DNA of 64,000 nucleotides, from the NCBI RefSeq assembly GCF_003334765.1, contig NZ_QOWT01000002.1; one strand, 5' to 3'. How positions within the stretch are numbered: position 1 is the first letter of the stretch; the number at the start of each line of letters is the position of its first letter. A model generated the notes under the pieces. That model saw only the letters and a program-made list of their open reading frames with translations, was not told the DNA's origin and ran no database searches. Below are positions 1 through 64,000 of the stretch, piece after piece. Source of the stretch: Escherichia coli. GTDB taxonomy: Bacteria > Pseudomonadota > Gammaproteobacteria > Enterobacterales > Enterobacteriaceae. Both the position numbers and the translations under genes were made by a program.

Positions 1-337
1 TCCGGTAGAACTATTAATGAAAGTACAACTGGGCGGCGGAACCAATATCGCCAGTGCCGTGGAGTATGGTCGGCAACTTATTGAACAACCAGCAAAAAGC
101 GTCATTATCCTCGTGAGCGATTTTTATGAAGGGGGTTCATCATCATTGCTGACGCATCAGGTGAAAAAGTGTGTCCAGAGCGGCATCAAAGTGCTGGGAC
201 TGGCAGCGCTCGATAGCACAGCAACGCCTTGCTATGACCGCGATACGGCCCAGGCGCTGGTTAATGTCGGCGCACAAATAGCCGCCATGACGCCGGGCGA
301 GCTGGCATCATGGCTTGCAGAGAACCTTCAGTCATGA
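1..337 (+). CDS. yehP: VWA-domain protein YehP, C-terminal fragment (gene starts upstream of window)
   Basis: ORF open to the window edge, stop at 335-337; recognised C-terminal sequence. Confidence 0.8.
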   Translation, partial: PVELLMKVQLGGGTNIASAVEYGRQLIEQPAKSVIILVSDFYEGGSSSLLTHQVKKCVQSGIKVLGLAALDSTATPCYDRDTAQALVNVGAQIAAMTPGELASWLAENLQS

Positions 338-2337
338 ATTCACTACGTCCGGAATTATTAGAACTGACACCACAGGCACTGACGGCGTTAAGCAATGCCG
401 GTTTTGTTAAGCGCAGCCTTAAGGAACTGGAAAATGGCAACGTCCCGGAAATCAGCCATGAGAACGGCGCTTTAATCGCCACCTTCAGTGACGGTGTCCG
501 TACCCAGCTGGCGAACGGCCAGGCACTGAAAGAGGCTCAGTGCACCTGTGGGGCCAGCGGCATGTGCCGTCATCGCGTGATGCTGGTGTTAAGTTATCAA
601 CGACTTTGTGCTACCGCCCAGCCTGCGGAAAAAGAAGAAGAGTGGGATCCGGCAATCTGGCTGGAAGAACTGGCTACCCTGCCCGATGCCACCCGCAAAC
701 GCGCGCAGGCGCTGGTCGCTAAAGGCATCACCATTGAGTTGTTCTGTACGCCGGGCGAAATTCCCTCTGCCCGCTTACCGATGAGCGATGTGCGTTTTTA
801 TTCCCGCAGCAGCATTCGTTTCGCCCGTTGTGATTGTATTGAAGGCACTCTTTGCGAACATATCGTACTGGCGGTACAGGCCTTCGTCGAGGCCAAAGCG
901 CAGCAAGCAGAATTTAACCATTTAATCTGGCAGATGCGCAGCGAACACGTCACATCATCTGACGATCCGTTTGCCAGCGAAGAAGGCCAAACGTGTCGTC
1001 AATATGTTCAGCAATTAAGCCAGGCATTATGGCTTGGCGGCATCAGCCAGCCGCTTATTCACTACGAGGCCGCTTTCAGCCGCGCGCAGCAAGCGGCGGA
1101 ACGCTGCAACTGGCGATGGGTGAGTGAATCGCTACGGCAACTGCGCGCCAGCGTTGATGCCTTCCACGCCCGCGCAAGCCATTATCATGCCGGAGAATGC
1201 TTGTGTCAGCTTGCCGCATTAAACAGTCGATTAAATTGCGCACACGAAATGGCGCAGCGCGACAGTGTTGGTGAAATTCCTCCCATGCCGTGGCGCACGG
1301 TCGTTGGCGCAGGCATTGCCGGAGAAGCAAAGCTTGATCATCTGCGGCTGGTGTCTTTAGGTATGCGTTGCTGGCAGGATATTGAGCATTATGGTTTACG
1401 CATCTGGTTTACCGATCCCGACACCGGCAGTATTTTGCACCTTTCGCGCAGTTGGCCGCGAAGTGAACAGGAAAACTCACCGGCAGCTACGCGTCGGCTG
1501 TTTAGTTTTCAGGCTGGCGCACTGGCGGGCGGGCAAATTGTTTCACAAGCAGCAAAACGCAGTGCCGATGGCGAGCTGCTGTTAGCTACCCGCAACCGCT
1601 TAAGCAGCGTTGTGCCGCTGTCGCCTGATGCCTGGCAAATGTTGAGCGCGCCGTTACGCCAGCCGGGCATTGTGGCTTTGCGGGAATATTTACGCCAGCG
1701 TCCCCCCGCCTGCATACGGCCTCTTAATCAGGTCGATAACTTATTTATTCTGCCGGTCGCTGAGTGTATTTCGCTCGGTTGGGATAGCAGCCGCCAGACG
1801 CTGGATGCGCAGGTAATCAGCGGCGAAGGTGAAGATAATCTGCTGACGTTATCACTGCCAGCCTCAGCCAGCGCGCCTTATGCCGTTGAACGCATGGCGG
1901 CGCTTTTGCAACAAACAGACGACCCCGTGTATCTGGTTTCTGGCTTTGTCAGTTTTGTTGATGGGCAATTGACACTGGAACCACAGGTAATGATGACAAA
2001 GACTCGTGCCTGGGCGCTGGACGCAGAAACTGCGCCTGTGGTGGTATCACTACCTTCTACCAGCGTTCTGCCTGTGCCGTCTACTGCTCATCAGTTGCTG
2101 ATGCGCTGCCAGGCGTTACTTATTCAACTGCTCCATAACGGCTGGCGCTATCAGGAACAGAGCGCTATTAGTCAGGCAGAGTTGCTGGCGAATGACCTCA
2201 CCGCGGTGGGTTTTTATCGGCTGGCACATGTGTTGGCACAATTTCGTAATACAGAAAGCGAGGCACGGGTAGAAGCAATGAATAACGGTGTTTTGCTTTG
2301 CGAACAATTATTCCCCATGCTTCAGCAACAAGGATGA
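334..2337 (+). CDS. yehQ: SWIM zinc-finger protein YehQ, function unknown
   Basis: Long ORF; ATG at 334 overlaps yehP stop (ATGA); two CxC-Xn-CxH motifs. Start 310 vs 334 uncertain. Confidence 0.8.
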   Translation: MNSLRPELLELTPQALTALSNAGFVKRSLKELENGNVPEISHENGALIATFSDGVRTQLANGQALKEAQCTCGASGMCRHRVMLVLSYQRLCATAQPAEKEEEWDPAIWLEELATLPDATRKRAQALVAKGITIELFCTPGEIPSARLPMSDVRFYSRSSIRFARCDCIEGTLCEHIVLAVQAFVEAKAQQAEFNHLIWQMRSEHVTSSDDPFASEEGQTCRQYVQQLSQALWLGGISQPLIHYEAAFSRAQQAAERCNWRWVSESLRQLRASVDAFHARASHYHAGECLCQLAALNSRLNCAHEMAQRDSVGEIPPMPWRTVVGAGIAGEAKLDHLRLVSLGMRCWQDIEHYGLRIWFTDPDTGSILHLSRSWPRSEQENSPAATRRLFSFQAGALAGGQIVSQAAKRSADGELLLATRNRLSSVVPLSPDAWQMLSAPLRQPGIVALREYLRQRPPACIRPLNQVDNLFILPVAECISLGWDSSRQTLDAQVISGEGEDNLLTLSLPASASAPYAVERMAALLQQTDDPVYLVSGFVSFVDGQLTLEPQVMMTKTRAWALDAETAPVVVSLPSTSVLPVPSTAHQLLMRCQALLIQLLHNGWRYQEQSAISQAELLANDLTAVGFYRLAHVLAQFRNTESEARVEAMNNGVLLCEQLFPMLQQQG

Positions 2338-2415
2338 AATAGTGCTTTTTACTAAGAGTTCTACTCCAGTTCCGGACTGCTCACGCCACGGTATTAGGCA
2401 TATTCTATATAGCCC

Positions 2416-2438
2416 CTGGTGAGAGTCACCAGTTTCTT
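2416..2438 (+). terminator. Probable intrinsic terminator after yehQ
   Basis: CTGGTGA / TCACCAG stem followed by TTTCTTG. Confidence 0.5.
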
Positions 2439-2461
2439 GATTAAATAAAATGGAGTTTTAC

Positions 2462-2923
2462 ATGAAGGCTTTCAATAAGCTGTTTTCCCTCGTTGTTGCA
2501 TCTGTTCTGGTTTTCTCTCTTGCTGGCTGCGGTGACAAAGAAGAATCGAAGAAATTCAGCGCCAATCTGAACGGCACTGAAATTGCCATTACCTATGTCT
2601 ACAAAGGTGACAAGGTGCTTAAGCAATCTTCTGAAACCAAAATTCAATTTGCCTCCATTGGTGCAACCACCAAAGAAGATGCTGCCAGGGCACTTGAGCC
2701 GTTAAGCGCCAAATACAAAAACATCGCGGGTGTTGAAGAAAAATTAACCTATACCGATACCTACGCGCAGGAAAACGTGACTATCGATATGGAAAAAGTG
2801 GATTTTAAAGCCCTGCATGGTATTTCAGGAATCAACGTTTCTGCTGAAGATGCCAAAAAAGGTATCACTATGGCGCAAATGGAACTGGTGATGAAAGCCG
2901 CTGGTTTTAAAGAAGTGAAATAA
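2462..2923 (+). CDS. yehR: Lipoprotein YehR (DUF1307)
   Basis: Signal peptide with lipobox LAGC; start at second in-frame ATG. Confidence 0.85.
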   Translation: MKAFNKLFSLVVASVLVFSLAGCGDKEESKKFSANLNGTEIAITYVYKGDKVLKQSSETKIQFASIGATTKEDAARALEPLSAKYKNIAGVEEKLTYTDTYAQENVTIDMEKVDFKALHGISGINVSAEDAKKGITMAQMELVMKAAGFKEVK

Positions 2924-2929
2924 TCTGTC

Positions 2930-2954
2930 GGCGGCCATGTTTCGCATGGCCGCC
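2930..2954. terminator. Shared hairpin between convergent yehR and yehS
   Basis: 10-bp GC stem GGCGGCCATG / CATGGCCGCC with 5-nt loop; no clear U-tract on either strand. Confidence 0.45.
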
Positions 2955-2963
2955 ATACCCGTC

Positions 2964-3434
2964 TTAGCTTTTCTTCACATGCTGGCGCGCTGCCAGTCCA
3001 CGCAGAAAATAACGTAAAAATTGATCGCCGCATTCGCGGAAGTTTTTATGATCCGGTGCACGCATCATCGCCGTAATTTCCGGCATCGAAACGCGGAACT
3101 GCTGTTCGGTGAGGATCGCCAGAATGTCATCGGTTTTCAGCGAAAACGCGATGCGTAATTTTTTCAGCACGATGTTGTTATTAATGCGACGTTCCGGCTC
3201 CAGTGCCGGAGCAGACTCATCCTTGCCGCGTTTTTCATAAATCAGGCCATTGAGGAATGACGACAAAACAATGTCCGGACAACGCTGAAAACCCTCTTCG
3301 TCTTCTTTACGTAGCCAGACGGCGATCTGTTCCGCGGTGGCTTCGACATTACCCAGCGCCAGAATACGCACCAGGTCATTATTATTGGCTTTCAAAATGT
3401 AGCGCACGCTGCGCAGAATATCGTTACTTAGCAT
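2964..3434 (-). CDS. yehS: DUF1456 protein YehS
   Basis: ORF in track; start chosen at MLSNDILRS. Confidence 0.8.
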   Translation of the reverse strand: MLSNDILRSVRYILKANNNDLVRILALGNVEATAEQIAVWLRKEDEEGFQRCPDIVLSSFLNGLIYEKRGKDESAPALEPERRINNNIVLKKLRIAFSLKTDDILAILTEQQFRVSMPEITAMMRAPDHKNFRECGDQFLRYFLRGLAARQHVKKS

Positions 3435-3480
3435 GAGGCCTTCAGGTGTTGATGAGGCAAAAAGCCATTTTAGCAGTCTT

Positions 3481-4200
3481 TTACAGGCCAATCGCCTCTT
3501 TTAAGCTTTTCAGATAACGGCGGCTGACCGGCACGGTTAAGCCATTACGCAAAATCAACTCGGCCTGGCCGTTATCTTCCAGACGAATCTCCTGTAAATG
3601 CGCGAGGTTAACCAGATACTGACGATGGCAGCGCAGTAGTGGTGTACGACTTTCCAGGGTACGTAATGTCAATTCGGTAAAGCCCTCTTTCCCTTCGTGG
3701 CTGGTAACGTAGACACCGCTCATCCGACTGCTGACAAATGCCACATCTTTCATTTGCAGCAAATAAATCCGACTATGCCCAGTACAAGGGATAAATTTCA
3801 GCGCCTGTTGATTTTCTGGTAACAGCGAAACATCCTGCTTGCTGCGTTCCTGCCGCAAACGCGCCAGCGTTTTCTCCAGTCGCGCTTCATCAATTGGCTT
3901 CAGCAGATAATCAAAGGCGTGTTCTTCAAAGGCTTTAATGGCGTATTCGTCAAACGCGGTGAGAAAAACAATATACGGACGATGTTCCGGGTCGAGCATC
4001 CCCACCATTTCCAGACCACTGATGCGCGGCATCTGGATATCGAGAAACAGCACATCCGGGCGCAGTTTATGCACCGCGCCGATCCCTTCCACGGCGTTTG
4101 AACACTCACCAACGATTTCAATATCGCTCTGCTCCTGCAAAAATACGCGCAGGTTCTCCCGTGCTAACGGTTCATCATCGACAATTAAGACTTTAATCAT
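3481..4200 (-). CDS. btsR: LytTR-family response regulator BtsR (YehT)
   Basis: Receiver domain ([10 protein letters not shown]) plus LytTR C-terminus; start overlaps btsS stop. Confidence 0.9.
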
Positions 4201-5882
4201 GCCTCGTCCCTCCATGGTAGTCGTAACGTTATTCGGGTGTAACTATCAGGCTCACAGGCGACGCTTATCCCATAGTCATCGCCAAACCGTTCACGTAAAC
4301 GCTTATCCACCAGATTCATCCCCAGCCCACTGGCATTGGTTACCGGTTGATACAAACCGGCATTGTCTTCGATCTCCAGCATTAAATGTTGCCCCTCACG
4401 TCGGGCGCTGATTGCCACTCGCCCTGTATCCAGCAGTTGTGATGTCCCATGTTTAATGGCGTTTTCCACTATCGGTTGCAGGGTAAACGCGGGCAATTGC
4501 TGCTGGGATAATTCTTGCGGAATAGCAATGTTGACCTGCAACCGCGACTGGAAGCGCGCCTTTTCAATTTGCAGATAAGCATTCACATGTTCAATTTCGT
4601 CGGCGAGAGTAACAAACTCCGAAGGCCGCTTTAAGTTTTTGCGGAAAAAAGTGGAAAGATACTGCACCAGCTGGCTGGCCTGTTCGCTGTCGCGACGGAT
4701 CACCGCTTTAATGGTGTTAAGCGCATTAAACAAAAAATGGGGATTCACCTGGGCGTGAAGCAGTTTGATCTCTGACTGGGTGAGCATCGCTTTTTGCCGC
4801 TCATATTGCCCGGCAAGGATCTGCGCCGAAAGCAGTTGCGCAATCCCCTCGCCCAGCGTGCGGTTGATTGAACTGAATAAACGGTTTTTGGCTTCATACA
4901 ATTTGATGGTGCCCATCACCCGCTGATTTTCACCACGCAACGGAATTACCAGCGTCGACCCCAGTTTGCATTGCGGATGCAAAGAGCAACGGTAAGGTAC
5001 TTCGTTGCCATCAGCGTAGACCACTTCACCGGTTTCAATCGCTTTTAAGGTATAAGTCGAAGAAATCGGTTTGCCGGGTAAATGGTGGTCGTCACCAATT
5101 CCGGTAAAGGCTAGCAATTTCTCTCGATCGGTAATCGCGACTGCACCAATATCCAGCTCCTGATACAGCACCTGTGCCACTTTCATGCTGTTCACTTCGT
5201 TAAACCCCTGGCGCAAAATGCCTTCCGTCGAGGCCGCCACTTTCAGCGCAGTGGCAGAAAAAGCTGAAGTGTATTTTTCAAACATCGCGCGTTTATCGAG
5301 CAATATACGCATAAACAGCGCCGCGCCGACGGTATTGGTGACCATCATTGGCGCAGCAATATTACTCACCAGACGTACCGCATCTTCATAAGGTCGGGCG
5401 ATCGCCAGGATGATCAACATTTGCACCATTTCAGCGACGAACGTGACGGCACCGGCGGTAATGGGGTTAAAGACTTTATCAGTGCGCCCGCGACGGATCA
5501 GGATGCTGTGTACCAGGCCGCCGAGCAATCCTTCAACGATGGTTGAGATCATGCAACTTAGCGCGGTCATGCCCCCCATCGAATATCGATGTAAGCCGCC
5601 GGTCAGACCAACCAGCCCACCGACGACCGGACCGCCGAGTAAGCCGCCCATTACCGCGCCTATCGCACGGGTATTGGCAATAGAATCGTCAATGTGCAAC
5701 CCAAACCAGGTGCCCATGATGCAGAAGATGGAAAAGACGATGTAGCAGAGAAATTTATGCGGCAGACGAACCGTGACCTGCATTAACGGTATGAATAATG
5801 GCGTTTTACTCATTAACCACGCAATGACTAAAAAAACGCACATCTGCTGAAGCAGCAGCAACACCAGATTAAAATCGTACAT
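4197..5882 (-). CDS. btsS: LytS-type sensor histidine kinase BtsS (YehU)
   Basis: N-terminal multi-TM domain, GAF and His-kinase regions; start at MYDFNLV. Confidence 0.9.
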
Positions 5883-6103
5883 ACCCGCAAACCACACTTC
5901 CCTTTAAAACGCGTAACATACATTGCCTGCGTTTAACTTTCTTTGAACTCTTGCAGAAAAATGAGAATTCGTGAGTACGATCACTCAAAATCGCCTGGCA
6001 AAAATAAAATCACCCTATAGATGCACAAAAAACGGGCAAAACTACCTGGTTCGCAAAACTGCGTCTAAAGTTAAACCGGGACCTCGCGAGCAAGGGTGAG
6101 ACG

Positions 6104-6835
6104 ATGGCGCTTTACACAATTGGTGAAGTGGCGTTGCTTTGTGATATTAATCCTGTCACGTTACGCGCGTGGCAGAGGCGTTACGGATTGCTGAAACCGC
6201 AACGGACAGACGGCGGTCATCGGCTGTTCAACGATGCCGATATTGACCGGATCCGCGAGATCAAACGCTGGATCGACAACGGCGTGCAGGTCAGCAAAGT
6301 TAAAATGCTGCTCAGTAATGAAAATGTTGATGTGCAGAACGGCTGGCGCGATCAGCAAGAAACATTACTGACTTACCTGCAAAGCGGCAATCTACATAGC
6401 CTGCGAACGTGGATCAAAGAGCGCGGTCAGGATTACCCCGCCCAGACACTCACCACACATCTGTTTATTCCTCTGCGCCGACGGCTTCAGTGCCAACAAC
6501 CGACTCTCCAGGCGCTGCTGGCGATCCTCGACGGCGTACTGATCAACTACATCGCCATTTGTCTGGCTTCGGCACGTAAAAAACAGGGTAAAGATGCGCT
6601 GGTGGTTGGCTGGAATATTCAGGATACCACCCGTCTGTGGCTGGAGGGCTGGATTGCCAGTCAACAAGGATGGCGCATTGATGTCCTCGCCCACTCGCTC
6701 AATCAACTACGCCCTGAACTATTCGAAGGCCGTACATTGCTGGTGTGGTGCGGTGAAAATCGAACCTCCGCCCAACAGCAGCAACTCACCAGTTGGCAAG
6801 AACAAGGCCATGATATTTTCCCACTCGGCATTTAA
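6104..6835 (+). CDS. mlrA: MerR-family transcriptional regulator MlrA
   Basis: 243 aa ORF with N-terminal MerR HTH; recognised sequence. Confidence 0.9.
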   Translation: MALYTIGEVALLCDINPVTLRAWQRRYGLLKPQRTDGGHRLFNDADIDRIREIKRWIDNGVQVSKVKMLLSNENVDVQNGWRDQQETLLTYLQSGNLHSLRTWIKERGQDYPAQTLTTHLFIPLRRRLQCQQPTLQALLAILDGVLINYIAICLASARKKQGKDALVVGWNIQDTTRLWLEGWIASQQGWRIDVLAHSLNQLRPELFEGRTLLVWCGENRTSAQQQQLTSWQEQGHDIFPLGI

Positions 6836-6894
6836 TGATTCGTTAACAAATGCGCTTTACTGTACAATCCTTTCGTTAACATAAGGAGTGCATT

Positions 6895-7002
6895 ATGCGC
6901 ATAGCTAAAATTGGGGTCATCGCCCTGTTCCTGTTTATGGCGTTAGGCGGAATTGGTGGCGTCATGCTCGCAGGTTATACCTTTATTTTGCGTGCTGGCT
7001 AA
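6895..7002 (+). CDS. yohO: Small membrane protein YohO (35 aa)
   Basis: Not in ORF track; read by eye. AAGGAG 7 nt upstream of ATG; single hydrophobic helix; 3-prime end overlaps yehW antisense. Confidence 0.7.
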
Positions 7003-7714
7003 GCGCCTGCACCAGCCTTTCAAACAGGCGGTCTGCGATGATCGCCGCCAGTGCCACCAGTAACGCCCCCTGGATCACATACGCGGTATTAAATCCGCTA
7101 AGCCCGATGATGATGGGCGTACCCAGCGTGCTGGCCCCTACCGTTGAGGCGATCGTCGCCGTACCAATGTTGATAATCACCGAAGTTCGCACGCCCGCCA
7201 GAATCACCGGAGCCGCCAGCGGTAGCTCGACCTTACGCAGTCGCTGACCACGACTCATTCCCATACCTTTCGCAACTTCTGTCACGCTGGCATCAATCGC
7301 TCCCAGCCCGGCAAGTGTCGCCTGCAGGACGGGCAGCACACCGTAAAGGATCAAGGCGATAATCGCTGGTTGCAGACCAAAGCCGATCACCGGAACGGCG
7401 ATCGCCAGCACTGCGACGGGCGGAAAAGTCTGTCCAACGGCGGCAATAGTTTCCACCAGTGGGCGAAATTCCGCGCCCCACGGGCGAGTGACAGCAATTC
7501 CGGCACCAGTGCCAATGATCACCGCAAACAAACTCGAAATTCCCACCAGCCAGAAATGAGCCAGTGCCAGAGCTGCAAAACTTTCTTGCTGATAAACGGG
7601 TCGTGGCAGTTGTGGGAACAAGGCAGCAAACAGCGGCTGGCTGTAAGGCAGCCAGAAAATCAGCGCCACAAACAGAGCAATGAGCCAGAACAGCGGATCG
7701 CGCAACATCTTCAT
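6983..7714 (-). CDS. yehW: Osmoprotectant ABC transporter permease YehW
   Basis: 243 aa polytopic permease ORF in yehZYXW order. Confidence 0.9.
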
Positions 7715-7718
7715 ACGC

Positions 7719-8645
7719 TTACGCCTCCTCCAGCAGATCCTGAAAATGCAGCGTGCCGCAAGGCTGGCCCTGCGTGTTCATCACCGGCAGCACCTCGCAT
7801 CCCCGCGCGACAAACAGGGAGAGCGCATCGCGCAGCGTCATCTCTTCTGCCAGTGCCTCACCTTCTGCCCGTTCTTCGCGACGCACGTAATCCGCCACAC
7901 TACGTAACGAAAGCAGGCGCACCCCCAGTTCACTACGTCCAAAAAACTGGCGGACAAAATCATTCGCCGGACGAGTCAGCATCGTCAGCGGATTCCCCTG
8001 CTGCACCACTTCACCGTGATCCATCAATACCAGATGTTCTGCCAGCCTTAGCGCCTCATCAATATCATGAGTGACCAGCACAATAGTGCGCCCCAGCAAA
8101 CGGTGAATGCGCGTCATCTCTTGTTGCAACGCGCCGCGCGTTACCGGGTCCAGTGCGCCAAAAGGTTCATCCATCAGTAAGACTTGCGGATCGGCAGCCA
8201 GTGCGCGCGCCACTCCCACACGTTGCTGCTGACCACCGGAAAGCTGATGCGGATAACGCTCACGCAAATTTGACTCCAGCCCCAGTAGCGCCATTAATTC
8301 GTCGATACGATCGTCAATCCGTGCCCGCGACCATTTTTGTAATTGCGGCACGGTAGCGATGTTTTGCGCCACGCTCCAGTGGGGGAACAGGCCAATAGAT
8401 TGAATGGCATAGCCCATCCGGCGGCGCAACTCCAGTACTGGCAGCGAGCGAATTTCTTCTCCGGCAAAGCGGATCACGCCGCTGTCATGTTCCACCAGGC
8501 GGTTAATCATTTTCAGGGTGGTGGATTTGCCGGAGCCAGATGTGCCAATCAGCACCGAAAAACTCCCTTCCTGAAAATTGAGATTGAGATCGTTAACGGC
8601 TTTTTGTGCGCCGAACAGTTTGCTGACATGGCTAAATTCAATCAT
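7719..8645 (-). CDS. yehX: Osmoprotectant ABC transporter ATP-binding protein YehX
   Basis: Walker [13 protein letters not shown] signature LSGGQQQR. Confidence 0.9.
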
Positions 8646-9795
8646 TACGTTTCACCTTCAGCAGTGCGATAAGCAAATCGAACAGCGCGTCGGTAAGCAC
8701 CGCCAGAACAATTACCGGGATCACCCCCAGCAACACTAAATCAATGGCGCTGCTTAGCAGCCCCTGGAAAACCAGCGCACCAAAACCGCCTGCGCCGATT
8801 AACGCCGCAATCACCGCCATACCTACAGTTTGCACCATCACCACCCGCAGGCTGCGCAGAAATACCGGTAACGCCAGTGGTAACTGAACATGCAGGAATC
8901 GCTGCGCCCCGCTCATCCCCATCGCTCTGGCGCTCTCCAGCACATCGCGCGGGATCTGGTTCAAACCGACTACCACGCCGCGCACCAGCGGCAGCAAGGC
9001 ATAGAGCACCAGCGCAATCAGTGCGGGTGTCATTCCGGTTCCTGCTATGCCGAGCTTCCCCAGCCACGGAAAGGCCGTAACCAGCGCGGCAAGCGGCGCA
9101 ATCAACAGGCCAAAGAGCGCCACCGAAGGCACGGTCTGAATGACATTGAGCAGAGAAAAAATTGCCCCCTGCCGCGCAGTGGAAAAGTAGCACCAGATGC
9201 CCAACGGCACACCAATCACTAACGCAGGCAGCACCGCACCAAACAGCAACGTCAAATGCTGTGCCAGCGCGTCGTCAAACACATCCTGACGGTTGGCGTA
9301 TTCTTTCATTAGTGAGAGATCGTTAAGCGTGCCGGAGTACAGCAACCACAGCGGAATAATGGCAATCTGCATATGCAACAACCAGCGCCACAGCGGATGC
9401 GTGGAGATTCGGCGGATGGCATCGCTACAGGCCAGCAATGCCAGCGCCGCAGCCAGCCAGAAACCACTGCCGAGGCTGGTACGCGCCAGCGCACTGCCAT
9501 TTTGCGCCAGTTGGGTCGCCGCCTTTCCTGCTCCCCACACCAGCAATACGAAGACGAATTGCGCCAGAATGAGTGCAAAAATGCTGCCTTTTTTAGCGGG
9601 AATAAAACAGGCTGTCAGCCAGGCGCAACCAACGCCCACCAGCATCCAGATCGTTTGCGGCCACAGTTGCCAGAGATGACGCCCTTCACCCGAGACTAAA
9701 CGATTAGGCGCGTAACTGATAAACGGCAGCGCCGCTGCGATTGCCGTCAGCAACAGCAGCAGCGCCAGAACAGGATTAATACGTAGATAAGTCAC
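8638..9795 (-). CDS. yehY: Osmoprotectant ABC transporter permease YehY
   Basis: 385 aa polytopic permease; 8-nt overlap with yehX. Confidence 0.9.
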
Positions 9796-9801
9796 GGGAA
9801 A

Positions 9802-10719
9802 TTACTTCGTCCACCCTTTTTGTTTCAGGTAGTCGGCAGCCACTTTTTTGGCATCCAGTCCTTCCACTGCAATGCTGGCATTCAGTTGCTGCAATGTTTT
9901 TGCATCGAGGCTGGCGAAGACTGGCTGTAGCCACTGTGCCATTTGCGGATACTCTTTCAGCACCGACTCACGCACCACTGGTGCAGGCGCGTAGATAGGT
10001 TGCACGCCTTGCGGATCGCTTAAGGTTTGCAGCCCCAGCGCCGCGACCGGACCGTCAGTGCCGTAAGCCATTGCGGCATTAACGCCAGAAGTTTGCTGGG
10101 CAGCGGCTTTAATCGTTACCGCCGTGTCGCCGCCAGCCAGTGACAGTAACTGATCCTGATCGAGTTTAAAGTCGTAGGCTTTTTCAAACGCGGGTAACGC
10201 ATCGGCGCGTTCGATAAACTCTGCCGAGGCTGCCAGTTTGAAGGTGCCGCCCTCTTTCAGATAACGACTCAGGTCAGCAAGCGAAGTGAGTTTGTTTTTC
10301 TCTGCCACATCCTGACGCACGGCGATGGTCCAGGTGTTATTCGCTGGTGCGGGCGTCAGCCAGATTAACTTGTTTTGCTCTGCATCGAGTTTTTTGACTT
10401 TCTCGTAACCTTGCTGCGCGTTTTTCCATGCCGCATCGTTTTCATCTTTAAAGAAGAAAGCGCCATTGCCGGTATATTCCGGATAGATATCCAGTTCACC
10501 GGAAGTAATCGCCCCGCGCACCACAGGAGTCGTTCCAAGTTGCACTTTATTGACCGTTGGTACGCCGTGGCTTTCGAGTACTTGCAAAATGATATTGCCG
10601 AGCAGCGCGCCTTCGGTATCGATTTTTGAACCGACTTTAACGGGGGAAGCCGCGTGCAGCGGCAGGCTCACGGCTGCCAACAAAACCAGTGAACCTGCCC
10701 AGACCTTTGAGAGTGGCAT
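9802..10719 (-). CDS. osmF: Periplasmic glycine betaine-binding protein OsmF (YehZ)
   Basis: Signal peptide plus substrate-binding protein fold; first gene of yehZYXW. Confidence 0.9.
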   Translation of the reverse strand: MPLSKVWAGSLVLLAAVSLPLHAASPVKVGSKIDTEGALLGNIILQVLESHGVPTVNKVQLGTTPVVRGAITSGELDIYPEYTGNGAFFFKDENDAAWKNAQQGYEKVKKLDAEQNKLIWLTPAPANNTWTIAVRQDVAEKNKLTSLADLSRYLKEGGTFKLAASAEFIERADALPAFEKAYDFKLDQDQLLSLAGGDTAVTIKAAAQQTSGVNAAMAYGTDGPVAALGLQTLSDPQGVQPIYAPAPVVRESVLKEYPQMAQWLQPVFASLDAKTLQQLNASIAVEGLDAKKVAADYLKQKGWTK

Positions 10720-10862
10720 GATGCTTTCCTCATTCTTTTACTGTTGTTTTCAGCGAATTAAGAGAAAAGCATAGTTGATAATGACAGAGTTAGCCTGAGC
10801 GGAAGGATTCAGTTGCAGAATCAGATAAATACTTAAAGGGCATATTTTGCCCGGCGTTTCTT

Positions 10863-10899
<37 letters not shown>

Positions 10900-10970
10900 G
10901 GGCGAAAATTCAGCAAGTTAAGATATGAACATCAGGCAAAGGGCGCAAACGTCGCGCCCTTACTAAAGCA

Positions 10971-13268
10971 TTACAGCAACTCAAACTCGCCTTTCTTAAC
11001 GCGTGCGGAATCAGTGCCGATAAAGACATTGAACTTGCCAGGCTCGGCGTCATATTTCATCTGTTGATTCCAGAACTTCAGCGCCTCGATATCAATCGGG
11101 AAGCTAACGGTCTGAGTTTCGCCCGGTTTCAGGGTGATTTTCTCAAAGCCTTTCAGCTGTTTCACCGGACGACTCATGGAAGCCGTCACATCCTGCAAGT
11201 ACATCTGCACTACCGTGGCCCCTTCGCGTTTACCGGTGTTCGTCACCTGCACGCTGGCCGTCACTTTGCCGTCACGCTTCATGGTCGGCGCAGAAAGTTT
11301 CACATCAGAGACGGTGAAAGTGGTATAGCTCAGACCATAGCCGAACGGATAAAGCGCCCCGTTAGCTTCATCAAAATAACGCGAAGTGTATTTGTTCGGC
11401 TTGTCGGCATTATACGGACGACCGGTGTTCAGATGGCTGTAGTACACCGGGATCTGCCCGACAGAACGCGGGAAGGACATCGGCAGCTTGCCGGACGGGT
11501 TGTAATCGCCAAACAACACATCGGCAATTGCATTACCGCCTTCAGTCCCCGCAAACCAGGTTTCCAGAATCGCATCAGCCTGCTGATCTTCTTTCACCAG
11601 CGCCAGCGGACGCCCGTTCATCAGCACCAGCACCAGCGGTTTACCGGTGGCTTTCAGCGCCGCAATCAAGTCACGTTGGCTTTGCGGAATAGTAATATCG
11701 GTACGGCTGGAGGCCTCGTGCGCCATCCCCTGTGCTTCACCGACTACAGCCACCACCACATCAGATTGTTTCGCCGTCTGCACCGCTTCATCAATCATCT
11801 CTTGCGGCGAACGCGGATCGACTTTGACCGCTTCTTCATACTGATTCAGGAAATCGATAATGCCTTTGTCACTGGTAACGTTCGCCCCTTTGGCATACAG
11901 CACTTTACCGTTTTCACCGACGGCATTTTTAATCCCGGTCAGCACGGTCACGGATTGATCTGCAACACCTGCCGCCGACCAGCTTCCCATCACGTCACGC
12001 TTGCTGTCTGCCAGCGGGCCAACCACCGCAATGGTTGCGGATTTTTTCAGCGGTAACGTTTCGAGACGGTTTTTCAGCAACACCAGGCTTTCACGCGCCA
12101 CTTCACGCGCTTCTTTGCGGTGCAGGCGGCTTTCGGCATTGGTATCCACCGGGTCAGACTCTTTCGGACCGAGATGGCTGTATGGGTCGTTAAACAACCC
12201 CATATCATATTTAACGTTCAGTACATGGCGGGCAGCATCGTCCAGCTCTGCCATCGTCACTTTACCGGATTTAATCAACCCAGGCAGATACTTCGAGTAG
12301 TACTCGTCGCTCATACTCATGTTGATTCCGGATTTCAGCGCCACGCGCACCGCATCTTCCGGGTCTGCCGCCGTGCCATGTTTAATCAGCTCTTTGATTG
12401 CACCGTGATCGGAAACGGTGATGCCTTTAAAGCCCCACTGGTCGCGCAGAACATCTTTCAGCAGCCAGGAATCGGAGGTGGCTGGCGTGCCGTTCAGCGA
12501 GTTCAGCGCCACCATCACCGCGCCGCTGCCTGCGTCCAGCCCCGCTTTGTACGGCGGCATATAATCATTAAACAGGCGCTGCGGACTCATATCGACGGTG
12601 TTGTACTCTTTACCGCCTTCTACCGCACCGTATGCGGCAAAGTGTTTGACGCTGGTCATCACCGAGTAGCGATCTGCCGGGCTTTTACCCTGCATCGCTT
12701 CCACCATGGTTTTACCCATTATTGAGGTGAGATACGTATCTTCGCCAAAACCTTCGGAAGCACGTCCCCAGCGCGGATCGCGCGAGACATCGACCATCGG
12801 TGCCCAGGTCATATTCAGGCCATCATCTGCCGCTTCATAAGCAGAGACACGTCCGACCGTTTTCACTGCATCGAGGTTAAAAGACGAGGCCAGACCGAGG
12901 CTAATCGGGAACACCGTGCGCTGACCGTGCAGCACGTCGTAAGCAAAGAAAAGAGGAATTTTCAGGCGGCTTAATTCCATCACCTGATCCTGCATGGCGC
13001 GGATATCCTGACGGGTTACGGTGTTGAAAATCGCCCCAACCTGACCGTCTTTGATCATCTCGCGGATCGCCTCTTTCGGGTTATCCGGGCCGACGCTGAT
13101 TAAGCGCAGCTGACCAATTTTCTCATCAACTGTCATTTTCTTAAGCAGTTCGGTGACGAACGCATCCCGCGCTTCGGGCGTTAATGGATGGTTGCCGAAT
13201 AAATCATCCGCCAGTGCTGGCTGCAGGGCCAGACTCACCGCGATTCCTACTGAACATAGCCATTTCAT
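10971..13268 (-). CDS. bglX: Periplasmic beta-glucosidase BglX (GH3)
   Basis: GH3 family sequence; start at MKWLCSVG signal peptide, not the longest ORF. Confidence 0.9.
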   Translation of the reverse strand: MKWLCSVGIAVSLALQPALADDLFGNHPLTPEARDAFVTELLKKMTVDEKIGQLRLISVGPDNPKEAIREMIKDGQVGAIFNTVTRQDIRAMQDQVMELSRLKIPLFFAYDVLHGQRTVFPISLGLASSFNLDAVKTVGRVSAYEAADDGLNMTWAPMVDVSRDPRWGRASEGFGEDTYLTSIMGKTMVEAMQGKSPADRYSVMTSVKHFAAYGAVEGGKEYNTVDMSPQRLFNDYMPPYKAGLDAGSGAVMVALNSLNGTPATSDSWLLKDVLRDQWGFKGITVSDHGAIKELIKHGTAADPEDAVRVALKSGINMSMSDEYYSKYLPGLIKSGKVTMAELDDAARHVLNVKYDMGLFNDPYSHLGPKESDPVDTNAESRLHRKEAREVARESLVLLKNRLETLPLKKSATIAVVGPLADSKRDVMGSWSAAGVADQSVTVLTGIKNAVGENGKVLYAKGANVTSDKGIIDFLNQYEEAVKVDPRSPQEMIDEAVQTAKQSDVVVAVVGEAQGMAHEASSRTDITIPQSQRDLIAALKATGKPLVLVLMNGRPLALVKEDQQADAILETWFAGTEGGNAIADVLFGDYNPSGKLPMSFPRSVGQIPVYYSHLNTGRPYNADKPNKYTSRYFDEANGALYPFGYGLSYTTFTVSDVKLSAPTMKRDGKVTASVQVTNTGKREGATVVQMYLQDVTASMSRPVKQLKGFEKITLKPGETQTVSFPIDIEALKFWNQQMKYDAEPGKFNVFIGTDSARVKKGEFELL

Positions 13269-13463
13269 ATGGATTTTTCTTCCTTTGTTGCCCGACGTGG
13301 CAGCGAAAATGGTGCAAAAACCGTAGTTTGCCATAAGCATGATGGAGAGAGAAAAAGAATGCTCAGTTTATTGTCTGAATTTTCAAAATATTCACTCGCT
13401 GAATTGTTATACAAGGCGCTATTCTAGTTTGTGATATTTTTTCGCCACCACAAGGAGTGGAAA

Positions 13464-15179
13464 ATGTCTTCCATGACAACAACTGATAATAAAGCCTTTT
13501 TGAATGAACTTGCTCGTCTGGTGGGTTCTTCACACCTGCTCACCGATCCCGCAAAAACGGCCCGCTATCGCAAGGGCTTCCGTTCTGGTCAGGGCGACGC
13601 GCTGGCTGTAGTTTTCCCTGGCTCACTACTGGAATTGTGGCGGGTGCTGAAAGCCTGCGTCACCGCCGACAAAATTATTCTGATGCAGGCCGCCAATACA
13701 GGCCTGACCGAAGGATCGACGCCAAACGGTAACGATTATGATCGCGATGTCGTTATCATCAGCACCCTGCGTCTCGACAAGCTGCACGTTCTTGGCAAGG
13801 GCGAACAGGTGCTGGCCTATCCGGGCACCACGCTCTATTCGCTGGAAAAAGCCCTCAAACCGCTGGGACGCGAACCGCACTCAGTGATTGGATCATCGTG
13901 TATAGGCGCATCGGTCATCGGCGGTATTTGTAACAACTCCGGCGGCTCGCTGGTGCAACGTGGCCCGGCGTATACCGAAATGTCGTTATTCGCGCGTATA
14001 AATGAAGACGGCAAACTGACGCTGGTGAACCATCTGGGGATTGATCTGGGCGAAACGCCGGAGCAGATCCTTAGCAAGCTGGATGATGATCGCATCAAAG
14101 ATGACGATGTGCGTCACGATGGTCGTCACGCCCACGATTATGACTATGTCCACCGCGTTCGTGATATTGAAGCCGACACGCCCGCACGTTATAACGCCGA
14201 TCCTGATCGGTTATTTGAATCTTCTGGTTGCGCCGGGAAGCTGGCGGTCTTTGCAGTACGTCTTGATACCTTCGAAGCGGAAAAAAATCAGCAGGTGTTT
14301 TATATCGGCACCAACCAGCCGGAAGTGCTGACCGAAATCCGCCGTCATATTCTGGCTAACTTCGAAAATCTGCCGGTTGCCGGGGAATATATGCACCGGG
14401 ATATCTACGATATTGCGGAAAAATACGGCAAAGACACCTTCCTGATGATTGATAAGTTAGGCACCGACAAGATGCCGTTCTTCTTTAATCTCAAGGGACG
14501 CACCGATGCGATGCTGGAGAAAGTGAAATTCTTCCGTCCGCATTTTACTGACCGTGCGATGCAAAAATTCGGTCACCTGTTCCCCAGCCATTTACCGCCG
14601 CGCATGAAAAACTGGCGCGATAAATACGAGCATCATCTGCTGTTAAAAATGGCGGGCGATGGCGTGGGCGAAGCCAAATCGTGGCTGGTGGATTATTTCA
14701 AACAGGCCGAAGGCGATTTCTTTGTCTGTACGCCGGAGGAAGGCAGCAAAGCGTTTTTACACCGTTTCGCCGCTGCGGGCGCAGCAATTCGTTATCAGGC
14801 GGTGCATTCCGATGAAGTCGAAGACATTCTGGCGTTGGATATCGCTCTGCGGCGTAACGACACCGAGTGGTATGAGCATTTACCGCCGGAGATCGACAGC
14901 CAGCTGGTGCACAAGCTCTATTACGGCCATTTTATGTGCTATGTCTTCCATCAGGATTACATAGTGAAAAAAGGCGTGGATGTGCATGCGTTAAAAGAAC
15001 AGATGCTGGAACTGCTACAGCAGCGCGGCGCGCAGTACCCTGCCGAGCATAACGTCGGTCATTTGTATAAAGCACCGGAGACGTTGCAGAAGTTCTATCG
15101 CGAGAACGATCCGACCAACAGCATGAATCCGGGGATCGGTAAAACCAGTAAACGGAAAAACTGGCAGGAAGTGGAGTAA
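13464..15179 (+). CDS. dld: FAD-dependent D-lactate dehydrogenase Dld
   Basis: Recognised sequence; start at MSSMTTTDNK with GGAG upstream. Confidence 0.9.
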   Translation: MSSMTTTDNKAFLNELARLVGSSHLLTDPAKTARYRKGFRSGQGDALAVVFPGSLLELWRVLKACVTADKIILMQAANTGLTEGSTPNGNDYDRDVVIISTLRLDKLHVLGKGEQVLAYPGTTLYSLEKALKPLGREPHSVIGSSCIGASVIGGICNNSGGSLVQRGPAYTEMSLFARINEDGKLTLVNHLGIDLGETPEQILSKLDDDRIKDDDVRHDGRHAHDYDYVHRVRDIEADTPARYNADPDRLFESSGCAGKLAVFAVRLDTFEAEKNQQVFYIGTNQPEVLTEIRRHILANFENLPVAGEYMHRDIYDIAEKYGKDTFLMIDKLGTDKMPFFFNLKGRTDAMLEKVKFFRPHFTDRAMQKFGHLFPSHLPPRMKNWRDKYEHHLLLKMAGDGVGEAKSWLVDYFKQAEGDFFVCTPEEGSKAFLHRFAAAGAAIRYQAVHSDEVEDILALDIALRRNDTEWYEHLPPEIDSQLVHKLYYGHFMCYVFHQDYIVKKGVDVHALKEQMLELLQQRGAQYPAEHNVGHLYKAPETLQKFYRENDPTNSMNPGIGKTSKRKNWQEVE

Positions 15180-15185
15180 AAATTA

Positions 15186-15209
15186 CGGATGGCAGAGTAT
15201 CGCCATCCG
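15186..15209. terminator. Hairpin between convergent dld and pbpG
   Basis: CGGATGGC / GCCATCCG stem; T-run on the minus-strand side. Confidence 0.55.
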
Positions 15210-15216
15210 AATTCAC

Positions 15217-16149
15217 TTAATCGTTCTGTGCCGTCTGCCCCGCCGCCGCCATTTGGGCGGCTTTTTGTTTTTTATAGCTCAACGCTGCTGCCGGCACAGG
15301 CATCACTTTACCGGTTTCAATCCAGGTACGCAGGCGGCTGGCATCGGCAAAATGGGTATATTTGCCAAACGCGTCCATCACTACCAGCGCCACCGGTTTA
15401 TTATTGATAACCGTACGCATCACCAGACAATGGCCCGCCGCATTGGTAAAGCCGGTTTTGGTTAACTGAATATTCCAGTTATCGCGATACACCAGATGAT
15501 TAGTATTGCGGAACGGCAGCGTATACGTCGGATTAGAGAAGGTTGCCATATCTTCCCGGGTAGTACTTAACTGCCCGATCAACGGATATTGTTTGCTGGC
15601 AATGAGCAGTTTGGTTAAGTCACGGGCAGTTGAAACGTTATGCACCGACAATCCGGTAGGTTCAACAAAGCGCGTGTTGTTCATTCCGAGCGATTTCGCT
15701 TTCGCATTCATTGCCTTAATAAAGGCTTTGTAACCACCGGGATAATGGTGCGCAAGGCTTGCCGCCGCGCGGTTTTCTGAAGACATCAGCGCCAGCAACA
15801 GCATATCTTTACGGCTGATTTCGCTATTCAGTCGTACGCGCGAATAGACCCCTTTCATCTCCGGCGTCTGGCTGATATCCACTTTTAGTTTTTCATCCAG
15901 CGGCAGTCGTGCATCCAGCACAACCATCGCGGTCATTAATTTGCTGATAGACGCAATCGGACGCACCAGATCCGGGTGGTTCGAATAGATCACTTTGTTG
16001 GTATTCAGATCAACAATCATCGCGCTACCGGAGGCAATTTCCGGTTGTGAAGCGGTGGTAGCGGCTGCCGTTTTCGCAACGGCCTGCGGTGCAAAAGGCA
16101 CAGCCAGCATCAGGGCCAGGCTAAATAAAGAAACTCGAAATTTCGGCAT
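15217..16149 (-). CDS. pbpG: D-alanyl-D-alanine endopeptidase PBP7
   Basis: Signal peptide, SxxK motif (SISK); start at MPKFRVS. Confidence 0.9.
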
Positions 16150-16322
16150 GATGAGCATTCAGATAGTGGTTCACGCGCACGGGTTGCGCACCGCCGGAGT
16201 AAGGATTTACTGAGGCTAGCGACGCCATCATAACGAGCAAAAAGTGCGATCGTCAAAGGAGAATCGTGAGGAAATGCTGCATTGCTGACATTTACGCCAG
16301 CAATGCAACGTCAAAGAACTTT

Positions 16323-16910
16323 CTAGAACAAACGATAACCGTAGCCCCATAGTATAACGGTTAGGGCGAGCAGCACTTCCAGTACCAGCACGCCAATCGC
16401 CAGCGTCGAACTAGAGAAGCTAAGGCCTTCCTCTTTGTTGATATTCAGGAAGCTCGGAATACCAAGGTAAAGCAGGTAGCCGGTGTAAAACAGCGCCACC
16501 GTGCCGACCAGCGCACACAACCAGACCAGTGGATAAAGCGCCACCAGACCGCTTAAAAACAGCGGAGTTGCAACGTAGCCCGCGAAGACCATGCAGTGCG
16601 CAAGTGACGGACGCTGCGGATAATTACGCGCCATCCACCAGATGACCCGCCCCATCACCGCGACCCCAGCCAGCATAACGCCGTAAAACAAGACAGCCAG
16701 CGCCAGTCCGGTAAACCAGGATAACTTCAGGATAGTGCCATCGCCAAAATTCCAGCCAATCTGTGTAGTGCCAATGAAGGCGCAAATCACCGGAATCGCC
16801 GCCATCAGCAAAACGTGGTGGGTGTAATGGTGAGAAATCGTTTCGTTTTCGCGATTAATCACCTGCATTTCACGATCGGGATGGGAAAACAGTCCCCAGA
16901 CATGGCTCAT
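16323..16910 (-). CDS. yohC: Yip1-family inner membrane protein YohC
   Basis: Polytopic membrane ORF; start at MSHVWGL. Confidence 0.8.
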   Translation of the reverse strand: MSHVWGLFSHPDREMQVINRENETISHHYTHHVLLMAAIPVICAFIGTTQIGWNFGDGTILKLSWFTGLALAVLFYGVMLAGVAVMGRVIWWMARNYPQRPSLAHCMVFAGYVATPLFLSGLVALYPLVWLCALVGTVALFYTGYLLYLGIPSFLNINKEEGLSFSSSTLAIGVLVLEVLLALTVILWGYGYRLF

Positions 16911-17079
16911 ACCGCCCCCTTGTTGTGAGTTCATGAACCTGACAGTTCAAGTATAAGTCAGCTTGTGATTATTTTTTGTTCGCCCATGTAATTTTCACTG
17001 TCTGATGAACGTCCTTTTTCAGCGTGAATGATTCACAGGGTGTATGCTTACTGGCAACCAAAGGGAGACAGACTGGCCT

Positions 17080-17658
17080 ATGGATCTCAATACACTTATC
17101 TCACAATATGGTTATGCCGCGCTGGTGATCGGTAGCCTGGCGGAAGGTGAAACCGTGACTTTGCTGGGAGGCGTTGCGGCGCATCAGGGGCTATTAAAGT
17201 TCCCGCTGGTGGTACTTTCTGTGGCGCTTGGCGGCATGATTGGCGACCAGGTGCTCTATCTGTGCGGGCGGCGGTTTGGCGGCAAGCTGTTACGCCGTTT
17301 CTCGAAACATCAGGATAAAATTGAGCGGGCGCAGAAACTTATCCAACGCCATCCGTATCTGTTTGTCATTGGTACGCGCTTTATGTATGGCTTTCGGGTG
17401 ATTGGCCCGACGCTGATTGGTGCCAGCCAGCTGCCGCCGAAAATCTTTCTGCCGCTGAATATTCTCGGCGCATTTGCCTGGGCGTTGATTTTTACCACTA
17501 TTGGTTACGCTGGTGGTCAGGTGATTGCGCCGTGGTTGCACAATCTCGACCAGCATTTGAAGCACTGGGTCTGGTTGATTCTGGTCGTGGTTCTGGTGGT
17601 GGGCGTGCGCTGGTGGCTGAAACGACGCGGGAAGAAAAAGCCGGATCATCAGGCGTAA
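17080..17658 (+). CDS. yohD: DedA-family inner membrane protein YohD
   Basis: DedA-like ORF; start at MDLNTLISQYGY. Confidence 0.85.
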   Translation: MDLNTLISQYGYAALVIGSLAEGETVTLLGGVAAHQGLLKFPLVVLSVALGGMIGDQVLYLCGRRFGGKLLRRFSKHQDKIERAQKLIQRHPYLFVIGTRFMYGFRVIGPTLIGASQLPPKIFLPLNILGAFAWALIFTTIGYAGGQVIAPWLHNLDQHLKHWVWLILVVVLVVGVRWWLKRRGKKKPDHQA

Positions 17659-17664
17659 AACCAT

Positions 17665-17702
17665 TGCCCTGGATAAGGCGTTCGCGCCGCATCCGACATC
17701 CG
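17665..17702. repeat. REP-like element
   Basis: GGATAAGGCGTTCGCGCCGCATCCG after yohD. Confidence 0.7.
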
Positions 17703-17787
17703 GAGTACCATGCCTGATACGACGCTTGTGCGTCTTTTCATGCCGACCAAAATATTACCCAATGAAATATCCACGCACCTCACTGCG

Positions 17788-18549
17788 CTATTCTGGGTTG
17801 AACTGTGGATTCGCCAACATAAAGCCGCCATCCACTATCAACGACTGCCCGGTGGTGTAATTTGCGCCCTCCGAACAAAGCCACACCACCAGGCTGGCAA
17901 TCTCATGCGTTGCGCCAAAACGCCGCAAGGGAATCGAAGGCTCCGCGTCGGGCTTCACGTCGCTGTCATCCATGCCATTCATTGGCGTGGCGATCGCCCC
18001 AGGCGCGACTGCGTTCACCAAAATCTTATGCCTGACCAGCTCCAGCGCCATCGCTTTGGTTAACCCACCGAGCGCATGTTTAGCGGCTGTGTAGGCGCTG
18101 GCATCCGGCAGCGGCGTATGTTCATGTACCGACGTAATGTTGATGATGCGACCGCCCTGCCCTTGTTTCACCATCTGACGAGCCGCAATTTGCGAGCATA
18201 AGAATGCACCATCGACATCAACGGTAAAAATCTTGCGCCACTCATCAAAAGCCATATCAAGAAACGGCGCTTTGGTCATTGCACCCGCATTATTCACCAG
18301 CACATCAATGCGCCCCAGCCGTTGAATGAGTTTCTCCAGCGCCAGTGCCCCTTCTGGTAGATTGCCGAGATCCAGCTGCACGATCTCCGCACGTACGCCG
18401 TGGCTAACTACCTCACGCGCGGTATCTTTTGCCCCTTCTTCATCTGAGTGCCAGGTAATACCAATATCAAACCCCTGCTGCGCCAGTAATAACGCGCACT
18501 CTTTGCCGATCCCCGAATCGGAGGCGGTAATAATCGCAACCTGTGCCAT
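17788..18549 (-). CDS. yohF: Short-chain dehydrogenase/reductase YohF
   Basis: TASDSGIGK NAD(P)-binding motif; start at MAQVAII. Confidence 0.85.
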   Translation of the reverse strand: MAQVAIITASDSGIGKECALLLAQQGFDIGITWHSDEEGAKDTAREVVSHGVRAEIVQLDLGNLPEGALALEKLIQRLGRIDVLVNNAGAMTKAPFLDMAFDEWRKIFTVDVDGAFLCSQIAARQMVKQGQGGRIINITSVHEHTPLPDASAYTAAKHALGGLTKAMALELVRHKILVNAVAPGAIATPMNGMDDSDVKPDAEPSIPLRRFGATHEIASLVVWLCSEGANYTTGQSLIVDGGFMLANPQFNPE

Positions 18550-18601
18550 CGAGTTCTCCACTTAACGCTGAATAAACGTTAAGTATAGAAGGCGCATATC
18601 A

Positions 18602-20038
18602 TCAGCGTTTGTAACCCCCGCCCAACGCACCAGTGAGTTGAATGGAGGCATCCAGCCACTGCCCTTGCAATAACAGGCCATTGGCCCGCTCACGCAGCGC
18701 GGGGATTCTGGCTTCGCTGACGCGGGAACCAGCAATGATGCCCGCGTTAAAGCGCGCCTGCGCAAGACCTACCACACGCAAGGCATCGCGCTCAATTTGC
18801 GCCTGATGCTGGTTTTTCTCCGCCAGTGTCTGAACCTGACTGGCTGCCCGCGCCACGTCATTCACCGCTTCAACCACCGCTTTGTTGTAGCTGGCGATAG
18901 ACAAGTTGCTTTCGGCTTTTGCGATATCGAGATTGGCGTTAAGACGACCACTATCGAAAATGGGTAGCGTCAGGCCTGCCGTAACGCCCATTTGCTGCGC
19001 GGAATGACGGAACAGATCGCTTAAGTGCAACGCATCCTGTTGCAGGAAGGCCATCAGGTTGATGTCAGGATAAAATGCCGCTTTTGCCGCATCAATGGTG
19101 CTTAGCGATGACTCAACGTACCAGTGCGCCGCCTGCAAATCTGCCCGCCGGGCCAGTAAGGAGTACCCCAGTTCATCAGGAAGCTGGCTTGCCACTTTCG
19201 GCAACGCGACCGGTTTAAGCTTCAATGACTTTGTCTGGTTATTTGTAAGTGCGCTTAACCGTGCCTCAATAATTTTCATTTTCCCCGCGACATCGTTGAG
19301 CTGCTGCCGGGTTTTGCTGGCATTAATATCGGTTTCCACACCTTCAACTGAAGAAGTAATCCCGTTCTGATATAGCTGGCGATCGGTCGCGATAATGGTG
19401 TTCTGCTCTTTTTCTATTTGCTGCAAGACCGTGTTTAACGCCGCCTGGGTTTGCCACTCCCAGTACAGGCGGGCTACGCTGCCAGCCAGCAATTGGCGGG
19501 TTTGCTCGCGTTCCGCCGCCCGTGCTTTAACCGTACCCAGGCGGGCAGTAACCTCCGCCCGATTCTTTCCCCAGATATCGAGATGCCAGCCCGCCGTTAA
19601 GCCAAAAGTACCGTTGGTGTACCACGGGCCGGTCGTACCTGCGGCCGGATCGTTCAGAGCAAACGGCCCCATTAAGCCTTCTGCCGACATTTTTTGCCGC
19701 TCCATATCCGCCGAAAAGTCGATCTGCGGACCATCCTGAGTGGCAACTGCCTTCGCCTGGGCTTCAGCTAGCTGAATGCGCTGTTCAGCCACCTGCATAT
19801 CCGGTGCGTTCTGTAGTGCATTGTTAATTAAGGAAGTGAGTTGATTATCGTGATACTCCAGCCACCATTGGCTGTCTGGCCAACCATTTTTCAGCGCCGT
19901 GGGTAATGCGGTGTCAACTTGTGCAGCGGGCGTTTGCTGGCTTAACGCCTGGCGGGTTTCATGCATAGGCGCACACCCGGCCAGCATCAGTAACAGCGGA
20001 AAACAGGCGATGGCTGGATAAAAGGAATCACGATTCAT
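18602..20038 (-). CDS. mdtQ: Outer membrane efflux lipoprotein MdtQ (OMF family), apparently intact here
   Basis: Continuous ORF with signal peptide and lipobox LLMLAGC; start at MNRDSFYP. Confidence 0.8.
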   Translation of the reverse strand: MNRDSFYPAIACFPLLLMLAGCAPMHETRQALSQQTPAAQVDTALPTALKNGWPDSQWWLEYHDNQLTSLINNALQNAPDMQVAEQRIQLAEAQAKAVATQDGPQIDFSADMERQKMSAEGLMGPFALNDPAAGTTGPWYTNGTFGLTAGWHLDIWGKNRAEVTARLGTVKARAAEREQTRQLLAGSVARLYWEWQTQAALNTVLQQIEKEQNTIIATDRQLYQNGITSSVEGVETDINASKTRQQLNDVAGKMKIIEARLSALTNNQTKSLKLKPVALPKVASQLPDELGYSLLARRADLQAAHWYVESSLSTIDAAKAAFYPDINLMAFLQQDALHLSDLFRHSAQQMGVTAGLTLPIFDSGRLNANLDIAKAESNLSIASYNKAVVEAVNDVARAASQVQTLAEKNQHQAQIERDALRVVGLAQARFNAGIIAGSRVSEARIPALRERANGLLLQGQWLDASIQLTGALGGGYKR

Positions 20039-20261
20039 GGGGGAATAATCAGGTAAGAAAAGGTGCGCGGAGATTACCGTGTGTTGCGATATATTTTTTA
20101 GTTTCGCGTGGCAATACATCAGTGGCAATAAAACGACATATCCAGAAAAATATACACTAAGTGAATGATATCTTCCGATTTATCTTAATCGTTTATGGAT
20201 AACGGCAAAGGGCTTCGTTTTTTCCTATACTTATTCAGCACTCACAAATAAAGGAACGCCA

Positions 20262-20345
20262 ATGAAAATTATACTCTGGGCTGTATTGATTATTTTCCTG
20301 ATTGGGCTACTGGTGGTGACTGGCGTATTTAAGATGATATTTTAA
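20262..20345 (+). CDS. yohP: Small membrane protein YohP (27 aa)
   Basis: Not in ORF track; read by eye. AAGGA upstream of ATG; single hydrophobic helix. Confidence 0.65.
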   Translation: MKIILWAVLIIFLIGLLVVTGVFKMIF

Positions 20346-20439
20346 AATTAATTAATGTCATCAGGTCCGAAAATAACGAGAATATTTCAGTCTCTCATCC
20401 TGTTGCGCTCCTGTCATGTGCATTGCTTCATATAATCAC

Positions 20440-20640
20440 TGGCGCAAGGAGCGCGCAGGGGGCGGCCAATCGCCGCCGCCCCCTGCACCCCCGGGCTCTG
20501 GCGAACAAAATCGCCGCTGCGCGGTGCCCTCGACTTATCCCTTACGGCTACCGGGTCGGGCGCGAGGTAACATCCCTGTAAAACGCGCCCTCAGCCCACA
20601 TCCATGTGGGCTGCCCCGGCCTTCAGGGAACGCCTCGGCA
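20440..20640. repeat. GC-rich structured intergenic element with strong hairpins; not a canonical REP
   Basis: 12-bp GC stem near 20455-20486 and palindrome near 20593-20614, in AT-rich flanks between yohP and dusC. Confidence 0.45.
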
Positions 20641-20717
20641 ATTTTGACGCCACCAAACAACCGTGCGGCCTATTGATAAAGAGCTAACACATTGTCAAAA
20701 AACATCACTATGGTTTT

Positions 20718-21665
20718 TTAGAGTTTCTCGATATCAATTGCCTGAATAGCCCTTGCAATATCAGGGGAATTATTCAACACCCGAACATGCTGAAATAATT
20801 CCGTTGCTTCATCGTATTCTTTACGCAAATAACTCAACCACTGTTTAATCCGCGCAACGTGATATAACCCGGTATCGCCCTGCTTTTCCAGACGGGTATA
20901 TTTTTGCAGCAAAGCAACCACCTCCGGCCACGGCATTCGCGGTTCGTTATATTTTACCACCCGGCTCAGGTTGGGAATATTGAGCGCCCCGCGACCAATC
21001 ATCACTGCGTCGCAGCCGCTGATCGCCATGCATTGTTGCGCGCTCTGCCAGTCCCAGATTTCACCGTTGGCAATCACCGGAATATTCAGCCGCTGGCGAA
21101 TATCGCCAATCGCCTGCCAGTCAATATGCTCCGCGCGGTAACCCTGCTCTTTCGTCCGCCCATGCACCACCAGCTCCGTAGCGCCAGCCTGTTGAACCGC
21201 ATCGGCGATTTCAAATTTCTTCTCACCGCTGTCCCAGCCCAGACGCACTTTCACGCTGACGGGCAAATGCGCCGGTACAGCTTCACGCATCGCTTTTGCA
21301 CCCTGGTAGATGAGTTCAGGATCTTTGAGTAACGTCGCCCCGCCGCCGCTACCGTTAACCGTTTTCGACGGGCAGCCGCAATTGAGATCCACGCCCCAGG
21401 AACCTAACTCCACCGCACGGGCGGCGTTCTCTGCCAGCCATTGTGGGAACTGACCTAACAACTGCACGCGCACCAGCGTACCAGATGGTGTCCGGCTGGC
21501 GTTTTGTAGCTCAGGGCAAATGCGATGAAAGACTTTTACCGGCAGCAGTTGATCCACCACGCGGACAAACTCGGTGATGCACAGATCGTAGTCGTTAACT
21601 TCGGTCAGCAATTCACGCACCAGAGAGTCAAGCACTCCCTCCATCGGTGCCAGTAACACACGCAT
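20718..21665 (-). CDS. dusC: tRNA-dihydrouridine synthase C
   Basis: Dus-family TIM-barrel sequence; start at [11 protein letters not shown]. Confidence 0.9.
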
Positions 21666-21867
21666 ATCATCACCCGCAAAAAAATGAGGCGCTATGTTAG
21701 CGCCTATGGTCAGCGGATTAAAGGTCTGCAAAGAGGGATTGCTGCAAACTGCAATCCCTCTCTATGCTTGATGTATGCCTGAGTTCGCTGCGCATTGCGT
21801 AATGCCGGGGAGCGAAAAAATAAGCGCTGATTTCTTAATGTGATCGGTAGCACGTTTTACGAATTAA

Positions 21868-22994
<1,127 letters not shown>

Positions 22995-22996
22995 AA

Positions 22997-23064
22997 TTTG
23001 CGATGCGTCGCGCATTTTTGATGTATGTTTCACGCGTTGCATAATTAATGAGATTCAGATCACA
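22997..23064 (+). promoter_or_regulatory. cdd promoter region with two CRP sites (about 22997-23018 and 23049-23064)
   Basis: TGCGA-N6-CGCGCA and TGAGA-N6-TCACA half-site pairs about 50 bp apart upstream of cdd; matches the classical CRP/CytR-regulated cdd promoter. Confidence 0.75.
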
Positions 23065-23123
23065 TATAAAGCCACAACGGGTTCGTAAACTGTTATCCCA
23101 TTACATGATTATGAGGCAACGCC

Positions 23124-25119
<1,996 letters not shown>

Positions 25120-25203
25120 TATTCCCCTCTCCAGTTAATTATTGAGAATAATTATTACTTCACCTGATAAGCTGCGGATATCACATTCCTAACCGCAGCT
25201 ATT

Positions 25204-25219
25204 TGTGAATCTTTTCACA
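25204..25219 (+). promoter_or_regulatory. Perfect CRP consensus palindrome upstream of preT
   Basis: TGTGA-N6-TCACA about 95 nt upstream of preT start. Confidence 0.6.
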
Positions 25220-25312
25220 GTTTAAATTCCCCCGCACGCTTAGCCTTAATATCAGTACATTATTATTTACTAAACGCTCGCCTTAATTACCTATAGCATT
25301 AAGGAAGATCAC

Positions 25313-26551
25313 ATGCCGCAACAAAATTATCTGGATGAACTCACTCCGGCTTTTACGTCTTTACTGGCGATTAAAGAAGCCTCTCGCTGTTTATTATGTC
25401 ACGACGCTCCCTGTAGTCAGGCTTGCCCGGCACAGACCGATCCGGGGAAATTTATTCGCTCAATCTACTTTCGTAATTTTAAAGGCGCTGCCGAGACAAT
25501 TCGCGAAAATAATGCCCTCGGTGCCGTTTGTGCCAGAGTGTGCCCGACGGAGAAATTATGCCAAAGCGGTTGTACCCGTGCCGGTGTTGATGCTCCCATT
25601 GATATCGGCCGCTTACAGCGTTTTGTTACTGATTTTGAACAACAAACCGGAATGGAAATTTATCAGCCCGGTACTAAAACGCTCGGCAAAGTCGCGATTA
25701 TTGGCGCAGGTCCTGCCGGATTGCAGGCCAGTGTGACACTGACAAACCAGGGTTATGACGTCACGATTTATGAGAAAGAAGCGCACCCCGGTGGCTGGTT
25801 GCGTAACGGTATTCCGCAATTCCGGTTACCGCAATCAGTGCTGGATGCAGAGATCGCCCGTATTGAAAAAATGGGCGTGACCATTAAGTGCAACAACGAA
25901 GTCGGTAACACACTCACCCTTGAGCAGCTGAAAGCAGAAAACCGCGCGGTACTGGTCACCGTGGGGTTATCAAGCGGTTCCGGGCTACCGCTGTTTGAGC
26001 ATAGTGACGTTGAGATTGCCGTCGACTTCTTGCAACGTGCACGACAGGCGCAAGGCGATATCAGCATTCCACAAAGCGCATTAATTATCGGCGGCGGTGA
26101 TGTCGCGATGGACGTAGCCAGCACGCTGAAAGTTCTCGGCTGTCAGGCGGTAACTTGCGTAGCGCGTGAAGAGTTAGATGAGTTTCCGGCAAGCGAAAAA
26201 GAGTTTACCAGCGCCCGGGAGCTGGGCGTTTCGATCATCGATGGATTCACGCCAGTAGCCGTGGAAGGCAATAAAGTCACGTTTAAGCATGTACGGTTAT
26301 CGGGCGAACTGACGATGGCGGCAGATAAAATTATTCTCGCCGTCGGTCAGCATGCCAGACTAGATGCCTTTGCGGAGTTAGAGCCGCAGCGTAACACCAT
26401 CAAAACACAAAATTACCAGACCCGCGACCCGCAAGTCTTTGCTGCTGGCGATATTGTTGAGGGTGACAAAACCGTGGTCTATGCCGTGAAAACCGGGAAA
26501 GAAGCCGCCGAGGCGATTCATCACTATTTAGAGGGAGCTTGCTCATGTTAA
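25313..26551 (+). CDS. preT: NAD-dependent dihydropyrimidine dehydrogenase subunit PreT
   Basis: Fe-S cysteine clusters and GAGPAG FAD/NAD fold. Confidence 0.9.
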
Positions 26552-27780
26552 CGAAAGATCTTTCGATTACTTTTTGCGGCGTGAAGTTTCCCAACCCGTT
26601 CTGCCTCTCTTCTTCGCCGGTAGGCAACTGCTATGAGATGTGTGCCAAAGCCTACGACACAGGTTGGGGCGGTGTGGTGTTTAAAACGATCGGCTTTTTT
26701 ATCGCCAACGAAGTCTCGCCGCGTTTTGATCATCTGGTGAAAGAAGATACCGGTTTTATCGGCTTCAAAAATATGGAGCAGATTGCTGAACATCCGTTGG
26801 AAGAGAATCTGGCCGCCCTGCGTCGGCTGAAGGAAGATTACCCGGACAAAGTATTGATCGCTTCGATCATGGGGGAAAATGAGCAGCAATGGGAGGAGCT
26901 GGCGCGCCTGGTGCAAGAAGCTGGCGCGGATATGATCGAGTGTAACTTCTCCTGTCCGCAAATGACTTCTCATGCGATGGGTAGCGATGTCGGGCAAAGC
27001 CCGGAGCTGGTAGAAAAATATTGTCGGGCAGTGAAACGGGGTTCCACGCTGCCAATGCTGGCGAAGATGACGCCGAATATCGGTGATATGTGCGAAGTGG
27101 CGCTGGCGGCGAAGCGCGGCGGCGCAGATGGCATTGCGGCGATTAACACCGTTAAATCCATCACCAATATCGATCTTAATCAGAAAATCGGTATGCCGAT
27201 CGTTAACGGAAAATCGAGTATTTCCGGATATTCCGGTAAAGCGGTAAAACCGATCGCCCTGCGCTTCATTCAGCAAATGCGCACCCATCCAGAACTGCGC
27301 GATTTCCCAATCAGCGGTATCGGCGGCATTGAAACCTGGGAGGATGCGGCTGAGTTTTTATTGCTCGGCGCAGCAACGTTACAGGTGACCACCGGCATCA
27401 TGCAGTACGGGTATCGGATAGTGGAAGATATGGCAAGCGGGTTGTCGCATTATCTCGCCGATCAGGGATTTGATTCGCTGCAGGAGATGGTAGGTCTGGC
27501 GAATAACAATATTGTCCCGGCGGAAGATTTAGACCGCAGTTATATTGTCTATCCCCGTATCAATCTTGATAAATGTGTTGGCTGTGGACGCTGTTATATT
27601 TCCTGTTACGACGGCGGTCACCAGGCGATGGAATGGAGCGAGAAAACCCGCACACCGCATTGTAATACCGAGAAATGTGTGGGTTGTCTGCTTTGTGGTC
27701 ACGTCTGCCCGGTGGGTTGTATTGAGCTCGGGGAAGTGAAGTTTAAGAAAGGCGAGAAAGAACACCCGGTAACGTTGTAA
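26545..27780 (+). CDS. preA: NAD-dependent dihydropyrimidine dehydrogenase subunit PreA
   Basis: Dihydroorotate-DH-like domain plus C-terminal 4Fe-4S motifs; overlaps preT end. Confidence 0.9.
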
Positions 27781-27789
27781 AACCAGAGA

Positions 27790-27975
27790 CGCATCCGGCA
27801 TTTGGTTCCTGTCGCCGGATGCGGCTTGAACGCCTTATCCGGCCTACAAAACCATACAAATCAGTATGTTGAGCTTATTGTAGGCCGGATAAAACGCGCC
27901 AGCGTTGCATCCGGCATTTGGCTCCTGTTGCCGGATGCGGCGTGAACGCCTTATCCGGCCTACAAAACCACACAG
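27790..27975. repeat. BIME: cluster of REP copies
   Basis: Two near-identical direct REP units (GCCGGATGCGGC..CGCCTTATCCGGCCTAC) and an inverted partial copy between preA and mglC. Confidence 0.85.
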
Positions 27976-28022
27976 ATCATGATGTTATGTGCGTTTATGA
28001 CCGAATGCGGACCACATTCACA

Positions 28023-29033
28023 TCATTTCTTACGCGCGTATTTCAGTGAATCCAGCGCTACGGCGAAGATAATAATCGCCCCTTTGATGATGTACTGCCA
28101 GTATGGGTTTACGCCGATATACGTCAGGCCATAGTTGATGACGGTAAAAATAATTACCCCGGTCACCACGCCAATCACCGTCCCCACACCGCCGCTGAAC
28201 GATACACCGCCTACCACGCACGCCGCGATAGCATCCAGCTCATACATAAAGCCGAGGTTGTTGGTGGCAGAGCCGATACGTCCGGCTTCTAACATCCCGC
28301 CAAAGGCATAGAACACGCCAGACAACGCGTAGATCATCAGCAGGTTCAGGCCGACGTTGACACCAGATACTTTTGCCGCTTCCGGGTTACCGCCAATGGC
28401 AAAAATGTTCTTACCGAAGCGGGTTTTGTTCCACAACACCCAGACGAACGCCACCGCAATCAACGCGTAGAAGGTGATGTAAGAGAGACGGAAACTCCCC
28501 AGCGCGACAAAGCCCTGAGCAAAGGTAGAGAAGCCACTGTCAAAACCAGAAATTGGCGACGCCCCGACAAAGTCGTAATAGAGCGAGTTGATGCCATAGA
28601 CGATGATCATCGTGCCGAGCGTGGTAATGAACGGCGTCACGTTGAGATAAGCGATAATCAGACCGTTGATCAAACCGATCACCGCACCAATGGCACAGAC
28701 AATCAGAATAACCAGCGCAATCGGCATCGTCGCCATTTCCGGGAACACTTTGTTGGCGTTATCCATGGACTGCAATAATGTCGCAGCCACCACTGCCGCC
28801 AGCCCTACCTGACGACCAGCAGAAAGATCGGTCCCCTGGGTGACAATTAACCCTGCCACACCGAGCGCGATAATAATACGCACCGATGACTGGGTGAGAA
28901 TATTACTTAAGTTCAACAGACTTAAAAATGTTGGGTCCTGGAAAATAATAATCGCCAGCAAAACTAAAAGAACGACGTAAATACCGCCCTCTTTCAGGTA
29001 AGTAAGAAAACTTTTCTTATTTAACGCACTCAT
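28023..29033 (-). CDS. mglC: Galactose/methyl-galactoside ABC transporter permease MglC
   Basis: 336 aa polytopic permease; recognised sequence. Confidence 0.95.
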   Translation of the reverse strand: MSALNKKSFLTYLKEGGIYVVLLVLLAIIIFQDPTFLSLLNLSNILTQSSVRIIIALGVAGLIVTQGTDLSAGRQVGLAAVVAATLLQSMDNANKVFPEMATMPIALVILIVCAIGAVIGLINGLIIAYLNVTPFITTLGTMIIVYGINSLYYDFVGASPISGFDSGFSTFAQGFVALGSFRLSYITFYALIAVAFVWVLWNKTRFGKNIFAIGGNPEAAKVSGVNVGLNLLMIYALSGVFYAFGGMLEAGRIGSATNNLGFMYELDAIAACVVGGVSFSGGVGTVIGVVTGVIIFTVINYGLTYIGVNPYWQYIIKGAIIIFAVALDSLKYARKK

Positions 29034-29048
29034 GGGAAGCCCCTAATC

Positions 29049-30569
29049 TTAAAGGTGCAAAGACGCAAGACGCAGAATTTCGTTTTGCGTTGTTGTTTTT
29101 GTATCGACAATTCCGGAAACGAGACCATTGCTCATGACCAGAATACGGTCTGTTATCCCTAACAACTCAGGCATTTCAGAGGAGATAATAATAATCCCCT
29201 TGCCTTTCTTCGCCAGTTCGGCAATTAACTGATAAATTTCAAACTTCGCCCCGACATCAATACCGCGCGTCGGTTCATCGAGCATTAATATTTCTGGTTG
29301 CGTTAGTAGCCAGCGACCAATAATCACCTTTTGCTGATTACCACCGGAGAGCGAACCAATTTGCGTCCGATGACCCGGCGTTTTTACCCGCATCGAATCA
29401 ATCACCCACTGGGTATCGCTTTTCATCCGCGAGTTATCCAGTAAACCAACTTTATTTTTGTAGTTGCGAATATTGGAAATTAACGAGTTAAAACCAATAT
29501 CCAGATAGGCATAAATTCCCGTTGAGCGGCGCTCCTCAGTTACCAGTGCAAATCCATGGTTTATGGCTTCGTTGGCATTATGGTTATTGATCTGTTTGCC
29601 GTGCAACGTTATGGTGCCAGCCGATTTCTCGCGAATACCAAATAACGTCTCAACAATATCGGTACGTTTCGCCCCCACCAGACCGGCAATACCGAGGATC
29701 TCCCCTTTATGCAGATCAAACGAGACATCGCGAATCGACGGCTGGCGCAGTGACGTCAGGTTACGTACCTCGAGGATGACTTCGCCCGGTTTGTTTTCTT
29801 TGTCAGGGAAACGCTGGTTAAGAGAACGCCCAACCATCATGGCGATGATCTTGTCCATCGTCAGTCCTGCCAGCGGTTCGGTGGCGATCCACTGACCGTC
29901 GCGCAATACGGTAACTTCATCACATAACTGGAAGATTTCTTCCATTTTATGCGAGATATAAACAATACCGCAGCCGCGCTCTTTTAATTTACGAATAATA
30001 GTGAACAGATGATTGACCTCTTTTTCGGTTAACGAAGAAGTCGGTTCATCCATAATCACAATTTTCGCGTTATAGGAAAACGCTTTGGCGATTTCGATCA
30101 TCTGCATTTGCGAAACGGATAATGTGCCGACGCGCGCACGCGGATCGATATCAATATCCAGTTCGTCAAAAATCGCTTTGGTTTCGCGGTACATTTTGTC
30201 CTGATCGACAAACATGCCTTTGGTGGGATATCGCCCCAGCCACATGTTATCCATCACCGAACGTTGTAATACCAGGTTTAACTCCTGGTGTACCATCGAA
30301 ATACCATTTTCCAGGGCTTCTTTTGCAGAATGGAAATCGATCTCTTTACCCTGGAATAAAATGGTGCCGGAGTCTTTTTGATAAATACCAAACAGGCATT
30401 TTAATAATGTCGATTTTCCTGCACCGTTTTCCCCCATTAATGCATGGATAGAATGTGGCCGGACTTTTAAATTAACGTTATCAAGTGCCTTAACACCAGG
30501 AAAGGACTTGTTGATACCGCTCATTTCCAACAAGTATTCCCCGGAGGACGGAGTCGTTGAGCTGACCAT
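29049..30569 (-). CDS. mglA: Galactose/methyl-galactoside ABC transporter ATP-binding protein MglA
   Basis: 506 aa with duplicated ABC cassettes. Confidence 0.95.
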
Positions 30570-30629
30570 ATAATTTTACCTTGTTGGCCATACAATAAGG
30601 GCGCAGTAATAGACTGCGCCCAATCAGTC

Positions 30630-31628
30630 TTATTTCTTGCTGAATTCAGCCAGGTTGTCTTTATCTACGCCAACATAAGGTACGCGGACCACTTTGTTGT
30701 CGATTTTCCAGTTGGTGCCATCAGCCGCACCTTTACCATCGGCCAGGTTTTTCGCCAGATCAAAGGTCGCTTTCGCCTGGTTGTTAGCATCGTTCAGTAC
30801 GGTGCCCGCCAGTGCACCGGATTTCACCAGCGCCAGCGCTTCTGGCAGCGCATCGACGCCAAACACCGGAATGCTGGACTTGTTGTGTGCTTTCAGCGCT
30901 TCAACCGCGCCCATTGCCATCGCATCGTTGTTGGCGATAACCACTTCGATTTTGTTGGCGTTCGGGCCAGACAGCCAGGCGTCCATCTTATCTTTCGCCT
31001 GAGCGGTGTCCCACATTGCGGTATCTAACTGTAACTGTTCAGTTTTGATGCCTTTATCGTTCAATTCTTTAATCACGTAAGTGGTACGTGCTTCTGCATC
31101 CGGATGGCCCGGTTCACCTTTCAGCAGTACGAACTGAATCTGACCGTCTTTGTTCAGATCCCAACCCTGATTCGCCGCCCAGTGTTTAGCAATCAAATCG
31201 CCTTGAATAATGCCGGACTCTTTGGAGTCAGTGCCAACGTAGTAGGCTTTGTCGTAGCTATCCAGCGCCTTACGAGACGGTTCTTTGTTGAAGAAAACCA
31301 CCGGCACGTTTTGCCCACGCGCTTTCTCAATCACCGTACCCGCAGCTGCCGGGTCAACCAGGTTGATTGCCAGTGCCTTCACCCCTTTCGCCAGCAATAC
31401 GTCGATCTGATCGTTCTGCTTGGACTGGTCATTCTGAGAATCATTCATCAGCAGCTGAACATCTGGCGCGGCTTTCGCATCTTGCTCAATAGCCTTGCGC
31501 ACTACAGACATAAAGTTATCGTCGTACTTATAGATTGTTACACCAATGCGAGTATCAGCAGCGTGTGCAGCGGCACCGAATAACATGCTGGCCATCACAG
31601 CAGACAGGGTTAACACCTTCTTATTCAT
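30630..31628 (-). CDS. mglB: Periplasmic D-galactose/D-glucose-binding protein MglB
   Basis: 332 aa with signal peptide; recognised sequence. Confidence 0.95.
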
Positions 31629-31879
31629 GGTATCTCCGGTTTTTCTTATGCAGGGTAGTGCTTGAGATAAATGCTCGGCGGGGCAGTAGAGTTAATGAAG
31701 TGTTACTGAACGCCGAAGCTCACTTTTTAAAATTCGTTCTTCCATGCCCGGTAACGCTCCAGAAAACGGCTTTAATTGTTGTTATGACGCTGTTACCTCG
31801 GCAAAAGTGATTATTCACTGTTACATACGGGTTACAACGTTAAAACGGTGCAATCATAGCTATCACATTGTTAAGATAC

Positions 31880-31895
31880 TGTGAAATCACTCACA
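31880..31895 (-). promoter_or_regulatory. CRP site in mgl control region
   Basis: Perfect TGTGA-N6-TCACA between galS and mglB. Confidence 0.7.
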
Positions 31896-31899
31896 GATT

Positions 31900-31914
31900 G
31901 AAAGCGGTTACATC
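31900..31914 (-). promoter_or_regulatory. GalR/GalS-type operator half-match
   Basis: GCGGTTACAT matches the gal internal operator; overlaps galS stop codon. Confidence 0.5.
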
Positions 31915-32948
31915 GCCTGATTTGTTGAGTTAGTGATCGCCGCCGCATTCTGGCGTGTTGCGACAGAATGGCGACGCACTAACGTCGGCATAAAACAGTG
32001 GCTGGCACGAGGATCAATATTGCCTGCTGCCCCCTGCAAGGCCAGTTCGGTGGCTAATTTCGCCATTGAAGCAATGGGATAACGCACGGTCGTTAATTGC
32101 GGGTCGGTGTAACGGGCGATGGGAATATCATCGAAACCGATGATTGAGAGATGTAACGGAATCGCAATGCCATTATCTTTTAATGCTGTCAGTGCGCCAG
32201 CGGCCATATTGTCGTTATAAGCAAATACAGCGGTAAGTTGTAGATTGCGCCCCAGCAGTTCAACCATCGCCGCCTCACCGCCCGGCATGTCCGGCGTACC
32301 AGCGCCAATCCAGCTTTCCGGCGGAATAATATCCTGCTCTTTCAACGCACTCATCCAGCCTGCTTTACGCATGGCGTCATCTTCAATGCCGTGGCTGGAA
32401 GAAAGATAACCAATACGTTGATGACCGTTATTCAGCAACATGCGCGTCGCCATTCGGGCACCGCTGAGATTATCCAGGCAAACGCAACGATGGGCGTACC
32501 CCGGCACAACGCGGTTGATTAACACCATACCGGGAATGTTATCCATAAATTGCGCCAGTTCATCGTCACTCAATGCTTTTGAGTGAACAATCAACGCATT
32601 ACAACGCTGGCGAATTAACACCTCAATGGCGTGACGCTCTTTTTCCGCTTCATGATAGCTATTGCCGATTAGCACGTATTTCTGATGCTGCTGAGCGACC
32701 AGATCCACCGCTTTTACCAGCGCGCCGAAAAACGCATCAGAAACGTCCATCACCACCACGCCAATGGTGTCGCTAACCTGAGTTGCCAGCGCCTGGGCAT
32801 TGGCGTTTGGCCGATAATCCAGCTCACTCACGGCTTTCATTACTGCTTCACGCGTGTCGGCACTGACCAGCGTGCTGTTATTGAGCACCCGGGAAACCGT
32901 TGCCACAGAGACGCCAGCCTGACGCGCTACATCACGAATGGTGATCAT
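31908..32948 (-). CDS. galS: LacI-family galactose isorepressor GalS
   Basis: N-terminal LacI HTH ([23 protein letters not shown]). Confidence 0.9.
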
Positions 32949-33089
32949 ATTCACTACCTGTTATGAGATTGCAGTAAATGACTGCTTGCTGGCGGCTATT
33001 TTGTCAGCACTGAATACAGGACTTCGTGAATCGAGTCACAGCAATGGAAACGGTTACAGCCGTTTTGTTAACGAATGTGATCCAGATCG

Positions 33090-34247
33090 TTATCTTGATG
33101 TTTTAGATATTGCCGGTCCGGCAGCACGCAAAGTTAACTGACGCCAGAGCCATTCCACCGGCCCCTGGCGGAAGTAACGCAGCCAGATAACAGAGAAGAG
33201 GATATTCGCCAGCCATACCGGAATAACAAACGCCAGCAGCTCCAGGCGGTCAAAATGCATAAACAAACCGAGGTGGTAAAAAAGCGTGGTACAAATCAGC
33301 GTTTGCAATAGATAGTTGGTCAGCGCCATCCGTCCGACGCAGGCGATCGCAAGCACCAGCTTAAAGCGGCTCAATTGCGGCCAGAAGCCATAAAACAGCG
33401 ACGCATAGCCAATCGCCTGAAACGGCGCACTCAGTTCCCGCGGCATTTGAAGTAAGAAGGCACACCAGCGATACGCCCAGTCCAGCTGCCATTGCAGGGC
33501 GATGGCAGGAAGGTTAATGGTCACCCCAATCGCCACCAGCACAAAACCAGTACGACGATAGTGACGTAAGCTGAACTGCCCTTTCAGCCAGCCGCTGCGC
33601 ATCAGCGCCGCACCAATGAGCATCATCCCTGCCAGTTGCCAGCCATACTGTGCGCCCAGTGCCAGTAAACTGTTGCCAACACCATCGGCACGATAACTGA
33701 TCGCTTCAACGCCGCCGTGAAGCTTCCAGTATTTTTCATACAAAATAGCCGATGCATCCGGCGTCCAGGCGCGGCTGGTCTGGCTGTCGGAAATCAGCCC
33801 CAATAACAGCAAAACGCCAAGCCCCACCAGATAAAGCATGACGCCTGTATTAAACAGGCTTTTTACCGATGGCGCATCGCGCACCAGCCGCCAGCAGATT
33901 AAGCCCACCAGCCCGTAAGCCAGCAAAATATCGCCGTCCCAGAACAATAAACCGTGAATAAAGCCCAACAAGACTAACAGCGTTAACCGCGACTGGATCC
34001 AGCGTCTGCCACGGGGCAGCAACATTTGCAGGCCCGCACCAAACAGTAGCGCAAAAAGCGTGAGGAATTTCACCTGGCCGATGAGATCAAGAAATGCCCA
34101 AGTCCATGCATCCCGCGGCGTAATAGCACCGTACCAGGCGGGATTGAGATAAGCCGCCTTTGGTAGCCCAAAGGCGCTGATGTTTAATAGCAGGATCCCC
34201 AGAATGGCGACGCCGCGAACAAAATCGAGCGTGACGTTGCGCTCCAT
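33090..34247 (-). CDS. yeiB: DUF418 inner membrane protein YeiB
   Basis: 385 aa polytopic membrane ORF. Confidence 0.8.
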   Translation of the reverse strand: MERNVTLDFVRGVAILGILLLNISAFGLPKAAYLNPAWYGAITPRDAWTWAFLDLIGQVKFLTLFALLFGAGLQMLLPRGRRWIQSRLTLLVLLGFIHGLLFWDGDILLAYGLVGLICWRLVRDAPSVKSLFNTGVMLYLVGLGVLLLLGLISDSQTSRAWTPDASAILYEKYWKLHGGVEAISYRADGVGNSLLALGAQYGWQLAGMMLIGAALMRSGWLKGQFSLRHYRRTGFVLVAIGVTINLPAIALQWQLDWAYRWCAFLLQMPRELSAPFQAIGYASLFYGFWPQLSRFKLVLAIACVGRMALTNYLLQTLICTTLFYHLGLFMHFDRLELLAFVIPVWLANILFSVIWLRYFRQGPVEWLWRQLTLRAAGPAISKTSR

Positions 34248-34263
34248 GGTTCCTGCCTTTTAA

Positions 34264-34932
34264 TCAGTTGTGATGACGCACAGCGCGCAGAAACTCGTGG
34301 CGCGTATTCTGACTGGATTTGAACAATCCACCAAGAGAGGTCGTTGTCGTGGCACTGGTTGCATCGCGGATGCCACGCGCCTTCACGCAGTAATGCACCG
34401 CGTCGATCGAGACAGCCACGTTATTGGTGCCCAGCAGCGTTTGTAGCGCAATAAGAATTTGCTGCGTCAGACGTTCCTGCACCTGCGGACGCTGGGCAAA
34501 GAACTGCACAATGCGGTTAATTTTTGACAGACCGATCACCGAATCTTTCGGGATATAGGCCACCGTCGCTTTGCCATCGATGGTAACAAAATGGTGTTCA
34601 CAGGTGCTGGTCAGAGTGATATCGCGCACGGTGACCATTTCATCGACCTTCATTTTGTTTTCAATGAGGGTGATTTTCGGGAAATTGGCGTAATCCAGAC
34701 CGGAGAAAATTTCATCGACATACATTTTAGCGATGCGATGCGGCGTTTCCATCAAACTGTCATCAGCCAGGTCGAGATTCAGCAGCTGCATGATTTCGGT
34801 CATATGACCAGCAATAAGGCTTTTGCGCGTTTCGTTATCCATTTCATGCACGGGCGGGCGCAGCGGTGTTTCCAGTCCTCGCGCAACTAACGCTTCATGA
34901 ACCAGGGCCGCTTCTTTACTGAGTGATGGCAT
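34264..34932 (-). CDS. folE: GTP cyclohydrolase I
   Basis: 222 aa; recognised sequence. Confidence 0.95.
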
Positions 34933-35156
34933 TTATGATTTCTCCTGCAGGTGTGACGCCTCCGCCCTGCGTGGGGGCAAAGTTATTAAGCTGATTTACA
35001 GCCTGATTATTGTGCGTGAGGCGGCGCACATAATCCAGTATTCACAGCGATAATTATTGTAATTGCCGCTGCCTTTCATCAGCAGATGTTAAAACATCGT
35101 TATGCAAATACGGAAGTGAAAGTTACTCACAGCACATTGAATAAACGGTATGATGA

Positions 35157-36026
<870 letters not shown>

Positions 36027-36057
36027 AAGTCCGCCCGGTTCGCCGGGCATCTTCTCA

Positions 36058-38049
36058 TCAGAAGCGATAATCCACTGCCATAAAGTAACGACGTCCGTCT
36101 TCGTTATAGCTGTAGTCGTCACGACTGAGATCCTTGTCGCCAAGGTTCAGCACGCCTGCGCGCAGTTTGACGTCTTTAGTCACCTGCCAGGCCGCGCCGG
36201 TATTCCAGATGGTATAACCGCCCGGTGTTTTAGCCGTCGCGCTGTCGGCGCGTTTCTGCCCGGTATAGTGCCCAGAAACATAGAATGACCAGTCTTCCAG
36301 CGCCAGCGGTTTCCAGTCCAGCGTACCGTTAGCAGTATGGAACGGCAGATCGGATAGCGGTTTGTTTTCGCCGTTGCTGACATCACGACCATCGTTGTAG
36401 GTGTAGTTGATCGACAGTTTCCATTCATCGTTGAACGGAATTTTCAGTTCGGTTTCCACGCCCTGAATACGAGCTTTGTTAACGTTGTAGTAGCTAAATA
36501 CCGGTATGCGCCGTCCGTTAGCGCCCGTCTCAAAACCAACAAAGTTTTGGTAGCCCGGTGCAGCGTTGACGTCAGACGTACGGCTGATGCTGATACGATC
36601 TTTCACATCGTTACGGAAAACGGTAACGCTGGATTCAACCCCTTCCAGCCAGCCTTCTTCACCCATGTAGTAAAGCCCCAGCTCCCAACTTTCGCTGGTT
36701 TCTGGTTTCAGATCCGGGCTACCCACAATCTTACATGCGCCACGGCAGGAATTGCTCGTCCAGTCAGGGCTAAGTTGCAACAGAGAAGGTGCTTTAAATG
36801 CCGTCGCCCAGCCCCCTTTCACCGTTACGGTGTCGGTGGCGTTATAAACCAGGTAGGCACGCGGACTCCAGTGTTCACCGTAGGTTTCGTGATCGTCCAT
36901 ACGCACGCCGGTCGTCAGCGCCAGCGGCTCGAAGATCCGCCATTCATCTTCCACAAACAGCGCGTACTGGCTGGCAGACGTTTTGGAGCTGGTTCCCCCG
37001 GTCAGGTTCACCGCATCGCTAAGTTTGTCGTGACGCCATTCACCGCCAACCGTGAGAAACTGATTAATCGCCGTCAGCGGCAACGTGTATTTGCCGTCGA
37101 CCGTATTGCTTTCGGAAGTTATCGGGCTGCTGTTGCCAGGGTTTTTGTTCTCGACTTTCTCACCGTAGTATTTCAGTTCGCTGGTGCCGTAATCCCAACG
37201 CCCATTATGGCTGACGGAGTAGTTCTGGCGTTCCAGGCGGTTTTTGTCCAGCGAGTCGGAATCACGATCCTGACGGTCGAAACCGTATCCGGCAGTAAAA
37301 TCGTGATTTTGATTCGGTGTCCAGGCAAATTCGACATTGCCGTCGCGGCTGGAGAATCCTTCAATACGCGGCGTTTCTCCGGTATCGGTGGTCGTTGAGT
37401 TTTGCGGGTCATCCTTTTCACGTTTTGCCAGGCTGCCGTAAGCTTTCATTCCCAGCACACCATCAATTAATGGTCCACTGGTAAAGAACTGACCGTTATA
37501 GGTGTCACCGCGATCGCGATGTTCCTGAATGGTGGTATCGACGGTAACGGTACCCGACCATTTCTGACCGATTTTTTTGGTGATGATATTCACTACACCG
37601 CCGAGCGCATCGGAACCGTACAGCGACGACATCGGGCCACGGACCACTTCAATACGTTCGATGGAATCGACCGGGATCCAGTTCAGATCGAAATCATTGT
37701 GGCGGAAGACGGCATTGCGGGAGTTCACGCGTTTACCGTCGACGAGAATCAGGGTATAGCTGCTGTCCAGACCACGAATACTAACGCCCTTACGGTTATC
37801 CCCTTCGTTCGTCAGTTGTACGCCAGGCACTTCTTTGAGGACATCCTTCAGATTCTGTACCGGTTTTCGCTGCAGGTCTTCCTGGGTAATGACGCTGATA
37901 CTGGCAGGTGCATCTTTAAGATTTTGTTCCACGGAAGATGCAGTGACAACCATCGTTTCGCCATCATCATCGACCGCTAACACAGGCCATGCACAAGAAA
38001 TAGCGGACAAACACAGCCCGACCCGTACGAAAGGGTTCAACCTAAACAT
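36058..38049 (-). CDS. cirA: TonB-dependent catecholate siderophore / colicin I receptor CirA
   Basis: 663 aa; signal peptide, plug, C-terminal F residue typical of TBDTs. Confidence 0.9.
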
Positions 38050-38220
38050 TCCATATCTCCATGAGGTAACTACGAAAATAAAATGGGTTATCGCTCACAT
38101 CTTCTTCACGTCCCCTTGCGTACGGCAGCATCGCGGTGGACTTATTTTTTATGCAGGTGATCATCCCAGAAAGCCGGAACAGCCTCTGATTTGTCAGCCT
38201 TTTTTGATTGCGGCGTAACG

Positions 38221-38246
38221 ATAATGCAAACGATAACAATTATCAA
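38221..38246 (-). promoter_or_regulatory. Fur box in cirA promoter
   Basis: GATAAT / GATAAC / AATTATC hexamer array about 170 nt upstream of cirA. Confidence 0.75.
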
Positions 38247-38295
38247 TCCAAATGTTAAATTTTATATCCGCATGATTTGTCAGGGAAATGGAATT

Positions 38296-38326
38296 GAAAA
38301 AGCCCTCTCGGTTGAGAGGGCTTAGC
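38296..38326 (-). terminator. Intrinsic terminator downstream of lysP
   Basis: 10-bp GC-rich stem (AAGCCCTCTC / GAGAGGGCTT) followed by a U-run on the minus strand. Confidence 0.7.
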
Positions 38327-38342
38327 AAGGAAGGGAGGAAAC

Positions 38343-39812
38343 TTATTTCTTATCGTTCTGCGGGAACTTCATTTCGCTGTAGCGTACGAAGTGAGTTCCT
38401 TTAATCAGCTTGTAGCCGAACCAAATAATCAGGAACAGCGGGATACCAATATACGTTGCCGCTACGCCGCCCCAGTCAATAGTATCTTTCAGGAACGCTT
38501 CGTAGTTCTGGCCCAAAGTGATAATCAGACACAGAATGAATGCGAAGATCGGCCCCAGTGGGAAGAAACCTGAACGGTACGGCAGATCGTTAATGTCGTG
38601 TCCCTGCAATACGTAACCGCGACGGAAGCGATAGTGGCTAATGGCAATCCCCAGCCAGGCGATAAAACCCGTCATCCCGGAGGTGTTCAGCAGCCACAGG
38701 TATACCGTCTGGTTGCCAAACATGGAGGTCAGGAAGCACAGACCGGCAATCACCGTCGTCGCATACAGCGCATTACGCGGCACGCCACCACGCGACAGTT
38801 TAGCGAAAATGCGCGGCGCTTTACCGTCACACGCCAGGGTGTACAGCATACGAGTAGACGCATACATACCGGAGTTACCCGCTGACAGCACCGCCGTCAG
38901 AATAACTGCGTTCATCACCGCCGCCGCAGAGAGCAGACCCGCGTGCTGGAACACCAGGGTGAACGGACTAACGCTGATGTCTTTAACATCGTTACGCAGC
39001 AGGCTCGGATCGGTGTACGGAATAATCAGGCTGATAATCAGGATCGCGAACACATAGAACAACAGGATTCGCCAGAACACCTGACGTACCGCGCGTGGAA
39101 TGTTTTTCGCCGGATCTTCGGACTCGCCTGCAGCAATACCGATCAGCTCGGTTCCCTGGAAAGAGAAGCCGACAATCATAGCTACGCCGATCATCGCCGC
39201 AAAACCACCAGCAAACGGCGCTTCGCCGATTGTCCAGTTGCTCCAGCCCGCAGGCTGCGCGCCTTTGAAGATACCGATAATCATCAGCACGCCAACGATG
39301 ATAAAGACAATAACTGTCGTGACTTTGATCAGTGAGAACCAGTATTCCGCTTCACCAAAGCCACGAACTGAGATGTAGTTCAGCAGGAAGATAACGCCGA
39401 GGAACAACGCACTCCAGATCCAGCCCGGTGTATCCGGGAACCACCAGCTCATGACCAGCTGAGCTGCAACCAGGTCAACGGCGATAGTCACCGCCCAGTT
39501 GTACCAGTAGTTCCAGCCCAGCGCGAAGCCAAAGCCTTCTTCAACATAGTTCTGACCGTAAGTGGCAAACGAACCGGAAACCGGCATATATGCAGCCAGT
39601 TCACCGAGACTGGTCATCAGGAAGTAAACCATCAGGCCAATCAGCATATACGAGAGCAATGCCCCGCCCGGACCTGCCTGAGAAATCGTTGCGCCAGAGG
39701 CAACAAAAAGACCTGTACCGATGGAACCGCCAATGGCAATCATCGTCAGGTGACGCGCCTTTAATTCACGGCGTAAGCCCGGCGCTTCTGTGGTTTTAGT
39801 TTCGGAAACCAT
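38343..39812 (-). CDS. lysP: Lysine-specific permease LysP (APC family)
   Basis: 489 aa, 12-TM amino acid permease; recognised sequence. Confidence 0.9.
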   Translation of the reverse strand: MVSETKTTEAPGLRRELKARHLTMIAIGGSIGTGLFVASGATISQAGPGGALLSYMLIGLMVYFLMTSLGELAAYMPVSGSFATYGQNYVEEGFGFALGWNYWYNWAVTIAVDLVAAQLVMSWWFPDTPGWIWSALFLGVIFLLNYISVRGFGEAEYWFSLIKVTTVIVFIIVGVLMIIGIFKGAQPAGWSNWTIGEAPFAGGFAAMIGVAMIVGFSFQGTELIGIAAGESEDPAKNIPRAVRQVFWRILLFYVFAILIISLIIPYTDPSLLRNDVKDISVSPFTLVFQHAGLLSAAAVMNAVILTAVLSAGNSGMYASTRMLYTLACDGKAPRIFAKLSRGGVPRNALYATTVIAGLCFLTSMFGNQTVYLWLLNTSGMTGFIAWLGIAISHYRFRRGYVLQGHDINDLPYRSGFFPLGPIFAFILCLIITLGQNYEAFLKDTIDWGGVAATYIGIPLFLIIWFGYKLIKGTHFVRYSEMKFPQNDKK

Positions 39813-40016
39813 ACAAAAATGCTATCCATCTTAAAAATGAGGCGCGATTGTAGCAGACGATTGGCAATCCTTCCGGCAGAAATTCACGGTTATAAGACAC
39901 CTTCATGATCGCCCAGGGATTATAAGTAAAGCAGCCAATCTCTTTTCTGGCGAATGCATGCTGAAGGCGCTGCGTCACGAAATCGACACAGCACCAGCAT
40001 GTTCTTGTACAGCAAC

Positions 40017-40898
40017 TTAACGCGGCACATTTGCGGGATCGCAATAGTCCAGAAAGCGCCGTAGCGCGTTGGAAAGGTGTTTTTGCCGATGATGTATACG
40101 CCACAACGTACGCATCAGGCGCGGCAGAGGGACCGCAACTTCACTTAATGTGCCTGCCTGCAATTGATCTTCAATCACACGTCGCGACAGGCAACTAATT
40201 CCCAACCCATGACGCACCGCATGTTTGATTGCCTCGGAGTTACCTAATTCCATCGCCATCTCAAACTTCGGTAAATGTGACAGCAACAGATAATCGACAA
40301 TCTCCCGCGTGCCGGAACCGCGTTCACGCAGGATCCACGGCGCAGCGGCCAGCTGTTCTAAGGTGACCGGACCACGGGCCAACGGCGAAGTCGGCGCGGC
40401 GAAAACCACCAGCTCGTCTTCCAGCCACGGTTCAGAAATGATTTCAGTGCTGTGGCACGGTCCTTCAATAAAGCCAATATCAACGCGGAAATCCAGCACC
40501 GCTTGCATCACGTCCTGGCTATTCCCAACGCTAAGTTCAATCGGCAACTGCGGATAATCATGGCGATAACGGGCGATAACTGCAGGCAGAATGTAGTTAC
40601 CGATGGTACTACTGGCATAGATACGAATCGCGCCGTTGTCTTCGCGAAACAGTTGTTCGATTTCAACCGCCTGTTCAAGCAATGCCAACGCACGCGGATA
40701 GAGCAGCCGCCCGTGTTCATTAACAACCAGTCTTTTCCCCACGCGATCAAACAGTTGCACGCCAAGCTGCCCTTCCAGGTCGGTCAAGGCTGCGCTCACT
40801 GCTGATTGCGACAACGCCAGCATCACCGACGCCTGGGTGGTTGATCCACTTTTCAATACTTCTGCAAAAACTTCCAACTGCCGGAGGGTGATGTGCAT
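40017..40898 (-). CDS. yeiE: LysR-family transcriptional regulator YeiE
   Basis: N-terminal LTTR HTH; divergent from yeiH. Confidence 0.85.
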
Positions 40899-40996
40899 AG
40901 TCGCTTACCACTTATAAAGATTAATTATAAATATATAATCAATTTTATTTTTAAACCAGTTAGTCGTAACCTTATGCCCGGTTAAAGGAGAGGGTT

Positions 40997-42046
40997 ATGA
41001 CGAATATCACCTTACAGAAACAACATCGTACACTGTGGCATTTTATTCCGGGGTTAGCCCTGAGTGCAGTTATCACCGGGGTCGCCCTGTGGGGTGGTTC
41101 CATTCCCGCGGTTGCGGGTGCCGGGTTTAGTGCCCTCACCCTCGCAATCTTGTTGGGGATGGTTTTAGGCAACACCATCTATCCGCACATCTGGAAAAGC
41201 TGTGACGGTGGTGTGCTGTTTGCCAAGCAATATTTATTACGTCTGGGTATCATTCTTTATGGCTTCCGTCTGACGTTCTCGCAAATTGCCGATGTCGGTA
41301 TCAGTGGGATCATCATTGACGTGTTGACGCTGTCCAGTACCTTCCTGCTGGCTTGCTTCCTGGGGCAGAAAGTGTTTGGTCTGGATAAGCACACCAGCTG
41401 GTTGATCGGTGCCGGTAGCAGTATCTGTGGTGCTGCCGCGGTACTGGCGACTGAGCCGGTAGTGAAAGCGGAAGCCAGTAAAGTAACCGTGGCTGTTGCA
41501 ACCGTTGTTATCTTCGGGACCGTCGCGATTTTCCTCTACCCGGCGATATATCCGCTGATGTCTCAATGGTTTAGTCCGGAAACTTTCGGTATCTACATTG
41601 GTTCTACTGTGCACGAAGTGGCGCAGGTGGTGGCGGCAGGTCATGCCATCAGCCCGGATGCGGAAAACGCAGCAGTTATTTCCAAAATGCTGCGCGTGAT
41701 GATGCTGGCTCCGTTCCTCATCCTGCTGGCGGCGCGTGTTAAACAGCTGTCTGGGGCGAACAGCGGCGAGAAAAGCAAAATCACTATTCCGTGGTTTGCC
41801 ATCTTGTTCATCGTAGTTGCCATCTTTAACTCGTTCCACCTGTTACCGCAGAGCGTGGTGAACATGCTGGTAACGCTGGATACCTTCCTGCTGGCAATGG
41901 CGATGGCGGCGCTGGGTCTGACCACTCACGTCAGCGCGCTGAAAAAAGCTGGGGCGAAACCTCTGCTGATGGCACTGGTACTGTTTGCCTGGCTGATTGT
42001 TGGTGGTGGTGCGATTAACTATGTGATTCAAAGCGTCATCGCATAA
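40997..42046 (+). CDS. yeiH: UPF0324 inner membrane protein YeiH
   Basis: 349 aa polytopic membrane ORF. Confidence 0.85.
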
Positions 42047-42119
42047 ACCACTACATCTTGCTCCTGTTAACCCGCTATCATTACCGTTTTCCTCCAGCGG
42101 GTTTAACAGGAGTCCTCGC

Positions 42120-42977
42120 ATGAAATACATTGGAGCGCACGTTAGTGCTGCTGGCGGTCTGGCAAATGCCGCAATTCGCGCCGCCGAAATCGACGCAACC
42201 GCGTTTGCCTTGTTCACCAAAAACCAACGTCAGTGGCGTGCCGCACCGCTCACGACGCAAACCATCGATGAATTCAAAGCCGCCTGTGAAAAATATCACT
42301 ACACATCGGCGCAAATTCTTCCCCACGACAGTTATCTGATTAACCTCGGACATCCGGTCACTGAAGCTCTGGAAAAATCGCGCGATGCCTTTATAGATGA
42401 AATGCAGCGTTGCGAACAGCTGGGGCTTTCTTTGCTCAACTTCCACCCTGGCAGCCATCTGATGCAGATTTCAGAAGAGGATTGCCTTGCGCGTATTGCC
42501 GAATCCATCAACATTGCGCTGGATAAAACTCAAGGTGTGACAGCGGTGATAGAAAACACCGCCGGTCAGGGCAGTAACTTAGGGTTTAAATTCGAACATC
42601 TCGCGGCGATTATCGACGGCGTGGAAGATAAATCCCGCGTCGGCGTCTGCATTGATACCTGCCATGCTTTCGCTGCCGGGTATGATTTGCGTACTCCAGC
42701 CGAATGCGAGAAAACATTCGCGGATTTTGCCCGTACTGTCGGCTTTAAGTATCTGCGCGGGATGCACCTTAACGATGCGAAAAGCACCTTTGGCAGCCGC
42801 GTTGACCGCCATCATAGCCTCGGTGAAGGCAATATCGGTCATGATGCGTTCCGCTGGATCATGCAGGACGACCGTTTCGACGGCATTCCGCTGATCCTCG
42901 AAACCATCAACCCGGATATCTGGGCAGAAGAGATCGCCTGGCTGAAAGCGCAACAAACTGAAAAAGCGGTAGCCTGA
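42120..42977 (+). CDS. nfo: Endonuclease IV (AP endonuclease)
   Basis: 285 aa; recognised sequence. Confidence 0.95.
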
Positions 42978-42979
42978 AG

Positions 42980-44068
42980 ATGAATAACCGGGAAAAGGAG
43001 ATCCTTGCAATTTTACGGCGTAACCCGCTGATTCAGCAGAACGAAATTGCGGACATGCTGCAAATCAGCCGTTCGCGCGTTGCGGCGCATATTATGGATT
43101 TAATGCGCAAAGGCCGGATTAAAGGCAAAGGTTACATTCTCACCGAGCAGGAATACTGCGTAGTGGTGGGGACAATCAATATGGATATTCGCGGGATGGC
43201 GGATATCCGTTACCCGCAATCGGCTTCTCATCCCGGTACAATTCATTGCTCAGCGGGCGGCGTGGGACGCAACATCGCCCACAATCTGGCGCTGTTAGGC
43301 CGTGACGTCCATTTGCTTTCAGTGATTGGCGATGACTTTTATGGCGAAATGCTCCTGGAAGAAACGCGCCGTGCCGGCGTGAATGTCTCCGGCTGCGTTC
43401 GTTTGCATGGTCAAAGCACATCGACGTATCTGGCAATTGCCAATCGAGACGATCAAACCGTGCTGGCGATTAACGATACCCATCTGCTGGAACAGTTGAC
43501 ACCGCAACTACTGAACGGGTCGCGCGATTTACTTCGTCATGCGGGCGTGGTACTGGCTGATTGCAACCTGACAGCCGAGGCGCTGGAATGGGTCTTTACC
43601 CTCGCTGATGAAATCCCGGTGTTTGTCGATACCGTTTCAGAATTCAAAGCGGGCAAAATCAAACACTGGCTGGTGCATATTCACACCCTGAAACCCACTT
43701 TACCGGAGCTGGAAATTTTATGGGGACAGGCGATCACCAGCGATGCTGACCGTAATACCGCAGTGAATGCATTGCATCAGCAAGGTGTTCAGCAACTGTT
43801 TGTTTATTTGCCCGATGAGTCAGTTTATTGCAGCGAAAAGGATGGAGAACAATTTTTGCTGACCGCGCCAGCGCATACGACAGTAGACAGTTTTGGTGCT
43901 GACGATGGTTTTATGGCGGGCCTGGTATATAGCTTTCTTGAAGGATACAGTTTCCGCGACAGCGCCCGTTTTGCGGTAGCCTGCGCGGCAATTTCGCGCG
44001 CCAGCGGCAGCTTAAACAACCCTACCCTGTCTGCCGATAACGCGCTTTCATTAGTGCCAATGGTGTAA
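42980..44068 (+). CDS. yeiI: PfkB-family sugar/nucleoside kinase with N-terminal HTH, YeiI
   Basis: HTH N-terminus plus ribokinase-like domain (GGVGRNIA, GADD); starts 2 nt after nfo stop. Confidence 0.85.
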   Translation: MNNREKEILAILRRNPLIQQNEIADMLQISRSRVAAHIMDLMRKGRIKGKGYILTEQEYCVVVGTINMDIRGMADIRYPQSASHPGTIHCSAGGVGRNIAHNLALLGRDVHLLSVIGDDFYGEMLLEETRRAGVNVSGCVRLHGQSTSTYLAIANRDDQTVLAINDTHLLEQLTPQLLNGSRDLLRHAGVVLADCNLTAEALEWVFTLADEIPVFVDTVSEFKAGKIKHWLVHIHTLKPTLPELEILWGQAITSDADRNTAVNALHQQGVQQLFVYLPDESVYCSEKDGEQFLLTAPAHTTVDSFGADDGFMAGLVYSFLEGYSFRDSARFAVACAAISRASGSLNNPTLSADNALSLVPMV

Positions 44069-44072
44069 CAAT

Positions 44073-44168
44073 GTTGCCGGATGCGACGCTTAACGCGTCT
44101 TATCCGGCCTACAAATCAGGCAATTTCAGCAAGTAAATGTAGGCCTGATAAGCTTGCGCATCAGGCAA
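44073..44168. repeat. REP pair (convergent)
   Basis: GCCGGATGCGACGC..TATCCGGCCTAC and an inverted partial copy between yeiI and nupX. Confidence 0.8.
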
Positions 44169-44174
44169 TGACAC

Positions 44175-45425
44175 TCAAGCTAAACCAATAAAGAACCCGG
44201 CAATGGTCGCACTCATCAAGTTGGAAAGCGTCGCCGCCGCCAGCGCCCGTAAACCAAGCTGGGCGATTTCCGGCGCACGGTGTGGCGCAACCGCAGAAAA
44301 CGCCCCCACCACCACCCCGATAGAACCAAAGTTAGCGAAACCGCACAACGCGAAGGAAATAATCGCCACAGTTTTAGCATCGAGAGTGCCAGCCGTTTGC
44401 AGATAGGGTGAGAAATTGAGATAAGCGACAAATTCATTTATTGCCAGTTTCTGTCCAATCAAACTCCCGGCAAGATTCGCATCACTCCAGTCCACACCCA
44501 TCACCCACGCCAGTGGAGCCAGCAGGTAACCTAAAATGGACTCCAGCGAGGCATGTTCAAAACCAAACCAGCCACCAACGCCGCCGATAATACCGTTAAT
44601 CAACGCAATTATTGCAACAAATGCCATCACCACTGTTGCCACACCTGCGGCGATTTTCAGCCCGGTCATTGCCCCTGTCGCAGCGGCTTCAATAATGCTT
44701 TTTGGCGGTGTTTCGGTGAAAGAGAGGTTATTAAAGGAAACCTGCGAAGATTCCGTTGCCGGGCTTAACAGGCGGGCAAACAAGATCCCGCCAGGGATCG
44801 CCATTAATGATGCCGCCAGCAGATATTCCACAGGCACGCCCAGTGCGGCGTAACCAATCATTGTCGAACCAGCAATCGAGGCCATGCCACTACAAATCGC
44901 TGTAAATAATTCATTGCGATTCAGACGATCGATAAAGGGTTTGACGATTGCCGGAATTTCGTTTTGCCCGAGGAAAATGGTGGTGACCGCGACGAATGAC
45001 TCGATCTTGCTGATATTTAATGCTTTCTGGAAGATACCGCCGAGAATTCGAATTAAAATCCCCATCACACCGATGTAGTAGAGAATACTCACCAGCGCGG
45101 TGACGAAGATAATTGCCGGTAACACCCTGAAACCAAAGATAAATCCTGCACCATCAAATAAGGTATCCATTTTCGGTCCGACCAGAGAACCGAAGATAAA
45201 TGCGCTACCCGCGTCGCTGTACGCCATCACTTTATGCACGCCAAAAGCGACTTTTTCAGCGACCCAACGCCCTGGCGGTAACCAAAGCATAATGCCGCCA
45301 ATCACGACCTGTAACACTAACGCCGCGCCAACGGTACGCAGGCTGATCTTCTTCTTGTTTACTGACAGTAAAAACGCAATCGTCAGCAATACCACCATTC
45401 CCAGAACACTTCTCATGACATCCAT
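44175..45425 (-). CDS. nupX: NupC-family nucleoside permease NupX
   Basis: 416 aa polytopic transporter; close paralogue of psuT in this window. Confidence 0.85.
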   Translation of the reverse strand: MDVMRSVLGMVVLLTIAFLLSVNKKKISLRTVGAALVLQVVIGGIMLWLPPGRWVAEKVAFGVHKVMAYSDAGSAFIFGSLVGPKMDTLFDGAGFIFGFRVLPAIIFVTALVSILYYIGVMGILIRILGGIFQKALNISKIESFVAVTTIFLGQNEIPAIVKPFIDRLNRNELFTAICSGMASIAGSTMIGYAALGVPVEYLLAASLMAIPGGILFARLLSPATESSQVSFNNLSFTETPPKSIIEAAATGAMTGLKIAAGVATVVMAFVAIIALINGIIGGVGGWFGFEHASLESILGYLLAPLAWVMGVDWSDANLAGSLIGQKLAINEFVAYLNFSPYLQTAGTLDAKTVAIISFALCGFANFGSIGVVVGAFSAVAPHRAPEIAQLGLRALAAATLSNLMSATIAGFFIGLA

Positions 45426-45524
45426 AGTGATTATCTCTTCATGTCATATTGGGCGACGGCTTTCTGCCCATCAGAAATAGCCAGGCCTGCATCTTGCGAT
45501 ACCGGCCCGGCTTGTTATCAACAC

Positions 45525-46466
45525 TTAATGGGTTTTGATGTAGCCGCGCACGCACTCTTCGACTAATCCCCAGAACCAGTCTGTATCAATAGTGATGCCG
45601 ACTTTGGTATTGGCGGGCTTGCCAAGAACGCCCAGCTCGTCGCAGACGGTACGCCCATAGCAAGGGCCACTGTTGACGTCCACTTCGACGTACATCTCCT
45701 GGGTTTTAATGCCATCAGGGTTAATCAGATAACCGATGCAGGTGGCGTCGTGCACCGGGCCGCCAGCAAGGCCGTAGTTTTCGAACTGCGTTTTGAGAGT
45801 GAAGTTCATGATGTCGCTGAACAGCTCTCCGGCGGGGCCGCCTGCCCTTTCCATCCGAGCAATCACGTCCGGGGTGCAAACGGTCTGGTTGGTGAGATCG
45901 AGGCCCATCATCACTAATGGAACGCCGGAGGTGAACACTACGCGTGCGGCTTCCGGGTCGGCAAAGATGTTGAACTCGGCAGATGGCGTGAAGTTGCCTG
46001 TACCGTAAGCGCCGCCCATTAGCACAATTTCACGGATTTTGGGCAGGATCGCGGGTTGCATACGCATTGCCACCGCGATATTTGAAAGCGGACCAACCGG
46101 CACCAGAGTGATATCGCCATCGCTTGCCATCAGGGTATCAATGATATATTTCACCGCATGAGTGCTTTCTGCCTGGCGGGTCAGCGGCTCGAATACCGGG
46201 CCATCCAGTCCGGTTTCACCGTGAATATTATCGGCAACGATTTGTTGACGCATAATGGGCTGCGGCATCCCCGCATAAACCGGAACATTAATCTCCAGTT
46301 TCTGGCAAACATTCAGGCCATTAATTAATGTTTTATCAAGCGTCTGATTACCCGCTACAATAGTGATGCCTAATAAATCTATTGCCGGATGTTTCGCCGC
46401 CATCATTATAGCAATAGCATCATCATGACCCGGATCACAATCCAGAATAATTTTTCTCTTTTCCAT
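45525..46466 (-). CDS. rihB: Pyrimidine-specific ribonucleoside hydrolase RihB
   Basis: N-terminal DxDxxxDD calcium/ribose motif (DCDPGHDDA). Confidence 0.9.
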
Positions 46467-46634
46467 TGTTTATTTCCTCTGTTTCCAGTTGCGTTATTTT
46501 TCCTACAGCAAAGAAAATTCGACCGGGCCGATGATTGAATCTTAACAACAGCGTACGTATGCTAAATATGAGAAATCTCATAGCGGATAAACATCGTGAA
46601 AGAAATCCACAATAATGATCTTAAGCAGCAATTG

Positions 46635-47294
46635 ATGAGTGAATCCGCGTTTAAGGATTGCTTTTTAACGGATGTTTCAGCCGATACGCGGCTGTTTCAT
46701 TTTTTAGCGCGTGACTACATTGTGCAGGAAGGGCAACAGCCGTCCTGGCTGTTTTACCTGACGCGAGGCCGCGCCAGGCTTTACGCCACGCTAGCTAATG
46801 GTCGCGTGTCGCTGATCGATTTCTTTGCCGCCCCCTGTTTTATTGGCGAGATTGAGTTAATCGATAAAGACCATGAACCGCGTGCGGTGCAGGCTATTGA
46901 AGAGTGTTGGTGCCTTGCGCTCCCTATGAAACATTACCGTCCGCTGTTATTAAACGACACGCTATTTTTACGAAAACTCTGCGTCACCTTAAGTCATAAA
47001 AATTATCGTAATATTGTTTCTTTAACTCAGAATCAATCATTTCCGTTAGTGAATCGCCTGGCAGCATTTATATTACTCTCGCAGGAAGGTGATCTTTATC
47101 ACGAAAAGCATACGCAAGCGGCAGAGTATTTAGGCGTTTCTTATCGACATCTTTTATATGTTCTCGCGCAGTTCATTCACGACGGTTTATTAATTAAAAG
47201 CAAGAAAGGGTATCTCATTAAAAACAGAAAGCAGTTGTCAGGACTGGCGCTGGAGATGGACCCGGAGAATAAATTCTCCGGGATGATGCAGTAA
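46635..47294 (+). CDS. yeiL: CRP/FNR-family transcriptional regulator YeiL
   Basis: cNMP-binding-like domain plus C-terminal HTH; alternative GTG start at 46596. Confidence 0.8.
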
Positions 47295-47314
47295 AAATTA
47301 TTTTCAATAGCGCG

Positions 47315-47357
47315 ATTGCCGGATGCAACGCTTAATACGTTTTATCCGGTCTACAAA
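47315..47357. repeat. REP element
   Basis: TTGCCGGATGCAACGC..TTTATCCGGTCTAC between yeiL and psuT. Confidence 0.8.
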
Positions 47358-47364
47358 TCGAGCA

Positions 47365-48615
47365 TTACGCCAGACCAATAAAGAACCCGGCAATAGTCGC
47401 ACTCATCAGGTTGGAAAGCGTTGCTGCTGCCAGCGCCCGTAAACCAAGCTGGGCGATTTCCGGCGCGCGTTTTGGCGAAATAGCCGAAAATGCGCCAACG
47501 ACAACACCGATAGAACCAAAGTTAGCAAAACCACAAAGCGCAAAGGAGATAATCGCAATGGTTTTCACTTCCAGCGTGCCGCCCGTTTGCAGGTATGGGG
47601 AGAAACTCAGGTAAGCGACGAATTCGTTAATCGCCAGTTTCTGCCCAATCAGGCTACCCGCAAGATTGGCATCACTCCAGTCCACACCCATGATCCACGC
47701 CAGCGGTGCCAGCACATAGCCAAAAATACTTTCCAGAGAGGCATTGGCGAAACCAAACCAGCCGCCAATTCCGCCGATAATGCCGTTGATCAGCGCAATA
47801 ATTGCGACAAACGCCATTACCACCGTCGCCACACCAGCGGCGATTTTTAGCCCGGTCATCGCACCGCTCGCCGCCGCTTCGATAAAGCTTTTTGGCGGCG
47901 TTTCGCTGAACGACAGATTTTCAAATGTGACCTGCGAAGGCTCGGTTGCCGGGCTAAGAATACGTGCAAACAAAATCCCGCCAGGGATCGCCATCAGCGA
48001 TGCCGCTAACAGGTAGTCAATTGGTACGCCCATTCCGGCATAACCAATCATCATCGAACCAGCAATGGACGCCATCCCGCTACAAATTGCGGTAAACAAC
48101 TCGTTGCGATTCATGCGATCGATAAACGGTTTAACGATCGCCGGGATCTCATTTTGCCCGAGGAAAATAGTAGTAACCGCAACAAAAGATTCGATTTTGC
48201 TGATGTTGAGGGCTTTCTGGAAAATGCTGCCAAGGATGCGAATCAGCAGCCCCATCACGCCAATGTAGTACAGCAGACTGATGAGCGCAGTAACGAAAAT
48301 AATCGCCGGAAGTACGCGAAAGGCGAAGATAAAACCCGCACCGTCAAACAGGACATCCATTTTCGGCCCAACCAGCGAACCAAAAATGAAGGCGCTACCG
48401 GCATCACTGTAAGACATCACTTTATGAACGCCTAATGCCGCCTGTTCTACTGCCCATTTTCCCGGTGGGAAGTAGAGCATGATGCCACCAATAGCGATTT
48501 GCAGCAGCAGTGCGGCTCCAACCGTGCGCAAACTGATGCTCTTTTTATTCACTGACAACAGAAATGCTATTGCCAGTAACACCACCATCCCCACAACACT
48601 TCTCATTATATCCAT
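47365..48615 (-). CDS. psuT: NupC-family pseudouridine/nucleoside transporter PsuT (YeiM)
   Basis: 416 aa; close paralogue of nupX (by-eye estimate near 85-90 percent aa identity). Confidence 0.85.
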   Translation of the reverse strand: MDIMRSVVGMVVLLAIAFLLSVNKKSISLRTVGAALLLQIAIGGIMLYFPPGKWAVEQAALGVHKVMSYSDAGSAFIFGSLVGPKMDVLFDGAGFIFAFRVLPAIIFVTALISLLYYIGVMGLLIRILGSIFQKALNISKIESFVAVTTIFLGQNEIPAIVKPFIDRMNRNELFTAICSGMASIAGSMMIGYAGMGVPIDYLLAASLMAIPGGILFARILSPATEPSQVTFENLSFSETPPKSFIEAAASGAMTGLKIAAGVATVVMAFVAIIALINGIIGGIGGWFGFANASLESIFGYVLAPLAWIMGVDWSDANLAGSLIGQKLAINEFVAYLSFSPYLQTGGTLEVKTIAIISFALCGFANFGSIGVVVGAFSAISPKRAPEIAQLGLRALAAATLSNLMSATIAGFFIGLA

Positions 48616-48708
48616 AATGATTTTCCCTTCATGCCGGTAAATCCGGCGTCAGCGCCAGGTTTTGGTATGCTTGATGAGTACGGGCGACGGCTTTCTGCCC
48701 GTCAGAAA

Positions 48709-49647
48709 TTAACCCGCGAGACGCTGATATTCTTTGGCAATTTCGCTCGCCAGAATGGCGTTGTTGAACACCAGCTGGATGTTGGATTTCAGGCTGTCAC
48801 CGCCGGTCAGTTCAGCAACGCGCGCCAGCAGGAATGGCGTACTTTCTTTACCAATGACTCCCTGAGCTTCAGCTTCAGCTACCGCCTGATCGATCGCCGC
48901 ATTGATAGTGTGTTCCGGCATAGCAAACTGTTCCGGGATCGGGTTCGCTACCACGAGGCCACCGTTCAGACCGCTTTGCCATTTCACCGCCATTGCACGG
49001 GCAATTTCGCTGGCGCTGTCGAGACGAATGCTGACGTCAAACGGGCTGGTGCGGCAGAAAAACGCAGGCAGCGCTTTAGTCTGATAGCCAATTAACGGCA
49101 CACCGAAGGTTTCTAAATACTCAGTGGTTAATCCTAAATCGAGAATAGATTTCGCCCCGGCACAAACAACGGTGACATTAGTATTTGCCAGTTCTTGCAA
49201 ATCGGCAGAAATATCGAAGGTATGTTCCGCCCCGCGATGCACACCACCAATTCCCCCGGTGGCAAATACTTTAATTCCGGCAAGCGCCGCAATAATCATC
49301 GTTGAAGCCACAGTGGTTGCGCCATTTTTTCCGGCGGCAACAACAAAAGGTAAATCGCGACGACTAACTTTGGTCACGTTATGCCCTTCACGACCCAGTA
49401 ATTCAATTTCTTCTTTGCTTAACCCCACTTTCATCACGCCGCCAATAATGGCGATCGTGGCAGGTACAGCGCCCTGTTTACGAATAGTTTCTTCAACTTC
49501 AATTGCGGTCTGGGCATTTTGTGGGAACGGCATCCCGTGAGAAATAATGGTCGATTCCAGCGCCACAACCGGTTTTTTGTTTTTTAAAGCGTCCTGCACT
49601 TCCGGGGAAATTTGTAATAATTCAGGGGAAATTTTTAATTCAGACAT
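48709..49647 (-). CDS. psuG: Pseudouridine-5-phosphate glycosidase PsuG (YeiN)
   Basis: Indigoidine-synthase-A-like fold; recognised sequence. Confidence 0.9.
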   Translation of the reverse strand: MSELKISPELLQISPEVQDALKNKKPVVALESTIISHGMPFPQNAQTAIEVEETIRKQGAVPATIAIIGGVMKVGLSKEEIELLGREGHNVTKVSRRDLPFVVAAGKNGATTVASTMIIAALAGIKVFATGGIGGVHRGAEHTFDISADLQELANTNVTVVCAGAKSILDLGLTTEYLETFGVPLIGYQTKALPAFFCRTSPFDVSIRLDSASEIARAMAVKWQSGLNGGLVVANPIPEQFAMPEHTINAAIDQAVAEAEAQGVIGKESTPFLLARVAELTGGDSLKSNIQLVFNNAILASEIAKEYQRLAG

Positions 49648-50576
49648 TCTGCGTTCTCCACTAACGATATAACGTTGGCAATCGATAAATCGGGGTTATT
49701 GGTGTATTCACAGGAGAGCGCCATTGACGAACATCCCTGTGCGAAACGAACAGATTCGGCAAACGGCATTCCGTCTACCCAACACGAAGCAAGTCCCGCC
49801 ATCATGGCATCGCCCGCTCCGGTAACATTAATAACATTGGTTTTGATCGGCGCAGACCAGCCACTTTCACCGCTGATATCGCTGTAATAAACGCCGTCGC
49901 CGCCCATGCTCAATACCAGTCGGTTCAGGCCATGTTGATGGAACCAGGCAGCAACTTTTGCCACATCTTCACGCCCTGACAGCGCAATCCCACTCAGGGT
50001 TTCCGCTTCAAGGCGGTTTGGCTTGAGAGTGTGGATCTGATTTAGACGGTCGCGCACTTTGACACATTTCCATGCCGAAACCGGATCGACAAATACGGGT
50101 ACGTTGGCGGCATTATCCAGAATCCATGCCAGTGCCTCTTCACTGATATTACAGTCCGCGACAATGACCTTTGCCCTCTGAATAAATTCACCGTGCTGTG
50201 CGAGATATTCAGCTGTAATAGCGTTGCTAATATTCATGTCATTTATAGCAACCAGCATTTCACCGGTATTATCGAGTAATGATAAATAACTCGACGTATT
50301 TTCTCCCGGCACAATCAGGCATTTATCGACATAAACGCCAGATTGATTGGTTTGCGTTAGCAGCGATTGACCATAAAAATCACTGCCTACGGCGCTCAGT
50401 AGCCAGGCTTTGTTACCCAGCAACGCCAGGTTTTGTGCAATATTGCGCCCTACTCCACCAGGCGTAAATTTTATTTTACCTGGATTTGAATCCGCATAAT
50501 TTAATGATTCATGTGAATATCCGGCGACATCAATATTCGCCGAACCTATAATTACGACATAATCCTTTTCGCGCAT
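49635..50576 (-). CDS. psuK: Pseudouridine kinase PsuK (YeiC)
   Basis: PfkB family (GGVGRNIA, TGAGDAMMAG); 13-nt overlap with psuG. Confidence 0.9.
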   Translation of the reverse strand: MREKDYVVIIGSANIDVAGYSHESLNYADSNPGKIKFTPGGVGRNIAQNLALLGNKAWLLSAVGSDFYGQSLLTQTNQSGVYVDKCLIVPGENTSSYLSLLDNTGEMLVAINDMNISNAITAEYLAQHGEFIQRAKVIVADCNISEEALAWILDNAANVPVFVDPVSAWKCVKVRDRLNQIHTLKPNRLEAETLSGIALSGREDVAKVAAWFHQHGLNRLVLSMGGDGVYYSDISGESGWSAPIKTNVINVTGAGDAMMAGLASCWVDGMPFAESVRFAQGCSSMALSCEYTNNPDLSIANVISLVENAECLN

Positions 50577-50814
50577 AGCACGTCCTCTGGTAAAAAATTA
50601 CCAACCCTGTCAATCCACAAGAATATAGATACTGCAAAGACGGTTTAAACATGTGTTCATATTTAAACATGTGCTCATAGTATGCATGTTTTACGTAAAG
50701 TAAATTACCGCCAGAGAGGCAAAATGGGCAGATTTGAGCAGGCTCACAAAATGCGATTAAATGCCTGAATTACAAAAGCGAGGAATTTGTGACGGGATGC
50801 ACAGAACAGAACAA

Positions 50815-50843
50815 TAAAAAAGGGCAGAAAATAATCTGCCCTT
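50815..50843 (-). terminator. Intrinsic terminator, probable end of fruBKA transcript
   Basis: AGGGCAG / CTGCCCT stem with 8-nt loop followed by a U-run on the minus strand, about 155 nt past fruA stop. Confidence 0.55.
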
Positions 50844-50998
50844 GAGGAAATAACCTGAGTGTTTGATGAACGTTTGAAGTTTCTACTGAAAGATAAAACC
50901 ATTTAAATTCATAAAATTACATTCACAAACCGGTCATTCTCTTTGCGCTCATCAAATGTTACAGGACAGGAAATTTCTGCCCTGTAACACACCTTTTA

Positions 50999-52690
50999 TT
51001 ACGCTGCTTTCGCTACTGCGTCCACTTCCGGACGTTTCAGGAAGGCATAGGCCAAACCCGCCACCAGCGTACCGGCAATAATTGCTACCAGGTAACCCAA
51101 TACCGGCGTAATAGCGCCAGGGATCAGCAGAACAAACAGACCACCGTGCGGTGCCATCAGTTTCGCACCAATCGCCATTGAGATTGCGCCAGTCAGCGCC
51201 CCACCCACGATACAGCACGGCAGCACACGCATCGGATCACGAGCAGCAAACGGAATTGCACCTTCCGAAATGAAGCACAGTCCCAATACCAGAGCGGCTT
51301 TGCCACCTTCCTGCTGCGCTTTGTCGAATTTGCGACGCGCCACCATTGTTGCCAGACCCATTGCCAGCGGTGGCACCATACCTGCCGCCATAATCGCCGC
51401 CATCGGGCCATAGGTTTGAGTACTCAGCAGACCCACACCGAATGCGTACGCTGCTTTGTTTACCGGACCGCCCATGTCAGTACACATCATGCCACCGAGG
51501 ATCGCCCCCAGCAGAACCGCATTCGCAGTCCCCATGGTCTGCAGCCAGTGAGTCAGCCCTTCGAGAATGCCAGCAACTGGTTTACCGATCAGGTAGATCA
51601 TCGCCAGACCGACCACCAGACTGGAAATTAGCGGAATGATCAGGATCGGTTTCAGCGCCTCCATACTCTGTGGCAGTTTCAATTGCGTACTGATTAACTT
51701 CGCAATGTAACCAGCCAGGAAGCCCGCAATAATACCACCAATGAAGCCAGAACCGGTGCTGACCGCCAGCATACCGCCAATCAGACCCGGAGTGAGGCCC
51801 GGACGATCGGCAATGGAAAAGGCAATATAACCTGCCAGTACCGGCACCATCAGCGCAAAGGCTGAACCACCACCAATCTGCATCAGCGCCGCAGCCAACG
51901 TACCCGGCTCTTTAAACGCTTCGATACCAAAAGCAAAAGAAAGCGCGATACACAGACCACCTGCAACGACCATCGGCAGCATGTAAGAAACGCCCGTCAG
52001 CAAGTGACGGTATGCGCCTGCACTCTCTTTCTTACTTTCAGTGGTCGCCGTTTGAGCTTTGCCCGCCGGTTCATACGGCGTTGCTTCAGCAACCGCTTTA
52101 TCCAGTTCCTGCGCGGTTTTCTTCAGCGCCAGACCGGTAGAGGTACGATACATCGGTTTACCAGCAAATTTCGCCAGATCCACTTCGATATCTGCCGCCA
52201 CAATCACCAGATCCGCTGCTGCGACTTCTTCGGGAGTGATTGCATTACCCGCGCCAACAGAACCACGGGTTTCAACTTTCACCCACCAGCCACGTTTTTT
52301 CGCTTCGGTTTCAATGGCTTCAGCCGCCATAAAGGTGTGTGCTACGCCAGTCGGGCAAGCAGTCACCGCAACTACGCGTTTCGGACCGCTGGCGGCAACT
52401 GGTGCTGTCGCAGCGACCGGCGCAGTGTAAGGTTTCGCATGGCCTTTGGCTTCACTCAGGAACAGCTCAGGGTGCGCAACTGCCCGGGAAATATCGCCCA
52501 GCCAGACATTTTTACCGTTCAGCGCGCTGTCGTTCGGGATGGAATCACCGAGAACAATCGCCATTTCAGCGTCGTTCGGATTGTCGATGATTTCCAGTTT
52601 TGCTTTTCGCGCCGCCGCGCCCAGCAGGGTCTTCGCCATATAGGCGCGTGCCTGACCGAGATTAGCGTCAATAATCAGCAGCGTTTTCAT
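50999..52690 (-). CDS. fruA: Fructose PTS enzyme IIB'BC
   Basis: 563 aa; recognised sequence. Confidence 0.95.
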   Translation of the reverse strand: MKTLLIIDANLGQARAYMAKTLLGAAARKAKLEIIDNPNDAEMAIVLGDSIPNDSALNGKNVWLGDISRAVAHPELFLSEAKGHAKPYTAPVAATAPVAASGPKRVVAVTACPTGVAHTFMAAEAIETEAKKRGWWVKVETRGSVGAGNAITPEEVAAADLVIVAADIEVDLAKFAGKPMYRTSTGLALKKTAQELDKAVAEATPYEPAGKAQTATTESKKESAGAYRHLLTGVSYMLPMVVAGGLCIALSFAFGIEAFKEPGTLAAALMQIGGGSAFALMVPVLAGYIAFSIADRPGLTPGLIGGMLAVSTGSGFIGGIIAGFLAGYIAKLISTQLKLPQSMEALKPILIIPLISSLVVGLAMIYLIGKPVAGILEGLTHWLQTMGTANAVLLGAILGGMMCTDMGGPVNKAAYAFGVGLLSTQTYGPMAAIMAAGMVPPLAMGLATMVARRKFDKAQQEGGKAALVLGLCFISEGAIPFAARDPMRVLPCCIVGGALTGAISMAIGAKLMAPHGGLFVLLIPGAITPVLGYLVAIIAGTLVAGLAYAFLKRPEVDAVAKAA

Positions 52691-52706
52691 TATGCCTCTC
52701 CTGCTG

Positions 52707-53645
52707 TCAGTTAAAAGGTTGTAAGTCGACGCGCGCCATCATTGCGGCCAACTGCGGACGATCGGTAATACCCACATTGCTTTGACTTACCGCCAGGGCT
52801 GCAACAGCTGTCGCCAGACGCAGTGTGTGTTCACTGGATTCACGCATCAGCAAGCCATAAATCAGGCCACCAACCATAGAATCCCCTGCGCCAACGGTGC
52901 TTACGACATCGACTGACGGTGGTTTGGCGATCCATTCGCCGGAGGCATTAACCCAAAGCGCGCCTTCGGCACCCAGTGAAATAACAACATGCGCGATGCC
53001 TTGTTCACGTAGCGCATGTGCAGCTTCAATCACATCTTTCATTTCAGGCAGTTTACGGCCTGCCCAGATTTCCAGCTCGCGGCGGTTAGGTTTCACCAGC
53101 CACGGTGCCGCTTTCAAACCTGCTACTAACGCTTCACGGCTACTATCAAAGATAATGCAAGGACACTGACTACGCAGGCGAGTCATCCAGTCGGTGAACG
53201 CTTCCGGGCTGACGCCTGACGGTAAGCTTCCGCTGACACAGACCATATCGAACTGACCGAGCCAGCTCAGAGAATCAGTCACAAAGCGTTCCCAGTCGGC
53301 GGGGGTGACTTCAAAACCCGAGAAGTTGAAGTCGGTCACTTCGCCGTCTTTTTCCGTCAGCTTAACGTTAATTCGGGTGCGCCCCTGTACAACCTGGAAA
53401 CGGTTGGCAATGCCCAGCTCGCTGAACAGTTGCTGAAAACCATCCTGATTGTCTTTACCCAGGAAGCCGCCAACGGTGACATCAATTCCCAGGTCTTTTA
53501 ATACTTTGGCCACGTTGATGCCTTTACCCGCCGCATGCAGACCGGTGGTTTTCACCAGGTTCACTTCGCCGCGTTCAATTTCCGGGCAGAAACCAACAAG
53601 GTCATAAGCCGGATTAAGGGTGATAGTAGCAACACGTCTGCTCAT
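52707..53645 (-). CDS. fruK: 1-phosphofructokinase
   Basis: PfkB family, 312 aa; recognised sequence. Confidence 0.95.
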   Translation of the reverse strand: MSRRVATITLNPAYDLVGFCPEIERGEVNLVKTTGLHAAGKGINVAKVLKDLGIDVTVGGFLGKDNQDGFQQLFSELGIANRFQVVQGRTRINVKLTEKDGEVTDFNFSGFEVTPADWERFVTDSLSWLGQFDMVCVSGSLPSGVSPEAFTDWMTRLRSQCPCIIFDSSREALVAGLKAAPWLVKPNRRELEIWAGRKLPEMKDVIEAAHALREQGIAHVVISLGAEGALWVNASGEWIAKPPSVDVVSTVGAGDSMVGGLIYGLLMRESSEHTLRLATAVAALAVSQSNVGITDRPQLAAMMARVDLQPFN

Positions 53646-54775
53646 TATGCGCCCTCCCCAAGACCAGCAGCGATAGCGTCGCCGATTGCTTTCAGCGCCT
53701 GTTCAGCATCTGCACCCTGGGCGGTAAAGCGTAGGCGATGACCTTTCTTAACGCCAAGTGCCACAACTTTCATCAGACTACGTCCGTTTGCCGGTTTGCC
53801 GGTACCATCAAGGTTTGTCACGGTAATATCACTGTTAAATTGTTTAATGGTATTGACCAGCATGGTACCTGGACGAGCATGCAGGCCGTGTTCATTGCGC
53901 ACCACAAACTCCGCGCTTAACACGTCGTCGGTCGGCGCATCATCGCTGGTCAGCAGCGCCAGCAACGTTGCCGCATCCGCTTTCAGCAAGCGGTCAGCTT
54001 TATTGTCGAGCAATAAATCAGCGAGACGCTTAAGAACCGCGATGGGCTGATCGTCATTCATCGCCACACTCACCAGCATGGCTGCCGTTTCGCCGTCCAC
54101 ATCAAAAGCATTTGCCGCACGGCTTACCGCAATCGCGCTACGCAGATTGCCTTCGGCGCTATCGCTCAGCCAGATACCCTGTCCGAGATTCAGCGGTTGT
54201 TCATTGATGGCTTTGGTGACGAAAGTGGCGTCAACTGCCCCCGCCTCTTTCAGACGCGCAGCGTTCAGCGCCTGAAGAGTCAGCAGATCGCTGGCGACGA
54301 TATCCAGTGTCAGCATTTCGTTGTCGAGCTTCAGCTGCTCACTCTGCTTTTCGCCCATCAGTAATGCGCGAAGTTCTTCTGCTGTTGTTGCTGACTTCAG
54401 TTGTTCAGCAACGGAATCATCGCTCAGTACGTGGGTCAGCTGGCGTAGCAGGCCCAGATGTTCATCCGAGCTGGCAGCAATACCGATTGCCACGTACGCT
54501 ACCTGACCGTCACCCCAGGTGACGCCTTCCGGGAACTGAAATACCTGAACGCCGGTTTTCAGCACCTGATCGCGGGTGTCGGTAGTGCCGTGTGGAATAG
54601 CAATACCATTGCCGAGGAACGTTGAGGTTTGCTGTTCGCGCGCCAGCATGCCATTGACGTAGCCTTCTGCTACATTACCGGCCTGCACCAGCGCCGCAGC
54701 GACCTGGCGAATCGCCTCTTCTTTGTCTCCGGCCTTTTCGCCCGGATGGATGTCCTGTACGGATAACTGGAACAT
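53645..54775 (-). CDS. fruB: Fructose PTS IIA/FPr diphosphoryl transfer protein
   Basis: 376 aa; recognised sequence. Confidence 0.95.
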
Positions 54776-54789
54776 AGTTCTCCTCTCTT

Positions 54790-54810
54790 GCTGAATTGAA
54801 ACGATTCAGC
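54790..54810 (-). promoter_or_regulatory. Cra (FruR) operator, proximal
   Basis: 21-bp perfect palindrome GCTGAAT-TGAAACG-ATTCAGC just upstream of the fruB ribosome-binding site. Confidence 0.8.
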
Positions 54811-54861
54811 CTCTATGAGAAAAAAAGCGCCAACCTGGCTTAGGGTTAAAGACAAGATCGC

Positions 54862-54877
54862 GCTGAAACGTTTCAAG
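54862..54877 (-). promoter_or_regulatory. Cra (FruR) operator, distal
   Basis: GCTGAAACGTTTCAAG matches the Cra consensus core. Confidence 0.8.
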
Positions 54878-55142
54878 AAAGCATAATACTTCTGTTTCAG
54901 CACGCAAGGAAAGCCGTAAAGTTATGAGCAAAAGTTTGATGTGCTGCACAATTTTTTGCCATTTTTCCTAATTGCTGATGGGAAAATCCGTTATCAGCAA
55001 TTTCATTTCAGCAGCGTCAGCAGCCAATCAGCAACAGTGAAATGGCATTTTGACTATTCGTGGCGCTTTTGATTTCGCTGTCTGTTTATTTTCTGACAAG
55101 CAGCGTAAACTCCGCGTCTTCCTCTTCCAGTGATCGACCAGC

Positions 55143-56324
55143 ATGCATAACTCCCCCGCAGTCTCCAGCGCGAAATCGTTTGACCTGACCTCGACGGCGT
55201 TTTTAATCGTTGCCTTTCTCACCGGTATTGCGGGCGCTCTGCAAACCCCGACACTCAGTATTTTTCTTACCGATGAAGTACATGCCCGTCCGGCGATGGT
55301 GGGATTCTTCTTTACCGGCAGCGCTGTCATTGGGATTCTGGTAAGTCAGTTTCTCGCCGGGCGCTCTGATAAGCGCGGCGATCGCAAATCGCTGATTGTC
55401 TTTTGCTGCCTGTTAGGCGTGCTGGCCTGCACCCTTTTTGCCTGGAATCGCAACTACTTTGTTTTGCTATTCGTTGGCGTCTTTCTTAGCAGCTTTGGCT
55501 CGACCGCTAACCCGCAAATGTTTGCCCTTGCCCGTGAACATGCCGACAAAACCGGACGTGAGGCGGTGATGTTCAGCTCTTTTTTACGCGCTCAGGTTTC
55601 ACTGGCATGGGTCATTGGCCCACCGCTGGCTTATGCCTTAGCGATGGGTTTCAGCTTTACGGTAATGTATCTGAGCGCAGCGGTAGCGTTTATTGTTTGC
55701 GGTGTGATGGTGTGGCTGTTTTTACCGTCGATGCAAAAAGAGCTTCCGCTGGCGACCGGCACGATCGAAGCGCCGCGCCGTAACCGTCGCGATACGCTGC
55801 TGCTGTTTGTCATTTGTACATTGATGTGGGGCTCGAACAGCCTGTACATCATCAACATGCCGCTATTTATTATCAACGAACTGCATCTTCCCGAGAAACT
55901 GGCCGGTGTGATGATGGGGACCGCCGCCGGGCTGGAAATCCCGACGATGTTGATTGCCGGATATTTCGCCAAACGTCTGGGTAAGCGTTTCTTAATGCGC
56001 GTTGCTGCCGTGGGTGGCGTCTGTTTTTACGCAGGAATGCTGATGGCGCATTCACCTGTCATTCTGTTGGGCTTGCAGCTGCTAAATGCTATTTTTATTG
56101 GCATTCTGGGCGGCATCGGGATGCTCTATTTTCAGGATCTGATGCCCGGTCAGGCGGGTTCAGCCACCACGCTCTATACCAACACTTCGCGCGTGGGCTG
56201 GATCATCGCAGGATCAGTGGCGGGCATCGTCGCCGAGATCTGGAATTATCACGCTGTGTTCTGGTTTGCGATGGTGATGATTATCGCCACTCTGTTTTGC
56301 TTACTGCGGATTAAAGATGTTTAA
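55143..56324 (+). CDS. setB: MFS sugar efflux transporter SetB
   Basis: 393 aa, 12-TM MFS protein. Confidence 0.9.
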
Positions 56325-56575
56325 GGCGCGGTCAGCATTTCCAGATCGATAAGCCAGGTCATGGCCTGCTGACGCGAGTTACCGCACATTTCAGCGCTGG
56401 CTTGTAAGCCTGCACAGACTTTCGGTCGCAGTGGCGAGGTGAAAATTTTACAGCGTTGCTGTTCATCAAGCTGAATGCAGGGCGTATTGGCGGGCTTGCC
56501 ATCTGGCATACCGGGAATAGGGCTGGAAATTGAAGGGGCAGTGCAACACGCCCCGCAACCCGGACGGCATTCCAT
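56321..56575 (-). CDS. yeiW: Cysteine-rich UPF0153 protein YeiW
   Basis: 84 aa with 8 Cys; start at [11 protein letters not shown]; convergent 4-nt overlap with setB. Confidence 0.7.
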
Positions 56576-56729
56576 ACGTTGTTCTCTTAAGGTTAACCAC
56601 CGGATTGATGAGCGCGCACAGTACCACCTTTTTTGCACCAGCAAAAGTGCGAATACCACTTGCCCGAAAGGCCCGTCGCGAGTACTTTGTCGCGATATTT
56701 TTGACATTTTCGACTACAGGAATTTTTCG

Positions 56730-57302
56730 ATGCCAAGAGCGAACGAAATTAAAAAAGGTATGGTACTGAATTACAACGGCAAACTGCTGCTGGTTAAGGA
56801 TATTGATATTCAGTCGCCCACTGCCCGCGGTGCCGCTACGCTGTACAAAATGCGTTTTTCTGATGTCCGTACCGGGCTGAAAGTAGAAGAGCGTTTCAAA
56901 GGTGATGATATCGTTGACACCGTGACGCTGACCCGCCGTTACGTTGACTTCTCCTATGTCGATGGCAACGAATATGTCTTTATGGATAAAGAAGACTATA
57001 CCCCGTATACCTTCACCAAAGATCAGATTGAAGAAGAGTTGCTGTTTATGCCAGAGGGCGGCATGCCGGACATGCAGGTGCTGACCTGGGACGGTCAACT
57101 GCTGGCGCTTGAGCTGCCGCAGACCGTTGATCTGGAAATCGTTGAAACCGCACCAGGCATCAAAGGGGCATCTGCCAGCGCCCGTAACAAACCGGCGACA
57201 TTGAGCACTGGTCTGGTGATTCAGGTACCAGAATACTTAAGCCCGGGCGAAAAAATTCGTATCCATATCGAAGAACGCCGTTATATGGGGCGTGCTGACT
57301 AA
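56730..57302 (+). CDS. yeiP: Elongation factor P-like protein YeiP (EfpL)
   Basis: 190 aa EF-P paralogue; start at [10 protein letters not shown]. Confidence 0.9.
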
Positions 57303-57321
57303 CTTCAGCCGCATGCAGAAA

Positions 57322-57348
57322 AGGGATAGCTCAGGCTGTCCCTTTTTT
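57322..57348 (+). terminator. Intrinsic terminator after yeiP
   Basis: Imperfect stem AGGGATAG / CTGTCCCT followed by TTTTTT. Confidence 0.7.
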
Positions 57349-57524
57349 AATTTATTATACCAATCTTCTATTTTGCGCTTCCTGAACACCTTACGCCCTC
57401 AATTTTCACTCGTTGATTGATCGCCCTCACACTTCATCGCATTAACAATCCAGACCAATTTCAATTGCTGTCATATAACTTTACACTGTCGTTGTTAATT
57501 AATCGTTACTAAGACGTGACTCCT

Positions 57525-58991
57525 ATGAATACAATCGCCTCCGTTACGCTCCCGCATCATGTACACGCTCCACGCTATGATCGCCAGCAGTTGCAATCAC
57601 GTATCGTTCATTTTGGCTTTGGAGCCTTTCACCGCGCTCATCAGGCGTTACTGACCGATCGTGTGCTGAATGCCCAGGGCGGCGACTGGGGGATCTGTGA
57701 AATCAGCTTGTTCAGCGGTGATCAACTGATGAGCCAGCTCCGCGCACAGAACCATTTATATACCGTGCTGGAGAAAGGTGCGGACGGCAATCAGGTGATA
57801 ATTGTCGGTGCCGTTCACGAATGCCTTAATGCAAAACTGGATTCCTTAGCGGCAATTATTGAGAAATTTTGCGAGCCACAGGTGGCAATTGTTTCCCTGA
57901 CGATTACCGAAAAAGGCTATTGTATTGACCCGGCCACCGGTGCACTCGACACCAGTAATCCGCGGATTATTCACGATCTACAAACCCCTGAAGAACCTCA
58001 CTCCGCACCGGGTATTCTCGTCGAAGCACTGAAACGCCGCCGTGAGCGCGGCCTTACACCGTTTACCGTGCTCTCCTGCGACAATATTCCCGACAATGGT
58101 CATGTGGTGAAAAACGCGGTGCTGGGAATGGCAGAAAAACGTTCGCCAGAACTCGCCGGGTGGATAAAAGAGCACGTCAGTTTTCCGGGAACCATGGTCG
58201 ACCGCATTGTTCCGGCTGCAACCGACGAATCACTGGTGGAAATCAGCCAGCATCTGGGGGTGAATGATCCCTGCGCGATTAGCTGCGAACCGTTTATCCA
58301 GTGGGTGGTGGAAGATAACTTCGTCGCTGGGCGTCCTGCCTGGGAAGTCGCAGGTGTACAAATGGTGAATGATGTCCTGCCATGGGAAGAGATGAAACTG
58401 CGGATGCTTAATGGCAGCCACTCTTTTCTCGCTTATCTGGGTTACCTCTCAGGATTCGCCCATATCAGTGATTGCATGCAGGATCGCGCATTTCGCCATG
58501 CCGCCAGAACATTAATGCTGGATGAGCAAGCGCCGACACTGCAAATTAAAGATGTCGATTTAACACAATATGCGGATAAGTTAATTGCACGTTTTGCTAA
58601 TCCGGCGCTGAAACATAAGACCTGGCAAATCGCGATGGATGGCAGCCAGAAATTACCGCAACGCATGCTGGCAGGTATTCGCATACATCAGGGGCGCGAA
58701 ACGGACTGGTCGTTGCTGGCATTAGGCGTTGCAGGCTGGATGCGTTACGTCAGCGGCGTTGATGATGCCGGAAATGCCATTGATGTTCGCGATCCGCTTA
58801 GCGATAAAATTCGCGAACTTGTTGCGGGCAGCAGCAGTGAACAACGCGTAACCGCCCTGCTTTCCCTGCGTGAAGTTTTCGGTGATGATCTGCCAGATAA
58901 CCCGCATTTTGTGCAGGCCATCGAACAAGCCTGGCAACAAATCGTACAATTCGGCGCACATCAGGCGCTATTAAACACCCTCAAAATTTAA
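57525..58991 (+). CDS. yeiQ: Mannitol-dehydrogenase-family oxidoreductase YeiQ
   Basis: Long-chain mannitol DH family N- and C-terminal domains. Confidence 0.85.
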   Translation: MNTIASVTLPHHVHAPRYDRQQLQSRIVHFGFGAFHRAHQALLTDRVLNAQGGDWGICEISLFSGDQLMSQLRAQNHLYTVLEKGADGNQVIIVGAVHECLNAKLDSLAAIIEKFCEPQVAIVSLTITEKGYCIDPATGALDTSNPRIIHDLQTPEEPHSAPGILVEALKRRRERGLTPFTVLSCDNIPDNGHVVKNAVLGMAEKRSPELAGWIKEHVSFPGTMVDRIVPAATDESLVEISQHLGVNDPCAISCEPFIQWVVEDNFVAGRPAWEVAGVQMVNDVLPWEEMKLRMLNGSHSFLAYLGYLSGFAHISDCMQDRAFRHAARTLMLDEQAPTLQIKDVDLTQYADKLIARFANPALKHKTWQIAMDGSQKLPQRMLAGIRIHQGRETDWSLLALGVAGWMRYVSGVDDAGNAIDVRDPLSDKIRELVAGSSSEQRVTALLSLREVFGDDLPDNPHFVQAIEQAWQQIVQFGAHQALLNTLKI

Positions 58992-59108
58992 CGATTTCTG
59001 CGGTTAAAGCGGATGAAGCTCACCTTCGTCCGCTCTCCCCTTCTCTTTTCTGCCTTTTTTAGCCAGGATTAACGCTCAGTTAACTTACCAGAGTATTGCG
59101 GAGCCGTT

Positions 59109-60095
59109 GTGACCAGGACCAACCTCATCACCGGTTTTCTCGGCAGCGGGAAAACCACGTCGATTCTTCATCTGTTAGCCCATAAAGATCCCAACGAAAA
59201 ATGGGCGGTACTGGTTAATGAATTTGGGGAAGTCGGAATTGATGGTGCTTTGCTCGCCGATAGCGGCGCATTGCTGAAAGAGATCCCCGGCGGCTGCATG
59301 TGCTGCGTTAATGGTTTACCCATGCAGGTAGGGTTGAATACCTTACTGCGTCAGGGAAAACCAGACCGCTTGTTGATAGAGCCGACCGGGCTGGGCCATC
59401 CGAAACAGATCCTCGATCTGTTAACCGCACCAGTCTATGAACCGTGGATAGATCTGCGCGCCACCTTGTGCATTCTCGATCCGCGCTTGCTGCTGGACGA
59501 AAAAAGCGCCAGCAATGAAAACTTCCGTGACCAGCTGGCTGCCGCAGACATCATTGTCGCCAATAAATCCGACCGTACGACGCCCGAAAGTGAGCAAGCG
59601 CTACAGCGTTGGTGGCAGCAAAATGGTGGCGATCGACAATTAATTCACAGTGAGCATGGGAAAGTTGACGGTCATCTTCTGGATTTGCCGCGTCGCAATT
59701 TAGCCGAGTTGCCCGCCAGCGCCGCGCATTCTCATCAGCATGTCGTGAAAAAAGGGTTAGCAGCGTTAAGCCTGCCAGAGCATCAACGCTGGCGTCGCAG
59801 TCTGAACAGCGGGCAAGGATATCAGGCCTGCGGCTGGATATTCGACGCTGATACGGTATTCGACACCATTGGCATTCTGGAATGGGCGCGACTTGCACCG
59901 GTGGAACGCGTCAAAGGCGTGCTGCGTATTCCCGAAGGGCTGGTGCGAATCAACCGTCAGGGCGATGACCTGCACATTGAAACGCAAAACGTTGCGCCAC
60001 CGGACAGCCGTATTGAGCTGATTTCCAGCAGCGAAGCTGACTGGAATGCCTTGCAGAGCGCGCTGTTGAAGCTTCGTTTAGCGACTACCGCGTAA
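59109..60095 (+). CDS. yeiR: COG0523 (CobW-like) zinc-associated GTPase YeiR
   Basis: GTG start; P-loop GFLGSGKTT and CxCC motif. Confidence 0.85.
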   Translation: MTRTNLITGFLGSGKTTSILHLLAHKDPNEKWAVLVNEFGEVGIDGALLADSGALLKEIPGGCMCCVNGLPMQVGLNTLLRQGKPDRLLIEPTGLGHPKQILDLLTAPVYEPWIDLRATLCILDPRLLLDEKSASNENFRDQLAAADIIVANKSDRTTPESEQALQRWWQQNGGDRQLIHSEHGKVDGHLLDLPRRNLAELPASAAHSHQHVVKKGLAALSLPEHQRWRRSLNSGQGYQACGWIFDADTVFDTIGILEWARLAPVERVKGVLRIPEGLVRINRQGDDLHIETQNVAPPDSRIELISSSEADWNALQSALLKLRLATTA

Positions 60096-60133
60096 GGTTG
60101 CCTGCGTTTTTCAGTAAGATAATTAGAGAAAAT

Positions 60134-60847
60134 ATGATTAAAAATTTGCCGCAAATAGTGTTGTTGAATATTGTCGGCCTCGCGCTGTTTCTTTCCTGGT
60201 ATATCCCCGTTAATCATGGATTCTGGTTGCCGATTGATGCGGATATTTTTTATTTCTTTAATCAGAAACTGGTCGAAAGTAAGGCCTTTTTGTGGCTGGT
60301 TGCATTGACCAACAATCGCGCCTTCGACGGTTGTTCACTGCTGGCGATGGGTATGTTGATGCTGAGTTTCTGGCTGAAAGAAAACGCCCCTGGCAGACGA
60401 CGTATCGTGATTATTGGTCTGGTCATGCTATTAACTGCAGTGGTATTAAACCAGCTGGGTCAGGCATTAATTCCTGTAAAACGGGCCAGCCCAACATTGA
60501 CTTTTACCGATATTAACCGCGTCAGCGAACTGCTCTCTGTTCCCACGAAAGATGCCTCACGAGATAGCTTTCCCGGCGATCACGGCATGATGCTGCTTAT
60601 TTTTTCGGCATTCATGTGGCGTTATTTCGGCAAAGTTGCAGGCCTTATCGCCCTTATTATTTTTGTGGTTTTTGCATTTCCCAGAGTAATGATTGGCGCA
60701 CACTGGTTTACTGACATCATTGTCGGTTCGATGACCGTGATATTGATCGGTTTGCCCTGGGTGTTGCTGACGCCATTAAGTGATCGATTAATCACCTTTT
60801 TTGACAAATCACTACCAGGAAAAAACAAACATTTCCAAAACAAATAA
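60134..60847 (+). CDS. lpxT: Lipid A 1-diphosphate synthase LpxT (PAP2 family)
   Basis: PAP2 membrane phosphatase-like ORF; start at MIKNLPQIV. Confidence 0.85.
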   Translation: MIKNLPQIVLLNIVGLALFLSWYIPVNHGFWLPIDADIFYFFNQKLVESKAFLWLVALTNNRAFDGCSLLAMGMLMLSFWLKENAPGRRRIVIIGLVMLLTAVVLNQLGQALIPVKRASPTLTFTDINRVSELLSVPTKDASRDSFPGDHGMMLLIFSAFMWRYFGKVAGLIALIIFVVFAFPRVMIGAHWFTDIIVGSMTVILIGLPWVLLTPLSDRLITFFDKSLPGKNKHFQNK

Positions 60848-61258
60848 CTCACAGTAATTAACATCATCAGGGTTATTTTTATAGTGAGGATAATCCTGAT
60901 GATGCGCACCGTGCTTTCATCTATCGAACGCAAAAATCATTCTCTAAGTAAATGAATGGATTGCATGCGTTTCACTCAATTGTACTTTAATTGACCAACC
61001 CCACTTATTAACTTTCTGTATCACTTTTTCTTATAAAAAATCATGTAAAACCGCTCGCCAAGACCGCACCAATCGGGTAATCTCGAACTCGTTTTGCCTC
61101 GGCGGTAGATTATCCTCACAGCATATAATTTTGTGCGTTAGTCCACAGATTTGGCCTTAAGGAATTGTTTCAACATGCCCAGGTAATTAGTCTCGTGTCG
61201 CTTGGCATTTTTTTATAACGATATTTGTCGTTAAGGACTTCAAGGGAAAACAAACAAC

Positions 61259-61825
61259 ATGGTCAAATCTCAACCGATTTTGAGATATATCTTGCGCGGG
61301 ATTCCCGCGATTGCAGTAGCGGTTCTGCTTTCTGCATGTAGTGCAAATAACACCGCAAAGAATATGCATCCTGAGACACGTGCAGTGGGTAGTGAAACAT
61401 CATCACTGCAAGCTTCTCAGGATGAATTTGAAAACCTGGTTCGTAATGTCGACGTAAAATCGCGAATTATGGATCAGTATGCTGACTGGAAAGGCGTACG
61501 TTATCGTCTGGGCGGCAGCACTAAAAAAGGTATCGATTGTTCTGGTTTCGTACAGCGTACATTCCGTGAGCAATTTGGCTTAGAACTTCCGCGTTCGACT
61601 TACGAACAGCAGGAAATGGGTAAATCTGTTTCCCGCAGTAATTTGCGTACGGGTGATTTAGTTCTGTTCCGTGCCGGTTCAACGGGACGCCATGTCGGTA
61701 TTTATATCGGCAACAATCAGTTTGTCCATGCTTCCACCAGCAGTGGTGTTATTATTTCCAGCATGAATGAACCGTACTGGAAGAAGCGTTACAACGAAGC
61801 ACGCCGGGTTCTCAGCCGCAGCTAA
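61259..61825 (+). CDS. mepS: Murein DD-endopeptidase MepS (Spr), NlpC/P60 lipoprotein
   Basis: 188 aa; lipobox LSAC and catalytic Cys (DCSGF). Confidence 0.95.
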
Positions 61826-61873
61826 TAAACCGTTTGGATGCAATCCCTTGGCTATCCTGACGAGTTAACTGAA

Positions 61874-61898
61874 AGCACTGCTTAGGCAGTGCTTTTTT
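61874..61898 (+). terminator. Intrinsic terminator after mepS
   Basis: AGCACTGC / GCAGTGCT stem with 4-nt loop followed by TTTTTT. Confidence 0.85.
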
Positions 61899-62005
61899 GT
61901 TTTCATTCATCAGAGAAAATGATGTTTCCGCGTCTTGATCCAGGCTATAGTCCGGTCATTGTTATCTTTTAAATGTTGTCGTAATTTCAGGAAATTAACG
62001 GAATC

Positions 62006-63562
62006 ATGTTCATACGCGCTCCCAATTTTGGACGTAAGCTCCTGCTTACCTGCATTGTTGCAGGCGTAATGATTGCGATACTGGTGAGTTGCCTTCAGTT
62101 TTTAGTGGCCTGGCATAAGCACGAAGTCAAATACGACACACTGATTACCGACGTACAAAAGTATCTCGATACCTATTTTGCCGACCTGAAATCCACTACT
62201 GACCGGCTCCAGCCGCTGACCTTAGATACCTGCCAGCAAGCTAACCCCGAACTGACCGCCCGCGCAGCGTTTAGCATGAATGTCCGAACGTTTGTGCTGG
62301 TGAAAGATAAAAAAACATTCTGTTCATCTGCGACCGGTGAGATGGACATTCCACTCAATGAATTGATTCCGGCGCTCGACATTAATAAAAACGTCGATAT
62401 GGCGATCTTACCCGGCACGCCGATGGTGCCGAACAAACCCGCAATCGTCATCTGGTATCGCAACCCTTTGCTGAAAAATAGCGGCGTCTTTGCCGCTCTG
62501 AATCTCAACCTGACGCCTTCACTCTTTTATAGTTCACGGCAGGAAGATTACGATGGCGTCGCCCTCATTATTGGCAATACTGCGCTATCTACCTTTTCTT
62601 CACGTTTGATGAACGTTAACGAATTAACCGACATGCCAGTCCGTGAAACTAAAATTGCGGGCATTCCTCTGACCGTTCGGCTTTATGCAGATGACTGGAC
62701 ATGGAACGATGTGTGGTACGCATTTTTACTGGGCGGCATGAGTGGAACTGTCGTTGGCCTGCTCTGCTATTACCTGATGAGCGTACGTATGCGCCCCGGC
62801 AGAGAAATCATGACCGCCATCAAGCGCGAACAATTTTACGTGGCGTATCAACCGGTGGTGGATACACAAGCTTTGCGAGTAACGGGCCTGGAAGTACTGC
62901 TACGCTGGCGGCATCCTGTCGCGGGAGAAATTCCCCCGGATGCCTTCATTAACTTTGCCGAATCGCAAAAGATGATTGTGCCGCTGACTCAGCACCTGTT
63001 TGAGTTAATTGCCCGCGATGCCGCAGAATTAGAAAAAGTGCTGCCGGTAGGCGTCAAATTTGGTATTAACATTGCGCCGGACCATCTGCACAGCGAAAGC
63101 TTTAAAGCAGATATCCAGAAACTGCTCACTTCCCTGCCCGCACACCATTTCCAGATTGTGCTGGAAATTACCGAGCGCGATATGTTGAAAGAGCAAGAAG
63201 CCACACAACTCTTCGCCTGGCTGCACTCGGTCGGCGTAGAAATTGCTATTGATGACTTCGGCACCGGGCACAGCGCGCTTATCTATCTTGAGCGTTTTAC
63301 GCTCGATTATCTGAAAATTGACCGTGGATTTATCAACGCCATCGGTACGGAAACGATCACTTCCCCCGTACTTGACGCGGTGCTGACGCTGGCGAAACGC
63401 CTCAATATGCTGACGGTTGCTGAAGGGGTCGAAACGCCGGAACAGGCGCGATGGCTAAGCGAACGCGGCGTTAATTTCATGCAAGGCTACTGGATTAGCC
63501 GCCCGTTACCGCTGGACGATTTTGTTCGCTGGCTAAAGAAACCGTATACGCCGCAGTGGTAA
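62006..63562 (+). CDS. rtn: EAL-domain membrane protein Rtn (PdeN), c-di-GMP phosphodiesterase family
   Basis: N-terminal TM and periplasmic region plus C-terminal EAL domain. Confidence 0.85.
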   Translation: MFIRAPNFGRKLLLTCIVAGVMIAILVSCLQFLVAWHKHEVKYDTLITDVQKYLDTYFADLKSTTDRLQPLTLDTCQQANPELTARAAFSMNVRTFVLVKDKKTFCSSATGEMDIPLNELIPALDINKNVDMAILPGTPMVPNKPAIVIWYRNPLLKNSGVFAALNLNLTPSLFYSSRQEDYDGVALIIGNTALSTFSSRLMNVNELTDMPVRETKIAGIPLTVRLYADDWTWNDVWYAFLLGGMSGTVVGLLCYYLMSVRMRPGREIMTAIKREQFYVAYQPVVDTQALRVTGLEVLLRWRHPVAGEIPPDAFINFAESQKMIVPLTQHLFELIARDAAELEKVLPVGVKFGINIAPDHLHSESFKADIQKLLTSLPAHHFQIVLEITERDMLKEQEATQLFAWLHSVGVEIAIDDFGTGHSALIYLERFTLDYLKIDRGFINAIGTETITSPVLDAVLTLAKRLNMLTVAEGVETPEQARWLSERGVNFMQGYWISRPLPLDDFVRWLKKPYTPQW

Positions 63563-63643
63563 GGTGTGCTTACGTCCCTTATTATTCATAGTGAAAGCAT
63601 GCCGGATTGCGGCTAATGATGAGTAAAAGGAAATCCGTTGCAG

Positions 63644-64000
63644 ATGATTGTGCGCATACTGCTGCTGTTTATCGCTCTGTTCACCTTTGGTGTGCAGGCG
63701 CAGGCTATCAAGGAAAGCTATGCCTTTGCCGTGCTGGGCGAACCCCGGTACGCGTTTAATTTCAACCATTTTGATTATGTGAACCCCGCCGCGCCAAAAG
63801 GTGGGCAGATAACGTTGTCAGCCCTCGGCACCTTCGATAATTTCAACCGCTATGCACTGCGCGGCAACCCGGGCGCACGCACCGAGCAGCTGTACGACAC
63901 GCTATTTACGACTTCCGATGACGAACCAGGCAGTTATTACCCGCTGATTGCTGAAAGCGCACGCTATGCTGACGATTATTCCTGGGTGGAGGTCGCTATT
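63644..64000 (+). CDS. yejA: Periplasmic ABC substrate-binding protein YejA, N-terminal fragment
   Basis: Signal peptide MIVRILLLFIALFTFGVQAQA; ORF open to the window end. Confidence 0.75.
   Translation, partial: MIVRILLLFIALFTFGVQAQAIKESYAFAVLGEPRYAFNFNHFDYVNPAAPKGGQITLSALGTFDNFNRYALRGNPGARTEQLYDTLFTTSDDEPGSYYPLIAESARYADDYSWVEVAI

Follow-up and report, generated by a model that had tools for sequence, protein, structure and literature searches.

The mglBAC promoter region at the 3' end of Escherichia coli galS: architecture, leader RNA and comparative history of an operator–stop codon overlap

The sequence motifs at the 3' end of galS are, very probably, the promoter-control region of the mglBAC operon for the galactose/glucose ABC transporter. 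The element is the already curated promoter mglBp (RegulonDB/EcoCyc); its recognition from the DNA letters by a first-pass annotation was a correct rediscovery of a known site, and an ordinary one. The analysis adds the comparative history of the overlap between the operator and the galS stop codon, a parallel with lacI and its operator O3 that is put forward as a hypothesis, and an apparently conserved hairpin in the mglB leader. The motif positions, their geometry and conservation, the history of the stop codon and the absence of a terminator were established here, in the window (the whole stretch of 64,000 nt that was analysed) and in related loci. Binding, activation, repression, the curated positions and control by Spot 42 are taken from the literature.

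Architecture of the mglB promoter

The galS, mglB and mglA genes are all located on the minus strand of the window. In a genome comparison, the 801 bases around the galS-mglB junction match E. coli K-12 MG1655 with 100% identity, and every one of the 5,426 complete E. coli genomes contains them. Three other, divergent E. coli genomes carry the same annotated end of the galS CDS. The genes and the elements of the promoter are as follows.

31908..32948, minus strand: galS (mglD) CDS, gal isorepressor (ORF list and RefSeq annotation of the identical MG1655 stretch)
31913..31911, minus strand: last sense codon of galS, ATG (sequence)
31910..31908, minus strand: galS stop codon, TAA (sequence)
31898..31913, minus strand: mgl operator mglO, GalS/GalR binding site, centre 31905.5 (-59.5) (motif, ChIP-chip, mutations, conservation, RegulonDB)
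31877..31898, no strand assigned: cAMP-CRP site, 22 bp, centre 31887.5 (-41.5) (motif, conservation, Reg-Seq footprint, selected mutation)
31853..31858, minus strand: -10 hexamer TATGAT of mglBp (sequence; 26 aligned species show a nearly invariant (C/T)TATGAT)
31846, minus strand: inferred mglB transcription start, a G (NC_000913.3 position 2240566)
30630..31628, minus strand: mglB CDS, first gene of mglBAC (ORF list and RefSeq annotation)
29049..30569, minus strand: mglA CDS (ORF list and RefSeq annotation)

The minus-strand sequence at the end of galS is ...AAT CAG GCG ATG TAA CCGCTTTCAA TC TGTGAGTGATTTCACA GTATC. The operator sequence, ATGTAACCGCTTTCAA, is a complete 16-bp dyad in which the outermost base on either side (positions 1 and 16) is the sole departure from the consensus GTGKAANCGNTTNCAC, and not the half-match that the first-pass annotation had described. 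It also matches the gal-operator pattern GTGNAANC.GNTTNCAC with a central CG, located at 31905/31906. Positions 1-3 of the operator are the last codon of galS, and positions 4-6 are its stop codon. The core of the CRP site, TGTGAaatcacTCACA at 31880..31895, is a perfect TGTGA-N6-TCACA and begins 12 nt downstream of the stop codon. The overlap with galS involves the operator only, and the earlier description of both sites as lying at or over the stop codon is correct for the operator and incorrect for the CRP core. The 22-bp CRP site and the operator have one base pair in common, and their centres are 18 bp apart. Measured to the mglB ATG (31628), the CRP centre is 259.5 nt away and the operator centre 277.5 nt, and the first estimate of about 250 nt is correct.

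The RegulonDB positions for mglBp, as quoted in the supplement of the Reg-Seq study (2025-26), are -41.5 for CRP and -59.5 for GalR/GalS, and a comparison with the measured centres gives an exact fit. As 31846 is the only position that yields both values from these centres, we infer that it is the +1 of mglB, a back-calculation from curated positions quoted second-hand. This G is 7 nt downstream of the TATGAT hexamer, and the conserved leader hairpin described below begins exactly at it. The possibility that the start site would place the motifs at positions inconsistent with promoter function does not materialize, because the inferred +1 puts CRP at -41.5, the canonical class II position. The -35 region (CAGTAT, 31881..31876) is poor, as expected since CRP occupies -41.5. 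By the usual definition, a promoter with CRP centred at -41.5 belongs to class II. With a perfect CRP site near this position and a recognizable -10 hexamer, mglBp is predicted to be a class II CRP-dependent sigma-70 promoter.

Published experiments bear on both sites. Without regulators, mglBAC is not transcribed in vitro. The Reg-Seq study recovered an activator footprint at the CRP site at -41.5, a position that its supplement labels 'class I'; a GalR/GalS footprint at -59.5 was not recovered there, and the annotation of that site was rated as weak-confidence. A GalR ChIP-chip peak is located at mglO (TTGAAAGCGGTTACA at 2240625; Qian et al. 2016), and both the sequence and the coordinate of mglO are identical to those of this published operator. 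In glucose-limited chemostats the same operator mutation recurs (2,238,647, C to A) and a second one is found at 2,238,648. These map to 31905 and 31906 in the window, the central CG of the dyad, and mutations of this central C or G derepress mglBAC, raise its expression and sweep through the population. Another mutation selected under glucose limitation (2,238,630 in the coordinates of the source paper) maps to 31888, inside the CRP site. As the chemostat papers report the operator, its position right at the end of galS was in print before. GalS rather than GalR is the main regulator of mgl according to the literature. The naming of the site is inconsistent in the literature, and one table of Qian et al. 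lists the operator at 31898..31913 as 'OE (galS)', not mgl.

Taken together, the following mechanism can be proposed. cAMP-CRP at -41.5 would activate, in the class II manner, a sigma-70 promoter in which the -10 hexamer is good and a usable -35 hexamer is missing. GalS, and more weakly GalR, would bind the single operator at -59.5, which abuts the CRP site. In the absence of galactose, the bound repressor would presumably block activation, and galactose would lead to its release. Transcription from 31846 would then produce a 218-nt leader whose post-transcriptional elements are a hairpin at the 5' end and an Hfq/Spot 42 site just ahead of the ribosome-binding site. With galS immediately upstream on the same strand, and with neither room nor a terminator between the genes, the promoter would come to touch galS.

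Could the motifs be chance resemblances without function, with the real mglB promoter close to the gene? Motif statistics for the operator would allow this reading, as the gal-operator consensus at up to two mismatches gives four matches in the 64-kb window against 2.7 expected and is not rarer than chance. A sigma-70-like match inside the leader (TTGTAA-16-AATAAT, 9 of 12 positions, 31837..31810 on the minus strand, within the 5' hairpin) could be taken as such a promoter, and one match in the region against 1.5 expected is the chance level. The perfect CRP core is, on the other hand, far above chance, with two observed in the window against 0.04 expected from shuffled sequences. Moreover, neither the sites nor their spacing vary among 80 species, unlike the flanks, and the GalR ChIP peak, the adaptive mutations at exact bases and the Reg-Seq CRP footprint coincide with them. 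The chance reading is effectively refuted. Since the operator motif alone is not above chance, the reality of mglO rests on its conservation in 80 species, on the ChIP and mutation data, and on clustering: three operator sites at up to two mismatches (31898, 32891 and 33044) all lie at galS, and Qian et al. 2016 give the same three sequences as operators of the gal regulon. The published sites in and upstream of galS are the following.

32891..32906: operator within the galS coding region, GTGGCAACGGTTTCCC
33025..33040: CRP-like site of the galS promoter, CGTGAATCGAGTCACA
33044..33059: operator of the galS promoter, CTGTAACCGTTTCCAT

A weak, palindromic operator-like sequence, GTGCACCGGATTTCAC (three mismatches), is present inside mglB at 30812..30827. 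Qian et al. refer to the site inside mglB as 'O (mglB)' and include it among the sites connected in 3C assays.

The second perfect CRP core of the window is TGTGAATCTTTTCACA at 25204..25219. We take it to lie in or near the cdd promoter region of the MG1655 map.

History of the abutment and of the stop-codon overlap

The galS loci of species representatives from 80 Enterobacteriaceae were compared, covering Escherichia, Citrobacter, Salmonella, Enterobacter, Klebsiella, Raoultella, Kosakonia, Kluyvera and other genera, with GalS proteins that are 81-98% identical. The operator, in the form ATGTAACCG[C/T]TT[T/C]CAA, is present in 80 of 80 loci at a constant 18 bp from the CRP centre, and the CRP core is perfect in all 80 as well. 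The 10-15 nt immediately upstream of the operator vary freely (80 loci and the 26-species alignment). The distance between the CRP centre and the mglB ATG is 237-260 nt in all loci with mglB captured, except one. The close apposition of galS and the mgl control region is thus ancient, and the 80 species share it.

There is one striking difference among the loci, which concerns the galS stop codon. In 75 of them GalS ends with ...ITN* or ...ITN(L/S/F)*, and the stop codon begins 11-15 nt upstream of the operator; in most Enterobacteriaceae it ends 8-12 nt before the operator. Reading of galS through to the ATG-TAA of the operator is found only in the window, with its K-12 sequence, and in four of the fetched loci, which are two E. 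coli, Escherichia sp. MOD1-EC7003 and the unrelated gut isolate MGYG-HGUT-00110. The galS end of E. whittamii is ACT AAC TGA GCA AAT CAG AGG ATG TAA, and its counterpart in E. coli is ACT AAC TCA ACA AAT CAG GCG ATG TAA. The comparison shows that a TGA-to-TCA change removed the ancestral galS stop in the E. coli lineage and added the six residues STNQAM to GalS (31911..31928 of the window, minus strand; also in loci L004 and L005). MGYG-HGUT-00110 shows an independent stop loss, and its galS likewise ends at the operator TAA. The galS reading frame of most genera includes this TAA (offsets of 12 or 15 nt), which therefore acts as a backup stop.

The stop-codon overlap, judged from these alignments, is a recent, lineage-specific by-product. 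As it is absent outside the E. coli-type loci and one further lineage, the overlap itself is no old, selected adaptation. Its origin by recent stop loss also cautions against reading function into overlaps between operators and stop codons.

The mglB leader

The long mglB leader that had been suggested from the distance between the motifs and the gene is borne out by the inferred start site. The features of the leader are as follows.

31629..31846, minus strand: mglB 5' untranslated leader, 218 nt (inferred start to mglB ATG)
31781..31846, minus strand: 5'-terminal stem-loop, nt +1 to +66 (minimum-free-energy fold)
31650..31657, minus strand: invariant block UACCCUGC, -29..-22 from the mglB ATG (alignment and computed complementarity)
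31634..31637, minus strand: mglB Shine-Dalgarno sequence GGAG (sequence; ACCGGAG is invariant in 26 species)

The length agrees with the published description of an mglBAC 5' UTR of 'about 250 bp' in E. coli and Yersinia (Csiszovszki et al. 2011), and leaders of 196-219 nt are found in the 25 related species that were measured.

In E. coli, one long hairpin takes up leader nt 1-66 and starts from the inferred +1. The initial 70-72 nt were folded species by species in a set of 76 distinct orthologous leaders, giving a mean z-score of -2.28, with 61% of the leaders below -2. The neighboring 70-nt windows of the leader have mean z-scores of -0.6, -0.8, -0.05, +0.3 and +0.9. Two loci of non-enterica Salmonella (L023 and L024) are without the hairpin (z about +0.4). 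In addition, a covariance model was built from six Escherichia leaders and the other leaders were aligned to it. In this model-fitted alignment 84.5% of the cells pair, compared to at most 50.6% when the partners are slid, 15 of the 24 pairs of the hairpin show compensatory changes on both sides, and the covariation score is 0.23 compared to 0.136 ± 0.007 in shuffles; the alignment is fitted to the structure, and 4 of its 57 rows are opposite-strand matches. The 5' hairpin thus appears to be structurally conserved across Enterobacteriaceae, with compensatory changes.

The MAFFT alignment of the leaders is out of register in the variable arms, and the per-species folds and the covariance-model alignment were used for this reason. 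RNAalifold on the MAFFT alignment gave a global fold of -1.3 kcal/mol with no covariation, and the z-score of the whole leader as a single sequence is -1.35. A pairing test of the hairpin on ungapped arms gave 11.7 of 19 pairs compared to 10.6 in shuffles, a marginal result because the bulges differ between genera. An Rfam covariance-model scan of 30400..33300 in the window, at E-values up to 1, found no match.

The hairpin coincides with a mapped RNA 3' end. Term-seq in LB located a 3' end at 2240498 on the minus strand with 92,182 reads; it scored 0.44 for Rho dependence ('No') and 1.47 for intrinsic termination, and was classed as neither (Adams et al. 2021). This position corresponds to 31778 of the window, or +69, just past the hairpin. 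At the coordinate of the inferred start site, nothing is listed in the Term-seq supplements. The hairpin may be a 5' stabilizing element, which could also halt 3'-to-5' trimming or mark a pause. A conserved 5' hairpin at a mapped RNA 3' end has no Rfam family here, and no discussion of it was met in the literature consulted.

Other parts of the leader were also considered. The small apical hairpin GUGAnUAAUCAC, taken alone, is weak and variable. An upstream ORF of 17 codons (ATGGAAGAA..., about 31744..31691) was rejected, as its ATG is ACG outside Escherichia and its frame is not kept. A second dip in folding energy is observed at nt 109-178 of the leader (about 31675..31738), with a mean z-score of -1.6 over 76 species. 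In E. coli the stem in this region is formed by GAGCUUCGGCG and CGCCGAGC, with a loop that contains the conserved CAGUAACAC, and it lies upstream of the block complementary to Spot 42. The Citrobacter amalonaticus locus (L017) carries an insertion of about 195 nt (3770..3965) in the loop of this second hairpin, and has 453 nt between the CRP centre and the ATG; the locus keeps its ribosome-binding site and Spot 42 block as well as the 5' hairpin. The insert (...GGGGTGAGG...GTCAACGCACCTGTAAGTTGAAGTATGACGAG) resembles an ERIC/IRU repeat.

The block UACCCUGC is located close to the Shine-Dalgarno sequence, and its ACCCT and CA are invariant in the 26-species leader alignment. Counting one G-U pair, its complementarity to GUAGGGUA of the Spot 42 sRNA is perfect; the Spot 42 sequence was confirmed in E. 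coli and by Rfam RF00021. In Salmonella, Spot 42 represses mglB by base pairing with a conserved site in the 5' UTR (Holmqvist et al. 2016). By its complementarity and conservation, UACCCUGC is probably the Spot 42 pairing site and would match the published Salmonella site.

The galS 3' end and comparison with known systems

There is no intrinsic terminator on the minus strand between the galS stop codon and mglB (31908 to 31628). The sole minus-strand candidate (31602..31586) is weak and lies inside mglB, and was rejected as a galS terminator. Every galS transcript therefore meets the operator, the CRP site and the mgl promoter. Two possible consequences of this arrangement have to be weighed.

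The first is that transcription from the galS promoter enters mglBAC or interferes with the mgl promoter, so that the abutment would be more than compaction. This coupling would be consistent with the lack of a terminator-like site, with a sole mapped 3' end in the interval (+69) that scored as neither Rho-dependent nor intrinsic, and with an abutment that is kept in 80 species. Coverage in the 800 nt upstream of the +69 end, which are mostly galS, is however about 6-fold lower than downstream (31 compared to 192); in LB, most mglB RNA therefore comes from the mgl promoter. The distal part of the leader is rich in C and poor in G (C/G about 2), which is compatible with Rho loading on untranslated RNA, and the literature treats mglBAC and galS as separate transcripts. 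We regard such coupling as possible, though unlikely on the whole. Many YC dimers are present in this distal segment (31629..31727, minus strand), as is usual where Rho loads, and RNA that is read through from galS without being translated could be affected. The Term-seq Rho score is negative at +69, and literature searches turned up no data on the distal segment.

The second consequence would be a roadblock, in addition to promoter function, and it relates to the other alternative of the first-pass annotation, an effect of the operator on how the galS 3' end is formed. GalS or GalR bound to mglO may stop the polymerase that is finishing galS, in the manner of lac O3. As the E. coli stop codon is inside the operator, a blocked galS transcript would be without a stop codon. 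Ribosomes would run to the end of this mRNA, and tmRNA tagging would lead to degradation of GalS, a post-initiation layer of negative autoregulation that galactose could reverse. The layout is that of lac, where the lacI stop lies inside O3 and is followed by a CRP site and the regulated promoter, and LacI at O3 leads to truncation of the lacI mRNA and to tagging of LacI by SsrA (Abo 2000, cited through another paper). In a 2026 preprint, RNA polymerase is blocked in vitro by purified GalR when an operator is placed within an ORF, and a truncated, tmRNA-tagged protein is made; the block is reversed by galactose, and translation reaches within three codons of the site. The template in that study is artificial, its operator is other than mglO, and galS is unmentioned. 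The missing terminator, by which all galS transcripts encounter the operator, would also suit a roadblock.

Several observations argue in the other direction. An overlap of the O3 type between the operator and the stop codon of the repressor gene is found in E. coli and is absent in 75 of the 80 species loci. It is limited to the E. coli-type loci and one further lineage, and elsewhere the stop codon is 11-15 nt upstream of the operator. The GalR block is leaky in vitro (2026 preprint). O3 is stabilized by O1, whereas the mgl operator is single and is not known to loop with a partner at the promoter. The Term-seq supplements searched (Adams et al. 2021) contain no 3' end for galS, either internal to the gene or close to the operator, and a literature search gave no link of GalS with tmRNA in the sense of tagging. 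A roadblock at mglO is plausible as a mechanism but rather unlikely on this balance. The wider proposal drawn by analogy with lac O3, in which a roadblock at mglO with tmRNA-tagged GalS is combined with a 5' hairpin that marks a stable leader RNA or an attenuation point, is rather unlikely as well. If it were true, there would be a second autoregulatory loop that is reversible by galactose and differs in strength between E. coli and its relatives. In any case, galS/mglO is a natural second test case for the model of LacI/O3 roadblock and trans-translation.

The preferred reading, a promoter-control region of mglBAC that touches the end of galS, can be compared with several known systems. The curated mglBp is the same element in the same genome, with the same sequence and with CRP at -41.5 and GalR/GalS at -59.5, and nothing differs. 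The likeness to the targets of Spot 42 and Hfq, in the CRP feed-forward loop, concerns the leader and not the CRP and operator DNA motifs; like the Salmonella mglB leader, the E. coli leader has a complementary block.

The galE P1 and galS promoters also have a gal operator about 1.5 helical turns upstream of a class II CRP site. At galE P1, OE is at -60.5 and CRP at -41.5 according to the literature, and the supplement of the Reg-Seq study describes mglBp as having the 'same architecture as galSp'. The spacing between operator and CRP site is 18 bp at mgl and 19 bp at galS. On the other hand, galE has a second, intragenic operator, OI, and DNA looping with HU, whereas no partner is established for mglBp.

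The overall organization also resembles that of lacI, O3, the CRP site and lacZYA. In both systems a gene for a LacI-family repressor is located directly upstream of the operon that it represses and in the same orientation, the stop codon of the repressor gene is inside an operator, and a CRP site follows within about 20 bp, and then the promoter. A check of the lac sequence places the lacI stop TGA at bases 6-8 of O3, GGCAGTGAGCGCAACGCAATT, with the CRP site following. The leaders differ greatly in length, that of lacZ being short (38 nt) and that of mglB 218 nt. O3 is a weak auxiliary operator that loops to O1 at the start site, whereas mglO is the only promoter-proximal operator and lies upstream of CRP. 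In addition, CRP is at -61.5 in lac (class I), in comparison with -41.5 in mgl (class II).

Follow-up and report, generated by a model that had tools for sequence, protein, structure and literature searches.

The spacer between the divergently oriented genes yeiE and yeiH of Escherichia coli contains a block of 56 bp that is almost invariant among Enterobacteriaceae, and an explanation in which this module, with its three alternating half-sites H1, H2, and H3, serves as a composite operator of the LysR-type regulator YeiE is considered rather probable. An interrupted dyad, TTATAA-N7-TTATAA, to which an earlier note had drawn attention as a candidate LysR-type operator, would make up the left part of this operator (H1+H2) with the canonical LysR T-N11-A geometry, while H2 and H3 would form a better-kept palindrome. 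Judged from the comparative sequence data, the dyad lies inside a genuinely constrained regulatory module and is probably only a part of the true YeiE operator. The YeiE-YeiH pair is a recently recognised enteric sulfite-stress circuit that bears on food preservation and on gut as well as systemic infection; since the circuit has already been published, nothing is added here at the gene level. All positions (Table 1) are those of the window, that is, the whole stretch of 64,000 nucleotides that was analysed; the corresponding coordinate of NC_000913.3 is obtained by adding 2,208,720, by which the conserved block becomes 2,249,624-2,249,679.

Table 1. Features of the yeiE-yeiH region in window coordinates
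Feature	Position	Strand	Sequence or size	Remarks
yeiE	40017-40898	minus	293 aa	LysR-type sulfite-sensing regulator; ORF with 100% identity to MG1655, annotated YeiE
yeiE start codon	40896-40898	minus	CAT	
yeiE-yeiH spacer	40899-40996		98 bp	29.6% G+C (70% A+T)
Conserved block	40904-40959		56 bp	Putative composite YeiE operator with divergent core-promoter elements
Dyad in 6-N5-6 register	40913-40929		TATAAA-GATTA-ATTATA	Half-sites H1 and H2
Half-site H1	40913-40918		TATAAA	
Half-site H2	40924-40929		ATTATA	
Half-site H3	40934-40939		TATAAT	
Overlapping palindrome	40920-40943		ATTAATTATA-AATA-TATAATCAAT	General form ATT(A/G)ATTATA-N4-TATAATCAAT
Palindrome core	40924-40939		ATTATA-N4-TATAAT	Perfect; half-sites H2 and H3
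yeiE -10, predicted	40929-40924	minus	TATAAT	Predicted start near 40917
yeiH -35, predicted	40944-40949	plus	TTTATT	Weak; 17 bp upstream of predicted -10
yeiH -10, predicted	40967-40972	plus	TAACCT	Predicted start near 40979
yeiH Shine-Dalgarno sequence	40985-40990	plus	AAGGAG	Read from sequence; conserved in relatives
yeiH start codon	40997	plus	ATG	
yeiH	40997-42046	plus		YeiH-family inner-membrane protein; ORF with TIGR00698 match

The yeiE-yeiH locus and the dyad in its spacer

The window consists of K-12-type E. coli DNA. Between 40000 and 42100 its identity to MG1655 is 100%, and none of the 5,426 complete genomes of the species lacks this region; lysP flanks the gene pair on the left and nfo on the right. 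YeiE reaches 534 bits against the NCBIfam equivalog NF040889 (cut-off 480), is also matched by LysR family models, and matches the PDB entries 8sbh (E. coli "Transcriptional regulator YeiE", E=2e-135) and 7erp (Cronobacter YeiE, E=1e-107); the structure of the effector domain has been solved for the proteins of both bacteria. The eight residues listed as lining the sulfite in Cronobacter YeiE (PMC8931317), namely, S96, S97, N126, S127, E145, R191, S195, and T197, are all found at the same positions in the YeiE of the window. YeiH scores above threshold with TIGR00698/PF03601 (568 bits, cut-off 232.6). The protein is needed for sulfite resistance, of which it is the main determinant in Salmonella Typhimurium (PMC12880088).

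Control of both genes by YeiE is already known biology. YeiE has sulfite as its ligand, and the Cronobacter regulator binds the cysJI promoter with or without it (PMC8931317). In E. coli, more than 100 YeiE sites were obtained by ChIP-exo (PMC6237786), and a later paper citing that work reports a strong peak on the regulatory region of yeiE itself. In S. Typhimurium, EMSA with purified YeiE gave a shift of a fragment that includes the complete spacer, PyeiE is up in a yeiE mutant, which amounts to autorepression, and is raised by sulfite, and PyeiH stays silent if either sulfite or yeiE is missing (Westerman et al. 2026, PMC12880088). The promoter constructs used there carry an identical core including the 19-bp motif TTATAAAGATTAATTATAA. 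The proposal in the earlier note that YeiE autoregulates and controls yeiH is, hence, borne out by published work, that is, by the Salmonella EMSA and reporters and by the reported E. coli ChIP-exo peak. According to the authors of PMC12880088, the DNA sequences contacted by YeiE are still to be defined, and a base-level YeiE operator in the yeiE-yeiH spacer was not found in the literature, which offers the fragment-level EMSA of Salmonella and the ChIP-exo peak of E. coli only.

The observation from which that proposal had started is partly confirmed. The AT-rich 98-bp spacer between divergent starts is as described, TTATAA-N7-TTATAA is exact at 40912-40930 (TTATAAAGATTAATTATAA), and a dyad of the ATA-N9-TAT type is present at 40914-40928, together with T40915-N11-A40927. 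Wrong is the placement of the dyad at the centre between the start codons: its centre, 40921, is separated by 22 bp from the start codon of yeiE and by 76 bp from that of yeiH, and the midpoint of the spacer is at 40947/8.

TTATAAAGATTAATTATAA is the sole match of its kind within the 64-kb window and 0 of 100 whole-window shuffles contain a match, while the bare ATA-N9-TAT occurs at chance frequency (10 found versus 9.2 expected). When the 98-bp spacer was shuffled 5000 times with its dinucleotides preserved, the exact motif was recreated in 0.12% of the cases. A perfect 6-N7-6 dyad of any sequence appeared in 7% (7-11% of local shuffles), and any perfect dyad with 6-bp arms and a gap of 3-9 bp in 31%, rising to 46% within the A+T-rich core. 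Due to the local A+T richness, the dyad is thus not rare, and on sequence alone it exceeds chance only weakly. It does carry features of a LysR operator, which are the adjoining divergent LysR-type gene and the interrupted dyad with T-N11-A, the latter being weak alone, as similar arrangements arise in 7-31% of local shuffles. The significance of the region derives from cross-species conservation and not from dyad statistics.

That the motif would be owned by another regulator (SoxS/MarA/Rob, Fur, IHF, or H-NS) or by an RNA element is most improbable. An older claim of a "sox box" ahead of yeiH is taken up again in one paper, and a library-based prediction gives many factor sites for this gene. 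The divergent LysR-yeiH pair itself is kept from Enterobacterales to Beta- and other Gammaproteobacteria, and such wide conservation points to the cognate regulator. A SoxS/MarA/Rob box was rejected as a candidate, with zero marbox matches in the spacer even when three mismatches are allowed, and 135 matches versus 141 expected window-wide; an RNA element was likewise rejected, with zero Rfam families at E <= 1.

Two marbox-like matches to AYNGCACNNWNNRYYAAAY were seen outside the spacer. One is ATCGCATAAACCACTACAT (two mismatches) at 42038-42056 on the plus strand, between the yeiH stop and nfo; nfo is known to be controlled by SoxS, which fits a match beside it. The other is ACTGCACTCAGGGCTAACC (one mismatch) at 41052-41070 on the minus strand, inside yeiH. 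Neither is significant alone, because the pattern is at chance level window-wide.

Conserved block and overlapping palindrome

The first protein searches did not reach beyond relatives of at least 89% identity, and distant loci were reached via the plasmid collection and other seed proteins. The comparison set comprises 80 Enterobacteriaceae yeiE loci, which yield 73 distinct Enterobacteriaceae spacers; added via the plasmid collection and contig look-ups were loci of Klebsiella aerogenes, Yersinia, Proteus, Serratia (two), Rahnella, Ewingella, Pantoea, and two further lineages. Over the 73 distinct spacers, the block has the almost invariant consensus CTTACCAcTTAT-nnn-GATTrATTATAAATATATAATCAATTTTAyyTTTAArCCAg, and the columns just outside it (40899-40903, 40960-66, and 40975-83) are near-random. 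Its identity to E. coli in other genera is 94%, whereas the first 150 nt of yeiE reach 79% and third codon positions 48%. The distance from the block to the yeiH ATG is fixed, while that to the yeiE ATG lies anywhere between 5 and 558 bp, owing to insertions on the yeiE side. Between the block and a TAnnnT hexamer at 40967-72 there are zero indels; these occur only downstream of the hexamer.

At six loci of Citrobacter and relatives as well as in Klebsiella aerogenes (locus L085, 1200-1400), the stretch from the yeiE ATG to the block contains inserted repeats of the ERIC type, recognisable by the ERIC primer sequences (...CCCCAGGAGCTTACAT.AGTAAGTGACTGGGGTGAG...). The insertion of the Citrobacter freundii group falls into the left edge of the block, between CTTA and CC, and from ACCACTTAT rightwards the block is untouched. 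The yeiE-yeiH spacer of Yersinia pseudotuberculosis extends over 657 bp (locus L081, 784-1446), and in Pantoea sp. 1.19 a DUF1232 gene sits between yeiE and the block. The two genes are also found apart from each other, with yeiE adjoining a LacI-family gene, without yeiH, in Brenneria tiliae, and yeiH adjoining a DsrE-family gene, without yeiE, in Pantoea piersonii.

By the comparison of sequences, the best-kept symmetry within the block is an overlapping palindrome, better than the dyad of the earlier note; its left arm is the right hexamer of that dyad. The 10-bp arms of the palindrome are complementary at 9/10 positions in E. coli and at 10/10 in genera with G at 40923. Pair retention was computed over 37 distinct sequences from across Enterobacterales. 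In the dyad (40912-40930), the four outer pairs, TTAT-N11-ATAA, are retained in at least 95% of these sequences, as opposed to 35%, 32%, and 16% for the three inner pairs. In the palindrome, retention of the five core pairs is at least 97%, and that of the outer pairs 81%, 57%, 76%, 100%, and 97%. Invariant within the dyad are T40913, T40915, and A40927-A40930; H1 is weakly conserved past TAT and reads TTT in Rahnella and Ewingella, where the left arm of the dyad is TTTT. The half-sites display conservation only, with no compensatory covariation.

The N4 spacer of the palindrome varies (AATA, AAAA, AAAT, AAGT, AAGA) around fixed arms, as seen in Serratia, Rahnella, Ewingella, Pantoea, and two further lineages, as would be expected where a dimer binds. 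The left arm reads GTTATA in Serratia, Rahnella, and Ewingella, corresponding to TATAAC on the minus strand; since this reads as a poor -10, the constraint is unlikely to come from RNA polymerase alone.

The interpretation given in the earlier note is, overall, partly supported. Its claim that YeiE acts from the dyad has partial support from conservation, which extends to the well-retained outer pairs and not to the poorly retained inner pairs, and the right hexamer, though invariant, doubles as the left arm of the better-conserved palindrome. It is rather unlikely that the dyad alone (ATAA-N7-TTAT, T40915-N11-A40927) would be the high-affinity recognition site of YeiE, with H3 and the bases to its right serving as lower-affinity activation site and promoter elements. 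Such an assignment would accord with the canonical T-N11-A geometry, with the invariance of T40913, T40915, and A40927-A40930, and with a centre at about -58 to the predicted yeiH start and over the predicted yeiE -10 and start, which is the classical arrangement. The 6-N5-6 geometry is, moreover, that of the FinR box, the first arm of which is required for binding, and it matches ATAAC-N5-GTTAT beside the yeiH homologues of Acinetobacter and Pseudoalteromonas. The same assignment is weakened by inner pairs kept in 16-35% only, by a left arm that shrinks to TAT or TTT, and by the ease with which a perfect 6-N7-6 dyad arises in local shuffles (7-11%). An invariant right arm would be expected just as well from the H2+H3 palindrome or from the yeiE -10.

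Position-weight matrices of either dyad revealed no convincing second site in the E. coli cysJ-queD spacer, where the best scores were 1.8 and -16.6 compared to self scores of 33.9 and 45.8. Since the matrices derive from one orthologous site and are over-fitted to it, this test of the two dyads was dropped. Two points from the comparison speak against the composite operator, one being that H1 is poorly kept beyond TAT, and the other that the cysJ promoter of E. coli is without a matrix-detectable site although Cronobacter YeiE binds the cysJI promoter.

The only moderate matrix match elsewhere in the window is at 25139. At 25136-25154, there is a perfect 8-N3-8 palindrome, TAATTATT-GAG-AATAATTA, in an intergenic position upstream of a 412-aa ORF at 25313, which corresponds to preT/yeiT, downstream of yeiS, on the K-12 map. 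This palindrome may be an operator for some other regulator.

Predicted promoters and the proposed sulfite switch

In 78 distinct sequences, the predicted -35 element of yeiH is TTTAyy or TTCnyT at a fixed position, and in 76 of 78 distinct Enterobacterales sequences TAnnnT is found at exactly the offset of 40967-72. T40967, A40968, and T40972 are invariant and the inner bases of the hexamer vary (TAACCT, TACTCT, TAGTCT, TATCAT, and others), which is the signature of a -10 element; the spacing, being rigid up to this hexamer, points to it, and not to 40934-39, as the yeiH -10. Relative to the predicted yeiH start, the block spans -75 to -20, by which it matches the footprint of a LysR-type tetramer in size and position. 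The centre of the dyad would be at about -58 to that start, which is itself deduced from the conserved TAnnnT, and overlaps the predicted yeiE -10 and start.

Shimada 2014 proposed a yeiE promoter, TTAAAA-19-TATAAT, with the same -10 as predicted here, and a different yeiH promoter, TTACCA-15-TATAAA. A scan of 40600-41300 for consensus sigma-70 promoters and terminators gave nothing, neither predicted promoter passing it; this null result is compatible with activator dependence and uninformative. Both the empty scan and the differing yeiH promoter of Shimada 2014 count against the composite operator. No measured start of yeiE or yeiH is among the entries listed in four data sets on transcription starts or promoters, namely, Cappable-seq of E. 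coli, in vitro transcription by ROSE, Shigella M90T, and the ChIP-exo promoters of Salmonella.

A direct repeat, GAGGGTGATG / GAGGGTTATG, at 40884-40893 and 40990-40999 overlaps both divergent start regions. The first copy lies inside yeiE codons 2-5 on the opposite strand and the second comprises the tail of the yeiH Shine-Dalgarno sequence and the ATG; the repeat is probably due to chance.

Each of H2 and H3 is also a perfect -10 hexamer, one per strand, so that their invariance could reflect RNA polymerase and not YeiE. An arrangement in which the core consists mainly of RNA-polymerase elements, that is, two back-to-back consensus -10s and UP-like A/T tracts, with the dyads as a by-product and with YeiE contacting other bases of the block, such as CTTACCAC (40904-11) or TTTAAACCAG (40950-59), is nonetheless improbable. 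TATAAT occurs on both strands (plus, 40934-39; minus, 40929-24), and dyads are common at such base composition. RNA polymerase holoenzyme alone selected the spacer in genomic SELEX, and promoters with these hexamers have been proposed (Shimada 2014). The CTTACC-like and TTTAArCCAg stretches are conserved as well, TTACC recurring in Acidovorax. Polymerase elements would not readily account for the GTTATA arm of Serratia, Rahnella, and Ewingella, which is a poor -10 and yet invariant as a half-site, or for conservation that reaches past the hexamers (ATTrAT / ATCAAT). The rigid spacing to TAnnnT favours that hexamer as the yeiH -10, and the Salmonella PyeiH is silent without YeiE and sulfite.

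According to the composite-operator model, a YeiE tetramer would occupy the entire block. In the absence of sulfite, the predicted yeiE -10 and start (40929-40917, minus strand) would be covered, which would result in autorepression, and the -35 region of yeiH would be covered too, by which yeiH would be kept silent. Sulfite bound in the effector domain would reposition the promoter-proximal DNA-binding dimer. After this shift, RNA polymerase would use the weak PyeiH, and repression of PyeiE would be eased, the latter matching the Salmonella reporters. The half-site contacts, the promoter elements, the start sites, and the sliding of the dimer are what we infer within this scheme.

A further-reaching variant, which is possible but doubtful, would take the 24-bp palindrome ATT(G/A)ATTATA-N4-TATAATCAAT as the primary YeiE element instead of the canonical T-N11-A box. 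Its arms would be the back-to-back consensus -10s, so that one dimer would clamp transcription in both directions, and H1 would be a weak auxiliary half-site to which sulfite slides the dimer by one helical turn. If this were true, both the orientation of the half-sites and the use of -10s as operator arms would be unusual for a LysR-type regulator.

The comparative map of a rigid 56-bp module with three alternating half-sites and a predicted weak yeiH promoter narrows mutagenesis for the repressor-to-activator switch of YeiE, and it could guide the design of sulfite biosensors. The gain is incremental and would come as no surprise to the specialist.

Comparison with known and distant systems

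The closest counterpart is the yeiE-yeiH pair of S. Typhimurium (PMC12880088), with orthologous genes, the same divergent layout, and an identical core. The Salmonella spacer has 120 bp compared to 98 bp in E. coli, the extra ~22 bp lying between the yeiE ATG and the block. Binding in Salmonella is demonstrated on a fragment of several hundred bp, with no operator bases defined, while the evidence for the E. coli locus is from ChIP-exo only.

FinR of P. aeruginosa is described as a YeiE homologue. Its validated operator in the finR-fprA spacer, TATCCATATTCTGGATAAGCATTATCCAGA, has the structure TATCCA-N5-TGGATA-N5-TATCCA, that is, two overlapping palindromes with a common middle arm, and it precedes the target promoter and covers the promoter of finR, which is negatively autoregulated; mutation of the first arm abolished binding, while mutation of the last arm did not (Boonma et al. 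2017, PMC5302815). The spacer analysed here is similar in that a 6-N5-6 dyad with T-N11-A (40913-29) is followed by a second palindrome with a common middle arm (40924-39). It differs in the half-sites, which are TATAAA/ATTATA/TATAAT versus TATCCA/TGGATA with only the outer TAT...ATA in common, the FinR half-site TATCCA being absent from the E. coli spacer. Further differences are the spacer of the second palindrome (N4 versus N5), the target (yeiH versus fprA), and the length of the intergenic region (98 bp versus 273 bp). In view of the FinR parallel, the dyad of the earlier note could still be a recognition site despite its degenerate left arm. The parallel also suggests that H1+H2 and H2+H3 are alternative or joint positions of YeiE DNA-binding dimers, one helical turn apart.

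Palindromes are also found beside more distant yeiH homologues, such as AATGGTTATA-N4-TATAACCATT in Pseudomonas sp. MPC6 and ATTATA-TCTA-TATAAC in Polaromonas, while the LysR-yeiH pairs of Acinetobacter and Pseudoalteromonas have ATAAC-N5-GTTAT, with the geometry of the dyad of the earlier note. These palindromes are hints only, because the DNA-binding helices differ from that of YeiE; as proof for the E. coli site they were rejected, since, in addition, the geometries vary by lineage. Spacers of betaproteobacterial-type LysR-yeiH pairs (L095/L096, 1419-1500; L084, 1330-1449; L086, 967-1060) have TACCTGTT...TTATA..GGAA.TATCCGTTT.AC in common, and FinR-like 6-N5-6 boxes are seen in Acidovorax (TATCCG-TTTGA-CTGATA) and Methylibium (CAACCCG-TTGGA-CGGGTTG). 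From these spacers it would seem that the operators of this regulator clade descend from a box of the FinR type.

A generic LysR operator, as known from BenM, CbnR, and OxyR, consists of a T-N11-A recognition dyad near -65 and an activation site near -35. The E. coli spacer shares with this scheme the divergent gene pair, the A+T-rich T-N11-A dyad, the tract of ~56 bp over the promoter of the regulator, and the weak -35 of the target. It deviates from it in that the best symmetry, TTATA-N4-TATAA, is centred near -47.5 and not near -65, as counted from the predicted start, and in that the half-sites are oriented opposite to those of the ATAC-N7-GTAT type.

Follow-up and report, generated by a model that had tools for sequence, protein, structure and literature searches.

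The genes yeiH and nfo are neighbours on the same strand of Escherichia coli DNA, and they are separated by a spacer of 73 nt. In the 64-kb stretch of DNA analysed here (hereafter, the window), they stand between yeiE (40017-40898, minus strand) and yeiI (42980-44068), according to the list of open reading frames and the RefSeq annotation of MG1655. Window positions are converted into positions of MG1655 NC_000913.3 by adding 2,208,720. Since yeiH and nfo lie on the same strand, transcription arriving from upstream is co-oriented with the hairpin that is found in the spacer, and is able to enter it. From the stop codon of yeiH to the start codon of nfo, the spacer reads TAA-accactacatctt-GCTCCTGTTAACCCGCT-atcattaccgttttcctcc-AGCGGGTTTAACAGGAGT-cctcgc-ATG. 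The positions of the individual features are given in Table 1.

Table 1. Features of the yeiH-nfo region in window coordinates; conservation is the majority-base frequency over 31 Enterobacteriaceae species
Feature	Position	Strand	Conservation	Remarks
yeiH transcription start	40979	+		SMRT-Cappable-seq operon 'b2158', TSS 2,249,699; Kim et al. 2012
yeiH coding sequence	40997-42046	+		stop codon TAA at 42044-42046, 13 nt 5' of the stem base; open reading frame list, RefSeq MG1655
Marbox/soxbox-like site ATCGCATAAACCACTACATC	42038-42057	+		overlap with the yeiH stop codon and with the -35 position; separated from the downstream -10 hexamer by 18 bp
Linker	42058-42059		0.44	
Hairpin 5' arm GCTCCTGTTAACCCGCT	42060-42076	+		equals the nfo promoter spacer, from the -35 position to the -10 hexamer
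Outer 5' arm			0.70	
Inner 5' arm	42071-42075		0.97	
nfo -10 hexamer TATCAT	42076-42081	+	0.90	loop-proximal end of the 5' arm and start of the loop; 4 nt upstream of the mapped TSS
Hairpin loop, 19 nt	42077-42095	+		contains most of the -10 hexamer and the nfo TSS; RNAfold
Rest of loop			0.53	outside the -10 hexamer and the TT at 42088-42089
nfo-yeiI transcription start (G)	42086	+		NC_000913.3 2,250,806; G of taccGtttt, in the loop; 34-nt leader
Hairpin 3' arm AGCGGGTTTAACAGGAGT	42096-42113	+		U42102 bulged; equals nfo mRNA +11 to +28
Inner 3' arm			0.83	
Outer 3' arm			0.84	
nfo Shine-Dalgarno AGGAG	42108-42112	+	0.86	wholly within the 3' arm; 7 nt (42113-42119) before the ATG at 42120
SD-AUG spacer			0.46	
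nfo (endonuclease IV) coding sequence	42120-42977	+		open reading frame list, RefSeq MG1655

In the window, the hairpin has the sequence gCTCCTGTTAACCCGCT-atcattaccgttttcctcc-AGCGGGTTTAACAGGAGt. RNAfold pairs positions 42060-42076 with 42096-42101 and 42103-42113, and the resulting stem has 17 pairs, the terminal one a G.U, together with a bulged U42102 and a loop of 19 nt (42077-42095). The 73-nt spacer folds at -25.8 kcal/mol. The 5' arm contains the sequence CTCC (42061-42064), which is complementary to the Shine-Dalgarno (SD) sequence of nfo and is referred to here as the anti-SD, and a GTTAAC-like mini-palindrome is present in each of the two arms. The pairing exceeds chance: the minimum free energy (MFE) of an 89-nt segment is -28.7 kcal/mol, against -14.2 +/- 2.6 kcal/mol for 200 dinucleotide shuffles (z = -5.6), none of which was as good (0/200). 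An inverted repeat between yeiH and nfo, with AGGAG in its 3' arm 7 nt before the nfo ATG, had been pointed out in the original prediction, and the calculated fold agrees with it on both points; the loop, then given as 21 nt, is shortened to 19 nt by RNAfold. The same prediction held that the hairpin has no U-tract and is not a classical terminator, which is also correct, in that the stem has no T-run after it and the hairpin was not called by the terminator scan. As a separate observation, the opposite strand of the hairpin region also folds (z = -3.6).

The departure from the intrinsic terminator type can be located in two features. The loop of such a terminator is short (about 3-8 nt), and in the E. 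coli hairpin a GC-rich inner stem carries a loop of 19 nt. A U-tract (at least 5 U in 8 nt) is found neither after the full stem, which is followed by CCUCGCAUG, nor after the inner stem, which is followed by UUUAACAG. In particular, the inner stem, CCCGC/GCGGG, continues with UUU and then AACAGG, and the UUU is itself paired in the lower stem. Judged as an intrinsic terminator, the E. coli hairpin is a poor one. Neither yeiH nor nfo has an entry in the Term-seq supplements of Adams et al. 2021, possibly because yeiH is poorly expressed.

A different type of 3' end is described for Rho-terminated E. coli mRNAs by Dar and Sorek 2018 (PMC6061677), namely a stable stem-loop without a U-tract just past the stop codon, with a rut region further downstream. 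The yeiH-nfo hairpin has the stem-loop features, with its -25.8 kcal/mol, its location 13 nt after the TAA and no U-tract. Downstream, at least 50 nt beyond the stem, nfo contains a stretch with an excess of C over G (approximately 42160-42380; skew of -0.16 to -0.33), a property that is common in coding DNA; judging from its composition, this stretch could, on read-through RNA that is not translated, be a region where Rho loads (rut).

The 64-kb window has only 16 inverted repeats with a length of at least 13 nt within 40 nt, and several of these are REP elements. The hairpin itself is not a dispersed palindromic repeat (REP/BIME, ERIC and similar); this candidate was rejected on its copy number, which is one per genome. 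A 96-nt query matched each of the 5426 complete E. coli genomes searched a single time, in every case in the yeiH-nfo spacer, and 5257 of the 5426 matches were at least 99% identical to the query. An E. coli ST80 genome has a 2-nt deletion in the 5' arm. An Rfam scan of 41500-42700, with E values up to 10, gave no family match; the sole hit, Sphinx_2, is meaningless.

Both the -10 hexamer and the transcription start site (TSS) of nfo are contained in the hairpin (Table 1). In an alignment of the 31 Enterobacteriaceae spacers, T42076, A42077, T42078 and T42081 are invariant, which is the TATnnT signature of a -10 hexamer. By SMRT-Cappable-seq (Yan et al. 2018, PMC6131387), the nfo-yeiI (b2159/b2160) transcript extends from a TSS at 2,250,806 to a TTS at 2,252,832, and is represented by 145 reads in M9 and 123 reads in rich medium (Supplementary Data 1 and 2 of that paper). 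yeiH (b2158) is a separate unit there, with a TSS at 2,249,699 and no TTS given, and no b2158/b2159 (yeiH-nfo) unit is present among the rows listed from the full-length-read operon table (PMC6131387). Kim et al. 2012 placed the yeiH TSS at 2,247,722 in NC_000913.2, 17 nt before the start of yeiH, and called no TSS for nfo; the supplements of the 2016 Cappable-seq study contain no entry for nfo or yeiH. The nfo TSS comes from one dataset, obtained without SoxS induction, and its distance of 4 nt from the -10 hexamer is unusually short. A binding peak of RpoD holoenzyme lies in the yeiH-nfo spacer, with its hexamers unassigned (PMC3946193). Our promoter scan found no promoter-like site upstream of the 5' arm (41800-42060), and its sole promoter-like hit begins in the 3' arm of the hairpin and is directed into nfo.

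As a textbook case, nfo belongs to the SoxRS regulon of oxidative stress, and the tightness of its SoxS dependence is usually ascribed to the promoter alone. Upstream of the -10 hexamer, the marbox/soxbox-like site ATCGCATAAACCACTACATC has one mismatch to the consensus AYnGCAYnnWnnRYYAAAYn, which is degenerate (7 matches in the window, 2.8 expected), so that the match is weak when taken alone. The portion of the site past the yeiH stop codon is conserved in many genera. Its geometry, overlapping the -35 position at a distance of 18 bp from TATCAT, fits the class II spacing rule, in which the marbox is 18-19 bp from the -10 hexamer; both this rule and the marbox consensus are reportedly due to work of Martin et al. 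in 1999. The position of the site also matches the class II arrangement that we take the nfo promoter to have. We know of no nfo regulators other than the marbox regulators, and from its sequence the nfo promoter is presumably of the marbox type, activated by SoxS, MarA or Rob.

The entire 5' arm is missing from RNA that starts at 42086, and the leader of this RNA shows no unusual degree of structure (z = -0.47). In this own transcript of nfo, the SD is predicted to be largely open, with P(unpaired) between 0.2 and 0.9, and opening of 42105-42125 costs 6.3 kcal/mol. In RNA started at yeiH, which was folded in contexts of 321 nt and 521 nt, the hairpin is both the MFE structure and the ensemble structure, P(unpaired) of AGGAG falls to 0-0.003, and opening of the same region costs 13.6-14.5 kcal/mol. 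The predicted gap in the cost of opening the ribosome-binding site between read-through RNA and own transcript is 7-8 kcal/mol. Since the nfo TSS is in the loop and nfo's own mRNA is without the 5' arm, SD occlusion is possible only on RNA coming from yeiH; according to the folding model, the occlusion is predicted to act on yeiH read-through RNA and not as a control on nfo's own mRNA. RNA folding had been suggested as a check of the original prediction, and in yeiH-started RNA it does hide the nfo SD. The proposal made there, that the structure controls the translation of nfo, can be kept in part: the SD is occluded when the stem forms, but the hairpin is absent from nfo's own mRNA. A cis-regulatory leader of the nfo mRNA (riboswitch, thermometer or translational operator) was considered and rejected, since the 5' arm is upstream of the TSS and no Rfam family matches.

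For comparison, 80 Enterobacterales loci were found with the Nfo protein; the set is without Salmonella, Klebsiella and Cronobacter. yeiH is the upstream neighbour of nfo in most of these loci. All of the 31 Enterobacteriaceae spacers are compact (64-106 nt) and have one dominant hairpin that encloses the -10 hexamer, and a separate terminator was found in none of them (0/31). The arms are conserved to the same degree as the -10 hexamer and the SD (0.70-0.97), whereas the loop and the SD-AUG spacer are not (Table 1). Conservation this high is unusual for a promoter spacer.

For the analysis of covariation, a covariance model was built and the 31 species were re-aligned; the raw MAFFT alignment mis-registers the arms of Enterobacter. 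Classical covariation is not significant: 81.8% of the cells are paired compared with 80.7% in shuffled alignments (34/500), and double changes occur at 3 pairs (208/500). This test is powerless because both arms are nearly invariant, and by this test alone the arms may be conserved for reasons other than pairing. In the outer stem, 70.6% of the cells are paired, with the pairing eroded in several genera. Cells with G.U outnumber those with A.C (38 vs 21), which is only mild support for an RNA of the plus strand.

Individual lineages provide changes of another kind. In Shimwellia, an extra A in the 5' arm removes the bulge, and together with a replacement of U:A by C:G this makes a perfect stem of 15 bp. 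A C:G pair has become G:C in ENT03, and in the stems of Bisph1 and Kosakonia U:A has become A:U, and A:U has become G:U or G:C. Moreover, the stem extends further into the -10 hexamer in three cases, by 4 bp in Enterobacter sp. R1 (chance of about 0.008), by 4 bp in Cedecea/Ag1 (also about 0.008) and by 7 bp in Citrobacter/Kluyvera (about 3e-4). In all three, the extension consists of lineage-specific sequence on the unconstrained side, opposite the promoter-constrained -10. Because of these lineage-specific compensatory changes and the three separate stem extensions, the pairing itself looks to be under selection.

The three extended versions have loops of 9-15 nt (9-13 nt in the Citrobacter and Cedecea versions, with 9 nt in the Citrobacter orthologues) and U-rich tails, TTTTG or TTTAATTT, and from these sequences they look like genuine intrinsic terminators. 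Among the genera, the length of the hairpin loop ranges from 9 to 49 nt. The SD is outside the stem in Cedecea, and Citrobacter/Kluyvera have no AGGAG, so that SD control cannot be the universal function of the element. What all genera have in common is a hairpin directly 3' of yeiH that encloses the nfo -10 hexamer, and not the masking of the SD.

In Serratia, Yersinia nurmii, Edwardsiella and Providencia, yeiH is followed by a canonical GC stem and a T-run, and the nfo promoter (-10 CATAAT) is located downstream. The Edwardsiella terminator, CACCCTGTTAACC-tat-GGTTAGCAGGGTG-TTTTT, has the 10-mer CCTGTTAACC in its 5' arm in common with the 5' arm of E. coli, and CTGTTAAC is strongly enriched directly after yeiH compared with elsewhere in the loci. 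From this common 10-mer and this enrichment, we read that the E. coli hairpin probably descended from an ordinary terminator of yeiH. Pairing between the -35 region and the SD-AUG region, which was seen by eye in Serratia and Yersinia, was discarded: a duplex-versus-shuffle test gave nothing consistent outside the Enterobacteriaceae (mostly p > 0.1). This test under-scores the Enterobacter group, where the segment tested clipped part of the 5' arm.

The reading that we favour, with somewhat more confidence than doubt, is that the element is a 3' stem-loop of yeiH, derived from a terminator and wrapped round the core promoter of nfo, which also locks the nfo SD by folding back on it. Of this, the analysis shows the conserved structure, the location of the -10 hexamer and the TSS within it, and, as a prediction, how far the SD differs in accessibility between the two RNAs. 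The inverted repeat would act as RNA, and only on transcripts that enter from yeiH. RNA made from the nfo promoter would have no 5' arm and would be freely translated. RNA made from the yeiH promoter would contain both arms and would form the stem-loop of approximately -26 kcal/mol, 13 nt after the stop codon, where the ribosome terminating on yeiH should not melt the stem, as estimated from the gap of 13 nt and the typical ribosome footprint.

On this RNA, the stem-loop would have two jobs, and we infer termination or 3'-end formation for the one, and translational silencing together with an involvement of Rho for the other. It would provide the 3' end of the yeiH transcript, either by acting as a weak intrinsic terminator or by protecting the end of a Rho-terminated RNA from exonucleases, or in both ways. 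On RNA that reads through, the anti-SD CUCC would lock the AGGAG of nfo, so that no Nfo is made, and the untranslated RNA would lie exposed to Rho inside nfo; the need for such a lock may be rare. The net effect would be to insulate nfo expression from the YeiE-controlled transcription of yeiH and to leave the synthesis of Nfo to its own SoxS-type promoter. A more ambitious version is that of a three-in-one insulator, in which the ancestral yeiH terminator was 'opened' in the Enterobacteriaceae, a stress-inducible promoter of the SoxS type fires from the loop, and the same 54 bp supply yeiH with its 3' end and nfo with its core promoter, as well as with an anti-SD lock by which yeiH read-through RNA is silenced and Rho termination of it is licensed, so that the output of Nfo would be strictly tied to its own promoter; this version is speculative, and we would sooner doubt it than adopt it.

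Alternatively, the hairpin could be a relic, that is, the remnant of an old yeiH terminator overgrown by the nfo promoter, with arms kept as promoter spacer and as leader and SD, and with a functionless pairing. In favour of a relic are the covariation that does not rise above the shuffles, the 10-mer in common with the Edwardsiella terminator, the eroded outer stem (70.6% paired) and the 2-nt deletion in the 5' arm of an ST80 genome. The relic explanation does not account, however, for the 0.97 conservation of AACCCGC, given that promoter spacers normally vary, nor for the compensatory changes, by indel or base replacement, of Shimwellia, ENT03 and Kosakonia/Bisph1 and the three independent stem extensions; moreover, as no separate terminator exists in the 31 compact spacers, yeiH would otherwise be left without a 3' structure. 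We consider this explanation unlikely, on these grounds. The arms could also function as DNA, either as a bipartite operator for a dimeric regulator or as a part of the nfo promoter that responds to cruciform formation or to supercoiling. They bracket the promoter core exactly (the spacer and +11 to +28), they are near-invariant, as a protein site would be, and each contains the GTTAAC-like mini-palindrome. But the centres of the half-sites are approximately 36 bp apart with a spacing that differs among genera (loops of 9-49 nt), a cruciform is unlikely to extrude with a loop of 19 nt, G.U is preferred over A.C (38 vs 21), and the extensions into the -10 differ in sequence from lineage to lineage, which fits pairing better than a fixed motif. 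The marbox regulators are also the sole regulators of nfo known to us, and we give a DNA-level function only a slim chance.

The interpretation nearest to the original prediction lets a functional nfo mRNA carry the hairpin in its 5' leader, where it would tune translation through melting, binding of a protein or small RNA, or temperature, or else makes it a processing site that separates yeiH from nfo. A stem of 17 bp is conceivably a target of RNase III, the SD is wholly within the 3' arm and inaccessible when the stem forms, and additional transcription starts are conceivable in view of the RpoD peak in the spacer (PMC3946193). Against this interpretation, nfo has a single mapped TSS, which lies in the loop and agrees with the invariant -10 hexamer, and the scan of 41800-42060 shows no promoter-like site 5' of the 5' arm. 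No yeiH-nfo transcript is found among the rows listed (PMC6131387), there is no match in Rfam, and Citrobacter, Kluyvera and Cedecea retain the hairpin with the SD outside it or AGGAG absent. We regard a leader or processing function as very improbable, and return to the yeiH 3' stem-loop with its lock on the nfo SD in the comparison below.

Fold-back inhibition of read-through transcripts is reported to have been described for IS10/Tn10 by Davis, Simons and Kleckner in 1985 (Cell 43:379), and a similar arrangement is said to exist in IS50. The likeness is in the layout: the 3' arm covers the translation start region (AGGAG is in the 3' arm here), the element's own promoter starts transcription between the arms (here at 42086) so that its own mRNA cannot fold back, and RNA from outside has both arms, being silent in IS10 and predicted here to be so from the opening cost. 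In contrast to the insertion sequences, the gene protected here would be a chromosomal DNA-repair gene and not a transposase, the outside transcription would come from a fixed neighbour, yeiH, and the stem also seems to be the 3' stem-loop of that neighbour. The class II promoters that depend on SoxS, MarA or Rob include those of fumC, micF, sodA and nfo. The present site resembles them in having a marbox-like 20-mer over the -35 position, 18 bp upstream of TATnnT, and a poor -35; this comparison concerns the promoter nested in the hairpin and not the hairpin. As far as our literature search reached, descriptions of class II promoters make no mention of a promoter spacer that is complementary to the SD region.

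As regards 3' ends, the hairpin resembles the protective stem-loops of Rho-terminated mRNAs (Dar and Sorek 2018, PMC6061677) in being stable, soon after the stop codon and without a U-tract, and perhaps in having a C-rich region downstream, and differs from them in its unusually long loop, which houses the -10 hexamer and the TSS. Its GC-rich inner stem followed by UUU, at the place where a yeiH terminator is expected, is reminiscent of intrinsic terminators, whereas the 19-nt loop and the presence of only three U, paired in the lower stem, set the E. coli version apart from them. The hairpin is best placed with these known kinds of element, and no new mechanism is proposed.

In practical terms, the hairpin should not be labelled as a leader structure of the nfo mRNA in annotation, and the folding model predicts translational masking for an nfo reporter fusion that includes sequence upstream of 42060 and is transcribed from a vector promoter. 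Should the proposed mode of action be right, the SoxS control of nfo would owe some of its tightness to an RNA device that blocks the production of Nfo from transcription of the differently regulated yeiH. If true, this would be a chromosomal example of a trick that insertion sequences use against outside promoters, and a case in which the loop of a terminator-like hairpin accommodates a promoter. If the arrangement is general, placing a promoter in a terminator loop could be a means, so far overlooked, by which neighbouring co-oriented genes are packed closely and insulated from each other.

When the yeiH-nfo spacer of E. coli is compared with that of Escherichia albertii (L002, one of the Enterobacterales loci collected with the Nfo protein), both arms of the hairpin and the soxbox contain no changes. 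The differences are confined to two places: the mapped nfo transcription start, where G is replaced by A (L002 2467, equivalent to 42086) and the base remains a purine, and the stretch between the Shine-Dalgarno sequence and the AUG, where there are four changes (42114-42118). In one complete genome, E. coli ST80 (L082, NZ_CP031215.1), the 5' arm has a 2-nt deletion (TG) at the equivalent of 42065-42066, which would leave the nfo promoter with a spacer of 15 bp instead of 17, and which could be either a true variant or an assembly error.

In Phytobacter massiliensis (L011 1800-1860), about 30 additional nt are inserted in the hairpin loop, where they form a strong internal stem of their own and bring the loop to 49 nt; both arms and the -10 element are retained, and the whole spacer has a folding energy of -43.3 kcal/mol. 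In Citrobacter and Kluyvera (L004, L006, L012 and L014), nfo is not preceded by AGGAG in the final 20 nt ahead of its ATG, and a terminator-like stem with GGCGGGTTTAATTT at its end immediately abuts this codon, so that an A/U-rich leader apparently replaces the Shine-Dalgarno sequence. Separately, two Yersinia species and Pectobacterium betavasculorum (L038, L043 and L048) carry a sequence (…GCAGCCAACGCACATGCAACTTGAAGTATGAC…), which we take to be ERIC/IRU-like, between yeiH and the nfo promoter, about 60-130 nt 5' of the nfo ATG, and this insertion puts yeiH at a distance of 255-402 nt.

Downstream of the hairpin, the first third of nfo shows an excess of C over G (42160-42380, GC skew -0.16 to -0.33). 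Rho could load at this stretch when the RNA is not translated, but coding DNA often shows skews of this kind. SMRT-Cappable-seq (PMC6131387) reported that nfo and yeiI are co-transcribed, with a 3' end at 2,252,832 (44112 in the window), which is located at the first arm of the REP-like repeat listed in the table. In contrast, Kim et al. (2012) assigned to yeiI a start site of its own with a low count (2 reads) at NC_000913.2 2,249,464, which corresponds to about 42722 and is therefore within the nfo coding sequence, 258 nt 5' of the yeiI start.

Terminator and repeat features discussed in the text
Feature	Sequence	Position	Location
REP-like inverted repeat	CTTATCCGGCCTACA / TGTAGGCCTGATAAG	window 44099-44152	between convergent yeiI and nupX
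yeiH terminator, Edwardsiella ictaluri		L061 about 2401-2445	
yeiH terminator, Edwardsiella hoshinae		L074 about 2390-2435	

The yeiH terminator of Edwardsiella has a canonical form, CACCCTGTTAACC-tat-GGTTAGCAGGGTG followed by a T-run. The 10-mer CCTGTTAACC occurs both in this terminator and in the E. coli hairpin, where it belongs to the 5' arm (42063-42072). In Pectobacterium (L035 and L043), too, yeiH has CTGTTAAC after its stop codon. The comparison suggests that the E. coli hairpin is a descendant of an ordinary terminator.

Follow-up and report, generated by a model that had tools for sequence, protein, structure and literature searches.

Among the genes of Escherichia coli K-12 whose function remains unknown is yeiI, whose product joins a helix-turn-helix (HTH) segment to a sugar-kinase-like domain. 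This arrangement raises the question of whether the protein is an enzyme, a regulator or both, and of which genes it would control. The preliminary description of the locus proposed a nucleoside kinase whose activity is coupled to DNA binding or regulation, possibly of the adjacent nupX-rihB genes. Papers from 2022 and 2025 still call yeiI uncharacterised, and machine-learning tools wrongly label its product a pseudouridine kinase. Our literature search for a functional study of YeiI, b2160, 'PsuR' or HTH-PfkB regulators found none, nor did it find any paper stating that YeiI regulates psuKGT or any regulator of the pseudouridine catabolic operon. One paper does mention 'YeiI' as a LysR-type regulator (PMC6698644), but the neighbouring yeiE is almost certainly the gene that was meant. 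From the sequence comparisons described below, we believe that YeiI is probably a transcriptional regulator, and most likely a repressor, of psuK-psuG-psuT.

The yeiI gene and its neighbours

The window, by which we mean the whole stretch of 64,000 nucleotides of E. coli DNA that was analysed, contains the following genes and spacers around yeiI.

42120..42977, plus strand: nfo (endonuclease IV) coding sequence, upstream of yeiI (open reading frame list; annotated nfo in identical E. coli genomes)
42975..42982, plus strand: junction of the nfo stop and the yeiI start, TGA-AG-ATG, with a 2-nt gap
42980..44068, plus strand: yeiI coding sequence, 362 amino acids (open reading frame list and NCBIfam NF007416 match)
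44069..44174, no strand assigned: convergent yeiI/nupX spacer with REP-like palindromic sequence (from the sequence)
44175..47294, no single strand: nupX (minus), rihB (minus) and yeiL (plus), between yeiI and psuT; no predicted YeiI operator
47365..50576, minus strand: psuT-psuG-psuK, transcribed psuK to psuG to psuT, the predicted YeiI target (open reading frames)

The identity of the gene is clear from its match to the NCBIfam equivalog NF007416 ('sugar kinase'), which covers residues 1-362 of 362 at 811 bits (cut-off 561), and several complete E. coli genomes with 100% identity to the window carry the annotation 'yeiI: sugar kinase'. As first described, its ATG at 42980 stands two nucleotides past the nfo stop, with 'AG' following the TGA at 42975-42977. 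The same gap measures 0-3 nt in 12 of 12 Enterobacteriaceae sequences examined, drawn from E. coli, E. albertii, Citrobacter, Enterobacter, Leclercia and UBA3516, and a search of the junction for a terminator-like site found none. The earlier suggestion that the two genes are co-transcribed is thus plausible from the sequence. A promoter-like site lies at 42103-42131, near the nfo start, and nfo is the probable source of yeiI transcription, with expression probably achieved by read-through or translational coupling. A genomic SELEX study assigned an RNA polymerase 'constitutive promoter' site to nfo>yeiI (PMC3946193), and so a promoter internal to the pair is possible. The linkage to nfo is not essential for genes of this type, given that Affinibrenneria and L088 carry theirs beside psuTGK with nfo absent upstream. 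At its other end, the yeiI transcript likely terminates in the spacer 44069..44174, and spacers with hairpins occupy the same place in other genera.

The neighbour that persists is the pseudouridine operon. In the window, yeiI lies on the opposite strand to psuT-psuG-psuK and is convergent with it, so that it neither shares an operon with psuG nor is fused to it. In every non-E. coli genus examined, Affinibrenneria and L088 included, yeiI is both convergent with and adjacent to psuTGK. The nupX-rihB-yeiL block is an insert specific to E. coli: it is absent from the E. albertii, Citrobacter, Enterobacter and Leclercia loci, where yeiI directly faces psuT-psuG-psuK. Even within E. coli, about 975 genomes (approximately 18%) lack nupX and keep yeiI, and in EcN nupX is cut to a 66-nt remnant. 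This gene context speaks against the proposal that nupX-rihB is the target of YeiI.

A winged helix joined to an altered PfkB domain

The domains and diagnostic codons of yeiI are located as follows.

42980..43123, plus strand: winged helix-turn-helix (wHTH) domain, residues 1-48 (Pfam HTH_24, AlphaFold2 model)
43151..44023, plus strand: PfkB (PsuK-like) domain, residues 58-348 (Pfam PfkB, alignment to PsuK)
43697..43699, plus strand: codon of T240, which replaces the Asn of NXXE (KPTLPE; clade alignment)
43895..43906, plus strand: codons of G306-A307-D308-D309, GADD instead of GAGD (clade alignment)

Pfam matches agree with the two-domain architecture read initially from the sequence: HTH_24 (PF13412) covers residues 1-48 (E 2.3e-10), with weaker matches to HTH_11 and MarR_2, and PfkB (PF00294) covers residues 58-348 (E 2.5e-67). 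The AlphaFold2 model has an overall pLDDT of 89.9, with values of 78-92 in the wHTH block, and its N-terminus is predicted to form helices 3-14, 20-27 and 31-43 followed by a hairpin at 47-54. These three helices and the beta-hairpin constitute a winged helix of the MarR/AsnC-like type. The recognition helix lies around S30-R31-S32-x-V34-A35-x-H37-I38, and in 26 fused proteins, ranging from those of E. coli to those of Shewanella, these positions show little or no variation.

The second domain is clearly derived from the same source as pseudouridine kinase. BLASTP aligned YeiI with the PsuK encoded in the window (49635-50576, minus strand) at 39% identity over 307 residues (E 7e-76), and the four blocks on which paralogy had been proposed (GGVGRNIA, NLALLG, VFVD.VS and IHTLKP) are all aligned. 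When superposed on E. coli PsuK (7vtd), the PfkB part of the model gives a target TM-score of 0.95 and an rmsd of 1.6 A, and a Foldseek search with YeiI matched PsuK and ribokinases (target TM-scores 0.8-0.95). In PsuK, pseudouridine is contacted by S30, N143, K170, Y97, N112, N14 and D256 (PMC9061257), and by alignment these residues are conserved in YeiI and all its orthologues. The YeiI pocket keeps S83, N196 and K223, which are conserved across its orthologues with rare exceptions (P0202), together with N67, D69, Y150 and N165. YeiI therefore has in common with PsuK/YeiC of E. coli (PDB 7vtd, 7vva, 7vkp) and plant PUKI the PfkB fold, the hallmark Ser/Asn/Lys, the catalytic Asp and K185, and yeiI occupies the same chromosomal neighbourhood as psuK. 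Unlike PsuK, it has an additional N-terminal winged helix, is encoded outside the psuG operon and does not replace PsuK genetically.

The most telling differences from PsuK concern catalysis. The NXXE motif binds Mg and phosphate, whereas in GXGD the two Gly residues bind the donor phosphates and the Asp is the catalytic base (PMC5931981). In YeiI the first motif is not matched, its counterpart being T240-L-P-E243, and the second reads G306-A-D308-D309, in which Asp takes the place of the second Gly, the first Gly being kept along with the catalytic Asp. When 43 YeiI-clade sequences were compared with 49 canonical ones, the NXXE position was Thr in 98% of the clade and Asn in 98% of the canonical fused homologues and in PsuK, and at the second Gly of GXGD every clade sequence had Asp and every canonical homologue Gly (100% in each case). 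Five columns, and no others, are conserved within each group yet differ between the two. Three of these are in the phosphate/Mg site (N187T, N250D and G255D, in PsuK numbering with the canonical residue first), and the other two, M107T and M114T in the same notation, line the base pocket.

Given these changes, phosphoryl transfer by YeiI is probably lost or strongly reduced. Of the original label 'nucleoside kinase', the fold stands and the activity is doubtful, since the motif changes recur in all orthologues. An alternative is that YeiI is an active bifunctional protein, both a nucleoside kinase with a rewired metal/phosphate site and a DNA-binding regulator, acting on pseudouridine or another modified pyrimidine nucleoside as the canonical fused proteins would. 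Several observations are consistent with such an enzyme. Asp309, K238, E243 and the GG motif (GGVGRN) are strictly conserved in the YeiI clade, an Asn-to-Asp change in NXXE is tolerated in active family members (PMC5931981), and the altered base pocket could signal a new substrate. Furthermore, N187T and G255D/N250D co-occur and are themselves conserved, and therefore the site is better described as remodelled than as decaying. N187T and G255D together could be a compensated metal site with residual or altered kinase activity.

However, no canonical member departs from the second Gly of GXGD, a residue in contact with the donor phosphates, and an Asp at this position adds both bulk and negative charge. 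One clade member, P0005, has lost both the catalytic Asp and the Lys equivalent to K238 while retaining the same gene layout and the same operator. Against the pseudouridine kinase model NF007355 (EC 2.7.1.83), YeiI scores 255 bits, far below the cut-off of 540, whereas the PsuK of the window scores 714. Finally, a psuK mutant cannot use pseudouridine (PMC12506659), and thus YeiI is no substitute kinase for PsuK. We consider an active bifunctional kinase unlikely, although it is the most credible of the alternatives to a regulator of psuKGT. The Met-to-Thr changes in the base pocket could also mean that the ligand is something other than pseudouridine itself.

The non-canonical motifs might instead mark YeiI as a paralogue that is redundant or in decay and fulfils no particular role, its HTH being a vestige of an ancestral fusion. 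The literature reports no phenotype or function for the gene, and its allelic divergence within E. coli is unusually deep. Nevertheless, of 5426 complete E. coli genomes, 5423 carry yeiI and 5421 have it at full length. Its two allele classes differ by 19% in nucleotides and 14% in protein, and each keeps every signature residue. The derived signature and the recognition helix are also conserved across genera, among proteins of 64-100% identity, which argues for purifying selection. Decay is therefore very improbable. We also considered whether divergent yeiI and psuK alleles strictly co-vary in E. coli and rejected this idea, given that the counts differ (2060 genomes with the divergent yeiI allele and approximately 1208 without a K-12-type psuK match).

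Fused relatives and predicted operators at the psuK promoter

If YeiI is a regulator, its relatives should be informative about its binding sites, and we compared about 100 related loci. Outside Enterobacteriaceae, the wHTH-PfkB gene of about 66 of 70 loci has canonical kinase motifs, stands first in a psuK-psuG operon with psuG directly after it, and is preceded by CAAAC-N4-GTTTG palindromes. Such loci span Gamma- and Betaproteobacteria as well as Clostridia, and canonical fused proteins of this kind head operons in Yersinia, Serratia, Hafnia, Photorhabdus, Vibrio, Shewanella, Aeromonas, Neisseriales and Clostridia. In Yersinia the operon runs wHTH-psuK-psuG-CNT transporter, an order that matches E. 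coli psuK-psuG-psuT. The canonical proteins resemble YeiI in two-domain architecture and length, at 37-53% identity, with a nearly invariant recognition helix and the same type of operator. They differ in keeping NXXE and GAGD, in being the sole kinase of their operon and in having the operator ahead of the gene that encodes them, an arrangement suggestive of autoregulation. YeiI has no such operator upstream of itself or nfo and would act in trans on an HTH-less psuK. To our knowledge, the canonical fused proteins are experimentally uncharacterised.

In Enterobacteriaceae the system is split, such that psuK lacks the HTH and YeiI keeps both the HTH and the pseudouridine-contact residues. A tblastn search for a wHTH relic upstream of E. 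coli psuK gave no significant match. The YeiI clade sits on a long branch of a neighbour-joining tree that was computed without support values.

The sequence CAAACA/TGTTTG occurs in 53 of 70 regions upstream of fused genes, compared to 2-3 of 70 controls. A search of the window with the consensus CAAACNNNNGTTTG and up to two mismatches proved too rigid, yielding 31 matches where 40 were expected and none at the psuK promoter. We replaced it with a position weight matrix (PWM) built without Enterobacteriaceae. For 62 of 70 loci, the highest-scoring PWM match in the approximately 19-kb locus stands no more than 300 nt upstream of the fused gene, but the matrix was trained on these same upstream regions, and so the only independent test is provided by 14 split-type sequences, most of which are related to one another. 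In 13 of these 14, the highest score in the entire locus comes from a match upstream of the psuK gene that lacks the HTH. In the window, the relevant features are as follows.

50645..50660, minus strand: predicted operator O2, ATGAACACATGTTTAA on the psuK strand (PWM 14.1 bits)
50663..50678, minus strand: predicted operator O1, ATGAGCACATGTTTAA on the psuK strand (PWM 10.5 bits)
50677..50704, minus strand: predicted psuK promoter, with -35 TTTACT at 50699-50704, a 16-nt spacer and -10 TACTAT at 50677-50682
50733..50748, minus strand: CRP-like site TGTGA-N6-TCAAA, upstream of the psuK promoter (resemblance to the consensus)

O2 is the best PWM match of the entire 64-kb window and O1 the fourth best, and only about 0.003 matches of at least 14 bits would be expected in the 422-nt psuK spacer. 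Both are imperfect 16-bp palindromes, 18 bp apart within the psuK promoter. O1 includes the end of the -10 hexamer as well as the predicted transcription start, and O2 extends from about +10 to +25. O1 is conserved across Enterobacteriaceae psuK promoters, as is the CRP-like site in the family alignment, and the promoter sequence itself is conserved across genera. Since both the promoter and the transcription start are predicted, the designation 'repressor' rests on predicted geometry.

A published long-term stationary-phase SNP at -126 from psuK corresponds to position 50702 and would turn TTTACT into TTGACT. We rejected it as evidence for the operators, as it falls in the -35 hexamer and outside O1 and O2. 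The position is also listed among the parental differences from the reference, and thus the SNP lends slight support to the placement of the promoter and to nothing else.

The same matrix is informative where it finds no sites. No match above 2 bits was found in the yeiH-nfo, nfo/yeiI, yeiI-nupX, nupX-rihB, rihB-yeiL, yeiL-psuT or psuT-psuG spacers. On this basis we reject both autoregulation by YeiI and the nupX/rihB target envisaged earlier, in contrast to the two strong matches at the psuK promoter.

It could be argued that another transcription factor binds the psuK palindromes and that YeiI regulates nupX-rihB, nfo or itself. The adjacency of yeiI to nupX-rihB in K-12-type E. coli would fit this scheme, and a CRP-like site, with possibly other factors, is present at the psuK promoter. 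In addition, spacer-less copies of the motif in Aeromonas (CAAACGTTTG) resemble LacI/PurR-type boxes. But the motif accompanies the fused wHTH in taxa as far apart as Clostridia and Proteobacteria, and in the split systems it accompanies YeiI-type genes. Five psuK-psuG loci with an unfused psuK, whose recovered contigs contain no YeiI-type gene, lack the motif upstream of psuK, although all five are on short contigs and the gene may sit elsewhere in the genome. The blank spacers around nfo, yeiI, nupX, rihB and yeiL also count against this scheme, as does the scarcity of the nupX-rihB-yeiL block, which most yeiI-bearing genera lack. We regard control by another factor as improbable, less so than decay of YeiI but more so than an active kinase.

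A proposed division of labour between two paralogues

Regulation of psuKGT by YeiI can be pictured as follows. A YeiI dimer would set its two N-terminal winged helices on the adjacent palindromes at 50645-50660 and 50663-50678, which share sequence with the predicted -10/+1 region at psuK. The sensor would be the PsuK-like domain, with its complete pseudouridine pocket. In response to pseudouridine, the PsuK dimer undergoes a large quaternary rearrangement, from approximately 66 A to approximately 51 A (PMC9061257), and a comparable closure of lid and dimer in YeiI may reposition the DNA-binding domains and release the operator. The domain architecture, the conserved motif changes, the gene contexts and the position and conservation of the operator are observed; from them we infer that YeiI binds DNA, in which direction it regulates, what its effector is and that its activity is lost. 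The comparison of loci, motifs and operator supports the general idea, already put forward in the preliminary description, that ligand binding is coupled to DNA binding.

The distribution of fused and split systems suggests how this arrangement might have arisen. The ancestral gene would have encoded a bifunctional wHTH-PsuK protein heading, and probably autoregulating, the psu operon, a state that would persist in Yersinia, Serratia, Vibrio, Shewanella, Aeromonas and many Clostridia. After a duplication, the operon copy, psuK, would have lost the wHTH. The other copy, yeiI, would have kept the wHTH and the pocket and given up canonical catalysis.

There are precedents for both stages. In trigger enzymes and enzyme-repressor fusions such as BirA, NadR and PutA, an enzyme domain joined to an HTH links pathway flux to the transcription of the pathway. 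The canonical fused wHTH-PsuK proteins resemble these and likely show what the ancestral state was, whereas Enterobacteriaceae appear to divide the functions between YeiI and PsuK. The ROK repressors NagC and Mlc, when set beside the ROK sugar kinases, provide a parallel for the divided state. They too have an N-terminal winged helix and a sugar-kinase-like domain that senses a pathway metabolite, a separate paralogue catalyses, and catabolic and transport genes are controlled. However, ROK proteins have an actin-like ATPase fold and no sequence relationship to YeiI, which has a ribokinase/PfkB fold and, in a further difference from the ROK repressors, retains the catalytic base.

More tentatively, with the chances somewhat short of even, wHTH-PfkB proteins may form a widespread enzyme-regulator family for pseudouridine/nucleoside catabolism, in which YeiI would be a non-catalytic or pseudokinase-like receptor that represses psuKGT by way of two operators. 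Enterobacteriaceae would then retain a clear instance of an enzyme turned into a sensor, and in the more degenerate relatives P0005, P0029 and P0067 the catalytic residues would have been lost completely. For a gene of this standing, the model has the advantage of being specific about the protein involved, the sequences of two operators, the diagnostic residues and a candidate for the ligand. If true, YeiI with O1 and O2 would constitute a natural pseudouridine-responsive switch, and the repressor/operator pair would be usable as a biosensor or control element; strains for pseudouridine production already manipulate psuK, psuG and psuT (PMC10552469, PMC12500856, PMC13090712). The PfkB fold would also be documented as a sensor domain in transcription factors, and the locus would show step by step how the roles of a bifunctional enzyme-regulator came to be shared out between two paralogues.

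YeiI and the fused kinase family

Bases 42000-45500 of the window are 100% identical to several complete E. coli genomes, whose genes there are yeiH, nfo, yeiI and nupX and in which yeiI is annotated as a 'sugar kinase'. The gene and its domain composition are already annotated; what appears to be novel is the role assigned to YeiI, its operator and the proposed origin. We found no assigned function for YeiI in the searchable literature. It is entered in a published list of hypothetical transcription factors, was called 'uncharacterized' in the 2022 PsuK structure paper (PMC9061257), and in 2025 the label 'pseudouridine kinase' was judged a wrong machine-learning prediction because a psuK mutant cannot use pseudouridine (PMC12506659). 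In a 2019 paper (PMC6698644), 'YdcI and YeiI' are named as regulators of the LysR type that ChIP-exo had characterised; since YeiI does not belong to that family, the name there almost certainly stands for the neighbouring yeiE (40017-40898, - strand).

The yeiI reading frame and the end of nfo
42980-44068, + strand: yeiI open reading frame, 362 aa
42975-42977, + strand: nfo stop codon TGA, 2 nt before the yeiI ATG at 42980

The preliminary description had presented YeiI as an HTH-like segment joined to a PfkB domain paralogous to PsuK, with its ATG 2 nt past the nfo stop, and all of this is borne out. Residues 1-48 match a winged helix-turn-helix (Pfam HTH_24, E 2.3e-10) and residues 58-348 a PfkB domain (Pfam, E 2.5e-67), while BLASTP against the PsuK of the window (49635-50576, - strand) gives 39% identity across 307 residues (E 7e-76), with all four sequence blocks named as shared present. 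The AlphaFold2 model (pLDDT 89.9, pTM 0.82) folds residues 3-54 as three helices and a beta-hairpin, in keeping with an HTH, and places the remainder on the E. coli PsuK crystal structure 7vtd (target TM-score 0.95, rmsd 1.6 A). Structure comparison of this model found no PDB entry spanning both domains.

An exhaustive profile search returned 9471 relatives. Among the best 150 cluster representatives, the majority have a length of about 360 aa and an alignment that begins at YeiI residue 1, and therefore have the same wHTH-PfkB architecture. We compared 80 genomic loci of such proteins, plus Yersinia. Outside Enterobacteriaceae, about 66 of 70 loci have psuG directly 3' of the fused gene on the same strand, often followed by a CNT nucleoside transporter gene. 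These loci come from Gamma- and Betaproteobacteria and Clostridia, and their proteins retain the canonical PfkB motifs KPNxxE and TGAGD as well as the pseudouridine hallmark residues. Thus, as judged by gene adjacency and motifs, the wHTH-PsuK fusion is the ordinary pseudouridine kinase of many bacteria.

Gene order and the conserved partner of yeiI

Several split lineages, which carry a YeiI-type gene and a psuK without the HTH, share the order yeiE (-), yeiH (+), nfo (+), yeiI (+), psuT (-), psuG (-), psuK (-), in which yeiI and the psu operon converge with no gene between them. This arrangement, including the HTH-less psuK, holds for E. albertii, five Citrobacter species, Enterobacter, Leclercia and one Enterobacteriaceae MAG. 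Among the genera compared, only E. coli has nupX-rihB-yeiL (44175-47294) between yeiI and psuT, and nupX is a duplicate of psuT (about 79% nucleotide identity) that is apparently missing in about 975 of 5426 complete E. coli genomes, 5423 of which have yeiI. In Affinibrenneria (locus L087) and a metagenomic contig (L088), the fused gene is convergent with CNT-psuG-psuK and nfo is absent upstream. From these layouts, the conserved partner of yeiI is the psu operon, rather than nfo or nupX/rihB.

The gap between nfo and yeiI is 0-3 nt in 12 of 12 Enterobacteriaceae sequences and no terminator-like site was found at the junction in the window; co-transcription is therefore likely, possibly with translational coupling. 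A genomic SELEX study assigned an RNA polymerase binding site to nfo>yeiI (PMC3946193), so an internal promoter is also possible. Nothing we found accounts functionally for the link to a DNA-repair gene, and nfo may simply supply yeiI with low constitutive expression, because the pairing is absent in Affinibrenneria and the metagenomic contig. On its other side, the convergent yeiI-nupX spacer (44069-44174) holds REP-like palindromic repeats, gccggatgcgacgc...gcgtcttatccggcctac; in other genera the corresponding position 3' of yeiI is occupied by a simple hairpin.

In a neighbour-joining tree of the kinase domain, the HTH-less PsuK proteins of the split lineages are sister to the fused PsuK of Yersinia, Serratia, Hafnia, Photorhabdus, Pasteurella and Gilliamella, and YeiI-type proteins, including the relatives P0208 and P0005 (the latter encoded by the metagenomic contig), form a single long-branched clade. 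This topology carries no support values and is only suggestive. As to origin, it looks as if a bifunctional kinase-repressor was duplicated and the two copies then underwent complementary losses.

Two deeply divergent E. coli haplotypes exist across 42980-44068 and 47365-50800 (a comparison that included locus L001). In about 3361 genomes yeiI is 97-100% identical to the window allele, and in about 2060, including Nissle and JJ1886, identity is 81-82% at the nucleotide and 86% at the protein level. Nissle differs from the window in psuK (80.6% identity) and in psuG/psuT (89-90%), and the two psuK promoters do not align, whereas identity is 99.9-100% in yeiE, yeiH, nfo, rihB, yeiL and fruA. Alleles of the Nissle type are similar to those of E. 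albertii, and nupX is deleted in Nissle-type strains, with a 66-nt remnant left in Nissle. Genome counts show that yeiI and psuK alleles are not strictly linked.

A predicted operator at the psuK promoter

CAAACA/TGTTTG occurs in 53 of 70 regions 200 nt upstream of canonical fused genes, which encode wHTH-PsuK proteins with standard PfkB motifs, versus 2-3 in each of two control sets. By eye, CAAAC-N4-GTTTG is present in one to three copies just 5' of the start codon, with variants GGACA..TGTTTG and TAAACA..TGTTTA. A palindromic 16-bp matrix (110 sites, 16 bits, consensus ACAAACATATGTTTGT) was trained solely on canonical fused-gene sites. It reaches at least 10 bits in 59-61 of 70 canonical upstream regions, the same regions as used in training, and its top match in the approximately 19-kb locus falls within 300 nt 5' of the fused gene in 62 of 70 loci. 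Xenorhabdus species (L027, L029, L040, L042-L044) encode a further, second wHTH-PfkB fusion paralogue; its motifs are canonical, its gene does not adjoin psuG, and the region upstream is without clear CAAAC-N4-GTTTG sites.

Applied to the E. coli window, which was not part of the training, the matrix gives its best match in the whole 64 kb at the psuK promoter.

Predicted elements of the psuK promoter
50733-50748, - strand: CRP-like site TGTGA-N6-TCAAA, TGTGAgcctgcTCAAA, conserved in Citrobacter, Enterobacter and Leclercia
50699-50704, - strand: TTTACT, candidate -35, shared among Enterobacteriaceae
50677-50682, - strand: TACTAT, candidate -10, 16 nt past TTTACT
50663-50678, - strand: predicted operator O1, 10.5 bits, fourth best in 64 kb
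50645-50660, - strand: predicted operator O2, 14.1 bits, best match of the whole 64 kb

O1 and O2 both lie inside the psuK-fruA spacer, 18 bp apart. Random sequence of equal composition would give 0.43 matches of at least 14 bits per 64 kb, and about 0.003 in the 422-nt spacer. Among 11 further Enterobacteriaceae loci, 10 have their locus-wide top match 58-93 nt 5' of psuK; the corresponding distance is about 260 nt in L087 and about 50 nt in L088. No matrix site was found upstream of unfused psuK in five psuK-psuG loci whose recovered contig lacks a YeiI-type gene. Recognition-helix residues S30, R31, S32, V34, A35, H37 and I38 are invariant or nearly so between YeiI and canonical fused proteins, and the same DNA specificity is therefore expected for YeiI. 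The adjacent nupX-rihB genes had been put forward as a possible target, which finds no support: no spacer around nfo, yeiI, nupX, rihB, yeiL or psuT scores above 2 bits, and the top match is at psuK instead. Other matches of 10-11 bits (41739-41754, 54924-54939 and 30208-30223) occur at chance level, about 2.8 at or above 10.5 bits per 64 kb; one is within yeiH and is also found in Nissle.

Four ordered elements are common to Enterobacteriaceae psuK upstream regions: the CRP-like site, TTTACT, TACTAT and the two palindromes. If the hexamers are the -35 and -10, O1 would overlap the transcription start as well as the end of the -10, and O2 would extend from about +10 to +25, which is the geometry of a repressor. 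The CRP-like site, about 70 nt 5' of the predicted start, could just as well be bound by YeiL, the CRP/FNR-family protein encoded nearby. In an evolution experiment in long-term stationary phase, three of four populations were reported to carry an A-to-C SNP at position -126 relative to psuK and +297 relative to fruA (PMC7858067). It falls at window base 50702, the third base of the predicted -35 (TTTACT to TTGACT), and is consistent with the promoter assignment, although this position is also listed as one at which the parent already differed from the reference, and the change need not be adaptive. Enterobacterales psu promoters (L002, L015-L020, L023) have additional blocks in common, TCACAAAA, TTACGATC (13 loci versus 0 in controls) and CTTTACT, at about -150 to -60 from the fused gene; they are outside the operator model and may be sites for CRP or another factor plus the -35 hexamer.

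The searchable literature names no regulator of psuK-psuG-psuT; regulon databases lay outside that search, and an earlier computational prediction is possible. The best-supported reading of these comparisons is that YeiI is a trans-acting regulator of psuKGT, on which it probably acts as a repressor.

Ligand pocket and proposed mechanism

The signature NDT, KPT-x-x-E and D-x-F-G-A-D-D is common to all YeiI orthologues at 64-100% identity (Escherichia, Salmonella, Citrobacter, Enterobacter, Leclercia, Pseudocitrobacter and others) and was seen in no canonical homologue. A systematic screen for columns conserved within the YeiI and canonical groups and different between them gave only five: M107T, M114T, N187T, N250D and G255D (PsuK numbering, canonical residue first). 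N187 supplies the Asn of the Mg-binding motif NXXE, and G255 is the second glycine of GXGD, a donor-phosphate contact (PMC5931981); M114 lines the uracil pocket (PMC9061257). The pseudouridine-binding residues S30, N143, K170, Y97, N112, N14 and D256, the last of which is catalytic and also binds O5' (PMC9061257), are all kept. Therefore, by residue comparison, the functional shift is concentrated in the phosphoryl-transfer site, with the nucleoside pocket preserved, and YeiI is a derived branch of the wHTH-PsuK family.

Kinase activity is accordingly doubtful. Alternatively, YeiI may still be an active kinase whose metal site has been remodelled, perhaps with another modified nucleoside as its substrate; K238, E243 and D309 are still conserved, and the changes in the metal/phosphate site are paired. 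The negative charges of D303 and D308 at the anion hole would disfavour the ATP gamma-phosphate and a phosphorylated product, and would be consistent with a receptor for the free nucleoside. Of the earlier interpretation, regulation coupled to a nucleoside-binding domain stands.

The relative P0005 is more degenerate than YeiI, having lost both the Lys and the catalytic Asp, and dead motifs are also present in P0029 (ALSLPE, MGTSG), P0067 (VLSEAE, NGAAS) and P0086. The genes for P0029 and P0067 (L089, 3325-4452; L090, 180-1292) adjoin ABC-transporter permeases or a nucleoside hydrolase locus, not psuG. Motifs and gene neighbourhood together suggest that these two are further sensor-only members with other regulons.

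For YeiI as a regulator, we envisage the PsuK-like domain as a pseudouridine sensor. Pseudouridine induces a large rearrangement of the PsuK dimer, in which the distance between marker residues goes from about 66 A to about 51 A (PMC9061257), and by analogy a similar change in YeiI could part the two N-terminal winged helices and free the operator. The regulatory role, the operator and the origin proposed here can all be tested directly.

Follow-up and report, generated by a model that had tools for sequence, protein, structure and literature searches.

Two old nucleoside-salvage modules probably joined in Escherichia coli, and a diverged permease repeat, nupX-psuT, that recombines to delete rihB-yeiL

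Escherichia coli carries two paralogous permease genes, nupX and psuT, in one locus, which probably arose when two old nucleoside-salvage modules were joined, and the permease repeat so formed occasionally recombines, deleting rihB-yeiL. The two products are ancient paralogous H+/nucleoside permeases (CNT/NupC family, TC 2.A.41), each closing a different salvage unit. One unit, yeiL/rihB-nupX, would supply a pyrimidine nucleoside hydrolase and a uridine/cytidine permease; the other, psuK-psuG-psuT together with yeiI, would serve pseudouridine catabolism. Nesting of one cassette in the other sets two genes of 1.25 kb, 79% identical and in direct orientation, at a distance of 3.19 kb. Comparative synteny and divergence point to a repeat that came from the union of two modules and speak against a recent in-place duplication. 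Homologous recombination in the 3' half of the genes now and then fuses psuT-5' to nupX-3' and drops rihB-yeiL, restoring the single-transporter layout of E. albertii and Citrobacter. Short gene-conversion tracts pass between the two genes as well. The recombination is presumably RecA-dependent; the roles of RecA and of mismatch repair are taken from established E. coli recombination genetics. The features are collected in Table 1; the window is the whole stretch of DNA analysed (64,000 nucleotides of E. coli assembly GCF_003334765.1, contig NZ_QOWT01000002.1).

Table 1. Features of the nupX-psuT locus, in window coordinates
Feature	Position	Strand	Description and evidence
yeiI	42980..44068	+	winged-HTH and PfkB kinase fusion, convergent with nupX; Pfam HTH_24 (residues 1-48), PfkB (58-348)
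inverted REP pair 3' of nupX	44074-44122 and ~44136-44165		repeat comparison, REP core, sub-threshold Rfam naRNA4
nupX (yeiJ)	44175..45425	-	416-aa CNT-family nucleoside permease, ends rihB-nupX; ORF, TIGR00804, RefSeq annotation of identical DNA
crossover-bearing part of nupX	44223..44716	-	gene nt 710-1203; holds all five natural crossover intervals
leader box 5' of nupX	45451..45478	-	ATTTCTGATGGGCAGAAAGCCGTCGCCC; 27/28 identical to psuT copy
rihB	45525..46466	-	ribosylpyrimidine nucleosidase, between the repeats; NF007417, 727 bits; absent in L006-L010
yeiL	46596..47294	+	CRP/FNR-type regulator, divergent from rihB, between the repeats; NF007707, 418.7 bits; lost in recombinants
single REP 3' of psuT	47316..47364		abuts yeiL end; 86% to nupX REP; REP core motif; weak naRNA4
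psuT (yeiM)	47365..48615	-	416-aa CNT-family permease, ends psuK-psuG-psuT; ORF, TIGR00804, 88% identical to NupX
crossover-bearing part of psuT	47413..47906	-	gene nt 710-1203; counterpart of nupX zone
leader box 5' of psuT	48682..48709	-	begins at last base of psuG stop codon
psuG	48709..49647	-	pseudouridine-5'-phosphate glycosidase; RefSeq annotation; Pfam Indigoidine_A in orthologous loci
psuK	49635..50576	-	pseudouridine kinase; NF007355, 713.8 bits

The permease pair had been noticed in an earlier, sequence-only reading as two 416-residue reading frames in the same orientation, 3190 bp apart, and the ORF coordinates bear this out, with both genes on the minus strand in direct orientation and 3190 bp from start to start. 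Protein identity, put by eye near 85-90%, is 88% by BLASTP (367 of 416 residues, 95% positives, no gaps, E=0). The DNA estimate of about 85% was too high; the ungapped alignment gives 78.8% (986/1251). Both products belong to the CNT family, since their TIGR00804 scores (499.5 bits for NupX, 517.6 for PsuT) lie above the curated NCBIfam cutoff of 442. The top homologue, P0001, which is 100% identical across the whole query, is annotated with Nucleos_tra2_N, Gate and Nucleos_tra2_C domains (PF01773, PF07670 and PF07662). Homology to CNT structures is full-length (5L26, E=2.6e-130, residues 2-415; 3TIJ, E=3.5e-125), although both structures are of distinct proteins, from Neisseria wadsworthii and Vibrio cholerae, respectively, and so from outside the genus; the former, CNT(NW), differs from the window permeases by small indels and many substitutions. 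The names nupX, rihB, yeiL and psuT agree between NCBIfam and the RefSeq annotation of identical E. coli DNA. The gene pair is ordinary K-12 annotation, already known, and is nothing categorically new.

The paralogy is old, with a dS of about 1.4 (1.39) and synonymous sites saturated in the 5' half. Both genes are under strong purifying selection (dN/dS 0.055). Third codon positions account for 198 of the 265 nucleotide differences. Divergence is uneven along the genes. DNA identity is 66-77% in the 5' third and has climbed to 78-91% by the 3' end, pS is about 0.8 in the 5' half and about 0.5 in gene nt 710-1203, and many of the 49 amino acid differences fall in the N-terminal third (pN 0.10-0.13, against 0.03-0.08 elsewhere). 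The longest exact matches run for 38, 23, 21 and 20 nt. A psuT-derived 3' part of nupX, as from a Campbell-type integration, was considered and rejected: identity in sliding windows is 68-86% to every psuT over the full length of nupX, and no such block is seen.

Homology between the two genes ends at the leader box on one side and at the REP on the other. A 41-nt insert follows the psuT leader box and has no counterpart 5' of nupX. The leader core, GGGCAG..GTCGCCC, is kept upstream of both permease gene types in other genera, and the near-identity of the E. coli nupX and Escherichia psuT boxes could reflect either shared local origin or gene conversion. Rfam searches of the leader box and intergenic regions returned only sub-threshold, REP-related naRNA4 matches. 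Folding gives a stable hairpin in the rihB-nupX spacer (z = -3.4); the psuG-psuT spacer falls short of significance (z = -1.1). A REP had been placed after each permease gene, and elements are found at both sites, one 3' of psuT and an inverted pair 3' of nupX. They are assigned to the REP family by the core motif, which the window has at seven sites where chance alone predicts 0.37, and whose sites at this locus (44099-44112, 44139-44152 and 47341-47354) are intergenic. With E. coli REP/BIME elements they share the enriched core, the palindromes, an intergenic position just past stop codons and a strain-variable copy number; other strains lack the second REP 3' of nupX and keep one. Their likeness to each other is only that of the whole REP family, and they are uninformative as part of the gene repeat. 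The apparent absence of yeiI from many genomes in megablast searches was traced to match splitting at the variable REP; yeiI is present there and 98% identical.

Gene order in other genera separates the two modules. Among the matches listed, in which Escherichia other than E. coli is represented by one E. albertii genome, the order fruA-psuK-psuG-psuT-yeiI-nfo, with a single transporter, is found in E. albertii, three Citrobacter species and Leclercia UBA3338; where yeiI lies beside psuT in these E. albertii, Citrobacter and Leclercia loci, nupX and rihB are entirely absent. Conversely, Leclercia, Buttiauxella, Klebsiella spallanzanii and Superficieibacter have loci where yeiL-rihB-nupX is accompanied by neither yeiI nor psu genes. 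This trio forms fruA-yeiL-rihB-nupX-nfo in Leclercia GCA_008087065 and Buttiauxella B2, and in K. spallanzanii it sits between yeiW and setB. In GCA_046366295 it lies ahead of psuK-psuG-psuT-yeiI, whereas the E. coli trio is nested in the other module, with psuT on one side and yeiI on the other. Thus yeiL-rihB-nupX is a separate three-gene cassette, and yeiI belongs with psuKGT. The yeiL of orthologous loci has a Pfam cNMP_binding domain.

These layouts bear on the earlier suggestion of two side-by-side kinase-transporter-glycosidase modules, which does not hold. Only the transporter and part of the leader are repeated, and a comparison of the rihB and psuG products found no similarity. The yeiI and psuK products are paralogous, as had been proposed, yet distant, at 39% identity across 307 aa. 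Moreover, yeiI goes with psuKGT elsewhere and yeiL-rihB-nupX stands as its own cassette. Of the proposed "old segmental duplication", the age is upheld by the dS of 1.39, but duplication of a segment or module is not, homology being limited to the transporter and part of the leader.

Could psuT, or its whole module, have been duplicated in tandem within the E. coli lineage and then have diverged in place? The same orientation, equal length and indel-free alignment of the genes would be explained, as would the 28-nt leader box and similar downstream REP common to both and the lack of nupX in E. albertii (one genome). We nevertheless regard such a duplication as largely refuted and very unlikely. 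Copies from a recent tandem duplication should be closest relatives, but PsuT orthologues, mutually 95-98% identical, are nearer to each other than to NupX, whose identity is 88-89% with all PsuT of Escherichia and Citrobacter and 88-90% with homologues linked to rihB. At the gene level also, nupX is equally far from the psuT of E. coli (79% nt, 88% aa) and of Citrobacter, while the PsuT proteins of these two are 95% identical. The tree excludes NupX both from the Escherichia PsuT clade (bootstrap 89%) and from a weaker Escherichia plus Citrobacter PsuT clade (62%), so nupX did not arise by duplication of psuT in place in E. coli. Homology should also run through the neighbour genes, but rihB and psuG are unrelated and yeiI and psuK are only 39% identical. 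Four other genera have rihB-linked NupX-like genes with psu genes absent or placed apart. The shared flanks are no better guide, since the leader box is kept 5' of both gene types across genera and the REP likeness does not exceed that of the whole family. Support is poor for the deeper branching of the transporter tree; with the rihB-linked clade at 11% bootstrap, two clean orthologous groups are unproven.

In several genera the fruA-nfo interval is home to both modules alike, which makes an ancient tandem with repeated losses conceivable. A very old permease duplication would have left the modules adjacent in an early enterobacterial ancestor, and the single-module layouts would be secondary losses, some of them produced by the same permease-permease recombination. 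The interval does carry either or both modules depending on the genus, the deep permease tree is star-like, and recombinational loss is seen in present-day E. coli. The module order, however, is not constant: in E. coli psu comes first, with rih nested before yeiI, whereas GCA_046366295 has rih followed by psu. In K. spallanzanii the cassette is even found across the fru operon, on its other flank. A single crossover between permease genes would retain yeiI, yet this gene is missing from the cassette-only loci, and E. albertii PsuT is 98% identical to that of E. coli over its full length, with no obvious hybrid. On balance we think this history unlikely, though less so than duplication in place, and prefer the joining of two separate modules.

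The sequence-only reading had predicted that recombination between the repeats would delete rihB-yeiL, and a survey of 5,426 complete E. coli genomes reveals that exact product in five of them, each with a different crossover. The five (L006-L010) have yeiI, one intact 1251-nt (416-aa) psuT-5'/nupX-3' hybrid and psuG, and lack rihB and yeiL. In each hybrid, psuT-type sequence gives way just once, and cleanly, to nupX-type sequence; 132-133 of the 133 fixed diagnostic sites fit, and the polarity is the one gene order predicts. The breakpoints lie at nt 710-792, 922-972, 1034-1035, 1083-1089 and beyond 1149 (~1197-1203), or about residues 237-264, 308-324, 345, 361-363 and 399-401, all in the more similar 3' half of the genes. 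An in-register hybrid, loss of the intervening DNA and crossovers where identity and exact runs peak are as in deletion between diverged direct repeats. Gene conversion of tuf and rrn- or IS-mediated deletions are established cases of repeat recombination in enterobacteria. Here the repeats are just 79% identical, and deletion events are accordingly rare (5/5,426).

Assemblies can merge repeats, and every hybrid initially came to light in a single complete genome, so the hybrids might be artefacts of repeat collapse. This is extremely improbable. An identity of 79% between the copies is too low for merging, and the breakpoints differ across the five genomes with one clean switch apiece. Other assemblies carry the exact hybrid proteins as well, on 4 to 29 contigs. 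For the CFSAN004176-type hybrid, at least 24 independent assemblies all have psuK-psuG-hybrid-yeiI neighbours, and collapse is refuted for this allele.

Shorter exchanges are also seen: 47 nt of ETEC4071 nupX are identical to its own psuT, and L011 has an identical tract of 137 nt. A chimeric query for the reciprocal product, a triple permease with doubled rihB-yeiL, found no single-piece match; the search joined non-collinear pieces, and the top matches proved to have IS1 inserted in nupX or psuT and no duplication. The cassette also decays by IS1 events and by a deletion within nupX that has become fixed in B2-type strains. This 1136-bp deletion, the B2-type allele, is the commonest change at the locus (971 of 5,426 genomes).

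The GQNE, INEF and CGFANFGS segments, identical in NupX and PsuT, are those we take to correspond to the nucleoside-binding segments HP1, HP2 and TM7 of vcCNT. As these canonical segments are the same, the functional difference must sit in other residues. Such a difference, put forward earlier as divergence in substrate, agrees with transport data: NupX takes up uridine and cytidine, whereas no uptake by PsuT was detected when uridine, cytidine and xanthosine were tried (PMC11241209). Deletion of psuT results in more extracellular pseudouridine (PMC13090712). The window genes are 100% identical to those of K-12-like genomes and share family, operon partners and reported transport behaviour with the K-12 genes of PMC11241209. 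Hybrid alleles, conversion tracts and cassette nesting are not mentioned in either paper.

The population survey adds modest new detail to a known gene pair. The corrected picture of the modules matters for assigning regulators and substrates to poorly characterised genes. Through the B2-type allele, about 18% of complete E. coli genomes, ST131-type strains among them, have a dead nupX, which bears on studies of nucleoside and nucleoside-drug uptake. The five natural, intact PsuT/NupX chimeras are a ready domain-swap series for the residues that set apart a uridine/cytidine carrier from a presumed pseudouridine carrier. Tentatively, and with the chances rather against it, the fruA-nfo interval of Enterobacteriaceae might be a swap site for two alternative cassettes, psuKGT+yeiI and yeiL-rihB-nupX, both closed by a homologous permease gene, which would be exchanged, merged and resolved by permease recombination. 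If so, the permease would be a portable homology arm for cassette exchange, of which the mixed Leclercia layouts, like the five hybrids in E. coli, would be snapshots.

The nucleoside permeases NupX and PsuT (CNT family) each have 416 residues and align without gaps at 88% identity and 95% similarity, within the 85-90% estimated by eye in the sequence-only reading. The companion estimate for DNA, about 85%, was too high: alignment gives 78.8% (986/1251), and third codon positions hold 198 of the 265 differences. The synonymous divergence (dS = 1.39) and a dN/dS of 0.055 indicate that the split is very old and that selection keeps both genes. The proportion of synonymous differences (pS) falls from about 0.8 in the 5' half to about 0.5 in the 3' half. 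The window is 100% identical to E. coli K-12-like genomes, and psuG is the only gene of the locus whose product lacks an NCBIfam match.

Features of the nupX-psuT locus in window coordinates
Feature	Position	Strand	Basis or remark
yeiI	42980-44068	+	NCBIfam; order from ORFs/RefSeq
nupX	44175-45425	-	NCBIfam; order from ORFs/RefSeq
Internal nupX deletion	44223-45358		Equivalent of the 1136-bp deletion
nupX leader box	45451-45478		Core GGGCAGAAAGCCGTCGCCC
Hairpin	45479-45512		Directly after rihB stop codon, before nupX leader box
rihB	45525-46466	-	NCBIfam; order from ORFs/RefSeq
yeiL	46596-47294	+	NCBIfam; order from ORFs/RefSeq
psuT	47365-48615	-	NCBIfam; order from ORFs/RefSeq
psuT leader box	48682-48709		Core GGGCAGAAAGCCGTCGCCC
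psuG	48709-49647	-	RefSeq annotation; Pfam Indigoidine_A in orthologous loci
psuK	49635-50576	-	NCBIfam; order from ORFs/RefSeq

The repeat exceeds the coding sequence at two places, a leader box on the 5' side and a REP element on the 3' side. The 28-nt leader boxes of the two genes match at 27 positions, and a 41-nt insert is present upstream of psuT only. The box has no match in Rfam. Its core, GGGCAG..GTCGCCC, is kept across genera upstream of both permease gene types, and the box also precedes psuG-linked and rihB-linked homologues in Citrobacter, Leclercia, and Superficieibacter; the Leclercia version, AGGC...GCCT, would preserve the outer GGGC/GCCC pairing. REP elements do follow each permease gene, as had been noted by eye, one 3' of psuT and an inverted pair 3' of nupX, the second of which is absent from O157 and further strains. 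The REP core motif occurs seven times in the window versus 0.37 expected. The 99-nt rihB-nupX spacer folds at -35.6 kcal/mol (z = -3.4), and its stable hairpin could serve to terminate or attenuate transcription between the two genes.

The permease genes were also proposed as a substrate for recombination that would delete rihB-yeiL, and a survey of 5,426 complete E. coli genomes bears this out. The segment is kept in 5,419 of them. A synthetic query for the expected product (yeiI 3' end, nupX 3' half, psuT 5' half, and psuG) identified five genomes in which a lone intact gene, 416 aa long, separates yeiI from psuG: EH10-18-47 (Laos), SY019 (Korea), E203449 (Mali), CFSAN004176 (USA), and 11PC (mink, China). 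These carry a hybrid transporter and lack rihB-yeiL. At 133 diagnostic sites, fixed and differing between nupX and psuT, each hybrid switches once from psuT-type to nupX-type. The switches fall at nt 922-972, 710-792, 1083-1089, 1034-1035, and after 1149, the one in 11PC being refined to about nt 1197-1203 by alignment of the gene end; as all five differ, they argue for five independent events. All lie within the 3' 45% of the gene, where identity is higher and where most of the longest exact-match runs (38, 23, 21, and 20 nt) sit. Assembly artefacts are ruled out, since the hybrid proteins recur on 4 to 29 contigs of other assemblies; for the CFSAN004176 allele, at least 24 contigs also keep the neighbouring genes. 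A chimeric-query search of E. coli genomes for the reciprocal duplication found none. The gene pair itself was already known, and the survey contributes modest detail.

The two further genomes without rihB-yeiL have other causes. In ET734 the loss is an IS1-adjacent deletion. CUPS04 has a non-homologous deletion that begins within yeiI and reaches as far as the end of psuK, taking with it nupX, rihB, yeiL, psuT, and psuG; the gene remnants overlap tail-to-tail. An internal nupX deletion of 1136 bp is found in 971 of the 5,426 genomes (17.9%), so that 67 nt at the start of the gene and about 47 nt at its end remain. It is the B2-type allele, found in clone D i14 (L001, 3590-3800), ST131, and a Nissle-derived strain. 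In several strains, locus genes are interrupted or flanked by IS1 and IS200 (ET734, TOK-001, CP131_Sichuan, 600029, and ETEC4071). In ET734 and TOK-001, the same 750 nt of the nupX 3' end remain next to IS1, and the adjoining deletions differ in length; IS1 is additionally found at another nupX site and in psuT, and IS200C between nupX and rihB.

Sequence exchange short of deletion is also seen. A 47-nt tract of ETEC4071 nupX equals its own psuT where other nupX alleles differ at nine sites, strain SCPM-O-B-8794 has a 137-nt tract identical between its two genes, and in several psuT alleles the last five differing sites are of nupX type. Repeated gene conversion is a plausible reason why synonymous sites have diverged less in the 3' half. 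Between B2 (clone D i14) and K-12-type alleles, yeiI and psuK are 81%, psuG 89%, and psuT 90% identical (window 42980-44068 and 47365-50576), whereas identity is 96-99% for rihB, yeiL, nfo, yeiH, and fruA; two very old haplotypes thus flank a common middle segment. The same four B2 genes are 91-92% identical to those of E. albertii, an ordinary between-species level. Six records labelled plasmid in the E. coli collection match rihB-yeiL; they could be mislabelled replicons or genuine transfers.

NupX and PsuT are identical at the segments matching the binding site of the Vibrio cholerae transporter vcCNT, so any difference in specificity has to lie in other residues. Low-efficiency uptake of uridine and cytidine is reported for NupX, and no uptake of these or of xanthosine for PsuT, whose pseudouridine role is assigned from operon association (PMC11241209). 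In production strains, extracellular pseudouridine rises when psuT is deleted (PMC13090712).

The sequence-only reading saw here an old segmental duplication of a kinase-transporter-glycosidase module. The age holds, given the dS, but the module duplication does not: no similarity was found between RihB and PsuG, and YeiI, an extra N-terminal winged-HTH DNA-binding domain (residues 1-48) fused to a PsuK-like PfkB kinase domain, is a mere 39% identical to PsuK. Gene order in other genera points the same way. E. albertii, three Citrobacter species, and Leclercia UBA3338 have fruA-psuK-psuG-psuT-yeiI-nfo, with a single transporter and no rihB, yeiL, or nupX. Leclercia GCA_008087065 and Buttiauxella B2 have fruA-yeiL-rihB-nupX-nfo and lack yeiI and the psu genes. 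In GCA_046366295, yeiL-rihB-nupX stands ahead of psuK-psuG-psuT-yeiI; in K. spallanzanii it lies between yeiW and setB; and Superficieibacter has it in a 15-kb locus in which no fru, psu, yeiI, or nfo gene was found. These mixed layouts identify yeiL-rihB-nupX as a three-gene cassette and place yeiI with psuKGT. In E. coli, psuT and yeiI flank the nested cassette, as they do in SCPM-O-B-8794, labelled E. coli and 92-94% identical (91.5-94.2% to K-12 for each locus gene), hence probably a cryptic Escherichia lineage.

NupX shares 88-89% identity with every PsuT from Escherichia and Citrobacter and 88-90% with rihB-linked homologues, and PsuT orthologues are 95-98% identical among themselves. 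In a neighbour-joining tree, NupX belongs neither to the Escherichia PsuT clade (bootstrap 89%) nor to a weaker Escherichia plus Citrobacter one (62%), and clusters with rihB-linked genes, although deep nodes are weak. Since yeiI adjoins psuKGT in every genome examined, YeiI is a candidate for a regulatory or sensing role in that operon. In place of a duplicated module, the reading now is of two modules that came together, their permeases being ancient paralogues.

Follow-up and report, generated by a model that had tools for sequence, protein, structure and literature searches.

Two palindromic, putative repressor-binding sites at the start of a CRP-dependent psuK promoter in Escherichia coli

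The 18-bp tandem repeat upstream of psuK is best read as two palindromic sites, putatively bound by a repressor, which lie at the start of a CRP-dependent promoter. This operator and promoter context is well supported by comparative data and by one SELEX data set. The protein binding the two sites, here called O1 and O2, is most likely YeiI. The full reading, a YeiI operator pair of the repressor type on the CRP-dependent psuK promoter, is given somewhat better than an even chance; its binder, its mode of repression, its inducer and its transcription start are those which we infer from sequence. All positions refer to the window, i.e., the whole stretch of 64 kb of E. coli DNA that was analyzed.

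Results

The psuK gene, the repeat and the elements which accompany them are located as follows:

49635..50576, minus strand: psuK, first gene of psuK-psuG-psuT, the operon that the sites are placed to control
50589..50602, minus strand: small hairpin GGUAA-UUUU-UUACC, read by eye, directly before the Shine-Dalgarno sequence AGAGGA (50583-50588)
50644..50679, minus strand: 18-bp tandem repeat, on the psuK strand TATGAGCACATGTTTAAA followed by TATGAACACATGTTTAAA
50820..50843, minus strand: fruBKA terminator-like stem-loop, which bounds the psuK regulatory region upstream

The upstream neighbour fruA ends at 50999. An initial annotation of this DNA had described tandem direct 18-mers with a single mismatch, about 70-105 nt upstream of psuK. 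Exactly this sequence was found at 50644-50679, with TTTAAACATGTGTTCATA at 50644-50661 and TTTAAACATGTGCTCATA at 50662-50679 being identical at 17 of 18 positions (TRF: period 18, 2.0 copies, score 65), and its measured distance from the psuK ATG (50576, minus strand) is 68-103 nt. By chance, 5e-5 adjacent pairs of 18-mers with at most one mismatch are expected in 64 kb. The rest of the 64-kb window contains no further copy of the 18-mer with up to three mismatches (0.17 expected), and no more than two further TRF arrays of the window reach such a score.

A PsuK scan with one genome per species yielded 11 loci, from Escherichia spp., E. albertii, two Buttiauxella, four Citrobacter and a Raoultella MAG, and the 242 nt upstream of psuK were aligned as a footprint for 12 sequences from Escherichia, E. 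albertii, Buttiauxella, Citrobacter and Raoultella. In the order of the psuK strand, the conserved blocks of this alignment are TGTGCATCCCGTCACA, TGTGAGCCTGCTCAAA, ATTTACTTT, TAYTAT, the two palindromes and the small hairpin before the Shine-Dalgarno sequence, whereas divergence is seen in the spacer that separates the palindromes and in the 5′ UTR further downstream. In the E. coli clade the third pair of the small hairpin is U:A, whereas E. albertii has U.G at this place and the remaining sequences have C:G; RNAalifold predicted nothing for this hairpin, owing to a register shift in the alignment. What is conserved within each repeat unit is a 12-bp inverted repeat, RARCA-YR-TGYTY, and all 12 enteric sequences fit this pattern with an 18-bp spacing from centre to centre. 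The two putative operators are:

50665..50676, minus strand: O1, core GAGCA-CA-TGTTT, centre 50670.5, retained in all 12 enteric sequences and also in the E. coli TO60 haplotype; it abuts the -10 element and covers the predicted transcription start
50647..50658, minus strand: O2, core GAACA-CA-TGTTT, centre 50652.5, exactly 18 bp downstream of O1 (about +19)

Outside the K-12-type haplotype (E. albertii, Buttiauxella, Citrobacter, Raoultella and E. coli TO60) the whole 18-mers share only 10-13 of 18 positions, yet the cores are kept. Among the 24 sites the RARCA and TGYTY arms are conserved and the central dinucleotide varies (CA, TG, CG, TA, AG, AA). The ACATGT palindrome which had been noticed in each unit is indeed present in both of them, but the hexamer itself is not conserved, as its centre changes whereas the AACA/TGTT arms are retained. 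A near-complete match of the two full units (17/18) was found in the window and in sequences L002-L004. The near-perfect 18-bp direct repeat is thus a feature of the K-12 haplotype only, secondary and not needed for function. The earlier proposal of a tandem operator for psuKGT stands in so far as the sites could be footprinted in at least ten genera beside conserved promoter and CRP boxes; its units are, however, palindromic dimer sites and not direct-repeat sites.

Variation within E. coli bears on the origin of the repeat. The region around psuK in the window is of the K-12 type and 100% identical to NZ_CP062246, and a second psuKG haplotype of about 85% identity occurs in 1193 of 5412 complete E. 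coli genomes (about 22%). In strain TO60, which carries this second haplotype, the upstream region is E. albertii-like and the sites are TATGAACATGTGTTTAAA and TCTGAACACATGCTCTAA; they are identical at 12 of 18 positions, with intact palindromes that are still 18 bp apart. The SNPs in O157, AR_0128 and 09A22 are all located outside the palindrome cores. In favour of a recent slippage duplication without function, the full 18-bp identity is confined to one Escherichia haplotype, and strain EA7 has lost exactly one 18-bp unit, a change in copy number by unit length which means that slippage does occur. Such losses are nevertheless rare, with at most six of 4213 genomes not fully covering the repeat segment, and both sites pre-date the homogenisation and keep a fixed spacing across orders of Gammaproteobacteria. 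A functionless duplication therefore retains next to no probability. In the K-12-type haplotype, O2 rather looks as if an in-register copy of O1 had overwritten it. Among the matching E. coli genomes, identical copies make up 65% for the 71-bp operator segment and 60% for the neighbouring 5′ UTR segment, so that constraint cannot be discriminated within E. coli at that depth.

The conserved blocks upstream of the palindromes have the appearance of a weak, activator-dependent promoter:

50677..50682, minus strand: predicted -10 element TACTAT, in a conserved TAYTAT/TATCAT block; its final three bases also begin the distal repeat unit
50699..50704, minus strand: predicted -35 element TTTACT, within the conserved block ATTTACTTT; the same hexamer occurs at the same distance from O1 (within 1 bp) in Yersinia and Serratia
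50733..50748, minus strand: proximal CRP box TGTGAGCCTGCTCAAA, conserved, centred about 70 bp upstream of the O1 centre
50788..50803, minus strand: distal CRP box TGTGCATCCCGTCACA, conserved, 55 bp upstream of the proximal box

Both hexamers match the sigma-70 consensus at four of six positions, as would be expected for a promoter that depends on an activator, and they are separated by 16 nt in all aligned sequences. An automated promoter scan did not list this pair because of its threshold of 9 of 12 matches. It listed TTTAAA-16-TATATT instead, which overlaps the proximal unit; this candidate was rejected, as it is not conserved outside Escherichia and carries an 11-nt deletion in its spacer in E. 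coli SCPM-O-B-8794 (L003). The two CRP boxes each match TGTGA-N6-TCACA at 9 of 10 positions, and exactly these two boxes are listed for the peak ‘pscK< <fruA’ in a genomic SELEX of CRP (Shimada et al.; PMC3105977, supplementary file 4). We infer a transcription start near 50670 from conservation, CRP geometry and one SNP, which would place the sites downstream of the -10 element. With such a start the proximal box would occupy a class I position (about -70); box match, conservation and SELEX agree with a class I CRP promoter, the -70 position itself depending on the predicted start. O1, abutting the -10 element and covering the predicted +1, and O2 near +19 would then have the geometry of repressor sites. 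No conserved TGCAA repeats of the CytR type were seen in the 242-nt upstream alignment.

The SNP is a single A to C change in the psuK promoter, ‘intergenic (-126/+297)’, described for long-term stationary-phase cultures (PMC7858067). It corresponds to position 50702 of the window and converts TTTACT to TTGACT on the psuK strand, which fits the assignment of the -35 element. The authors of that work also list the position among the differences between parent and reference (PMC7858067), and the SNP may therefore be a pre-existing polymorphism rather than the outcome of three independent selections.

The search for O1/O2-like pairs was extended to distant psu loci using a 16-bp position weight matrix (PWM) which was trained only on the sites of Escherichia, Citrobacter, Buttiauxella and Raoultella. 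It was run over seven distant loci of 9-17 kb, the statistic being the highest summed score of two sites spaced by 18 or 19 bp and the control being 200 block shuffles. For six of the seven loci the top pair of the whole locus lies directly upstream of the first psu gene:

Affinibrenneria: score 28.9, spacing 18 bp, reached by 0 of 200 shuffles
Serratia: score 26.0, spacing 18 bp, reached by 0 of 200 shuffles
Yersinia: score 25.6, spacing 18 bp, reached by 0 of 200 shuffles
Shewanella: score 20.9, spacing 19 bp, reached by 2 of 200 shuffles
Pasteurella: score 20.7, spacing 18 bp, reached by 0 of 200 shuffles
Aliivibrio: score 17.1, spacing 19 bp, reached by 5 of 200 shuffles

The sites of Yersinia and Serratia overlap with the start codon as annotated; by alignment, this codon has been placed nine codons too early. 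The seventh locus, from Xenorhabdus, has an operon led by an HTH-PfkB gene and no pair detectable with the PWM, with one far-upstream palindrome only. Similar isolated palindromes occur as extra sites about 250 bp upstream in Yersinia (CCAAACA-CT-TGTTTGG) and Serratia. These single palindromes suggest that the 5-N2-5 palindrome is the binding unit. Within the E. coli window, none of the operator-like sites elsewhere (rihB/yeiL, nupX, nfo/yeiI) rises above the range of the shuffles; the best other match (score 13.9 at 54924-54939, in the fruB-setB spacer) is within chance.

The repeat might alternatively act as RNA, i.e., as a 5′-terminal stem-loop of the psuK mRNA serving stability, translation or pairing with the sRNA RprA. 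At the predicted 5′ end, the K-12 repeat does fold into a hairpin of 11-13 bp (-9 to -11 kcal/mol, z -4.3 and -5.8), and TRIC-seq and RIL-seq name psuK among the targets of RprA. Outside the K-12-type haplotype, however, only a 6-8 bp stem is formed (z +1.3 to -2.6), as any adjacent inverted half-sites would give, and the half-sites are conserved in sequence and do not covary. Rfam gave no match apart from one at chance level (E = 0.59), and in a duplexfold prediction of RprA with psuK 21% of the shuffles did as well. An RNA role is hence assigned a small probability, and it would be possible in the K-12 haplotype only, to which the long hairpin is confined. A LexA box was sought as well, since levels of PsuG and PsuK fall when recA mutants are exposed to ciprofloxacin; the 64-kb window contains no match to CTGT-N8-ACAG.

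Two genes of the window come into question as source of the binding protein:

42980..44068, plus strand: yeiI, the proposed regulator, 362 aa, with an HTH_24 winged helix (residues 1-48) and a PfkB kinase-like domain (58-348)
46596..47294, plus strand: yeiL, CRP/FNR family, between rihB and psuT, part of a rihB-nupX module

In favour of YeiL, which the initial annotation had considered as possible regulator, its gene adjoins psuT in E. coli and each repeat unit is an imperfect palindrome, as would suit a dimeric protein of the CRP family. The comparison of loci does not bear this out. The yeiL-rihB-nupX block is absent from the psu locus of E. albertii, Buttiauxella gaviniae, B. massiliensis, Citrobacter and Raoultella, where the sites are still conserved and where psuT is directly followed by a convergent yeiI (the gene for the 362-aa protein), nfo and yeiH. 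Conversely, in Hafnia, Enterococcus and Buttiauxella sp. B2 each yeiL orthologue is transcribed divergently from a gene for a nucleoside hydrolase, in loci without psuG and psuK; in Buttiauxella sp. B2, yeiL-rihB-nupX lies between nfo and fruA, without psuKGT and yeiI. Regulator and sites thus do not co-occur, and by this distribution yeiL belongs not to the psu system but to a rihB-nupX module, which is nested inside the psu/yeiI module in E. coli. As some Citrobacter and Buttiauxella species do have yeiL orthologues, the absence of yeiL is claimed for the psu loci only. The geometry differs too. Sites of the CRP/FNR family have the core TGA-N6-TCA (a 5-N6-5 or 5-N4-5 palindrome). O1 and O2 read TGA-N8-TCA, a comparison made with the consensus of CRP and FNR, which may not be that of YeiL. 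Binding of YeiL to the psuK repeat is accordingly left with a very small probability, and YeiI appears to fit the sites much better.

YeiI is uncharacterised in recent papers and is elsewhere listed as a hypothetical transcription factor. Its winged helix is recognised by Pfam with E = 2.3e-10, and it is 38% identical to PsuK, the NCBIfam name being only ‘sugar kinase’. Homologues of this architecture are widespread. A gene for an HTH_24+PfkB protein lies in or next to the psu operon in all 12 enteric loci with flanks examined and in the seven distant loci. The other flanking genes differ in every locus, which leaves the HTH-PfkB protein as the only DNA-binding protein shared by ten or more loci. 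Its gene heads an operon HTH-PfkB, psuG, psuT in Yersinia, Serratia, Xenorhabdus and Pasteurella and an operon HTH-PfkB, psuG in Shewanella and Aliivibrio, and Affinibrenneria has the split arrangement of E. coli with yeiI as a convergent neighbour. Within E. coli, co-occurrence discriminates nothing, since nearly all genomes carry yeiI, yeiL and psuKG. A peak at nfo>yeiI in a SELEX of RpoD is compatible with constitutive expression of yeiI.

The HTH-PfkB proteins fall into two types. Those of the operon type are 41-60% identical to PsuK (53-60% in Yersinia, Serratia, Xenorhabdus and Pasteurella, 45% in Shewanella, 41% in Aliivibrio) and keep the PfkB catalytic motif GAGD. Three proteins of the YeiI type, which coexist with a separate PsuK, are 38-41% identical to PsuK and have GADD or GADE in place of GAGD. 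All 11 aligned sequences share Ser30, Asn143 and Lys170 of EcPsuK, residues to which pseudouridine binding or a conformational role has been ascribed (PMC9061257). A sensing role of YeiI is suggested by this combination of retained pseudouridine-contacting residues and an altered catalytic motif. Proteins from E. coli to Shewanella share the conserved HTH segment ISRSxVAxHIM, which accords with the constancy of the AACA/TGTT arms of the sites. No PDB entry covers the HTH of an HTH-PfkB protein, all matches beginning at residue 54 or later, and a search of the accessible literature retrieved no pseudouridine repressor, no ‘PsuR’, no HTH-PfkB regulator and no description of this operator.

The sites might instead be operators for a regulator encoded elsewhere, of the DeoR/SorC type or another nucleoside-related factor, with YeiI being otherwise employed. 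Here it fits that yeiI is apparently co-transcribed with nfo in E. coli (co-directional, starting 3 bp after it), at a distance of 6.6 kb from the sites. In addition, the hexamers TGAACA/TGTTCA occur in two boxes of the lsrR-lsrA intergenic region, and an outward reading of the sites as TGTTY-N6-GAACA (e.g., TGTTCGATATTGAACA in L010) resembles the GlpR operator. An LsrR-type site was nevertheless rejected, because the lsr boxes have N21 between their hexamers and lack an inner partner. The GlpR-type reading was set aside for its wrong period and because the single isolated palindromes of Yersinia, Serratia and Xenorhabdus define a 5-N2-5 unit. Moreover, the spacer between O1 and O2 varies freely whereas the YR centre is constrained, and the ten or more loci have no other DNA-binding gene in common. 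An unlinked regulator keeps a low but appreciable probability.

Discussion

With YeiI as the preferred binder, the following mechanism can be proposed. Transcription of psuKGT would start from a weak sigma-70 promoter that is activated by CRP, with O1 and O2 directly downstream of its -10 element. The winged helix of YeiI would read the AACA/TGTT half-sites, and a dimeric repressor on each site, near +1 and near +19, would prevent open-complex formation or promoter escape. Its PsuK-like domain would sense pseudouridine or the 5′-phosphate thereof, whereupon the DNA would be released, and CRP-cAMP bound at about -70 and -125 would activate the promoter after departure of the repressor. At a spacing of 18 bp, the dimers would sit on different sides of the helix, which makes cooperativity between them less than obvious.

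Several observations run against the model. The Xenorhabdus operon encodes an HTH-PfkB protein without having a site pair; Shewanella and Aliivibrio use a spacing of 19 bp where the others use 18 bp; and the distant yeiI of E. coli has, according to the PWM scan of the window, no operator-like site nearby.

The simplest history of the proteins would be that of an ancestral kinase-autorepressor which duplicated into PsuK and YeiI. In its wider form, this proposal takes the wHTH-PfkB fusions to be a transcription-factor family which arose from a nucleoside kinase. Its ancestor would have been a bifunctional kinase-autorepressor heading the psu operon, and duplication in Escherichia, Citrobacter and relatives would have yielded PsuK, which lost the HTH, and YeiI, a pseudokinase sensor-repressor with a degraded catalytic motif, the repeat being its operator pair. 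Judged from sequence comparison, the chances of this proposal being right or wrong are about equal.

A specific regulator of psuKGT is not described in the literature searched, and the model supplies operator sequences, a promoter, a CRP input and a candidate repressor. If YeiI binds the sites, the orphan E. coli gene yeiI (b2160) would gain a function, and wHTH-PfkB proteins would represent a new, enzyme-derived architecture of transcription factors with a history of duplication and subfunctionalisation. The model would, if true, also explain how bacteria sense a modified nucleoside from RNA turnover. Several papers on pseudouridine production modify or overexpress psuK, psuG or psuT, and a pseudouridine-responsive switch, as it would be provided by YeiI binding, could be of practical use for such production in E. 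coli.

Among known systems, the ROK repressors NagC and Mlc share several traits with the proposed YeiI circuit. Like YeiI, they combine a DNA-binding domain with a domain that is homologous to the kinase of the pathway, with the true kinase being a separate paralogue, and their palindromic operators overlap or flank CRP-dependent promoters, as the psuK sites would do. They differ in the fold of the sensor, which is ROK/ASKHA in NagC and Mlc but PfkB (ribokinase-like) in YeiI, and the HTH of YeiI is, unlike theirs, an N-terminal, AsnC/MarR-like winged helix of about 50 residues. The HTH-PfkB proteins of Yersinia, Serratia, Pasteurella, Shewanella and Aliivibrio rather resemble the bifunctional enzyme-repressors BirA and NadR. 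Being the only PsuK-like protein of the operon and having retained GAGD, each of them would presumably be kinase and autoregulator at once. In E. coli, unlike in BirA and NadR, the roles are apparently split between PsuK, without HTH, and YeiI, with HTH and with GADD for GAGD.

At the level of the promoter, psuK is comparable to the CytR/CRP promoters deoP2, udp and cdd, in that it serves an operon of nucleoside catabolism or transport and has two CRP boxes, about 55 bp apart, upstream of a weak promoter. The proximal CRP box of psuK would, however, be at about -70, compared to -41 in the CytR/CRP type, and its operators would be located downstream of the -10 element and not between the CRP sites. 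In this respect O1 and O2 resemble the tandem operators of the glpD type, in which GlpR occupies two adjacent palindromes over the start of a catabolic operon, from -10 to about +20. GlpR half-sites are TGTTY/GAACA-like. The phasing of the half-sites is nevertheless different, with 7 + 11 bp (period 18) at psuK against 10 + 10 bp (period 20) for GlpR.

Haplotypes and variants of the psuK operator region

In E. coli, psuKG occurs as two haplotypes. When the version carried by the window, that of K-12, was used as query (48709-50576), the second haplotype was found in 1193 complete genomes (~22%) at ~85% identity. In strain TO60, which exemplifies it (locus L029, 2768-3230), the region upstream resembles that of E. 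albertii and includes a REP-like element. A similar split was observed for yeiI, the E. coli form of the genes fusing a winged helix to a PfkB kinase-like domain, with 80-90% identity in 2060 genomes. Strain EA7 (locus L020, equivalent to window 50644-50760) has lost exactly one 18-bp unit of the tandem repeat, which leaves a single operator, and carries an IS5 element in place of the sequence 5′ of the proximal CRP box.

A psuK/fruA intergenic SNP (-126/+297; A to C) has been described from long-term stationary-phase cultures, with the same allele in three populations (PMC7858067). Its position, which is also among the parental differences from the reference (PMC7858067), corresponds to window 50702, where it changes the inferred -35 element from TTTACT to TTGACT.

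Possible RNA structures and the psuK transcript

As the units of the 18-bp repeat are both palindromic and arranged in tandem, the K-12 haplotype contains an 11-nt inverted repeat (GTTTAAACATG / CATATTTAAAC, window 50643-50668), which is absent from other taxa. It folds into a stable hairpin at the predicted 5′ end of the mRNA, or may form a cruciform. A second, conserved structure lies closer to the start codon:

50589-50602, minus strand: small hairpin GGUAA-UUUU-UUACC, just 5′ of the Shine-Dalgarno sequence (SD) at 50583-50588

The third pair of the stem reads U:A across the E. coli clade and U·G in E. albertii; Citrobacter, Buttiauxella, Raoultella and E. coli TO60 have C:G there. The wobble intermediate (U·G) points to a stem in the RNA more than to a site in the DNA.

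The psuK mRNA is listed with the RprA sRNA targets that TRIC-seq and RIL-seq share (bioRxiv 10.1101/2025.09.11.675593); duplex prediction on the psuK mRNA (window ~50520-50671) yielded no convincing pairing site for RprA. In recA mutants of several clinical isolates exposed to ciprofloxacin, PsuG was among the most under-expressed proteins, joined in one of these isolates by PsuK (PMC11039860). A LexA box, sought as an SOS link for psuK/psuG, is not present.

Neighbouring genes and repeats

Two further features of the window belong to the surroundings of psuK:

44175-47294: rihB-nupX-yeiL module; in Escherichia, an insertion separating yeiI from psuT
49600-49639: another tandem repeat with a period of 21 (TRF score 66), psuK/psuG overlap

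The former is a separate module within the psu/yeiI region of Escherichia; its NupX is 88% identical to PsuT. A CRP SELEX table lists a further box, CGTGATAAAGATCACC, in the rihB/yeiL/psuT interval. The period-21 repeat is coding and encodes the PsuG N-terminus (ELKISPE / LLQISPE). An RpoS-holoenzyme SELEX peak within psuG (type D, 'psuT < psuG < psuK'; window ~48700-49600; PMC5493296) suggests that psuT may have a promoter within the operon.

Operator-like sites elsewhere

The best other match of the window to the 16-bp operator matrix, ATGAGCAAAAGTTTGA in the fruB-setB spacer (54924-54939), reached 13.9 bits, which falls inside the shuffled-sequence range, and was rejected as a further operator site. 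In Yersinia (locus L013) and Serratia (locus L016), the operator pair overlaps the annotated starts of the HTH-PfkB genes (MFKNKQVS.; 8001-8027 and 4001-4027, respectively), which are probably placed nine codons too early. Both also contain one extra isolated palindrome ~250 bp upstream, an arrangement that could allow DNA looping.
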